The position numbers were made by a program, and so were the translations under genes. A stretch of 34,014 nt of DNA from the NCBI GenBank assembly GCA_030616835.1, contig JAUWWP010000001.1, positions 1 to 34,014 on the forward strand, read 5' to 3'. The notes under the pieces are model-generated. The model saw only the letters and a list, made by a program, of their open reading frames with translations, searched no databases and was not told where the DNA came from. Each line of letters starts with the position of its first letter. Within the stretch, counting starts at the first letter, position 1. Positions 1 to 34,014 of this stretch are shown piece after piece. The DNA is from Deltaproteobacteria bacterium (lineage in GTDB: Bacteria > Desulfobacterota > G020345765).

Positions 1-3
1 ATC

Positions 4-68
4 CTGGATAGCCGGGGCTTTTCCATTCTCCGTAGTACTACGAAGGATGAACAAGCCCCGGTATTTAG
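4..68. repeat. intergenic palindromic repeat unit (CTGGATAGCCGGGGCTTT ... CCCCGGTATTTAG family)
   Basis: CTGGATAGCCGGGGCTTT (4-21) and CCCCGGTATTTAG (56-68) recur almost contiguously at 24473-24507. The CCGGGGCTT/AAGCCCCGG arms can pair. Confidence 0.5.
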
Positions 69-96
69 TCGTCTCAGGCGGGCAACCTATCCGTTT

Positions 97-924
97 ATGA
101 ATAGAAAAGAGAAGATCAAGCGGGCAAAGATCTCATGGTATTCCCGTAAGGAATGCGTGGACCGATACTATCAGGATAGGTTCGTTCAGCCCCTGGGGGC
201 GATCCGGGATGTGGTGGAGAAAAAGATTGTCCTCAGTAATGTCAAGGGAAAGGTTCTGGATGGAGGCTGCGGGCCCGGGCGTTTGGCGCTGCAGATTGCC
301 GGGAAAGGGCTCGAAGTTATCGGCGTTGATGCCTCTCGGGAGATGTTAAATTATGCAGATAAGGAAGCAGAGAAAAAAGGTTTGGGTAATGTTAAATTTG
401 AAAATGCAGATATCCAGTATTTACCTTTTGCCGATAGCAGCTTTGATTCGGTAGTATCGGTCCATGTTCTTTTCCACCTCCCCCAATGGAGGGAGATCCT
501 TGGGGAGTTTGTCCGGGTAGTTAAGCCGGGAGGGAGGCTAATTGTTGAACTGGTGAGCGGTGATTATGAAGGCTTTGTTGCCCGATATAATCCCTTAAAA
601 TATTTAAGAAAGTTATTCGGCCTCTCCCCCAGGATCGCTCCGGAAATAAATCCTGACCAGGATTATTATGCTCGGGTTTACCTGAAGGAGTGTAAGGAGG
701 TATTAGCTATCGCCGGGGCAAAATTTATAAGAAAATATTCTTTTGATCTGCCCAACTCGATCTGGTTCAGGAATAGATTTTTCGGGGGAGAAAAACTGGT
801 CAGTAAGCTCTTAGCATTTAAACCGTTCTTCTGGCTGGTCTACTTTTTAGAGCTTTGGGTCTTTCGCTACCTGCCTACAGCTTTCGCTCCCCGATATTTT
901 GTTATTGCCAAGAAGCAGAAGTAA
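97..924 (+). CDS. class I SAM-dependent methyltransferase (Methyltransf_11-like)
   Basis: 275-aa ORF with ATG start. Motif I VLDGGCGPGRLA, followed by VIGVDAS and an acidic post-II region. Hydrophobic C-terminal tail. Confidence 0.85.
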   Translation: MNRKEKIKRAKISWYSRKECVDRYYQDRFVQPLGAIRDVVEKKIVLSNVKGKVLDGGCGPGRLALQIAGKGLEVIGVDASREMLNYADKEAEKKGLGNVKFENADIQYLPFADSSFDSVVSVHVLFHLPQWREILGEFVRVVKPGGRLIVELVSGDYEGFVARYNPLKYLRKLFGLSPRIAPEINPDQDYYARVYLKECKEVLAIAGAKFIRKYSFDLPNSIWFRNRFFGGEKLVSKLLAFKPFFWLVYFLELWVFRYLPTAFAPRYFVIAKKQK

Positions 925-945
925 TAATAAACCATAGATACAAAA

Positions 946-2025
946 ATGAATGTCCTGCATATTAACTTTGATGTTGATAGCCAGATGGCGTATTGGGTGG
1001 GTGGAGTACCTTCGGTAGTTCAGAATATCCTGAAATATACCAAGAGTGAAGACCTGCATCATTTTCTTTTAACTGCGGATTGTAGATATTCGGAGTATAA
1101 GCGGGAAAATGATGTCCATATAGTTCCTTGCCAGAGATCCAGAAGGAACAGGTTTCTGGCGAATCCGGCTAATATGTTGAGCATTCTCAGAGGAATAGAT
1201 ATCGTTCATTTCCATCACCCGGTAAAAAAGAAATTAAGTCTTTGGATAAAGCTACTGAAGCCAAGATTGAGGATAATTGAGACAATCTATTCAAGGCCGG
1301 TGAGGGATTATTCCTTGAGTAATATTCTGGTTGATCAAACCATAGCAATTGATAATGACTTATATGAGCATCTACTTAGCCGGGGGTTCCCCCGGAAAAG
1401 GCTTTCTTTAGTCGGAATTATCCCGGATTTCGATCGGTATAACTTTAGTAATTATGAACCAGAAAGGAAAGTAGGCGGGTTAAAGATATGGTTTTCGGCC
1501 GGGGCACGGAAAGAAATGGGCCTATTTTACCTGTTAGAGGAGATAAAGGAGATAAATAGCTCACCGGAGCTGGGCAAGCGGTTTGAATTTATAATATCAA
1601 TCGCCGACCATCCGGGGCTAAAAGCGGTAAAAGGGGAGGTCGAGAAGATAATAAGCTCATACGGGTTAAACAATGTAAGGTTAACCGGATGGTTCGAAGA
1701 TGTTCCGAGATTTATGAATTCAGTAGATATTGTTGTCTTTCCCATTATTGATCACCGGGATAAAATGAACACCCCGCTAATGATGCTGGAGGCAATGCTG
1801 ATGAAAAAGTTAATCATTTCTACCCCAACCGGGGGAATACCAGAGGTGATTGATAGGAAGAATGGGATTCTATTTAACCAGAAGGGGCAATCACTTCGTG
1901 ACGTTTTACAAAAAATTGATCTGAATAGTATCCCATTGCTACAAGAGAGGGCAAGGGAGACAGTTTTAAAGAAGTTTTTGCCTGAAAAAAAGAGGCTGAC
2001 TAATCTCTATTTTGGATTAAAGTGA
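946..2025 (+). CDS. GT-B fold glycosyltransferase (GT4/GT1-like)
   Basis: 359-aa ORF starting 22 nt after the previous gene. C-terminal LEAMLMKKLIISTPTGGIPEVI resembles the E-x7-E sugar-donor motif of Glycos_transf_1 enzymes. Confidence 0.7.
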   Translation: MNVLHINFDVDSQMAYWVGGVPSVVQNILKYTKSEDLHHFLLTADCRYSEYKRENDVHIVPCQRSRRNRFLANPANMLSILRGIDIVHFHHPVKKKLSLWIKLLKPRLRIIETIYSRPVRDYSLSNILVDQTIAIDNDLYEHLLSRGFPRKRLSLVGIIPDFDRYNFSNYEPERKVGGLKIWFSAGARKEMGLFYLLEEIKEINSSPELGKRFEFIISIADHPGLKAVKGEVEKIISSYGLNNVRLTGWFEDVPRFMNSVDIVVFPIIDHRDKMNTPLMMLEAMLMKKLIISTPTGGIPEVIDRKNGILFNQKGQSLRDVLQKIDLNSIPLLQERARETVLKKFLPEKKRLTNLYFGLK

Positions 2026-2038
2026 GCCATTATCCTAA

Positions 2039-3622
2039 ATGAGCAGCCAACTTTTTAAAAAAATAAGTCATTTCATTCGGCAGCGGGGAGTTATCTTACT
2101 AATGATCCCCATCGCTGCTATGTACCTTTTGACTCTCAATAATCACTGGATACCAGAGTGGGATAGTGTAATCTACATTTCTCTGGCCAAATCACTTGCT
2201 GCCGGAGAGGGTTACAAATATACGGGATTCTTCTATGTGCCATATCCTTTTTATCCTTTTGCTTTTCCGCTGCTTTTATCCCCCACCGTGCATTTTTTCG
2301 GAGTGAATTTTTTGCTTATGAGATTATTAATAGTAATTATGGGAATTTGTTCAATCGGGCTGGTGTATTTAATGTTTAGGGAGCTATTTAAGGACAGATG
2401 GTTGGGGATTTCAATTATGCTGCTTACCGCCTGCTCATACTCGCTTCTTTCATTTACCAGGCACATAATGTCTGAGGTTCCTTATCTGTTTTTCTCGCTC
2501 CTCAGCATAATTTTCATTGATAAATACCGGGGTGAGAAAAGTTACCTGACCAAAAATGCGCTAATCGGAACCCTGTTTTTGCTGCTTACTTACTTTACGA
2601 GAATGGCAGGTATATCATTAGTCGGCGCTTCGGTTCTCTCCCTATTTTTTGGAAATAACCAGCGGAAGAATTTAGCTCTAAACTTTAAGAAGGCAGGATT
2701 GGTGGGGCTGATATTTATCATTTTCGCTTCTGCCTGGATGATCAGAAATCATTTGACGAAAGAGCCTTTTCTCTCCGGAACAAAGGAAGGGCTCGGTTAC
2801 CGGCACGATTTAATTTCAGTGGAACTATATAATCCTCATTCGGAGACTATCGGTATTAAGGATTTTTCCATAAGGATCCGTGATGGCATAAGTTATTATG
2901 GAGGACTACTGCCTCGAATGGTCGTCCAGAGGCCTCCTCGAACATTTCTAATTGCTAAGCTTCTGACCCTTTTTATAATTCTTTGGGGATTTATCTATTG
3001 TAGTTTTAAGCGAAGGGGGATAAGCGAGTACTATTTCTTTCTATATATAACTATGTATATCCTGTGGCCACATAGAATTGGGTCAAGATTTCTGATCCCC
3101 CTCATTCCTTTTATCTTTTATTATTTTATTACTGGTATCCGGGAAGCTTTAAACTTGTTGGCAAGCAAAATTTCAAACCAGGAAAAATTTGCCAAAGTAT
3201 TGAATAAGCCGGCCCTTACTTTTATTGTTTTCGCTTTAATATTTTATTATTTGCCTGCAGATATAAAAATTATCAAAGAAGAGCGCACCCATACCTATTA
3301 TACTAAAGGAAAGGCTGACTTTATGGAGCTGATTAAATGGGTAAAAGAGAATACACCTCCCGAGGCGGTGATTATTAGTAATAACGCTCAATTAGTATAT
3401 TTCTTGTCGCAAAGAAAAACATTTTTCTTCCCCTGGGGAAATGACAAAAAAGAGATTATGAAATCAATTTATAAATACGGGATTGATTACGCCTTTATCA
3501 ACCCGGGCATAGGTCATACAAAAAAATATCTCCTACCGATAATTCAAAGTAATGTTAATAGATTTGAGCTGGTGCACCAGAATGAGAGTGGATTGGTATA
3601 TCGGGTCAAACCCGAAGGGTAG
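2039..3622 (+). CDS. GT-C fold integral-membrane glycosyltransferase (ArnT/PMT_2, GT39/GT83-like), paralog 1
   Basis: 527-aa multi-pass hydrophobic protein. First-loop acidic motif IPEWDSVIYISLAKSLAAGEGY, then a soluble C-terminal domain. Paralog of 10311-11888. Confidence 0.7.
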   Translation: MSSQLFKKISHFIRQRGVILLMIPIAAMYLLTLNNHWIPEWDSVIYISLAKSLAAGEGYKYTGFFYVPYPFYPFAFPLLLSPTVHFFGVNFLLMRLLIVIMGICSIGLVYLMFRELFKDRWLGISIMLLTACSYSLLSFTRHIMSEVPYLFFSLLSIIFIDKYRGEKSYLTKNALIGTLFLLLTYFTRMAGISLVGASVLSLFFGNNQRKNLALNFKKAGLVGLIFIIFASAWMIRNHLTKEPFLSGTKEGLGYRHDLISVELYNPHSETIGIKDFSIRIRDGISYYGGLLPRMVVQRPPRTFLIAKLLTLFIILWGFIYCSFKRRGISEYYFFLYITMYILWPHRIGSRFLIPLIPFIFYYFITGIREALNLLASKISNQEKFAKVLNKPALTFIVFALIFYYLPADIKIIKEERTHTYYTKGKADFMELIKWVKENTPPEAVIISNNAQLVYFLSQRKTFFFPWGNDKKEIMKSIYKYGIDYAFINPGIGHTKKYLLPIIQSNVNRFELVHQNESGLVYRVKPEG

Positions 3623-3656
3623 TATATGAGTGGATTAACCAGGATCTTAAGCGAAG

Positions 3657-4949
3657 ATGCTCAAGAAAGGTCACGGGAAATTGCTAAATAATTGGGAGGA
3701 GACCCAACCAAACTCTACCCGAAAATGGCTGTTCCGAGTCGTTTTGGCAGGCTTTGTCATTCTCATTTGCGAATTGGTTCTCTACTTCTTATCCTGGATC
3801 TCTCCCCGGGTCAATGGCCTCCTTTCCCCTACTGGACCTCCCCGAATTGATATGACAATAAAGGACGAGAGGTTAGGCCACCGACCGAACCCGGTCTATC
3901 CAGATCATGATGACTGGGGATTTCGTAACAGGGAGGTCCCGGAACGCGCCTTTCTCGTTGTCCTGGGAGATTCTCAAACATACGGAGTAGGTGTTTCACG
4001 CAAGCAGACTTGGCCCCAACAGCTTGGAAGGCTCATCGGTCGAACCGTTTACAACATGGCCTTTGGCGGTTATGGTCCAGCTCATAATCTGATTTATTGG
4101 GAAGATGCCCTTTCTCTCCAGGCAAAGATGGTAATAGTTACTTTCTATACCGGCAATGATCTCTACGATTCTTACAACCTAATTTACAATAGTGATGTGC
4201 TTCGGAATATGAGAGCAGTGGACAGTAAGCTAATTGAGGAACTAAGTAAGGCCGAGGCATTGGCTAATAAGGTTACCGGGCCAGTTACGATTGTCAGAAG
4301 CATAGAGAGCAAACAGCCACTGCGTCACGGCTTCCTTAGAGAGTTTATTATCGAATATTCTAAGCTCTATGGTATGCTCCGAACGGCAAAGCGCGTTTTC
4401 TCGAAACTTCGCAATTCCCTGTCAAATCAAGCCAAAGACAAGAATTGGCTGCTGCAAAAGAAGGAGGCTCTCGAACTTCCGGATCACGGTTTAGTAATTG
4501 AGTCTGATAAGTTCCGAACGATTTTAACTTCAAAGTATCGCTTACGTGTGCTGGATCAGAGCGACCCTCGTATCAGAGAGGGCCTAAGAATCTCCTTGGA
4601 AGTGATCCATCGGATGCACAGGAGAGCACAGAAACTTGGAGTCGAGTTTATGGCTGTGCTCATACCCACAAAAGAACTGGTCTTCCTTCCCCTCGTCGAG
4701 AAAATATGGTCAGATACACCTAAAATTTATACCCAGCTTGTAACGAATGAAGAAATAACCCGAAAGGCCACGAAAGAATTTTTGGAAAAATCTTCCATTC
4801 CCTATGTTGATACTCTGATATCTCTCCGGCAATGTCTGAAAAGGGGTAACCAACCCTACCAGGCTTCCCGCGATGGGCATCCAAATAAGATTGGGCATCG
4901 TGCGATCGCCGAACAGATTGCCTTAGAAATAGGGAGGAAGAAGCCCTGA
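3657..4949 (+). CDS. membrane-anchored SGNH/GDSL-family hydrolase or acyl-transferase, paralog 1
   Basis: 430 aa with one N-terminal TM helix (WLFRVVLAGFVILICELVLYFLSWI). SGNH blocks VVLGDSQTYG, GGYGP, GNDLYD and DGHPNKIGH. About nine in ten residues match 11929-13215 by eye. Confidence 0.7.
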   Translation: MLKKGHGKLLNNWEETQPNSTRKWLFRVVLAGFVILICELVLYFLSWISPRVNGLLSPTGPPRIDMTIKDERLGHRPNPVYPDHDDWGFRNREVPERAFLVVLGDSQTYGVGVSRKQTWPQQLGRLIGRTVYNMAFGGYGPAHNLIYWEDALSLQAKMVIVTFYTGNDLYDSYNLIYNSDVLRNMRAVDSKLIEELSKAEALANKVTGPVTIVRSIESKQPLRHGFLREFIIEYSKLYGMLRTAKRVFSKLRNSLSNQAKDKNWLLQKKEALELPDHGLVIESDKFRTILTSKYRLRVLDQSDPRIREGLRISLEVIHRMHRRAQKLGVEFMAVLIPTKELVFLPLVEKIWSDTPKIYTQLVTNEEITRKATKEFLEKSSIPYVDTLISLRQCLKRGNQPYQASRDGHPNKIGHRAIAEQIALEIGRKKP

Positions 4950-4972
4950 GTGAGTGATCAGAATTAAAATAA

Positions 4973-5479
4973 TTAAAATGGTACTTCATAATCACCAACA
5001 TTTTTTATGTTAAAAATTTCACAGAATTTATCTGCCATTCTATTTCCTATATATTCATAAAACATGATCATGGAATAATGCCCAACCGGAAGGACGATTC
5101 TGTCTGGTTTACCCATATCCTGCCATAGCCGCTCAGATGTGGATGGGGGCATCACCCGATCAAAAGCTGCATCTATCATTAAGAAATTTCTTGGATTTAG
5201 CCTGTGCGCTAACGTTAGTGGATCAATTTCTTCTGTGTACGCCGCAACATACTCGCCAAATTGCTCAAGACAAATTTGCTCTTCTTGCATAGACGCCTCC
5301 CTTTATCCTCTCATCAACTCCAGCAATCAGGCTTGCAACAAGCGCTACCATACTTACCCCGGTGACACCAAGCTTATCTTTATCAATCTCATGCTGCTCG
5401 ATTAACCAACCAAGCCCGCGTCTGCCATCTGTCACCATTTGTTTAAATGCAGCTTTAATGTCATCTAAGTTACCTTTAA
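4973..5479 (-). pseudogene. alpha/beta-hydrolase (dienelactone-hydrolase-like) remnant, frameshifted and interrupted by the IS
   Basis: Two overlapping minus-strand ORFs in different frames (5265-5495 and 4973-5290). They carry a nucleophile-elbow-like GVTGVSMVA, then an Asp (MIDAAFDRV) and a His (PVGHYS). The upstream frame runs straight into the IS left end at 5480. Confidence 0.6.
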
Positions 5480-7295
5480 CCTGAATTATGCACAAAATAT
5501 GTTTTTTTAAACAATCATGTGCATAAAATTTTATGCATCTATTTAGTCTGCTTTTAAAATCTCAATAAAAAACAGATCATTATCTATTCAATTCTTCTGT
5601 TTGATTATAATTTAGGTAGGTAAGCTGATTTGAAAATATACTTCTCCCCAATCCTGCAACTTCTCTGCTTATTTCCTAAAAGGTTTTTCCGTTCCCCCAA
5701 CTTATCAATTTTCAAAGAACAAACTTAGTCTTTACCTACCGAAAGACTGATATTGGTGTTTTAAACACCGGGAGAAACCGCTCTCCTTGCCTTCGGACTT
5801 GGCGTAAGCGGTGCATCAGGGCGTGGAATTTCTCTTTATACTGATAATGATCGCTGTAACATATTCTGGTTCGCCCGGAATGGCTGATTATCTTAGCGGC
5901 AAGGAAAATATACTTTAATCTGGCGGTAGATAACATCGTGCGTTTATAGACCTCACCTTCCTCAACGTTGAAAAGCATTAACCAACGATTAAAATTATAG
6001 GCCAGCATGGCCAGAAGAAAGAAGTTCATATTAGCAATGAAATTCCTTGAGGGAACTGAGGCAACGCCAGCATCGTTATTGGCCTCCTTGATCAGGTTCT
6101 CGGCATCTGCCCGGCCATCATAGAAATTCATCAATCTCAGAGGGGAGCCTTTTATATTGGTTACGAAAACCCGATAAGTATATTGCTCAGTCTCAAAAAG
6201 CTGGTATTGCTCCTGGGGCTCCTCCTCTTTTTTAAAGCGCACGGACACAAATCGCTCCGGCACCGCCCAACCAACAGGCTGATAGAAAAACTCCGTAACC
6301 CCCTCGGTATCCTTGGCCCTCTCCCACCTGACATTGTTAAGCTTATGCTTAAGCCGGGAGGTCTTTTGCGCCACAATTATGAACTCAGCTTCCTCTTGCT
6401 TGTAAGCCTCCACCGCCTCTTTGCAGTATAAGCCTGCATCAGCTCGGCTCCTTACCCGCTTAACCTGAGGGGGTAGAGAGGCAAATGCTTCATGGATATG
6501 CCTGGCGATCTCCTCTCCCGTGAGATTATCTCCACTGCGTTGCCTTCCCGTAATATACTCCCCGGTCTCGGAGATAAAAGATAGGATAGGTTGGTAGCTC
6601 TTTTTCCCTCTGTGCTTGGGGTTATAACCCCTCCTTCCCCCAGCCTGCTTGCCATAGATAGTATTTACGGTGGTGTCTGTATCTATAGTGATGCGAGAAA
6701 ACCCTATGTTGGCAGCATCCCAAACCCGACCGAGCATCTCCTGGTTGACCCTCTTTAACTGAACTACATTGAATATCCTCAATGATTGCAAAAATCTCCA
6801 AAAGGTGCTCTGAACCGGAAGGCAGGCTACATGTAACATGCCCGTAATAATAGGATCCAATGAGATATGAACCATATGGTTTAACCGGTCAAGACCGAGG
6901 TAAAGGGCCAAGAGAATGGAGAGAATGAACTGATAAACCCCCATTGACTTTGGCTTTCTATGAACTATAACAACCTCCTCTATAAGCTCCTTGAACCTCA
7001 ATTTCTCCAGCATTGTGGCCAGGGGTAACAACCCCCCAAAAGGGGTCAACTGCTTACCCTTAAAATCATAAGGGGTGGAAGCCTTTATTTTCCTTATCCC
7101 TCCACCCCTTCCTCCAAATACTTGATTTTTGTGGCTCTTGTTGGTATTCTTATTTCGTTTGGTAACCATTTGGGTTCCTCCTCTGGTTTGTAATGCGGTA
7201 AATTTTGTTGTTGTCAAATCCAGTTTATACCGCATCCAGAGGAGGTTCTCAAGTGGTTACCGGACAATTTCTATCCTTTCAGTGCATAATTCAGG
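5480..7295 (-). mobile_element. IS1380-family insertion sequence, apparently intact (1816 bp)
   Basis: Perfect 14-bp terminal inverted repeats: CCTGAATTATGCAC (5480-5493) and GTGCATAATTCAGG (7282-7295). Ends begin with CC. Flanked by a 5-bp direct repeat TTTAA (5475-5479 and 7296-7300). Single transposase ORF inside. Confidence 0.85.
5736..7169 (-). CDS. IS1380-family DDE transposase
   Basis: ITIDTDTTVNTIYGKQAGGRRGYNPKHRGKKSYQPILSF...RQRSGDN matches the IS1380-type DDE_Tnp_1_4 signature. The ATG at 7169 has GGAGGA 7 nt upstream, although the longest ORF extends to 7235. Confidence 0.85.
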   Translation of the reverse strand: MVTKRNKNTNKSHKNQVFGGRGGGIRKIKASTPYDFKGKQLTPFGGLLPLATMLEKLRFKELIEEVVIVHRKPKSMGVYQFILSILLALYLGLDRLNHMVHISLDPIITGMLHVACLPVQSTFWRFLQSLRIFNVVQLKRVNQEMLGRVWDAANIGFSRITIDTDTTVNTIYGKQAGGRRGYNPKHRGKKSYQPILSFISETGEYITGRQRSGDNLTGEEIARHIHEAFASLPPQVKRVRSRADAGLYCKEAVEAYKQEEAEFIIVAQKTSRLKHKLNNVRWERAKDTEGVTEFFYQPVGWAVPERFVSVRFKKEEEPQEQYQLFETEQYTYRVFVTNIKGSPLRLMNFYDGRADAENLIKEANNDAGVASVPSRNFIANMNFFLLAMLAYNFNRWLMLFNVEEGEVYKRTMLSTARLKYIFLAAKIISHSGRTRICYSDHYQYKEKFHALMHRLRQVRRQGERFLPVFKTPISVFR

Positions 7296-7386
7296 TTTAA
7301 GAAGGTCTCTTTTGCCTTCAAAGCCAAGTTAGACAAATTTGTCTATCGGGGTTTACTTCGATACTCCCTTGTGTTAAGTTTTTCAT
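7296..7386 (-). pseudogene. possible 5' end of the IS-disrupted alpha/beta-hydrolase gene
   Basis: On the minus strand AAGGAAG precedes an ATG at 7386 (MKNLTQGSIEVNPDRQICLTWL*). With the IS removed and one TTTAA kept, the hydrolase frame continues only 12 codons upstream before a stop. A further frameshift is therefore needed. Confidence 0.3.
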
Positions 7387-7412
7387 GTTGTATCTTCCTT
7401 GCTCCCTTTGGA

Positions 7413-7440
7413 GTAGGGGCAATTCATGAATTGCCCCTAC
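7413..7440. repeat. perfect 28-bp palindrome GTAGGGGCAATTCA|TGAATTGCCCCTAC
   Basis: Exact self-complement read directly. It lies in the spacer between the hydrolase relic and the barrel-gene fragment. Confidence 0.8.
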
Positions 7441-7456
7441 TGCCGGAGAGATAAGT

Positions 7457-7792
7457 TTGAAAAAAGTGAAAAATATCGTAATCGCACTTCCCGCATCATT
7501 CCTGATAGTGGCTTTGCTCTGCGAGGCTTCGGCAAATGCAATATCAATAGAGGGGACAGAACCAATAATAATCGAAAAGAAATACCTTGAGATTCTACCC
7601 CACGGAAGGACGACCGGTTCAATATTTGAGAACTGGCTTACCCCGGTAGTCTTCCTGCCCGTCGAGACCGGGGGCTTGAGCCGGGTGGACTCCCCGAGAT
7701 TCAGTTGCCGGGGAATAAGCTGGGTTGAACAGAACTGGATTTTGAATGGAGTTGACATAACCGACCCATTTCTCTATTTTGGGTTAAAGTGA
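7457..7792 (+). pseudogene. 5' fragment of the TonB-dependent-receptor-like barrel gene fused to the last codons of the GT gene
   Basis: 7457-7771 is about nine-in-ten identical to 13212-13526 (signal peptide and start of plug). From 7772 the sequence switches to ...LYFGLK* plus GAGCCACTGTCCTAAAT, which matches 2005-2040. Confidence 0.8.
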
Positions 7793-7958
7793 GCCACTGT
7801 CCTAAATAGGAAGGGATATTAATTTAACAAGCGTTTTATTATTGTTTCTGAGTTCATCGCATAGATGAGTTCAAGGTATTAGGCAACTTTTTAGAGGAAT
7901 GAGTGACTTGAGCATGCGGGAGGATGAATGGTAAATTAAGATACGAAAGGGGGGTCTT

Positions 7959-10037
7959 ATGAAAAAACTAAGCGAAAATGAGGAAGAGAGATATTCAGCC
8001 CGTGTAGCTGTTATCATCGGTGTTATTTTAAGTCTTTCGATGGGATTTTTAGACATTGCGATAAGTATGTTACCCCAACCATCTGGATTCTCGTCATTTT
8101 CATTTATCTTGCCACCTCTGGTAGCAACAATAAGTATTTCTTTTTTCATCTACATGATTTTATGGTTATTGGTCATTCCTCAGCTAATGCGTTTTCTCAA
8201 GATGGACCCTAACGCGTTGGCCATTTCGCTTGCAGTATTTTTGGGAACAATGTTTACCTTGACTTCACTAAGCGGTTTGATTCACTTTCCTCTGGATCCA
8301 CATGAATTTTTCGAATTATTTATAATGTTTTCGATCTGTCTTTTGACTTCGATAGCGACCTATTTTGCAAGCAAAGCTTTTGCTCATATGTCAAACTACC
8401 GCAAAACTGTCGTTATCTTTAGCCTTGCCCTGCCTTTTGTGCTTGCTCAAACGATGATGTTTGTATGGTTGCACAGATATCAGATTGGGTCTTTTTTTTC
8501 GAAGCCATCTTTTCTGGTCAATATCGGTTATATCTTGACTGTTCTTTTTACTCTTGCTCTATTCTATCTTATAGGTCAAATACTTATGCTCATGAGATTA
8601 CTTATTGCTTTTATGATTCTCATTTTTTTAAGTCCTTTTGTGATGTTGATTGCTATGCAGGCTCCCAAATACCCTTTAAAGGAGTTCAAAAACAAAGATC
8701 ATAAAATCAAACATGTGATTTTGATCACAGTGGATACCCTGAGGGCGGATGCCCTTTCCTGTTATGGTTACCAAAGCGAATCTACTCTTCATATCGATCA
8801 ATTAGCAAGAGATGGAATTCTTTTTAACCGGGCAATTTCGTCTGCTCCCTGGACATTACCGGCTGTTGCTTCAATTATGACAGGGCTTTCTCCTTCGGTT
8901 CATATGACAGTAGAGCATCAATCTAAGCTTTCAGATATACTGCCAACTTTAGCCGAGTATATGCGCGACGCTGGCTACTTTACTAGTGGAATTGGATCAA
9001 ATTTACTTCTTACACCCAACTATAAGATATCGCAAGGCTTTCTTGAGTATAATTTCTTTCCAAAACCATCGTTTGGTAGTTCCATCGGAGCGAAACTTCT
9101 TCAACGAGTATTTCCCCGCAAATTTCGACTAAGAGTGTCAACCCGTGATCTAACCAATTTAGCTTGCAAGTGGTTGAAAGAGAACTATGAGAAAGATTTT
9201 TTCTTGTGGTTACACTATTTTGACCCACATTATCCATATATGCCTCCAACTGATTTTCTTCCAGAATCGGAGCCACTGCCACGTATTGGCACGGGGTTTT
9301 CAAAAAAGGAGGAAGTTATCAGTGGACATTTTGTTCCATCATTAGTGGAAAGAGACTGGATAAAGGAGCTCTATGGTGGTGAAGTTCGATATGTTGATAA
9401 GAGTATTGGAAGGCTTCTCGCTCTTTTAAAGCGGCTAAATCTATACGATGAGTCCTTGATTATCCTTACGAGCGATCACGGAGAGGAGTTCTGGGAACAT
9501 GGTAGTATTACACACGGGCATACCCTCTATCACGAACTACTTTGGGTTCCCTTGATAATAAAGCCTCCAGAATCTGCTTCAAAGGGAGAAATAATAACTA
9601 AAGTAGTATCGACTACATACATAATGCCCACAATTCTTGATCTTTGCAGGATCAAATATGAGACTGATTATCTTTCTGTCGGTTCTCTTTCATCATTGTG
9701 GAGACCAAATCCTGACACTTTCGACGCGCAACCAATATTCAGTACTGCGGTATCACTTTATGAGGATCGAGAATCTATTATTTTTGATGGGTTAAAATAT
9801 ATCCGTTCTCTTCTGACAAATCGTGAAGAGCTTTATGATCTGGCTTGCGATCCCAAAGAACAGATTTCTATTGCCTTTTCATCTCCAGAGACGATTCAGA
9901 GAGCAAAAAATATTTTGAGAGAGCTTAACGGGACTGCTAAGAAGCTCAGAGAACACTATGGAATAATGGGCGGGGAAGAAATTAAATTTGATAAGGAAAT
10001 AATAGAAAAACTTAAATCTCTGGGCTATATACGATAA
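7959..10037 (+). CDS. multi-pass membrane protein with a periplasmic sulfatase-fold (alkaline-phosphatase superfamily) domain, Thr nucleophile
   Basis: 692 aa; about 235 hydrophobic N-terminal residues, then ILITVDTLRADALSCYGY, SSAPWTLPAVASIMTG (Thr at the Cys/Ser-FGly position), TSDHGEEFWEHG and ELYDLACDPKE. AAGGGGGG lies upstream of the ATG. Confidence 0.75.
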   Translation: MKKLSENEEERYSARVAVIIGVILSLSMGFLDIAISMLPQPSGFSSFSFILPPLVATISISFFIYMILWLLVIPQLMRFLKMDPNALAISLAVFLGTMFTLTSLSGLIHFPLDPHEFFELFIMFSICLLTSIATYFASKAFAHMSNYRKTVVIFSLALPFVLAQTMMFVWLHRYQIGSFFSKPSFLVNIGYILTVLFTLALFYLIGQILMLMRLLIAFMILIFLSPFVMLIAMQAPKYPLKEFKNKDHKIKHVILITVDTLRADALSCYGYQSESTLHIDQLARDGILFNRAISSAPWTLPAVASIMTGLSPSVHMTVEHQSKLSDILPTLAEYMRDAGYFTSGIGSNLLLTPNYKISQGFLEYNFFPKPSFGSSIGAKLLQRVFPRKFRLRVSTRDLTNLACKWLKENYEKDFFLWLHYFDPHYPYMPPTDFLPESEPLPRIGTGFSKKEEVISGHFVPSLVERDWIKELYGGEVRYVDKSIGRLLALLKRLNLYDESLIILTSDHGEEFWEHGSITHGHTLYHELLWVPLIIKPPESASKGEIITKVVSTTYIMPTILDLCRIKYETDYLSVGSLSSLWRPNPDTFDAQPIFSTAVSLYEDRESIIFDGLKYIRSLLTNREELYDLACDPKEQISIAFSSPETIQRAKNILRELNGTAKKLREHYGIMGGEEIKFDKEIIEKLKSLGYIR

Positions 10038-10164
10038 AAGATATATATTTCATTTTAAGATAATTAGAACTTTGCATGAGAGCGAAACCTACAAAAAACC
10101 TATTAAAATTAATTATACTAAGATAATCAAAAGAAAGCAAATATAAAACGACTCCCTCTTTAGA

Positions 10165-10297
10165 AGTATTTATTTAACCAGAAAGAGCAGTTTTTTACAA
10201 GGATTTCCAGAGAATTGATCCTAAAAAGTATCTCTTTGTTGCAAGAAAAGGCAAGGGAGACAGTTTTGAAATTGATCCCTATCTTTTTTTCAAATGA
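10165..10297 (+). pseudogene. degraded relic of the 3' end of the GT-B gene (compare 1871-2025)
   Basis: TATTTAACCAGAA...GCAAGGGAGACAGTTTTGAAA...TGAGCCACTGCCCTAAATG aligns with indels to 1871-2041. No intact frame remains. It sits directly upstream of GT-C copy 2. Confidence 0.65.
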
Positions 10298-10310
10298 GCC
10301 ACTGCCCTAA

Positions 10311-11888
10311 ATGAGCAGCCAAATTTTTATAAAAGTAAATAATTTCATTAAACAACGAGGAGTCATCTTACTAATGATCCCCATCGCTGCTATGTACTTT
10401 TTGACTCTCAATAATCACTGGATACCAAGCTGGGATAGTGCAATCTACATTTCTCTGGCCAAATCGCTTGCTGCTGGAGATGGGTACAAATATATGGGTT
10501 TTTCGCATACGAAATATCCTTTTGTCTTTCCTTTGCTCTTATCACCAATTCCGCGGTTTTTCGGAGACAATTTTTTACTGATGAGATTACTGATTGTAAT
10601 TCTGGGTATCTGCTCAATCTACCTCGTATATTTATTATCTAAGCAGTTACTTGACAAATGGTTGGCGATTTTAATAATGCTGCTTACAGCCAGCTCACAT
10701 AGTCTCTTGTCTATATGTACAAGGATATTCTCTGAGATACCTTATCTATTTTTCTCACTAATTAGCATAATCTTCATTGATAAGTACAGTAGAGATAAAG
10801 GGTACTTGAATAGAAATGGATTGATCACAATATTGTTTTTGCTGCTGGCTTACTTTACAAGATCGGCGGGTATATCATTAGCCGCGGCTGTATTGCTGTT
10901 TCTGATATGGAAGGATGATTCAAGCATAGATATGAAATTAAGGTTTAAAAAGGCAGGATTTGTGGGTCTGACATTTATTATTTTTGCCTCAGCCTGGGGT
11001 ATTCGGAATCAATTAGTTAAAGAACCTTTTCTATCAGGAACATTGGAGGGATCCAGTTACATAGATTTAATATTGGAACCACCAGATAAGTCTTATCCAG
11101 AGGGTACTGGTGTTAAGAATCTATTTTTAAACATTCCTGATAGCATAAGTTACTATGGAGGACTTATTCCTCGAATGATTGTCCAGAAGCCTCCTCGAAC
11201 ATTTCTAATTGCTAAGCTTCTGGCCCTTTTTATAATTCTTTGGGGATTTATCTATTGTAGTTTTAAGCGAAGGGGGATAAGCGAGTACTATTTCTCTCTA
11301 TATATAGCAATGTATATCCCGTGGCCATATAGACAAGGTGAAAGATTTCTAGTTCCCGTTATCCCCTTTATCTTTTATTATTTTATTATTGGTTTGAAAT
11401 TAATCCTAAAAGCTTTAGGCTTGTTTATAAGAAAAACTTTAAATCGGGAAATTCTCCCTGATACCTTCAGCAAGGCTCTTCTCTCATTCGTTGTTCTTGG
11501 GTTGATCTGCTATTATTTAAATTCGGATATAAAGCTCATTGAGAAACAGCGAAGGAATACTTATTATACAGGGGAAGTTGCTGATTTCATAAATGTTATT
11601 AAATGGTTAGGGGAAAATACTCCTATAAACAGTGTAGTTGTAAGTGACCGAGCTCCGTGGGTGTATCTCCTTTCAGGTAGAAAAACATTTTCTTTTCCCC
11701 GGGTGCATGACGAAAAAAAGATTATGGAATCAATTTACAAATTTGACACCGATTATGTCATTGTCAGCCCGGTTATCGGTTATGCAGAAAAATACCTGAA
11801 GCCGGTAATTCAAGGTAATGTTGATAGATTTGAACTGGTGCACCAGAATGAGAGTGGATTGGTATTTAGGGTCAGACCCGAAAGGTAA
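10311..11888 (+). CDS. GT-C fold integral-membrane glycosyltransferase (ArnT/PMT_2-like), paralog 2
   Basis: 525 aa, collinear with 2039-3622 (roughly 70 percent identical by eye). Same IPSWDSAIYISLAKSLAAGDGY loop motif. Confidence 0.7.
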   Translation: MSSQIFIKVNNFIKQRGVILLMIPIAAMYFLTLNNHWIPSWDSAIYISLAKSLAAGDGYKYMGFSHTKYPFVFPLLLSPIPRFFGDNFLLMRLLIVILGICSIYLVYLLSKQLLDKWLAILIMLLTASSHSLLSICTRIFSEIPYLFFSLISIIFIDKYSRDKGYLNRNGLITILFLLLAYFTRSAGISLAAAVLLFLIWKDDSSIDMKLRFKKAGFVGLTFIIFASAWGIRNQLVKEPFLSGTLEGSSYIDLILEPPDKSYPEGTGVKNLFLNIPDSISYYGGLIPRMIVQKPPRTFLIAKLLALFIILWGFIYCSFKRRGISEYYFSLYIAMYIPWPYRQGERFLVPVIPFIFYYFIIGLKLILKALGLFIRKTLNREILPDTFSKALLSFVVLGLICYYLNSDIKLIEKQRRNTYYTGEVADFINVIKWLGENTPINSVVVSDRAPWVYLLSGRKTFSFPRVHDEKKIMESIYKFDTDYVIVSPVIGYAEKYLKPVIQGNVDRFELVHQNESGLVFRVRPER

Positions 11889-11928
11889 TATATGAGCGGA
11901 TTAAGCGGAATTCTATCTATATATACTC

Positions 11929-13215
11929 ATGGAAGATTACAGGAAAGCGATGAATAATGGTAAACAAACTCAACCAAAGTCTACCCGAAAATGGTTCTTC
12001 CGAGTCGTTTTGGCAGGCTTTGTCATTCTCATTTGCGAATTGGTTCTCTACTTCTTATCCTGGGTCTCTCCTCGGGTCAATGATCTCCTCTCCCCTACCG
12101 GTCCTCCCCCAATTAATATGATAATAAAGGACAAGAGGTTAGGCCACCGGCCAAACCCGGCCTATCCAGAACATGATGACTGGGGATTCCGTAACAGGGA
12201 GGTTCCGAAACGTGCCTTTCTCGTTGTCCTGGGAGATTCTCAAACATACGGAGTAGGTGTTTCACGCAAGCAGACTTGGCCCCAGCAGCTTGGAAGGTTC
12301 ATCGGTCGAACCGTTTATAACATGGCCTTTGGTGGTTATGGTCCTGTTCACAATCTGATTTTTTGGGAAGATACCCTTTCTCTCCAGCCAAAGCTGGTAA
12401 TGGTTACTTTCTATGCTGGCAATGATCTCTATGATTCTTACAACCTAATTTACAATAGTGATGTACTTCGGAATATGAGAGCAGTGGACAGTAAGCTAAT
12501 TGAGGAACTAAGTAAAGCCGAGGCATTGGCTAATAAGGTTGCCGGGCCACTTACGATTGTCAGAAGCAGAGAGAGCAAACAGCCCCTGCCTCATGGTTTC
12601 CTCAGGGAGTTTATTATTGAGTATTCTAAGCTCTATGGTATGCTCCGAACGGCAAGGCGCGTTTTCTCAAAACTTCGCAATTCCCTGTCAAATCAAGCCA
12701 ATGACAAGAATTGGCTGCTGCAAAAGAAGGAGGCTCTCGAACTTCCGGATCACGGTTTAGTAATTGAGGCTGATAGGTTCCGAACGATTTTAACTCCAAA
12801 GTACCGCTTACGTGTGCTGGATCAGAGCGACCCCCGTCTCAGAGAGGGCCTAAAAATCTCCTTAGAAGTGATCCATCGGATGCACAGGAGAGCCCAGAAA
12901 CTTGGAGTCGAGTTTATGGTTGTGCTCATACCCACAAAAGAACTGGTCTTCCTTCCCCTCGTTGAGAAAATATGGTCAGATATACCTAAAATTTATACCC
13001 AGCTTATAACGAATGAAGAAATAGCCCGAAAGGCCACCAAAGAATTTTTGGAAAAATCTTCCATTCCCTATGTTGATATTCTGATATCTCTCCGGCAATG
13101 CCTGGAGAGGGGTAACCAACCTTACCAGGCTTCCCGCGATGGGCATCCAAATAAGATTGGGCATCGTGCGATCGCCGAACAGATTGCCTTAGAAATAGGG
13201 AGGAAGAAGCCTTGA
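11929..13215 (+). CDS. membrane-anchored SGNH/GDSL-family hydrolase or acyl-transferase, paralog 2
   Basis: 428 aa with the same TM helix and the same GDSQTYG / GGYGP / GNDLYD / DGHPNKIGH blocks as paralog 1. The stop overlaps the next gene's start (TTGA). Confidence 0.7.
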   Translation: MEDYRKAMNNGKQTQPKSTRKWFFRVVLAGFVILICELVLYFLSWVSPRVNDLLSPTGPPPINMIIKDKRLGHRPNPAYPEHDDWGFRNREVPKRAFLVVLGDSQTYGVGVSRKQTWPQQLGRFIGRTVYNMAFGGYGPVHNLIFWEDTLSLQPKLVMVTFYAGNDLYDSYNLIYNSDVLRNMRAVDSKLIEELSKAEALANKVAGPLTIVRSRESKQPLPHGFLREFIIEYSKLYGMLRTARRVFSKLRNSLSNQANDKNWLLQKKEALELPDHGLVIEADRFRTILTPKYRLRVLDQSDPRLREGLKISLEVIHRMHRRAQKLGVEFMVVLIPTKELVFLPLVEKIWSDIPKIYTQLITNEEIARKATKEFLEKSSIPYVDILISLRQCLERGNQPYQASRDGHPNKIGHRAIAEQIALEIGRKKP

Positions 13216-15587
13216 AAGAAGTGAAAAATATCGTAATCGCACTTCCCGCATCATTCCTGATAGTGGCTTTGCTCTGCGGGGCTCCGGCAAATGCAATATC
13301 AATAGAGGGGACAGAACCAATAATAATCGAAAAGAAATACCTTGAGATACTACCCCACGGAAGGACGACCGGTTCAATCTTTGAGAACTGGCTTACCCCG
13401 GTAGTCTTCCTACCAGTCGAAACAGGTGGCTTGAGCCGGGTGGACTCCCCGAGATTCAGTTGCCTGGGAATAAGCTGGGTTGAACAGAACTGGCTTCTAA
13501 ACGGAGTTGATGTAACCGACCCATTTCGTTCCGGATTTCCGCTTTTCGAACCTGCCTGGGATTCCATCAAAAGAATCCAGTTAAGGTCCTTTCAGGAAAA
13601 CGATCCCCACCGGCTCGGAGTCAACTGGACAGTTGATTTACCAGAAACTACCGATGAATTTCAAATCTCATACAACTCAATTGACCCATTCGATGGCGGA
13701 CTCCTGATGCCCGGAGGAATAATGGACAGGGAACCTTCATTCCCTTACGGTTCACCCGAAGAAAGAAGGAGATACAAATCTTCCAGTGAAATAAACGGTT
13801 CATACTTCACTGCCAACAGGTTTTACAGCGGAGTGGAAGCACTAATTACCGAGAGGGAATTTCCCACACTCACAGACGAAAGCGGCAGTCTGACCGAAGA
13901 GGAGGCGGAAAAATATACCCTAACCTCGATATACAGAGATAGCAACAACTCAATGCCCTTCAAAATCCTCTTCCTTGCCCAATACAATCAGAATAACAAC
14001 TACGGTGCAAACCTGAGACTTAACCGGAACGAAACGCTGAGTCAGAAAAACTTTGCCCTTCATCTCCAGTACAATGCCAGAAAAGAACTAGCTAAAGGCG
14101 AATTGGGGGTTTCTTCTGGACTCACGACAAGATTGGAGAAACGCGAAGCTCACCTGGAAAGGCCGAGAGTTATGGAATTCGACACGGAGTCGGGACCTGT
14201 CCCTGAAGCGGGAGGCATAAACAGGATAAATTTTGACAACAGCCTGACCCGCAAATACGGAATCTTTAGCTTTGAGACCGGGGTTCAACTAACAGGTGTT
14301 TTCTTCAAACCAGAAATACCGTTTTCACAAACCTTTTTAACCTATACTGACCCCCAGGACGGCTCGACAGATTTTGTGACAATCTGGGATGAAACTGAAA
14401 GCTCAAACGAATTTATAGGTAACGGCAGGCTAAAGGCAGGATTTTCAAAAATCTGGAACTTCTTTTCACTGTCAGGTAACATCTATCTCGATACCTCTAC
14501 CGCGTTCGCCAATGGAAAAAATCTTTTGAACTGGTTCGGAGCAGGAGGTAAAATCCTCTCAAAATTTATTATCGAAAAAACAAAAACCACCATCGGAATC
14601 GGCACTCTGCACCAACCCGCAAAACTAAACTCCTACATAGTAGGTTTTCTCAACAGTAAAAGACCCTCCGGAAAACAATACCGCTGGACTGACTCAAATG
14701 GAAATGGCATTGCTGAAGGATCTGAACTTGGAGACCTCATATCAACAACCGGTGGAAAAGACCACCATAAAGATGAAGGCCTTAAAAGACCCTATCATGA
14801 TGAGTTTTTCTTCAGTATCAAACAGGGAATAGGAAAGCATTTTAAAATAGTTTTTCAGGGTGCCCACAGAATCTTTTCAAACTATTTTATAGTTAATTAC
14901 GGAAGTTATGAAGGAGATTATACCCCAATAGATGGCTATGAGTTATACAACAAGCCACTCGGCGAGGACGAGTATTACCTTTCCAACCATACTAAAAAGA
15001 GGAGTTCTTATTCAGGTGTTGAAATCCAGTTGCTCTCGGAATGGGAAAGATTTTACCTAAATTTCACGACCACTGCCTTCATGGTCAGGGGTTTTGCGCC
15101 TATCGGGAATGGACCCGATTTTAACGACTATGCGGTAATCTCGGAGGAAACCGCCTCTCCTAATAGCTGGATTAATGCAGGAGGAAGACTCGACAGCGAC
15201 CGGGCCTATATGTCCAATCTCCTTGTCGGTTACCGAATCACCAGGAACCTCTCATTCGGCTCTACCATCAAGTACCGGGACGGCGAACCCTTCTCACAGC
15301 ATATAATTTATCGAGATTCGTATGGAGTCCCTATCAGGGTGATAAAAAAACCGAGAGGAGAGTGGGAAGAGGGCGGGACGAGATATACATTCTCCTGGAA
15401 CATAGATATGAGACTGAGATATGCTTCAACAATCCAGGGTAAAAAATTTATAGTCGTTTTTGATATGTACAACCTCATAGGCTCAGCAACTGAGATCCTC
15501 GAAAGTTACCGGGTAGAGGATGCAAGAAAATCACTTGAGGCGGTCCCCCCAAGAATGATAAAACTCCAAGTTTCACATCTTTTTTAA
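13212..15587 (+). CDS. TonB-dependent-receptor-like outer-membrane barrel protein (plug + barrel)
   Basis: 791 aa. TTG start with GGAGG 8 nt upstream, or GTG at 13221. Signal peptide ...LLCGAPANA|IS. Plug-like PRFSCLGISWVEQNWLLNGVDVTDPF. Long beta-rich body ending in ...KLQVSHLF (terminal Phe). Confidence 0.6.
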   Translation: MKEVKNIVIALPASFLIVALLCGAPANAISIEGTEPIIIEKKYLEILPHGRTTGSIFENWLTPVVFLPVETGGLSRVDSPRFSCLGISWVEQNWLLNGVDVTDPFRSGFPLFEPAWDSIKRIQLRSFQENDPHRLGVNWTVDLPETTDEFQISYNSIDPFDGGLLMPGGIMDREPSFPYGSPEERRRYKSSSEINGSYFTANRFYSGVEALITEREFPTLTDESGSLTEEEAEKYTLTSIYRDSNNSMPFKILFLAQYNQNNNYGANLRLNRNETLSQKNFALHLQYNARKELAKGELGVSSGLTTRLEKREAHLERPRVMEFDTESGPVPEAGGINRINFDNSLTRKYGIFSFETGVQLTGVFFKPEIPFSQTFLTYTDPQDGSTDFVTIWDETESSNEFIGNGRLKAGFSKIWNFFSLSGNIYLDTSTAFANGKNLLNWFGAGGKILSKFIIEKTKTTIGIGTLHQPAKLNSYIVGFLNSKRPSGKQYRWTDSNGNGIAEGSELGDLISTTGGKDHHKDEGLKRPYHDEFFFSIKQGIGKHFKIVFQGAHRIFSNYFIVNYGSYEGDYTPIDGYELYNKPLGEDEYYLSNHTKKRSSYSGVEIQLLSEWERFYLNFTTTAFMVRGFAPIGNGPDFNDYAVISEETASPNSWINAGGRLDSDRAYMSNLLVGYRITRNLSFGSTIKYRDGEPFSQHIIYRDSYGVPIRVIKKPRGEWEEGGTRYTFSWNIDMRLRYASTIQGKKFIVVFDMYNLIGSATEILESYRVEDARKSLEAVPPRMIKLQVSHLF

Positions 15588-15656
15588 AGACAATCTGCTT
15601 TTCTACCATTTATTCGCTAACAATTTTAGGAAAGTTAATCTGGGTAATCTGTGGTT

Positions 15657-16739
15657 TTAGAACCTCGCGGTAAACCACAAGGAGAAGTCGGAGGTGTGCC
15701 AGCGGTTATGGTTTAGGTCGTAGCCGTATCCGAGGGCTAAGTAAGGGGGTTGGAAGAATTTGAGGAACGATGCTGTACCTCGCAGGAAGCGATTTTCAGG
15801 CCACCGCTCACGCAAGATAGCCGATGCGTCTAGCAACAACGCTCCACCGATATTGCGCTCGCGCAATTCGTACTTCTCGTCAGGCAGCTGGGGACGGTAG
15901 CCACGGGTGTCATAGTAGACCGCGGGCATTAGGTAGCGCAGTAGGCCCAGGTGGAGACCAACCTTATCGGCGATGCCTGCGGTGTTGCCCACGATGAAGA
16001 AACGCTGCCCATTGTAATCCTCGAGAAATTTGTAGGCTGCCATTCCCCCTGTCTTCCCGGTGGCGTACATGCGCGACGGCATCCACGAGATCCGCAGTTG
16101 GAGATAGCGGTCGAGGCTATACAACTGGGACAGGAGAGCTAGGGCCTGCCCCCCGAAGTTGAAGACCGTGTCGGTATACTCCCAGCCGTAATCGGTGAAA
16201 GCATCGAAAAACTCGATCAGGTTAAATCCAAAGGCAGTGACAGCAGTACCAAGCCAGATGGAGGTGGTGCGCTTATACCCGGCCAATTCGTACAGGCCAG
16301 TAACGGAGTACTGACCGATATAGGTCGCATAGGCATGACCCAAATTGTCGTGACCACCGGTATGAGTATTGCGACCGAACCAGCCGCGGTGCCAGAAGTT
16401 GAATTCGTGGATGTTAAACTTGATCCGGTGGTCGATCCACCAGTTAATTGCCCCTACCCCGATGATCATGGTGGGTACGCCAAAAGCAATGCCCATAGCC
16501 AGCCATCCCCGCCGGCTGGCGGATTCTTCGCGCTGGTCAGGCTCGAGGGCTTCTACGGCCGCTGCCCGCAAAATGATCATGGCGCACAGGGCAAATACCA
16601 CTCCCTTCCGTATCACGCAGCTTGACCAACGCTGTGTGCTGTTCGGTGCAGCTTGGTTGATAGGTGAATGAATCTTGGTATCCATCTCCTCTACTCCGCT
16701 AGAAATAGAATTTCCAAGGGGGAGGATAAAGAATAACAA
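15657..16739 (-). CDS. hypothetical envelope or membrane protein, visibly GC-rich gene
   Basis: 360-aa ORF whose first codon is TTG; an ATG alternative lies at 16685 (MDTKIH...). Signal or anchor-like VVFALCAMIILRAAAVEA. Aromatic and Gly-rich body ending in ...SLWFTARF. I recognise no catalytic motif. Confidence 0.45.
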   Translation of the reverse strand: MLFFILPLGNSISSGVEEMDTKIHSPINQAAPNSTQRWSSCVIRKGVVFALCAMIILRAAAVEALEPDQREESASRRGWLAMGIAFGVPTMIIGVGAINWWIDHRIKFNIHEFNFWHRGWFGRNTHTGGHDNLGHAYATYIGQYSVTGLYELAGYKRTTSIWLGTAVTAFGFNLIEFFDAFTDYGWEYTDTVFNFGGQALALLSQLYSLDRYLQLRISWMPSRMYATGKTGGMAAYKFLEDYNGQRFFIVGNTAGIADKVGLHLGLLRYLMPAVYYDTRGYRPQLPDEKYELRERNIGGALLLDASAILRERWPENRFLRGTASFLKFFQPPYLALGYGYDLNHNRWHTSDFSLWFTARF

Positions 16740-16830
16740 AAGTTTCTAAGGGGGTCAACCTCCCATATTCTCTTTACCTTTTGCTATTTTTTTATTAGTA
16801 TAAGATTAACCTTTAAAGGACTGAAAAATT

Positions 16831-17898
16831 ATGAGGATTGTTTTTTTAACCCCCCGTTTTTATCCCTCCCTGGGTGGGGTAGAAAGGCATGTGTCCGAGG
16901 TAGCGAAAGAACTGGTGAAAAAGAAGCACCAGGTAACTATTATTACCAAAAAGGACTGCACACGATTACCCCTGAAGGAGCTTATTAATGGCTGTCAGCT
17001 TCACCGGTTTTCCTACTCAAGGCTCCTTGGGCTACCTAAAACCAGATTTCTCTCAGTATGGCTGTGGTTTACTAAAAACATAGGTTTAATATTAAGATCG
17101 GATATTATTCACTGCCATGATTACGGCACCTTCTGGTCATGGTACCTTCCTTTTAGATTTATTCTATTCTGGAAACCAGTATTTATAACCTTCCACGGCT
17201 ACGAGGGATTTCCCCTGAAGAAAAAGGCAATAAGGATCAGGAGATGGGTGGAGAGGCTAACCCGGGGAAATATCTGTGCCGGAGATTTTATCCGGAAATG
17301 GTATGGAACCCGGGCAGACTATATAACCTACGGAGGGGTCAGGCCTCCGGAGAAGGAACCAGATCAAAGAGAGGATAAACGGGCGGTTTTCCTCGGGAGA
17401 TTGTCAGGAGACAGTGGAATCAGGCAATATATTACCTGCCTCCAGATATTAAGGGACCGCTATCAGCTCAACATGGAGTTAGATGTCTGCGGTGGAGGCA
17501 CTCTATTTGAAGAGATAAAAGGGAGGGTAGCAGAGCAGGGATTGAAGATTAATCTTCACGGATTTGTTGAGAATACCCAGGATTACCTTAATCAGGCCAG
17601 ATTTGCCTTTGTCTCAGGCTATCTGGGAATACTTGAAGCAATGGTTCATAAAAAATTGGTCTTCAGTGTATACGATAATCCGCTCAAGAGGGATTACCTG
17701 GAGCTGTTTCCGCAGTCAGGGGAGATGATAGTGATTGCGGAGAGCCCGGAGCAGCTTGCCGAAAGGATTGCTTACTACCTTGCTAACCCAGACCAGGAAA
17801 GGGAGAGGGTTACCAAAGCTTACCTCTGGGCCCGGGAGCAGGGCTGGGAGAAGGTGGCTGAACTTTATCTGAAGCTCTGGGGGGAAACTTTAAGATAA
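16831..17898 (+). CDS. glycosyltransferase family 4-like (GT-B)
   Basis: 355 aa. N-terminus MRIVFLTPRFYPSLGGVERHVSEVAKELVKKKHQVTIIT is the typical GT4 N-domain signature. Confidence 0.75.
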   Translation: MRIVFLTPRFYPSLGGVERHVSEVAKELVKKKHQVTIITKKDCTRLPLKELINGCQLHRFSYSRLLGLPKTRFLSVWLWFTKNIGLILRSDIIHCHDYGTFWSWYLPFRFILFWKPVFITFHGYEGFPLKKKAIRIRRWVERLTRGNICAGDFIRKWYGTRADYITYGGVRPPEKEPDQREDKRAVFLGRLSGDSGIRQYITCLQILRDRYQLNMELDVCGGGTLFEEIKGRVAEQGLKINLHGFVENTQDYLNQARFAFVSGYLGILEAMVHKKLVFSVYDNPLKRDYLELFPQSGEMIVIAESPEQLAERIAYYLANPDQERERVTKAYLWAREQGWEKVAELYLKLWGETLR

Positions 17899-17900
17899 AT

Positions 17901-17935
17901 TGCAAAATGCAAATTGCAAAATGTAAAATGCAAAT
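17901..17935. repeat. heptanucleotide tandem repeat (TGCAAAW) x5
   Basis: TGCAAAA TGCAAAT TGCAAAA TGTAAAA TGCAAAT read directly. Followed by the hairpin CCCCGATGGACATCGGGG (17948-17965) and GGATTTG heptamers (17970-17993). Confidence 0.8.
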
Positions 17936-18038
17936 GATTGAATCTTGCCCCGATGGACATCGGGGTGAAGGATTTGGGATTTGATTGATTTGGTATTTTG
18001 CTTCGCTCAACCTTCCCCGGGGGAAAACAGGTATTCTT

Positions 18039-18983
18039 ATGTCTGAATTGCCGGTATCATTTATTACTACCATATTAAATGAGGCTTCGTCCATTCAGGG
18101 ATTTATCGAATCAATCATGGATATGTCGAGGAAGCCCGGTGAGATAGTCATTGTTGATGGAGGATCGAGGGATAGAACGGTTGAGATCGTTCAGGGGTAT
18201 ATTAAGCAGGGTTATCCGATCAGATTATTTCAGCTCGAGGGAAACCGGGCTCAGGGGAGAAATAAGGCGGTAAAAGAGGCATATTATGACCTTATTGCCG
18301 CATCCGATGCGGGCTGCCGGGTAGATAGGGATTGGTTAAAGAATATCATTGAGCCCCTGGAAAAGGATGAGACACTTGATGTCTGTGGGGGATTTTACCT
18401 GCCCGCTCCGGAGAGCAGATTCGAAGAGGCAGCAGGAGCTATTTCCTTGCTTTCCCTGAAGGAGATAGAGCCGGAGAAGTTCTTGCCCTCCACCCGTTCG
18501 GTTGCTTTCCGCAGAAGTGCCTGGGAAAAGGTGAGGGGATTCCCGGAGGAGTTTTCCTATAACGAAGATACGCCTTTTGCCCTGAACCTTCGCCAGGCAG
18601 GGTGCAGATTTAAATTCAGGCCGGAGGCGAAGGTCTTCTGGAGGCCAACCAAAACCATCAGGGGACTCTTTAGGCAATTTTATCGCTATGCCACGGGTGA
18701 CGGAGAAGGGCTGATCAATCCTCAAAGTTACTCCCGACTCTTTGCTAAATACCTGATCGGGCTAATACTAGTGGGATTGGGAGTGATAAATATTTATTTT
18801 CCGGTGCTAACGGTTGCCGGATTTTTTTTCTATCTTGGCAGCGAGCTGTCCAAAAAGAGGGACAAGCTAAAGAGTTTTAGAAGTGGACTCTGGTTTTTAC
18901 TGCTCCGGGTAGTAGTTGATCTGGCGAATATTGCCGGATACTGCCGGGGATTAGCGAGAAGAAGAGGGGTGAGTAGGGGTTAA
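18039..18983 (+). CDS. glycosyltransferase family 2-like (GT-A) with C-terminal TM helices
   Basis: VSFITTILNEASSIQGFIESI...IVIVDGGSRDRT...AASDAGC is GT2-like. The listed ORF starts at a TTG (17985); the first ATG is 18039. The stop codon lies inside the left arm of the downstream TIR element. Confidence 0.7.
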   Translation: MSELPVSFITTILNEASSIQGFIESIMDMSRKPGEIVIVDGGSRDRTVEIVQGYIKQGYPIRLFQLEGNRAQGRNKAVKEAYYDLIAASDAGCRVDRDWLKNIIEPLEKDETLDVCGGFYLPAPESRFEEAAGAISLLSLKEIEPEKFLPSTRSVAFRRSAWEKVRGFPEEFSYNEDTPFALNLRQAGCRFKFRPEAKVFWRPTKTIRGLFRQFYRYATGDGEGLINPQSYSRLFAKYLIGLILVGLGVINIYFPVLTVAGFFFYLGSELSKKRDKLKSFRSGLWFLLLRVVVDLANIAGYCRGLARRRGVSRG

Positions 18984-19087
18984 CCCCGTTAGAAGCTCAT
19001 CGCCCTTAAGAGATTCACTCCGTTAGACAAATTATCTTACGGGGTTCATCCCCGTGGCAAGCCGCGGGGCTTTCTAACGGGGTTAAC
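18979..19087. repeat. MITE-like element with perfect 16-bp terminal inverted repeats
   Basis: GTTAACCCCGTTAGAA (18979-18994) pairs with TTCTAACGGGGTTAAC (19072-19087). Internal hairpin CCCCGTGGC-AA-GCCGCGGGG. Fills nearly the whole GT2-GT1 spacer. Confidence 0.7.
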
Positions 19088-19097
19088 GATTAAGAAG

Positions 19098-20192
19098 ATG
19101 AGGATTTTGTTTCAATCACGAGAGGATCTCTTCCGCAGTCCCGGCGGGGATACGATTCAGCTTCTCAAAACCAAAGAGTACTTAGAAAAACTGGGACTTA
19201 CCATTGATATCTCCCTAAATGCGGAGGAAAGCCTTCAGGGATATGATCTGATCCATCTGTTTAATAACTCAAGGGTATATCAACATTTGAAGAATGCCAA
19301 AGAGAGGGGCAAGGTAGTAGCACTTTCTCCTATCTACTGGGATGTGGGTGAGATGAACAAGGAAAGGTTTGCGGGGAGCACTGTCAGGAGATGGGTAAAG
19401 GGGCTACTGAGCCGAAACAATTTCTTTTCGGCTAAGTTATATGCTTATCTTCTGCGGAAGGGGAAGATTAGTGAAGGATACCGGGAGGCTGATCTGATAG
19501 AAAAACAGAGATATGTGCTAAAAAACGCTGATCTTTTGCTGCCTAACTCGACGGCAGAGATGGATCTGATCCGGAAGAATTTTCTCCTTCCTGTTAGCTA
19601 TCGGATTATTCCTAATGCGGTTGATCCAATCTTCCGGGATGCCAAGCCCGATCACTTTATTTCAAGCTACCGAGTTCGCGACTTTATTCTTTGTGTGGGA
19701 AGGATTGAGTTTCGCAAAAATCAACTAAGGCTGCTCCAGGCCCTCCGGGGTATCTCTACCCCAATAGTATTCATTGGGCATCACTCTGACCGGAGTTATT
19801 ATAATCGCTGCCGGAGTGTTGCCGGAGAGAAGAGGCTATTTTTGGAAGGGGTCCAGCAGAGAGATCTTCTCCCGGTCTATGCCGCTGCCAGGGTATATGC
19901 TCAGCCGAGCTGGTTTGAGACCCCGGGGCTGTCCTGCCTGGAGGCAGCGGCGGCGGGCTGTAGCCTGGTGGTAACCAGCAGGGGCTCTACCCGGGAGTAT
20001 TTCGGTGAGTATGCTTGGTACTGTGATCCCGGTGATCCGGACTCAATCCGGGAGGCAGTGCTGGGGGCTTTGAATAAACCAAAAGATAAGGGGCTTTCGG
20101 ATTACATCCTGCAGAACTACACCTGGGAGTCGGCCGCAAAAAAAACACTATCGGCCTATGAGCTCTGTCTGGATAAAGCGAGAAAAGGTTAA
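19098..20192 (+). CDS. glycosyltransferase family 1/4-like (GT-B)
   Basis: 364 aa starting MRILFQS.... C-terminal SWFETPGLSCLEAAAAGCSLVVTSRGSTREYF resembles the Glycos_transf_1 E-x7-E region. Confidence 0.75.
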   Translation: MRILFQSREDLFRSPGGDTIQLLKTKEYLEKLGLTIDISLNAEESLQGYDLIHLFNNSRVYQHLKNAKERGKVVALSPIYWDVGEMNKERFAGSTVRRWVKGLLSRNNFFSAKLYAYLLRKGKISEGYREADLIEKQRYVLKNADLLLPNSTAEMDLIRKNFLLPVSYRIIPNAVDPIFRDAKPDHFISSYRVRDFILCVGRIEFRKNQLRLLQALRGISTPIVFIGHHSDRSYYNRCRSVAGEKRLFLEGVQQRDLLPVYAAARVYAQPSWFETPGLSCLEAAAAGCSLVVTSRGSTREYFGEYAWYCDPGDPDSIREAVLGALNKPKDKGLSDYILQNYTWESAAKKTLSAYELCLDKARKG

Positions 20193-20297
20193 AAAAAGCG
20201 GTGGTAACCTTTCAGTGGTTGATGAAACTCTGTAAGATACTTGTCCTGAGCCTCTCGAAGGAAATGCAAATGATTGAATTGGGATTTGACCATTATT

Positions 20298-21878
20298 CTA
20301 TAGCTTAAACTTTATCTTTACCGTAGCCCTCTCTAATAAATCATCGGATTCATCGTCCTTAAATTTCCAGCTTAACTCGAACGGCCCGTAGATAACTGCT
20401 ATTGAATCAAGGCCAAAGGGCTCAGAGAGAGAGCTTTTCCCCTCCTGAATATCGCTTACCGCTATGGGAATAGAGTAAATATTGAGAAACTGATGGATTG
20501 GCAAAACCCAGTTAATATCTAAACGAAGATTATCGGCGAGGAGAAGCCTTCTTCCGAGGGCCTCGATCATCTCCCGGATCCGCTCGATTCTATCAAAGAT
20601 GAAATAGATATCACTTATCCCTCGCTTTTCAACCAATCTTTCGAGATAAAGGTAGGGTCCGCTACTGACCGGCCGGGCTTTCCCTCTTTTTAAAGCCTGC
20701 TTGATCCCCTCCAGAGAGAGATCGTCAGTTTCCACTATGGTATAGCCCAGCCAACCGGTCAGGTTATTCACGTGGCTATTACCACCAAAAACGATGCTCT
20801 TTCTTTTTACCCTTGCATCCCTCATCATTCTTCGGGCCCGGTAGACCTGATAGGGCCCGATATCCGAGGCATCGGCAGCCTCGATCCAATCAAAATCCAG
20901 GTCAAGAGCAGCGTGGTATCCAATGGCGGTCCCCATTTTTACCGGATGGGCAGCTATGGCAATTCCTCCCTGGGCATGGATCTGCCTGATAGTTTCTTTT
21001 ACCGTCATATTCCTGGGGATAGATCTCGTAGTAAAAAGGGCAATGACATAATACCCTTCAATGGTGGTAATTTCCTGGCCGGGTATGATAAAAAAATCCT
21101 CCCCGATCTCACCGTTGGCTTTTAACTGCTTACAGACTGCCTGAGCCGTGGCAACTCCGTCAAACCTGTTGTGGTCAGTCATGGCAATCGCATTGAACCC
21201 TTTGGCATAGGCCTGCTTTATTTTGTGCTTCATGGTACTGACTGAATCATGTGACTGGAGTGAATGGTTATGGGGATCGATGACTAATTCTCCTTCCCTT
21301 GTTACAATCTTTTTTGAGTTTATAAACCTGAGGGCAGTATTTACGGCAACATCCTGCTCCAGGCACCATCCCGGAGCAGTCCCGAGCAAAAGGACATCCT
21401 TGATTCCGGCATAACCCAGGGACATTTCCAGTCCAACCACGGAGGCCTTCCGGATGACTGCCAGGGGGGCATCTTCCGACATTTGCTCCACTTCCTCCAG
21501 GATATCGTCCACCCCAGCCCTTTGTCCGTCATCAAGGATCAGTTGATAGCCAAATTGCTCAAAATCAAGGGCATCGTATTGATAATACCTTATTTGTTTG
21601 TCATCAAGGGTCATTTGATAGCCAAATTGTTCAAAATGAAAGATGTCGTATTGATAATACCTTATCAGCCAGGCATCATTCTCAGGTGGCTGGTTAACCT
21701 TCTCCATCACCCGCTCGAGCCCTCCGTAGGGGCCTTCAAAGATCCGGGGACTATCATTGACCTGGCTCTGATCGTAGCTCCTAACCGGATCCTGGGCGCC
21801 GAGAGCTTCCCCGGTTATAAATAATGATAAACCGAAGCAAATGATCCCGGCAGACTTGAGGTGGCATATTATCTTCAT
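20298..21878 (-). CDS. secreted PHP-domain metal-dependent phosphoesterase with an N-terminal tandem repeat
   Basis: 526 aa. Signal peptide MKIICHLKSAGIICFGLSLFITGEALG|AQ. PHP motifs IDPHNHS, AMTDHN, PGQEIT and AAHP. AAGGAG lies 10 nt upstream of the ATG. Confidence 0.7.
   Translation of the reverse strand: MKIICHLKSAGIICFGLSLFITGEALGAQDPVRSYDQSQVNDSPRIFEGPYGGLERVMEKVNQPPENDAWLIRYYQYDIFHFEQFGYQMTLDDKQIRYYQYDALDFEQFGYQLILDDGQRAGVDDILEEVEQMSEDAPLAVIRKASVVGLEMSLGYAGIKDVLLLGTAPGWCLEQDVAVNTALRFINSKKIVTREGELVIDPHNHSLQSHDSVSTMKHKIKQAYAKGFNAIAMTDHNRFDGVATAQAVCKQLKANGEIGEDFFIIPGQEITTIEGYYVIALFTTRSIPRNMTVKETIRQIHAQGGIAIAAHPVKMGTAIGYHAALDLDFDWIEAADASDIGPYQVYRARRMMRDARVKRKSIVFGGNSHVNNLTGWLGYTIVETDDLSLEGIKQALKRGKARPVSSGPYLYLERLVEKRGISDIYFIFDRIERIREMIEALGRRLLLADNLRLDINWVLPIHQFLNIYSIPIAVSDIQEGKSSLSEPFGLDSIAVIYGPFELSWKFKDDESDDLLERATVKIKFKL
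21522..21665 (-). repeat. in-frame 72-bp tandem duplication (2 x 24 aa) inside the PHP gene
   Basis: IRYYQYDIFHFEQFGYQMTLDDKQ followed by IRYYQYDALDFEQFGYQLILDDGQ (residues 72-95 and 96-119). Confidence 0.85.
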
Positions 21879-22093
21879 CCCGTTAGAGCTCCTTCATTCG
21901 GTCTACCGGGATTTCGTTCCCTATATTATTATGTTGGGTAGGCATTTTCAACAACCTCCTTTCGATTGCTTAATGTCACTAAATCCCCCCTCCCCCCCTT
22001 TGAAAAAGGGGGGTTAGGGGGGATTTCCATAATCAGAAATCTCCCATCAGCCCCCGATTTGTCCTGAGCCTGTCGAAGGAAAGGTCTAACGGG
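21879..22093. repeat. composite intergenic repeat block bounded by CCCGTTAGAG / GTCTAACGGG
   Basis: The termini pair at 9 of 10 positions. Contains the 46-bp palindrome AAATCCCCCCTCCCCCCCTTTGAAAAAGGGGGGTTAGGGGGGATTT (21981-22026) and the TGTCCTGAGCCTGTCGAAGGA motif, which also occurs near 20240 and 24907. Confidence 0.6.
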
Positions 22094-22120
22094 ATTCATC
22101 TTCCCCGAGTCGAAAGGGTC

Positions 22121-23521
22121 TCAATCCACAGTTAACGAGGTCTTCATCGGGGTACAGCCCGGGATGTTCTTATTAGCCATTTCCCGCAGGTAATCCGGGA
22201 TAACTCCTTTGGCGTCTTTTAAGGCCAGCTTTGCCATCTTCTGACATATATCGGGTAGATCCGCGGCGATATTGTGCTTAAGTTGCGGATCGGTCTCCAG
22301 GTCAAAGAGGAGGGGGCGCTCACCCCAGAGATAGGCGTTGTACCAGTATTTTCTGTCCCGCACCATAACGAACGGTCCCCAGCCAGTGGTAATGTGACCG
22401 TAGTAGACCAGGTCCTCAGTGACAAGGGGCTTAAGATCCCGGCCTTCCATGGATTTCGGTGGATCAATATCCAGAGCCCTGAGGATCGTCACCGGGATAT
22501 CGTGGTGGTATGCAAGTTTGTCGCAGACAGTGCCGGCATCAGTGCCGTCCGGGAAGCGGATCATCATTACCAGGTCGGCTACCTCCCGGCACATTGGATA
22601 GCCCTGCTTGGAGACCAGCCCCTGCTCCCCAAGGCAGTGTCCGTGATCAGATACCACAATCAAGATAGTGCTGTCCATCAGGTTCAGGCGGCGCATGGTC
22701 TGGAGGAAATGGCCCAACCATCGATCCGTCATGGTTACCTCGCCGGCATAGTTGGCCCGGAGTCTCTTTAACTCCCTCGGCGTGAGTCGGTTGGCTGATC
22801 CATACAGGGAGGTGATCACATCCCGCACATTATCATCGTCGTCATACAGCCGGCGGTAATGTGTCGGTGGGTCCCAGGGCTCATGTGGATCAAAACACTC
22901 CACCGTCAGGAAGAACTGGTCGCTATCCTGGTTCTGCTCCAGCCAGGTGGCAGCGGTGCGAAACACCTGGGGGGCAAAGTAGTCTTCCTCACTACTGCGT
23001 TGCTGGACATTGGTCAGATAATAGCGCAGAAAAAACTGGATAAACTCTGGATTTCGGATATTCTCGGGCAAGTGTCTCTGGATCTCTTCCTCGCTAACCT
23101 GGGGACCAGAGCGGTAAGGGTCCAATTCCTGTCCCCGGATCCAGGTCCACTGGGAGAATCCGCGGTGAAAATTCTTGGAAGGCTTAAATTGATGATACAC
23201 ATCGCTGACCAGACCGGTTCGATAGTTATTTAAGGCGAGAATTTCGGCGAGGCAATCACGATCCTCCTGCATCGGTTCCCAGCCGGGGGCACCGATAAAA
23301 TCGCCTCGGTAGGTATGATAATCCTCAAAGGGAAAGATCCGGCATCCGGTATAGATCGCCCGGCGGGCAGGGAGGGTAGGCAGCGATTCCGGATAGGTAT
23401 GGGTGAAGAGAACGCTTTCTTTAGCCAGAGCATCAAGGTTGGGTGTCTTGATCCACTTATTCCCGTAACAGCCCACATGGTCAGGGCGCAAGGAGTCCAC
23501 GATAATCAGCACTGCATTCAT
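22121..23521 (-). CDS. sulfatase-fold (alkaline-phosphatase superfamily) enzyme, Thr at the formylglycine position, no signal peptide
   Basis: 466 aa. MNAVLIIVDSLRPDHVGCYG, TPNLDALAKE, PESLPTLPARRAIYTG (TLPAR in place of C-x-P-x-R), VVSDHGHCLGEQG and LLFDLETDPQLKHN. Confidence 0.8.
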   Translation of the reverse strand: MNAVLIIVDSLRPDHVGCYGNKWIKTPNLDALAKESVLFTHTYPESLPTLPARRAIYTGCRIFPFEDYHTYRGDFIGAPGWEPMQEDRDCLAEILALNNYRTGLVSDVYHQFKPSKNFHRGFSQWTWIRGQELDPYRSGPQVSEEEIQRHLPENIRNPEFIQFFLRYYLTNVQQRSSEEDYFAPQVFRTAATWLEQNQDSDQFFLTVECFDPHEPWDPPTHYRRLYDDDDNVRDVITSLYGSANRLTPRELKRLRANYAGEVTMTDRWLGHFLQTMRRLNLMDSTILIVVSDHGHCLGEQGLVSKQGYPMCREVADLVMMIRFPDGTDAGTVCDKLAYHHDIPVTILRALDIDPPKSMEGRDLKPLVTEDLVYYGHITTGWGPFVMVRDRKYWYNAYLWGERPLLFDLETDPQLKHNIAADLPDICQKMAKLALKDAKGVIPDYLREMANKNIPGCTPMKTSLTVD

Positions 23522-23629
23522 AAAGTACCTCCTAATGCGTGAGTAGGTTGTTGAAGTGGGGGAAATAAATTGCCTGTGAAAGAAATGTGGATATTTTGAG
23601 CCCGAAAAAATTTTGAACTTCTCCAGGGC

Positions 23630-24085
23630 TTAGAAAAGATCGTCCAGAATCAAAATCTTTAGTGCCTCAACCTTTTCAAACCTTCTATCGTTGGTAACGA
23701 AGCCCTTTGCCTTAACTACTATTGCGGTGGCCACCTGGATAGCATCAGGGATTCTCAGGTTATATCTTGCCCTTATCACAGCAGTGGATTCAGCTACCTC
23801 TTCGTCCAAAGACCTTATGATCAGATTTGGAAAATTCTTGAGCAAAAACTTATAGTCCTTTATTAAATCCTCTCTTCTTTCCCTTTTGGGTTTTATCAAG
23901 AGTTCTATTAAGGTCAAAATCGAAGTTACCCCTTTAAACTTATTCTGTTCCACCAAGTATAGAAGAGGTTTGGTCAAAGGGAGATATTTTTTATTTCCTT
24001 CGATGTGATAAATAAATATCATTGAATCTATGCCTACAATAGCTCCCTCGAACTCTTTTAATAGAATCCGCTCTATTCCTTCCAT
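23630..24085 (-). CDS. vapC: PIN-domain toxin VapC (type II TA)
   Basis: 151 aa with the conserved acidic positions IVGIDSMIF, TLIELL, IPDAIQVATA and FVTNDRRF. Overlaps the upstream antitoxin gene by 13 nt. Confidence 0.85.
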   Translation of the reverse strand: MEGIERILLKEFEGAIVGIDSMIFIYHIEGNKKYLPLTKPLLYLVEQNKFKGVTSILTLIELLIKPKRERREDLIKDYKFLLKNFPNLIIRSLDEEVAESTAVIRARYNLRIPDAIQVATAIVVKAKGFVTNDRRFEKVEALKILILDDLF

Positions 24086-24309
24086 GACTCCCTCTCCTTA
24101 TCTACATATTCCCTGGCATCCATATCTTCCCAGATTTCCTTTCCCAGGCCACAGAGGGCATCGGCAAAACTCTTTAGGGGTTCAAGGATGAGCCTTCCTT
24201 CTTCCACCTCTACTTTTAACTGTGTTCCAGGCTTTAATTTAAGGGAACCTCTGATCTCTTTGGGAATTACAATCTGACCCTTGCTACTCAATCTTACCTT
24301 ATTAATCAT
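24073..24309 (-). CDS. vapB: AbrB/SpoVT-MazE-fold antitoxin VapB
   Basis: 78 aa. MINKVRLSSKGQIVIPKEIRGSLKLKPGTQLKVEVEEGRLILEP is the swapped-hairpin AbrB signature. AGGAGG lies 7 nt upstream of the ATG. Confidence 0.85.
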   Translation of the reverse strand: MINKVRLSSKGQIVIPKEIRGSLKLKPGTQLKVEVEEGRLILEPLKSFADALCGLGKEIWEDMDAREYVDKERESWKE

Positions 24310-24348
24310 ACTTACCTCCTAATTTAATCTTACCTAAAATCTTGTCTT

Positions 24349-24377
24349 ACTATAACATTCTGTAAGAAAAATGTCAA
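24349..24377 (-). promoter_or_regulatory. sigma70-type promoter of vapBC with an overlapping inverted repeat
   Basis: Minus strand reads TTGACA (24377-24372), 17 nt, TATAGT (24354-24349). The inverted repeat TCTTAC-N11-GTAAGA (24345-24367) spans the -10. Confidence 0.5.
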
Positions 24378-24416
24378 GGAAAACCTTTATTGGAGTTTCC
24401 TTAAAAATCCTTCATT

Positions 24417-24564
24417 GTAGGGCGGGCTTCCAGCCCGCCATTATGTCGGGCAAGATGCCCGACCTACTATAACTGGATAGCCGGGGCTTTCGAACCCCGG
24501 TATTTAGACTTTATACAAATCGCCTTATTCCGCCTTAGGCGGAATGGAAAGCCCCGCCTATCCA
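24417..24564. repeat. cluster of GC-rich palindromic repeat units
   Basis: Hairpins GGCGGGC-TTCCA-GCCCGCC (24421-24439) and GTCGGGC-AAGAT-GCCCGAC (24445-24463). Then a ~90-bp unit with outer arms GGATAGCCGGGGCTTT (24475-24490) and AAAGCCCCGCCTATCC (24548-24563), and inner hairpin ATTCCGCCTTAGGCGGAAT. Confidence 0.7.
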
Positions 24565-24804
24565 CTGTTTTAGTGGGCTTTACCACTTTTGTTCCTGAAA
24601 AGCTCAGGAAATCTTTTACTATTGCAGAAAAGAACGCCATTTTCATTTCTCAAATTTCATTTCTTTAATTATTTCATATTGTTATATCATTTGGAAAGGT
24701 AAAACTCAGGAAACCCTTACAGGAATGCAATTCGGATATAAGATACCTGCTTTCTCACAGGGGAAGGTTGAACGAAGAAAAATACTAAGGGCTGCTTCGC
24801 CGTG

Positions 24805-24835
24805 CCTACTTCGCCGTAGTGGCTACGAAGGCTGA
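24805..24835. repeat. 31-bp repeat, exact inverted copy of 30043-30073
   Basis: CCTACTTCGCCGTAGTGGCTACGAAGGCTGA is the exact reverse complement of TCAGCCTTCGTAGCCACTACGGCGAAGTAGG at 30043-30073. A related degenerate copy lies near 28677-28700. Confidence 0.8.
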
Positions 24836-24962
24836 ACGGCTGGCCGATTTCCTGAATCTTCGAGACGCCCCGATGCCCATTGGGGCTCCTCAGGGTTGCG
24901 GAAATGGACCATGTCCTGAGTTTATCGAAGGGGGCCGGCCAGCCTCCTCAGGATTTCGGTTT

Positions 24963-24998
24963 CTTCGTGTAATTCGTGAAATTTGTGGCTCAAATCCC
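24963..24998 (+). repeat. nonamer-triplet element (WTTCGTNNN)x3 + TCAAATCC, copy 1
   Basis: CTTCGTGTA ATTCGTGAA ATTTGTGGC TCAAATCCC, followed by a 15-mer tandem ATTCAYCCRTTCACS x2 (24999-25028). Confidence 0.7.
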
Positions 24999-25071
24999 AT
25001 TCATCCGTTCACGATTCACCCATTCACCAAATGCCAATTCATCTTTTGCAATTCGCCTTCAGGCGGATCGG

Positions 25072-26061
25072 CTACTTGCCGGTCCGCCTAAGGGAGCGAG
25101 GAATACGATCCAGCTTGAAGACGGTGATGAACTCACTGTTCAAGCTAATCCACAGCTTCTCGGCGATGATGGCGTTGGTCAGTGATTCCCGGAAGCCCAT
25201 CCAGTCCTCGAACAGCTCAGGGTCTTTACCGACCATAATGAAATCCGGCGCCTCAACCGTACCGCTCTGGATCCTTAGCTTCTGATCGTCAATAAGAATG
25301 GCGAAGGGGCCACCGGCGGTCTTGACCTGGATCGAGCGCCGCCATCCCTTCAGGTCCTTTTGCGCCCGCTCGCTGGTTGCGACCTTCCCGGCCAGTTCGC
25401 TAAGCCGCTCCAGAACCCGCTCTAGGGCTTTTTTGCCCTCGGGCGTAGGCCCCGGAACCGAGGGCTCTTCCGGGCTTGTCCAATCCAGCTCGCTTTCCTG
25501 CAGCCCTTTTTTCTTTTGCTGCTCCTTAGAAAGCTCACTTAAGGGAACGGCGAAGATATCGGTGGGATTGCCCAGACGCTCGTCTCGGAAGACGATCTTC
25601 ACTTCCATCCCTTTCTTAAAGACTCGGGGCGTCAAGATCCCTTTAGTGGTATAGACATGGATAGGCAGGGCGGTATCTGCACCCTTTAGCAGTACCCGCC
25701 CCCGCCCGAAGGGTACTTGATGCTGGAACAGGGAGTGGGCAAAGTAGGTGATGGGCGGGGTTGAGTTCATTACGCCCGTGTCGGGCAGCTCGATAGGCTC
25801 CATCTGTTCAAACTCGCACTCAGGGCAATAGAGTTCAAATAGCGGAACCCGAACCACGCCACACTTGGTGCACCGGACCCCCAGGATCACCTTTCGCTCC
25901 TTGAGGGCGAGGAAAAAAGGAGATTGCTCTCCTTTGGTCCGCTTATAGAAGCTGAACATGGCCTCGTTGGTCTGGAGGAAGCGCTCGCCGTCCACCTCCA
26001 GAATCTCGGAGCCCACATCCGGGATTAGCTCTAGGGGGATAACCTTTTGTCGAGTAGGCAT
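25072..26061 (-). CDS. DUF35 (zinc-ribbon + OB-fold) protein fused to an SCP2-like sterol-carrier domain
   Basis: RCTKCGVVRVPLFELYCPEC zinc ribbon, then an OB-fold region. The C-terminal ~100 aa (FAILIDDQKLRIQSGTVEAPDFIMVGKDPELFEDWMGF...) is SCP2-like. Start set at MPTRQKV (GGAGG 7-8 nt upstream); the listed ORF extends to 26094. Confidence 0.7.
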   Translation of the reverse strand: MPTRQKVIPLELIPDVGSEILEVDGERFLQTNEAMFSFYKRTKGEQSPFFLALKERKVILGVRCTKCGVVRVPLFELYCPECEFEQMEPIELPDTGVMNSTPPITYFAHSLFQHQVPFGRGRVLLKGADTALPIHVYTTKGILTPRVFKKGMEVKIVFRDERLGNPTDIFAVPLSELSKEQQKKKGLQESELDWTSPEEPSVPGPTPEGKKALERVLERLSELAGKVATSERAQKDLKGWRRSIQVKTAGGPFAILIDDQKLRIQSGTVEAPDFIMVGKDPELFEDWMGFRESLTNAIIAEKLWISLNSEFITVFKLDRIPRSLRRTGK

Positions 26062-26080
26062 CTTCAATAACCTCCTTTCC

Positions 26081-26154
26081 CCCCCGATGTCCATCGGGGG
26101 GTTAACGCCACTAAATCCCCCCCCTTTGAAAAAGGGGGGTCAGGGGGGATTTTA
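26081..26154. repeat. two GC-rich palindromes in the thiolase-DUF35 intercistronic spacer
   Basis: CCCCCCCGATGTCCATCGGGGGG (26081-26103) is the reverse-orientation copy of the 17948-17965 hairpin. AAATCCCCCCCCTTTGAAAAAGGGGGGTCAGGGGGGATTT (26115-26154) is homologous to 21981-22026. Confidence 0.75.
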
Positions 26155-26157
26155 ATC

Positions 26158-27360
26158 TTAATTCCTCCTTTCAATGATTAGCGCACAGCCGTACTGGGCG
26201 ACGGTGGAGCCGGTCCCGTGGACCAGGCCTCGCTCGAATCCCTTGCTGATGAGCTCGCGCCGGGCACTCCAGCAGGAGAACATATTGGAGCCGCCTACGA
26301 AATGGCCGCCGTAGGTAAGCCCTCCACTGGGATTCACTGAAATAGGGCCGCCGGGCACCATCAGGCCCTCCTTGATCAGGTCATCGGAGCGACCCAGGGG
26401 CACAAAACCCATCTCGGCCATCGTGATCTGGAGCTGCTTGATGAATGCATCATGCAGCTCAATTACCTGGATCTGTTTCCGCGGGTCGGTAACCCCGGCC
26501 ATCCGGTAGGCTGCCTGGGCAGCGAGGTGGTCCGAAAGGATGCGGTGCATCAGCTTGTGGCGTTCGTCCTTACCGGCGACATGGTGCTCGTTGGCGGCTC
26601 CCACCCCGGTTATCCAGATGGGAGGGTTCCCGGCGTTCTTGCAGATAGCCTCAGCCTTCTTTCTCTCCGCGAAGATGATCACCCCGGCCCCCTCGGTGTA
26701 AACGCAGGTCTCCAGGAGCTTGAAGGGGTAGACCACATACCGGGAGTTCATGGCCATCTCCGCAGTAACGTTCTCCCCGTGGCGCTGAGCATAGGGGTTA
26801 TTCTGGGCCTGCTGGCAAAGGATCTCGGTGATTTGGGCCGAGACCTCGTCGCTCAGGTCATCCGGGTATTCATCCATGTAGGCTAAGACCACCTCGGCAT
26901 AGCTGTCCGAGGCGGTCCAGCCCAGCTCGCGCTCATAGAAGGTATCTCCGGACCAGCCGATAGTCTTGATCACCTCGGGGGTGGAGGTCATCGAGTCGAA
27001 GTCAAAGCAATCGGTTGCCTTTTCCACCCCCAGGCAGAGCACAATGTCGTAAAGCCCGCTGGCCACCCAGGTGTAGGCTGAAATCATGGCGTAGGCCCCG
27101 GTGGCACCGCCACAGCTCACCCGCATGCCGGGCTTATTGGCCATCCCGATTATCCCCTGCAGCGGGTGCTCGGGAATGGCCGATAGCTCGAAGATGTCGT
27201 TGTAGATCCCGTAGACAACTGCATCGACCTCCTTGATTGAAATGCCGGCATCCTTTAGGGCGGACTTAACTGCCATCTGAGATAGCCCCCAGTAGGTCTT
27301 CTCGACCCAGCGTCCCTTGCAGGGGGTCACCCCTGCTCCGATAATGGCTACTTCTTTCAT
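26158..27360 (-). CDS. thiolase-fold protein (SCP-x / DUF35-associated thiolase type)
   Basis: 400 aa. MKEVAIIGAGVTP..., active-site-like MRVSCGGATGAYAM and C-terminal NPSGGL...HGTGSTVAQYGCALIIE. GGAG lies upstream of the ATG. Confidence 0.8.
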   Translation of the reverse strand: MKEVAIIGAGVTPCKGRWVEKTYWGLSQMAVKSALKDAGISIKEVDAVVYGIYNDIFELSAIPEHPLQGIIGMANKPGMRVSCGGATGAYAMISAYTWVASGLYDIVLCLGVEKATDCFDFDSMTSTPEVIKTIGWSGDTFYERELGWTASDSYAEVVLAYMDEYPDDLSDEVSAQITEILCQQAQNNPYAQRHGENVTAEMAMNSRYVVYPFKLLETCVYTEGAGVIIFAERKKAEAICKNAGNPPIWITGVGAANEHHVAGKDERHKLMHRILSDHLAAQAAYRMAGVTDPRKQIQVIELHDAFIKQLQITMAEMGFVPLGRSDDLIKEGLMVPGGPISVNPSGGLTYGGHFVGGSNMFSCWSARRELISKGFERGLVHGTGSTVAQYGCALIIERRN

Positions 27361-27392
27361 AGGACACTCCTTTTTGGTTGTTTCCTACCTGC

Positions 27393-27420
27393 ATTATAAA
27401 AAATTTAATAAATAATACAA
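27393..27420 (-). promoter_or_regulatory. candidate sigma70 promoter of the thiolase operon
   Basis: Minus strand reads TTGTAT (27420-27415), 16 nt, TATAAT (27398-27393), about 30 nt upstream of the thiolase ATG. Confidence 0.4.
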
Positions 27421-27432
27421 CTGAAATGATAA

Positions 27433-27457
27433 AATCCCAAATCCCAACTCCCAAATC
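27433..27457. repeat. heptanucleotide tandem repeat (AATCCCA-like)
   Basis: AATCCCA AATCCCA ACTCCCA AATC read directly. Confidence 0.7.
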
Positions 27458-27486
27458 AATTAAATCACAATTAATAAAGTGGACCC

Positions 27487-27523
27487 AATTCGTATAATTC
27501 GTGAAATTCGTGGTTCAAATCCC
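27487..27523 (+). repeat. nonamer-triplet element, copy 2
   Basis: AATTCGTATA ATTCGTGAA ATTCGTGGT TCAAATCCC. Confidence 0.7.
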
Positions 27524-27550
27524 AAATCCCCTATAGATTTTAGATTTCAA

Positions 27551-27585
27551 AATCTACAATCTATAATCTACAATCTGCAATCTAT
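27551..27585. repeat. heptanucleotide tandem repeat (AATCTRY) x5
   Basis: AATCTAC AATCTAT AATCTAC AATCTGC AATCTAT, preceded by inverted AGATTTT AGATTTC units. Confidence 0.8.
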
Positions 27586-27633
27586 CATCTTTGCATTTTT
27601 AATGGTATATTCAACTGTGCCGGGAGAAGTAAG

Positions 27634-28620
27634 ATGGCGAAGGTATACGAAAAGATCGTAACTCATGGGGATTTTGATGGGGTGATTAGCGCGGCAATCT
27701 GCTCTTATACCCTGAGGGTGGATAAAGTAATGTTTGCCGGCCCCTCAACCATTACCAAATCCCTCATTTCTATATCTGATAGGGATATTGTTTGTGACCT
27801 TCCTTACCCTCTGGAGTGTGGGCTATGGTTTGACCATCACGAGGGTAATATTCTCGATTTAGAGTATCGTCGAATCAATCCCGAGGAAATTCCCGGTAGC
27901 TTCTCCCTGAAAAATAGCTGTGCTCGGGTTGTTTATCAGTACTTCGCCAAATCGTGTGAACTACCTTCCCGTTTTCTCGAAGCAGTAAAGGAGGCTGATA
28001 GGATTGACAGCTTCAATTATCAGAGCATCGAGGAGTGGCGAAAAGAGACGCCGGGGAAGATAATTGATTGTTCGATTAAGGCCCAGCAAGGCCCGCCCCG
28101 GGACCGGGATAAGTATCTGCGGCAGTTGGTAGAGTGGATCAGGGATGATGCTTTAGCGAAGGTTGCCACCTTTCCCCCAGTTGTGGATAGCTTTCAGGCA
28201 TATAAGGCCGACGAAGCGGGAATGCTCAAGATGATCCAAAAAAGCTCTTACTTTATCCCGGCAGACAGAAGGCAAGAGATAGTTATAATTGACCTGACCA
28301 AATACCGGCATCAGGCAGGGTTAATTAAACACTTTGCCTTCCTCTTGAATCCCAAGACCCTGGCAGTGCTGGAGATCAAGAGCATTTTTGATATGGGGGT
28401 AAAAACCAATAATCTTTCCTTTTCCATGGCGTTAAGCCTTAATCTGGCTAATAAGGAGTACCATAAAGATATTGGGGAGATAATGCGCAGACTCAATATT
28501 GGCGACGGGCACAGAGGAGCAGCAGCAGGTACAGTAAGCTGCCAGTCAAAAGCAGAGATGCTGAAAGAAAAGGAAAGAATTTTAAATAAGATCTTCCAGT
28601 TGTGGACTGAGCAGGCATAA
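27634..28620 (+). CDS. DHH/DHHA1-family phosphoesterase (NrnA-like)
   Basis: 328 aa. Motif I VTHGDFDGVISAAI, motif III WFDHHEGN, motif IV-like ADRIDSF and DHHA1 GDGHRGAAAGT. Confidence 0.75.
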   Translation: MAKVYEKIVTHGDFDGVISAAICSYTLRVDKVMFAGPSTITKSLISISDRDIVCDLPYPLECGLWFDHHEGNILDLEYRRINPEEIPGSFSLKNSCARVVYQYFAKSCELPSRFLEAVKEADRIDSFNYQSIEEWRKETPGKIIDCSIKAQQGPPRDRDKYLRQLVEWIRDDALAKVATFPPVVDSFQAYKADEAGMLKMIQKSSYFIPADRRQEIVIIDLTKYRHQAGLIKHFAFLLNPKTLAVLEIKSIFDMGVKTNNLSFSMALSLNLANKEYHKDIGEIMRRLNIGDGHRGAAAGTVSCQSKAEMLKEKERILNKIFQLWTEQA

Positions 28621-28746
28621 ACCAAATCCCAATCCGCCTTCGTCCACCTTTGGTGGACTATGGCGGACAAGTCCGCCGTAGCTTTCAGCCTTCGTAGCCC
28701 AGCCACCTTCGCCGGGCCGAATCCCAAATCCCAAAAGGGAAAATTG

Positions 28747-28782
28747 TTTCGTGAAATTCGTGAAATTCGTGGTTCAAATTCC
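28747..28782 (+). repeat. nonamer-triplet element, copy 3
   Basis: TTTCGTGAA ATTCGTGAA ATTCGTGGT TCAAATTCC. Confidence 0.7.
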
Positions 28783-28812
28783 AATAATCAATCAATAGGA
28801 GTCATTTTTTGG

Positions 28813-28840
28813 TTGACATCTACACATTTTGTTATATACT
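28813..28840 (+). promoter_or_regulatory. candidate sigma70 promoter of the AbiEi-like gene
   Basis: TTGACA (28813-28818), 16 nt, TATACT (28835-28840), about 40 nt upstream of the ATG at 28882. AGAGG ribosome-binding site. Confidence 0.45.
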
Positions 28841-28881
28841 AATGTAAAAATAGTATCCGATAATTATTCCAGAGGTAATTA

Positions 28882-29682
28882 ATGAATAGAAATAATACAT
28901 TAAAAAGATTAGGGCCTAAAGAGACAGAGGTTATTGCTCGGTTGAGCTATGAAAAGAAGATAATAGTGACGGCCGACAATCTTGATTCCTTATTTGATTT
29001 TTCTCCCGAAGACAGACGGCAGATAGTTTTTCGTTTAAAAAAGAAAAGTATATTGACTCCGATAAAACGAGGTGTTTATCTATTTTCTCCCCTGGAAGCA
29101 GGGCCCGGAGGGACGGGCATTGATGAATTGCTTGTCCCCCCCCTTTATTTCCCTCAAAATAACTACTATGTCGGATATTCAACAATGTTTAACTATTACG
29201 GATTTACCGAGCAGCTTTTTCAAACAGTGTATGTTTTAAATACTTCTTTTCGTAAAGAAAAAAATATATGTGGCATCGCCTTTAAATTCTTAAAGGTTTC
29301 AGAAAATCGTATGTATGGGCTGGAAAAGATAAATGTTAAAGATAAGGAGGTTATAGTTAGCTCTAAAGAGCGGACACTAATAGATCTTTTGTATTTCAAT
29401 AAACCTGTCGGAGGGATAAGCTCAGCAGTTCAGATTTTTAAAAAATTCATCGAAGAAAAACGATGCAATATAAAAAAGGTTGTGGAATATGCCGCCCGTT
29501 TTCCAAATGTAACGACGAGAAAGCGCATCGGTGTAATATTAGAGGAGTCAGGTATTTCAGATTCAAAGCTGAAACCACTCATAAAAAGTGTAGAAAAAAC
29601 AGCTATTAGTTCACTCAATAGGACACGCAGAGGAAAGCTTAACAAGAAATGGAGAGTCATAATTAATGATTCACAAGAATAA
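28882..29682 (+). CDS. AbiEi / COG5340-like transcriptional regulator (type IV TA antitoxin family)
   Basis: 266 aa. N-terminal wHTH-like region ending in KRGVYLFSP, then YYVGYSTMFNYYGFTEQLFQTVYV, KERTLIDLL and C-terminal KKWRVIIN, as in AbiEi-type proteins. Confidence 0.65.
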   Translation: MNRNNTLKRLGPKETEVIARLSYEKKIIVTADNLDSLFDFSPEDRRQIVFRLKKKSILTPIKRGVYLFSPLEAGPGGTGIDELLVPPLYFPQNNYYVGYSTMFNYYGFTEQLFQTVYVLNTSFRKEKNICGIAFKFLKVSENRMYGLEKINVKDKEVIVSSKERTLIDLLYFNKPVGGISSAVQIFKKFIEEKRCNIKKVVEYAARFPNVTTRKRIGVILEESGISDSKLKPLIKSVEKTAISSLNRTRRGKLNKKWRVIINDSQE

Positions 29683-29953
29683 AGAAGAATTTTATTTTGT
29701 TTTACGGCATGGATTTAATCTTGCTGATAAGAAAATAATGGACCTTTTAAAAAGGAAGCTTGAGGAAGATAACAAAGATACTGATCTTGATAAATATCAC
29801 ATCAATTTAGGAAGAAAAGATAAGGAAATCCGTGATATGAAATCACGGATTAAAGAGGAGCTTTTTGAGGTATTGACTCCTAATGAAAGAAAAAATTTTG
29901 ATATTGATCAAGCACTAAAAAGGATTAACGAAGCTATGGGTCGAAGGGAATAG
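29666..29953 (+). CDS. hypothetical 95-aa charged protein in the position normally held by AbiEii
   Basis: Overlaps the AbiEi-like gene by 17 nt; GGAGAG lies 9 nt upstream. The first residues MIHKNKEEF resemble AbiEii N-termini, but no nucleotidyltransferase core is present. Confidence 0.45.
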   Translation: MIHKNKEEFYFVLRHGFNLADKKIMDLLKRKLEEDNKDTDLDKYHINLGRKDKEIRDMKSRIKEELFEVLTPNERKNFDIDQALKRINEAMGRRE

Positions 29954-30042
29954 AAAGGCTCAGGCCCGCAGTTATATGAACAGGATTCAGCCGTCAATAT
30001 ATATTTCCCTCTCCCCTGCCTGTTTTTGTAGGGGCTTGATTT

Positions 30043-30073
30043 TCAGCCTTCGTAGCCACTACGGCGAAGTAGG
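30043..30073. repeat. 31-bp repeat, exact inverted copy of 24805-24835
   Basis: See 24805-24835. Confidence 0.8.
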
Positions 30074-30149
30074 CTATCAAGCCCGCCACCTTAAAATCCC
30101 CTCTCCCCAGTTTGGGAGACAGGCCTGTCGAAGGAGTGAGGGGGATCTT

Positions 30150-30184
30150 AATCTAAAATCTGTAATCTGAAATCTACAATCTAA
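30150..30184. repeat. heptanucleotide tandem repeat (AATCTNN) x5
   Basis: AATCTAA AATCTGT AATCTGA AATCTAC AATCTAA. Confidence 0.8.
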
Positions 30185-30306
30185 TAAAATTGCCTACGGT
30201 AATTTTTGTTGATTGAGCCCACAAAGTGGGATAAGATAAAGCAGGCTGGGAAAGGGTCGAGATAGCAGTAGAGAAGGAAGAAATAAGGAGAAAATCTTTG
30301 AATATT

Positions 30307-30364
30307 CGGATTTAGTAGCGGAAGTTAGATGAAAACAGCGCAACAAGTAAACAACGTGGTCTCC
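30307..30364 (+). repeat. 58-nt direct repeat, left copy (partner 32514-32571)
   Basis: An ungapped hand alignment gives 42 of 58 identical positions, with a 25-nt core AAACAGCGCAACAAGTAAACAACGT carrying 3 mismatches. Confidence 0.6.
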
Positions 30365-30424
30365 TGATTCCCCCTTATATCTTATGTAAGTTTCCCAACT
30401 ACTAACTTGACTAAATTATATGAC

Positions 30425-30455
30425 TTGACAAACGGGTCAAATTGTTTTATATAAT
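30425..30455 (+). promoter_or_regulatory. promoter abutting the start codon (leaderless-type arrangement), with TTGAC repeats
   Basis: TTGACA (30425-30430), then 17 nt to TATATA or 19 nt to TATAAT (30450-30455). The ATG is at 30461 with no Shine-Dalgarno sequence. TTGAC occurs at 30407 and 30425, and inverted as GTCAA at 30436. Confidence 0.45.
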
Positions 30456-30460
30456 CAGGC

Positions 30461-31546
30461 ATGAAGGTTCCATCCGAAAAGCAGGCCATACCTCAGATCG
30501 TTAAGGCTCTATCAGACCTAGTCAACGTTAGCCATAATGATGTACGAGTGATACAGGAGCCATGTGCACCGGATGCTGACGCCGTAATGGAGGCAGGTCC
30601 GTTCACCTTCGTGGTTGAGTGGAAAGGCTCAAGTAGCGCGGGTTCGGTCGCGATTGCTGCTGACCAAGCTCGGAGGTACGCACGCCTATTTGGCCAGCAC
30701 GCCATCCCCTTGGTTGCGGTTCCGTTCATGGGTAAAGTTGGGCGTGAGCGGTGTGCTGAGGCCGTGGTTGCGTGGATGGACCTTTCGGGTAATGCCAGGA
30801 TTATTGCCCCTGGCCTCCGCATAATTATGGAAGGGCAACCTAATCGATTCAAGAGCAGGGGACGTCCATCCACGGCCTTCGCACCGAAGAGTTCCCGGAT
30901 CGCACGTTGGTTACTCATGCATCCCGACCAACCTATTACTCAGAGAGAGATAGCACGGGCCACGGATATGGATGAAGGCTTTACCAGCCGTATAGTTGCT
31001 AAACTTGAGGAAGATAACCTCATCTTCCGCGATAATGAGGGAGCAATCAAACCCCGCGATCCAGACCTGCTGCTCGATGCTTGGCGAGAGGGGTATGACT
31101 TTTTCAAGCATCACATCATTCGAGGTCACATTCCCGCAAGATCTGGTGATGCTCTTCTGCATCAGGTCGCGGATGCCCTGGTTGACTCATCTGTGGCTTA
31201 TGCCGCTACCGGCCTGGCGGCAGCATGGCTTTGGAACCATTTCGCGGGTTTCCGGATAGTTACCATGTACCTGCGCGAAGATCCGTCGCCGCAACTGCTT
31301 GAGAGTATCTCTTTTCGTGAGGACAACCGTGGCGCGAATGTCTGGCTCGTAGTCCCAAACGACATGGGCGTATTCCACGAGGCAAAAAAACGTGAGGGAG
31401 TCTATTGCGTGCATCCTGTCCAGGCCTACCTCGATCTTAAAAACCACCCTGAGAGGTCTACTGAGGCAGCGGAGAAACTACGAGCCGAGCACTTGAGTTG
31501 GAGGAAAGATGGCAGAGCCGACAACCGCTGCCGGGTACAGGAGTAA
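30461..31546 (+). CDS. AbiEi-like wHTH regulator with an N-terminal PD-(D/E)xK-like domain
   Basis: 361 aa. N-terminal PDADAVMEAGPFTFVVEWK is a D...ExK pattern. Central ITQREIARATDMDEGFTSRIVAKLEEDNLIF is wHTH-like. The C-terminal half (LLLDAWREGY...YAATGLAAAW...VHPVQAYLDL) resembles AbiEi C-domains. Confidence 0.5.
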   Translation: MKVPSEKQAIPQIVKALSDLVNVSHNDVRVIQEPCAPDADAVMEAGPFTFVVEWKGSSSAGSVAIAADQARRYARLFGQHAIPLVAVPFMGKVGRERCAEAVVAWMDLSGNARIIAPGLRIIMEGQPNRFKSRGRPSTAFAPKSSRIARWLLMHPDQPITQREIARATDMDEGFTSRIVAKLEEDNLIFRDNEGAIKPRDPDLLLDAWREGYDFFKHHIIRGHIPARSGDALLHQVADALVDSSVAYAATGLAAAWLWNHFAGFRIVTMYLREDPSPQLLESISFREDNRGANVWLVVPNDMGVFHEAKKREGVYCVHPVQAYLDLKNHPERSTEAAEKLRAEHLSWRKDGRADNRCRVQE

Positions 31547-32360
31547 ACAGGTAGCTATTGTGAGGTCCACTTGCCTCTATATCGCTACCAAGCTTGGAGA
31601 CATCATGGATGAACTCGTCGTGGTTGGCGGCCTGGTTCCTTCGCTGCTTATAAATCAGGACTCCCTCCCAGAAGGCGCCGATGCCCACGTGGGGACGATG
31701 GACCTGGACGTCGGCCTTACCCTGGCCCTTCTGGAAAATAGAGGTTACAAAACGCTGACCGAACGGTTGCGGGTATCGGGCTTCTCTCAAGACGCCAACG
31801 AGGAAGGCAACCCGACGCGCCAACGCTGGAAGATCGAGCGGGAGGAGAAGATTACGGTAGATTTCCTCATTCAGCCGAGCTTGCCTGATGACCGAGGTGG
31901 CAGGTTGCGAAACATTGAACCAGATTTCGCCGCGGTGATTACGCCCGGACTCCATTTGGCGTTTGAGGATCGCGAGCGCATTTCACTCTCAGGCGAAACG
32001 ATCATGGGTGAACAGGCAACGCGTAAGGTCTGGGTTTGCGGACCCGGCGCATATGTTGTGTTGAAGGCCCTAGCCTTCGATATGCGTGGCGAGAACAAGG
32101 ACGCTTATGACCTGTTCTACCTTATCCAGAATTTGGATGGGGGCGTCAAGGAAATCGCTTCACGGCTCAAACTGTTCATCGATGATTCTTTTACTCAGGA
32201 AGCATTGAAAGTACTACGCCGTGATTTCCTTGACAATGATGGTGTCGGGCCTCGTCGAGTTGCGGAATTTAAAAAAGGTGGACACGACGAAGACATTCAA
32301 GCCGATGTTGTCGGCTATGTTAAGCTCCTACTTGAACTGTGCGGATCGATCCACACCTAA
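31509..32360 (+). CDS. AbiEii-like nucleotidyltransferase (type IV TA / abortive-infection toxin family)
   Basis: 283 aa. GGAGGA lies 4 nt upstream; 38-nt overlap with the upstream gene. NTase pattern VVVGGLVPSLL...GTMDLDVGL and the downstream KALAFDMRGENKDAYDLFYLI. Confidence 0.6.
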   Translation: MAEPTTAAGYRSKQVAIVRSTCLYIATKLGDIMDELVVVGGLVPSLLINQDSLPEGADAHVGTMDLDVGLTLALLENRGYKTLTERLRVSGFSQDANEEGNPTRQRWKIEREEKITVDFLIQPSLPDDRGGRLRNIEPDFAAVITPGLHLAFEDRERISLSGETIMGEQATRKVWVCGPGAYVVLKALAFDMRGENKDAYDLFYLIQNLDGGVKEIASRLKLFIDDSFTQEALKVLRRDFLDNDGVGPRRVAEFKKGGHDEDIQADVVGYVKLLLELCGSIHT

Positions 32361-32513
32361 TATCTCGCTAAAAGCTGACGAAGGAAGTCGAAATGCTGAG
32401 AGCAGATCGGCAGCAATAATTATCAAAACATGGAGGAAGCAGGAAGAAACAGGGAAAATAAAATTAGACCGGTAGCCACTCCGCCAGTGTTCTACTCTAA
32501 CCTAAAGACAAGC

Positions 32514-32571
32514 CGGATTTAAAGGCTAAATTTAAATAGAAACAACGCAGCAAGTAAACAGCGTCCCCACC
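32514..32571 (+). repeat. 58-nt direct repeat, right copy
   Basis: See 30307-30364. It lies 28 nt upstream of the MNT gene. Confidence 0.6.
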
Positions 32572-32598
32572 CCACTCTAAGAAGAGGGAGGATAAGCA

Positions 32599-32892
32599 AT
32601 GAAAACAAAAGAGGAAATTTTGAAGATACTTAAGGATGAATTTCCCTATCTCAAAGAGAAATATGGGGTAAAAAAGATCGGGGTATTTGGCTCATATTCA
32701 CGAGCAGAACAGGATATTGAAAGTGATGTAGATATTCTCATTCAGTTTGAAAAACCAATAGGATTTTTTAAATTTATTGCTATTGAAGATTATCTCAGTG
32801 AGAGACTTAAGGCAAAAGTGGAACTGGTCACTGAAGATGCTTTAAAACCTATCATAAAACCCTATGTGATGGAGGATGTTGTTTATGTCTAA
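32599..32892 (+). CDS. mntA: MNT-type minimal nucleotidyltransferase antitoxin (type VII TA)
   Basis: 97 aa with GVFGSYSRAEQDIESDVDILIQF (GS-x10-DxD). GGGAGG ribosome-binding site. The stop overlaps the next ATG (ATGTCTAA). Confidence 0.85.
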   Translation: MKTKEEILKILKDEFPYLKEKYGVKKIGVFGSYSRAEQDIESDVDILIQFEKPIGFFKFIAIEDYLSERLKAKVELVTEDALKPIIKPYVMEDVVYV

Positions 32893-33096
32893 GGCATTTA
32901 GAGATGTCGAGCTCTTCATAAATGATATTTTGGAAGCTATTGAGAAGATAGAAATGTACACCTCTGTGATAAGCTATGAAGAATTTATGGAAATGTGTAA
33001 ACAAAGGATGCGGTTTTAAGGAGCTTAGAGATTATAGGAGAAGCGGTTAAAAATATTCCGAAGGGATTCGGGGTCACATCTTCATATATCATTTAA
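32885..33096 (+). pseudogene. hepT: HepT (DUF86, HEPN) toxin remnant, frameshifted and 3'-truncated
   Basis: Frame 1 (MSKAFRDVELFINDILEAIEKIE...) stops at 33019. A shifted frame continues as KDAVLRSLEIIGEAVKNIPKGF and stops at 33096, before any R-x4-6-H HEPN motif. Confidence 0.7.
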
Positions 33097-33193
33097 AAGA
33101 AAGTAGAGGGGTTATCCATTAAAGGGCACCTGTCAAGATAAAAAAGATAAAAAGAAAGGCTCCCTTCGACTTCGCTTCCTTCGGCTTCGCTCA

Positions 33194-33229
33194 GGGCAGG
33201 CAGGGCAGGCAGGGCAGGCAGGGCAGGCA
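33194..33229 (+). repeat. 9-bp tandem repeat (GGGCAGGCA) x4, G-quadruplex-capable
   Basis: Four exact units read directly. GGG tracts at 33194, 33203, 33212 and 33221 are separated by 6-nt loops. Confidence 0.85.
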
Positions 33230-33327
33230 GGCCCGCAGTCTTGAGAGAATAAAATGAAGTTGGGAACGACTCCTATTCCCCTGCATTTTCAAAGAAATTA
33301 TATCTATAATATAAGAGGGAGATAGTT

Positions 33328-34014
33328 ATGGGAATTTTTGCGGACAAAATTATTATCATTACGGGCGGCGCTTCGGGCATCGGCCGGGCACTCGGGGAAG
33401 AATTGTCCCGCCGCGGCGCACTGATAATCCTGGCCGATGTGAACACTAAACTGCTCGAGGAAGTCGCCAACTCAATGACGAAGGCAGGCGGGCGGGCGAA
33501 AGCGGTAACACTCGATGTCACCGATTTCGAAGCGGTTAAAAAGCTGGTGGATGATACCGTCGCCCAATACGACCGGCTGGATTATATCTTCAACAACACA
33601 GGCATTGGCGTCGGCGGCGAAGCTCGAGACTATTCCTACGATGACTGGCGCAAGATAATTGATGTAAATCTTTACGGGGTCGTCAATGGCGTTGCCGCGG
33701 CCTACACGATTATGGTAAAGCAAGGCTTTGGGCATATCATAAACACCGCATCTTTGGCGGGGCTGACCCCAGCTGCGGGGGAAATTTCCTACACCGCAAG
33801 CAAGTACGGAATAGTGGGGCTCTCCAATGCACTGCGGGTGGAGGGCGCGGGACTTGGGGTGAAGGTCAGTGTGGTTTGCCCCGGATTTATTGAGACGCCG
33901 TTCTTTTATACCTCCAAGTTTGTCAAACTCGACCGCGAAAAATTGCTCGAATTGATACCCAAAGGCATAACCATAACCCCCGAGAAATGCGCCCGGGTGA
34001 TTTTGCGCGGGGTC
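33328..34014 (+). CDS. short-chain dehydrogenase/reductase (SDR), 3' end outside the window
   Basis: Open frame to the window edge, so it is absent from the ORF track. IIITGGASGIGRALG (TGxxxGxG), NNTGI and YTASKYG (YxxxK). GAGGGAG ribosome-binding site. Confidence 0.85.
   Translation, partial: MGIFADKIIIITGGASGIGRALGEELSRRGALIILADVNTKLLEEVANSMTKAGGRAKAVTLDVTDFEAVKKLVDDTVAQYDRLDYIFNNTGIGVGGEARDYSYDDWRKIIDVNLYGVVNGVAAAYTIMVKQGFGHIINTASLAGLTPAAGEISYTASKYGIVGLSNALRVEGAGLGVKVSVVCPGFIETPFFYTSKFVKLDREKLLELIPKGITITPEKCARVILRGV

Follow-up and report, generated by a model that had tools for sequence, protein, structure and literature searches.

Pairs of a COG4861 protein and a DUF1814 nucleotidyltransferase (NTase) were recognised by Dy et al. 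in 2014, in the work from which the definitions of DUF1814 motifs III and IV are taken and by which autorepression of COG5340-type AbiEi via inverted repeats is established (PMC3985639). Mycobacterium tuberculosis MenA2-MenT2 (Rv0837c-Rv0836c) is an example of this pairing, and MenT2, the only COG4861-linked NTase that has been tested, showed no toxicity in either M. smegmatis or E. coli (PMC7450476). In related toxins, T39/D41 of MenT1 and S78 of MenT3 are the phospho-acceptor counterparts of an [ST]-x-D position (PMC11375011). The literature searched contains no description of the N-terminal restriction-endonuclease-fold domain (N-domain), the RGRP linker or the operator of the locus described here.

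This locus is a pair of genes (Table 1) in a 34,014-nucleotide stretch of deltaproteobacterial DNA, hereafter the window. The pair is an ordinary member of the known, uncharacterised AbiEi_2/COG4861-DUF1814 class; what is new here is a promoter/operator shared across phyla, CTTGACTAAAT ... CTTGAC-N6-GTCAAG ... ATTTAGTCAAG. We consider it probable that the pair is a toxin-antitoxin (TA) or abortive-infection module of the AbiE/MenAT superfamily, consisting of an autorepressing regulator, whose N-domain is mainly non-catalytic, and an NTase toxin.

Table 1. Features of the gene pair and its promoter region in window coordinates.
Feature	Position	Strand	Details
Distal operator box A, CTTGACTAAAT	30406..30416	+	homology and positional conservation
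Inner palindrome CTTGAC-N6-GTCAA(a)	30424..30441	+	conserved consensus
-10 element TATATA overlapping proximal box C	30448..30459	+	family consensus TATTTA
Gene 1	30461..31546	+	361 aa; putative antitoxin, three-domain regulator, AbiEi_2/COG4861 class
N-terminal restriction-endonuclease-fold domain	30461..30835	+	aa 1-125; E6, D40, E53-x-K55
Linker with AT-hook-like core R133-G134-R135-P136	30836..30895	+	low-confidence in AF2 model
MarR-type winged helix-turn-helix (wHTH)	30896..31054	+	aa ~146-198; Pfam MarR_2 E = 2.4e-8
AbiEi_2-type C-terminal domain	31061..31492	+	aa ~201-344; presumed antitoxin part
Shine-Dalgarno GGAGGA of gene 2	31500..31505	+	within gene 1 end; direct sequence reading
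Gene 2	31509..32360	+	283 aa; DUF1814/MenT/AbiEii-like nucleotidyltransferase, putative toxin

The original prediction described two overlapping genes, with a 38-nt overlap and GGAGGA before the second. Both ORFs and the site, which lies 3 nt ahead of the gene 2 ATG (31509), are confirmed on the sequence, and all the motifs quoted are found: D40-A-V...F-V-V-E53-W-K55 in gene 1, and GG40-41, T63-M-D65-L-D67, K186ALAF..R193 and K197-D198-A-Y-D201 in gene 2. Judged by their homologues, more than 2779 in the database for gene 1 and 3739 for gene 2, nearly all full length, both ORFs are real genes. We interpret the antisense ORFs 30493-30918 and 31458-31955 as by-products of G+C-rich coding sequence, since it is the plus-strand genes that have full-length homologues in the thousands. 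An overlap of 38 nt is specific to the present copy, in which gene 1 has a 10-aa C-terminal extension; in its relatives the genes abut or overlap, by anything from a few nt to about 30 (by 11 nt in the closest relative and by 4 nt in each of two plasmid copies). Gene 1 occurs in 145 GTDB species genomes, and at about 70 of the 80 best loci of such genomes the partner gene lies directly downstream, with a gap or overlap within ±40 nt. The same gene order is found at plasmid loci L081-L083, and across phyla the linkage of the pair is strict. The pair had also been described as a G+C-rich block. Indeed, its G+C of 0.52-0.57 is above that of its flanks (0.33-0.43 at 28.8-30.2 kb and 32.4-33.0 kb), but it is not uniquely rich, because the window is a G+C mosaic throughout (0.34-0.59).

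Full-length homologous pairs number in the thousands and are spread over more than 10 phyla. The gene 1 family comprises 449 clusters at 50% identity, nearly all of about 350 aa, and gene 1 can be aligned from end to end with a protein named 'AbiEi family antitoxin' in RefSeq (E = 1e-33). Homologues on 55 plasmids, some in cultured bacteria, are annotated as an AbiEi/AbiEii pair. The locus had been taken for a special variant and possibly an undescribed architecture; this view has to be given up, as the three-domain protein is the norm of a huge family, RefSeq already labels the plasmid genes AbiEi antitoxin and AbiEii toxin, and the pairing has been reported as AbiE-related since 2014 (PMC3985639).

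The wHTH expected in gene 1 is borne out by a MarR_2 match above the Pfam cut-off, and MarR proteins of the PDB match gene 1 both by sequence and by fold (Foldseek); PDB sequence searches with gene 1, gene 2 and N-domain profiles gave nothing beyond these wHTH matches. The AbiEi-like C-terminal half proves to be an AbiEi_2 domain (PF09952), matched by 32 of 38 close homologues at 26-36 bits over residues ~197-340 (Pfam cut-off, 21 bits). The gene 1 protein of the window is not itself detected by PF09952; it is 60-86% identical to its close homologues that match the model. The canonical COG5340-type AbiEi models (Pfam AbiEi_1/3/4, PADLOC AbiEi) are unmatched by gene 1 and 43 relatives, and the upstream ORF 28882-29682, a positive control, does match, at 1e-46. 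For the pair itself, the curated models gave no AbiEi_2, NCBIfam or PADLOC AbiE match, and NCBIfam yielded nothing useful. The TM1012 NTase, a Foldseek match of gene 1 at rank 40, raised the idea that the C-terminal domain is a degenerate paralogue of the partner NTase, which HHalign of gene 1 against gene 2 does not support (1.4% probability). Between the N-domain and the wHTH, the core of the linker is conserved (of 185 sequences, 181 have the G, 180 the R and 171 the P) and residues 133-140 have a pLDDT below 50 in the AF2 model; the RGRP motif suggests that this linker may act as an AT-hook.

The original prediction also claimed that gene 1 begins with a PD-(D/E)xK-like domain and that the regulator also senses or cleaves nucleic acid. 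The fold itself is supported: in the first ~125 aa, D40 and E53-x-K55 lie on the expected strands. The AF2 model has the element order a-b-b-b-a-b-a-b-b-b with a PD-(D/E)xK core of H6-21, E28-32, E41-45, E48-54, H60-77 and E81-87, with D40 placed where strand 2 begins and E53/K55 where strand 3 ends. By Foldseek, the N-domain resembles NucS/EndoMS and Hjc among PDB structures and, in BFVD, phage 'restriction endonucleases'; the E-values (7e-3 to 7.5e-4) are modest because the query model has several domains. The N-domain profile aligns with other plasmid proteins at HHalign probabilities of 99.2% and 95.3%. At the sequence level, Pfam matches among 45 members are sub-threshold (HSDR_N in 3, PDDEXK_9 in 2, and HSDR_N_2, NERD and Hjc in 1 each), and the PDB sequence search with the N-domain profile matched no nuclease family.

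Cleavage is another matter. The present copy has both E6 and the full D-ExK triad. Of 262 relatives, 175 (67%) keep the triad intact, and in the other 87 (33%) it is degenerate; a lack of conserved catalytic residues in homologues, which the original prediction named as counting against it, is thus partly borne out. E53 is kept in 145 and K55 in 151 of 185 sequences, with substitutions such as A/Q/V/T and R/T/L, respectively; D107 and N111 never vary (185/185), and together with C98, W105 and G110 they form an invariant patch. The losses arose many times independently and many are recent: in 43 of the 87 degenerate sequences the nearest neighbour is intact, some at up to 95% identity. The degenerate copies adjoin fully intact NTase genes in operons that are otherwise intact. 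Because the triad is lost in about one third of relatives, often recently and in intact operons, while D107 and N111 are invariant, nuclease catalysis is, on this comparison, dispensable, and the N-domain is probably not a working nuclease. Cleaving nucleic acid is thus unlikely to be its essential job, since the losses often fall in near-identical sisters and in operons whose NTase gene is intact. Some catalytic or metal-binding role may nevertheless persist, because an intact triad in two thirds of relatives is above the expectation for a purely structural relic.

These data bear directly on a dual-function defence reading, in which the N-domain is an active nuclease or nucleic-acid sensor and the regulator/antitoxin detects or cuts foreign or branched DNA. 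Besides the fold matches and the intact E6, D40, E53 and K55, this reading can draw on a QxxxY-like motif (Q69...Y73) after the ExK strand and on some plasmid copies that adjoin defence-type genes (such as an N-6 DNA methylase, an ATPase and an SbcCD-like exonuclease). We regard it as unlikely, given that independent triad substitutions recur in one third of the family beside a perfectly conserved NTase, that the strictly invariant residues lie elsewhere in the N-domain, and that neither Pfam nor the PDB sequence search gave a significant match to any nuclease family.

A nested inverted-repeat operator abuts the ATG of gene 1 and overlaps the -35, the -10 and the start codon. Among 78 homologous loci drawn from many phyla, its distal box, TTGACTAAA (at most 1 mismatch), is found at position -54 ±1 relative to the start codon in 51, and TTTAGTCAA at -11 ±1 in 56. 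The inner palindrome contains the -35 hexamer TTGACA (30425-30430), and its consensus, aCTTGACa-N5-gTCAAg, is kept in 71 aligned loci; the full consensus of these loci is CTTGACTAAAt-N6-aCTTGACa-N5-gTCAAgtt-N4-TATTTAGTCAAg.ATG. Box C is the reverse complement of box A and is degenerate in the present copy, where 3 of 11 positions differ from ATTTAGTCAAG. The operator layout predicts autorepression, and distant plasmid homologues have repeats of their own abutting the start codon. As the gene 1 ATG follows the -10 element by 7-8 nt with no Shine-Dalgarno sequence, a leaderless mRNA is predicted for the operon. Copies of the boxes concentrate at -54 and -11 and are otherwise seen only occasionally, between -80 and -150; a terminal repeat of a mobile element was considered for the conserved box and rejected, because gene 2 is not consistently followed by a copy.

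At the nucleotide level, homology to the closest relatives breaks off abruptly at 30407 and at 32346. With a G+C content unlike that of the flanks, this makes the proposed horizontal acquisition plausible, and the locus is best explained as a self-contained, horizontally mobile module of ~1.95 kb (30407-32360). Direct repeats of 51 nt flank the pair (30307-30357 and 32514-32564). An integron cassette or att-flanked insertion was rejected, as these repeats lie outside the conserved module and occur in none of 87 related loci; no integrase gene lies next to the pair. Around it, the window holds a cluster of other TA genes (AbiEi, MNT/HEPN, PIN). An Rfam search around the locus returned nothing, and a tRNA/tmRNA scan gave a single doubtful tmRNA call ~5 kb upstream of the pair.

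Gene 2 is, as originally predicted, an AbiEii/MenT-like NTase. Motifs I and II and the third carboxylate of Pol-beta NTases are present (G40-G41, D65-L-D67, D118), with a spacing of 23 residues from G41 to D65, longer than in AbiEii; motif III (KLxAaxxR) is found as K186-A-L-A-F-x-x-R193 and motif IV (+DxxD) as K197-D198-A-Y-D201. G40, G41, T63, D65, D67, D118, K186, R193, D198 and D201 are invariant among 38 homologues, and the motif residues are present in every intact copy from 80 genomes. The top PDB matches by Foldseek are MenT3/TglT (7c46, 8xhr; probability 0.98-0.99, TM ~0.44; model pLDDT 81). None of the curated models (PF08843 AbiEii, PF12281, PADLOC AbiEii) is matched by gene 2 at its cut-off: against PF08843 it scores 14.7 bits (E = 0.031), below the required 22.5, and the PADLOC AbiEii model matched 0 of 38 family members at E <= 1e-3. 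Weak Pfam matches among the 38 are to AbiEii (34) and NTP_transf_8 (14), and the plasmid partners of distant homologues exceed the PF08843 cut-off. T63 lies two residues before the first catalytic Asp, D65, and by analogy with the MenT toxins it is a candidate phospho-acceptor.

The NTase need not be a toxin at all. It could be a non-toxic modifying enzyme, for instance one that nucleotidylates a protein, an RNA or a small molecule, controlled by a dedicated, signal-responsive three-domain repressor; MenT2 showed neither toxicity nor detectable activity (PMC7450476; PMC11375011), and the genes around the closest relatives of the pair are ordinary metabolic ones, none of them mobile or defence-related. 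We find this quite improbable, as neither the four DUF1814 toxin motifs nor the phospho-acceptor Thr vary, the operon is TA-style, occurs on plasmids and is patchy across phyla, and the pair of the window sits within a cluster of TA genes. In type VII systems, MntA NTases nucleotidylate and thereby neutralise the toxin, and with the nuclease fold of gene 1 this precedent would allow a reversal of roles as in HEPN/MNT, gene 1 being a nuclease toxin that gene 2 nucleotidylates. This is very improbable in view of the dispensable triad, the toxin-type DUF1814 C-terminal motifs of gene 2 and its resemblance to MenT3, not MntA, and a first-encoded gene 1 with an antitoxin-type AbiEi_2 and a DNA-binding domain.

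For the preferred reading, a regulator restraining an NTase toxin, we propose the following mechanism. The gene 1 protein, probably a dimer, would bind the CTTGAC half-sites via its wHTH while the AT-hook-like RGRP linker reads the adjacent TAAAT tract, and would thereby repress its own leaderless operon. At the same time, the AbiEi_2 C-terminal domain would neutralise the NTase, likely as in MenA1/MenA3/AbiEi, by provoking auto-phosphorylation of T63, or alternatively by sequestration. Once the regulator is lost or titrated, by phage infection or loss of the element, the NTase would be free to add nucleotides to tRNA 3' ends, and translation would stop. The N-domain would mainly contribute to dimerisation, DNA binding or signal sensing without catalysis, relying on the C98/W105/D107/G110/N111 patch and not on the D-ExK triad. 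A further reading, which we regard as unlikely, is that the N-domain is the trigger of the system: through this patch it would sense a DNA structure or a phage product and switch the regulator from repression and restraint to release of the NTase, and metal or DNA chemistry would add to this in the two thirds of relatives with an intact triad. If true, the trigger would be a built-in infection sensor, absent from two-domain AbiEi, and such a role would explain the strong conservation of the branch (50-70% identity) across phyla.

Few AbiE/MenAT-type modules are as widespread as the AbiEi_2/COG4861-DUF1814 branch, whose clusters number in the thousands and span over 10 phyla as well as plasmids, and the PADLOC AbiE models miss the present subfamily. 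The domain map, the unusually well conserved operator with its leaderless-promoter layout and the candidate T63 provide a basis for experiments on how the branch is regulated, and on the question of whether it acts in toxin-antitoxin control or defence in the first place.

Among known systems, the COG4861-DUF1814 pairs are the closest in layout, with a large wHTH regulator that carries an AbiEi_2 C-terminal domain directly upstream of a DUF1814-superfamily NTase; MenA2-MenT2 is of the same class. The plasmid members labelled AbiEi/AbiEii in RefSeq have all three gene 1 domains in common with the window pair, but they are only 24-31% identical to the present subfamily, whose NTase stays under the Pfam and PADLOC cut-offs. 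AbiE of Streptococcus agalactiae and Lactococcus, MenA3-MenT3 and MenA4-MenT4 are likewise bicistronic and pair a DUF1814 NTase with a wHTH regulator/antitoxin. Motifs I-IV are common to these systems and the present pair, as are a Ser/Thr at position -2 from the first catalytic Asp and inverted repeats at the promoter. Canonical AbiEi, however, is a two-domain COG5340 protein of ~200 aa without restriction-endonuclease-fold and AbiEi_2 domains, and binds 23-bp repeats as a monomer. NucS/EndoMS and Hjc share the core fold of the N-domain, with D...ExK likewise on strands 2 and 3, but sequence searches showed no significant relationship, and in the N-domain it is the C98, W105, D107, G110 and N111 patch, not the triad, that is strictly selected. 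The MarR_2 wHTH and the 18-bp CTTGAC-N6-GTCAAG palindrome over the -35 recall MarR repressors with palindromic operators, and the RGRP core in a low-confidence linker (pLDDT < 50) beside the wHTH recalls AT-hook DNA binders, a motif-based likeness. Unlike MarR and AT-hook proteins, the gene 1 protein carries a restriction-endonuclease fold on one side of these elements and an AbiEi_2 domain on the other.

Homologues are numerous for gene 1, the three-domain regulator and putative antitoxin (more than 2779), and for gene 2, the putative NTase toxin (3739); almost all are full length, the best 120 show 60-90% identity, and both are real genes. The overlapping reading frames, the GGAGGA and the quoted motifs of the original prediction were all found as stated. 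The 38-nt overlap is unusually long because gene 1 carries a C-terminal extension in the window copy, running about 10 codons (ADNRCRVQE, 31517-31546) beyond the end point of most relatives. The G+C-rich block also described there holds against the immediate flanks (0.52-0.57 across the pair versus 0.33-0.43) but is not unique, as G+C forms a mosaic of 0.34-0.59 along the whole window, and the stretches at 22-23 kb and 25-27 kb are as G+C-rich as the pair.

Features of the gene pair, its operator and its surroundings (aa, residues of gene 1)
Feature	Position	Strand	Remarks
Gene 1	30461-31546	+	361 aa
Gene 2	31509-32360	+	283 aa
GGAGGA	31500-31505	+	directly 5' of gene 2 ATG; read from sequence
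N-domain	aa 1-125		a-b-b-b-a-b-a-b-b-b; AlphaFold model
Linker	aa 133-140		low confidence; AlphaFold model
wHTH	aa 146-198		AlphaFold model
C-terminal domain	aa 201-344		alpha/beta; AlphaFold model
Box A	30406-30416		upstream of gene 1
Inner palindrome	30424-30441		upstream of gene 1
TATATA (-10)	30448-30453		upstream of gene 1
Canonical AbiEi	28882-29682		266 aa; PADLOC AbiEi 1e-46; Pfam AbiEi_1; no AbiEii toxin partner
MNT-type NTase	32599-32892		97 aa; NTP_transf_2; PADLOC PDC-S09; weak MntA match
PIN-domain gene	23630-24085	-	151 aa
51-nt imperfect direct repeat	30307-30357 / 32514-32564		76% identity
37-nt direct repeat	27489-27525 / 28748-28784		92% identity
ORF inside 37-nt repeat	27634-28620		328 aa; no Pfam match
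Tandem heptamer repeats	27431-27590, 28623-28784, 30150-30183		AAATCCC / AATCTAC / ATTCGTG types
9-nt unit CAGGGCAGG	33192-33236		four to five tandem copies
Permuted 'tmRNA*' call	25393-25995		ARAGORN; within G+C-rich ORF 25072-26094 (- strand); probably a false positive

The predicted NTase identity of gene 2 is borne out by motifs and fold. Across 38 aligned relatives (mean column identity 77%), the invariant residues G40-G41, H60, G62, T63, D65, D67, D118, K186, R193 and K197-D198-A-Y-D201 constitute pol-beta NTase motifs I and II, the third carboxylate, and DUF1814 motifs III (KLxAaxxR) and IV (+DxxD) as defined by Dy et al. 2014 (PMC3985639). In the PDB, the AlphaFold model (pLDDT 81, pTM 0.84) comes closest to the M. 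tuberculosis toxin MenT3/TglT (probability 0.98-0.99, TM about 0.44), with Cid1 and pol lambda next. Gene 2 itself falls under the PF08843 cut-off (E = 0.031), and its relatives give weak matches to PF08843 (34 of 38), PF12281 (14 of 38) and PADLOC PDC-M21B (all 38); none of the 38 matched PADLOC AbiEii. T63 stands two residues on the N-terminal side of the first catalytic Asp, the position auto-phosphorylated in MenT1 (T39, with D41) and MenT3 (S78) (PMC11375011). This site is reported to be strictly Ser/Thr in the DUF1814 subfamilies examined, written DUF2253 and DUF4849 by the authors (PMC11375011).

Pfam finds in gene 1 a MarR-type wHTH (aa 145-192) and nothing else, and the AlphaFold model (pLDDT 84) has three domains. 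The C-terminal domain of close homologues matches AbiEi_2 (PF09952; 26-36 bits, cut-off 21) in 32 of 38 members, so both the wHTH and the AbiEi-like C-terminal half stand as proposed; COG4861 is the counterpart of PF09952 (PMC7251935). The linker before the wHTH, modelled at pLDDT < 50, holds an almost invariant R-G-R-P core (of 185 sequences, 181 have the G, 180 the R and 171 the P) that by its sequence resembles an AT-hook.

The N-domain has no Pfam family. Its best local Foldseek matches in the PDB are NucS (2vld), EndoMS (5gke) and Hjc (1gef), which align over 91-119 columns at probability 0.99-1.0, and the viral library yields five phage 'restriction endonucleases' (0.99-1.0); sub-threshold Pfam matches among 45 members recur in the PD-(D/E)xK clan (HSDR_N 3, PDDEXK_9 2, HSDR_N_2, NERD and Hjc 1 each). 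Taken together, these matches make the predicted restriction-endonuclease fold well supported for the modelled domain. D40 sits where strand 2 begins and E53-x-K55 where strand 3 ends, the placement that this fold demands.

The triad D40, E53, K55 is intact in the window copy. Among 185 full-length relatives, D40 is kept in 169, E53 in 145 and K55 in 151; none of the 185 lacks D107 or N111, and 181-184 have G110, C98, W105 and P88. D-(E/D)-K is absent from 87 of 262 gene 1 sequences (33%), and for 43 of these the sequence nearest to them over the other two domains is triad-intact, at times at 94-95% identity. In some species-representative genomes DEK is replaced by DAK, DQT, DET, DVK, AHR or FFK; these copies still carry the C-W-D-G-N patch (C98/W105/D107/G110/N111), and the neighbouring NTase genes have all ten motif residues. 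Nearest relatives are intact and NTase motifs are kept; the system has therefore outlived repeated and recent losses of triad residues. We conclude from these alignments that catalysis by the N-domain is probably dispensable; its conserved role probably lies in the invariant patch, which could serve in dimerisation, in binding DNA or a partner, or in sensing.

When 78 homologous loci were aligned by the start codon of gene 1, the upstream consensus read CTTGACTAAAt-N6-aCTTGACa-N5-gTCAAgtt-N4-TATTTAGTCAAg.ATG. Of the 78 loci, 51 have the distal box A at -54, and 56 have its reverse complement, the proximal box C, at -11. Between them, CTTGAC-N6-GTCAAG holds a TTGACA -35 element, 17 nt 5' of a TATTTA -10 element. 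Only 7-8 nt separate the -10 from the ATG and Shine-Dalgarno is absent, which predicts a leaderless mRNA. The window matches this layout, with the ATG at 30461 and three mismatches in box C. This putative operator, conserved upstream of gene 1, is new; distant plasmid homologues have other repeats at its position. The window and its closest relatives are homologous at the nucleotide level (80% identity) exactly from 30407 to 32346, and these limits define the transferable unit.

We favour an autorepressed AbiE/MenAT-type module. The AbiEi_2 domain would restrain an NTase predicted to modify tRNA, probably via auto-phosphorylation of T63, and the restriction-endonuclease-fold domain would have a non-catalytic role. 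The wHTH may recognise the CTTGAC half-site, with the AT-hook-like linker reading the adjoining TAAAT tract.

The pair sits within a low-G+C stretch holding further TA-type genes. The AbiEi gene directly upstream has the look of an antitoxin left without its toxin, or of an AbiE system in decay; a 95-aa ORF without family match overlaps its end by 17 nt, the two together spanning 28882-29953. Downstream, a 47-aa ORF that begins within the last part of the MNT gene (both genes together, 32599-33019) occupies the place expected for a HEPN/DUF86 partner and, judged by position, is probably a truncated one. The PIN-domain gene may be one more toxin gene in this TA-rich neighbourhood. The closest relatives of the pair have hydrogenase and GST genes as neighbours, and mobile-element genes are absent from their vicinity. 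The 51-nt repeat, whose core AACARCGCARCAAGTAAACARCGT has just two copies in the window, lies on either side of the module, about 50 nt beyond its conserved ends, and is in none of the related loci; it may be a scar left by insertion, or else an intergenic repeat of the host. Cassettes bounded by repeats seem to make up the low-G+C island.

The three-domain architecture, originally taken for a variant and possibly undescribed, is the norm. The N-domain alone, searched against 1.84 billion representative proteins, returned 449 clusters, nearly all proteins of about 350 aa with the domain N-terminal. One variant of 497 aa (P0254) fuses N-domain and wHTH to TPR repeats instead of AbiEi_2; these two domains therefore act as a unit to which different C-terminal modules can be joined. 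Scanning one genome per species placed gene 1 in 145 species genomes, the best 80 loci spanning Myxococcota, other Deltaproteobacteria, Acidobacteriota, Planctomycetota, Verrucomicrobiota, Binatia, Eisenbacteria, Gemmatimonadota, Chloroflexota, Actinomycetota and others. An NTase gene lies immediately downstream in about 70 of these 80. In about 10, gene 1 is intact and a full-length NTase ORF is missing (truncated, frameshifted or absent: L001, L008, L020, L026, L028, L029, L039, L045, L048, L065; in L045 the fetched sequence stops inside the NTase gene, a cut-off and not a loss); such copies look like orphan regulators. Homologues of gene 1 at 24-31% identity occur on 55 plasmids of cultured Proteobacteria, and RefSeq names many of these pairs 'type IV toxin-antitoxin system AbiEi family antitoxin' then 'nucleotidyl transferase AbiEii/AbiGii toxin family protein'. 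The gene 1 protein of the window aligns along its full length with a Sphingomonas plasmid protein (E = 1e-33), and the N-domain profile matches Mesorhizobium and Phaeobacter plasmid proteins (HHalign probability 99.2% and 95.3%) with D...ExK and D-L-x-G-(N/S) aligned in both; thus, the plasmid homologues share the whole architecture. Two of three plasmid partners tested passed the AbiEii cut-off, the Phaeobacter partner being just under (21.0 bits).

The original observation is thus confirmed and its interpretation partly supported: the locus is a fresh member of the known, widespread COG4861-DUF1814 class, whose pairing the literature already relates to AbiE (STRING association score 99%; PMC3985639). 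Its interest is moderate and mainly class-wide, lying in a nuclease triad that is eroding, a patch that is invariant, a linker resembling an AT-hook and a conserved operator with a predicted leaderless mRNA; we found no description of the N-terminal domain in searchable papers. The M. tuberculosis example is Rv0837c-Rv0836c, or MenA2-MenT2 (PMC7450476, PMC11375011). Neither toxicity nor activity was found for MenT2 (PMC7450476; PMC11375011), and its antitoxin MenA2 is 'much larger than the cognate toxin' (PMC7450476).
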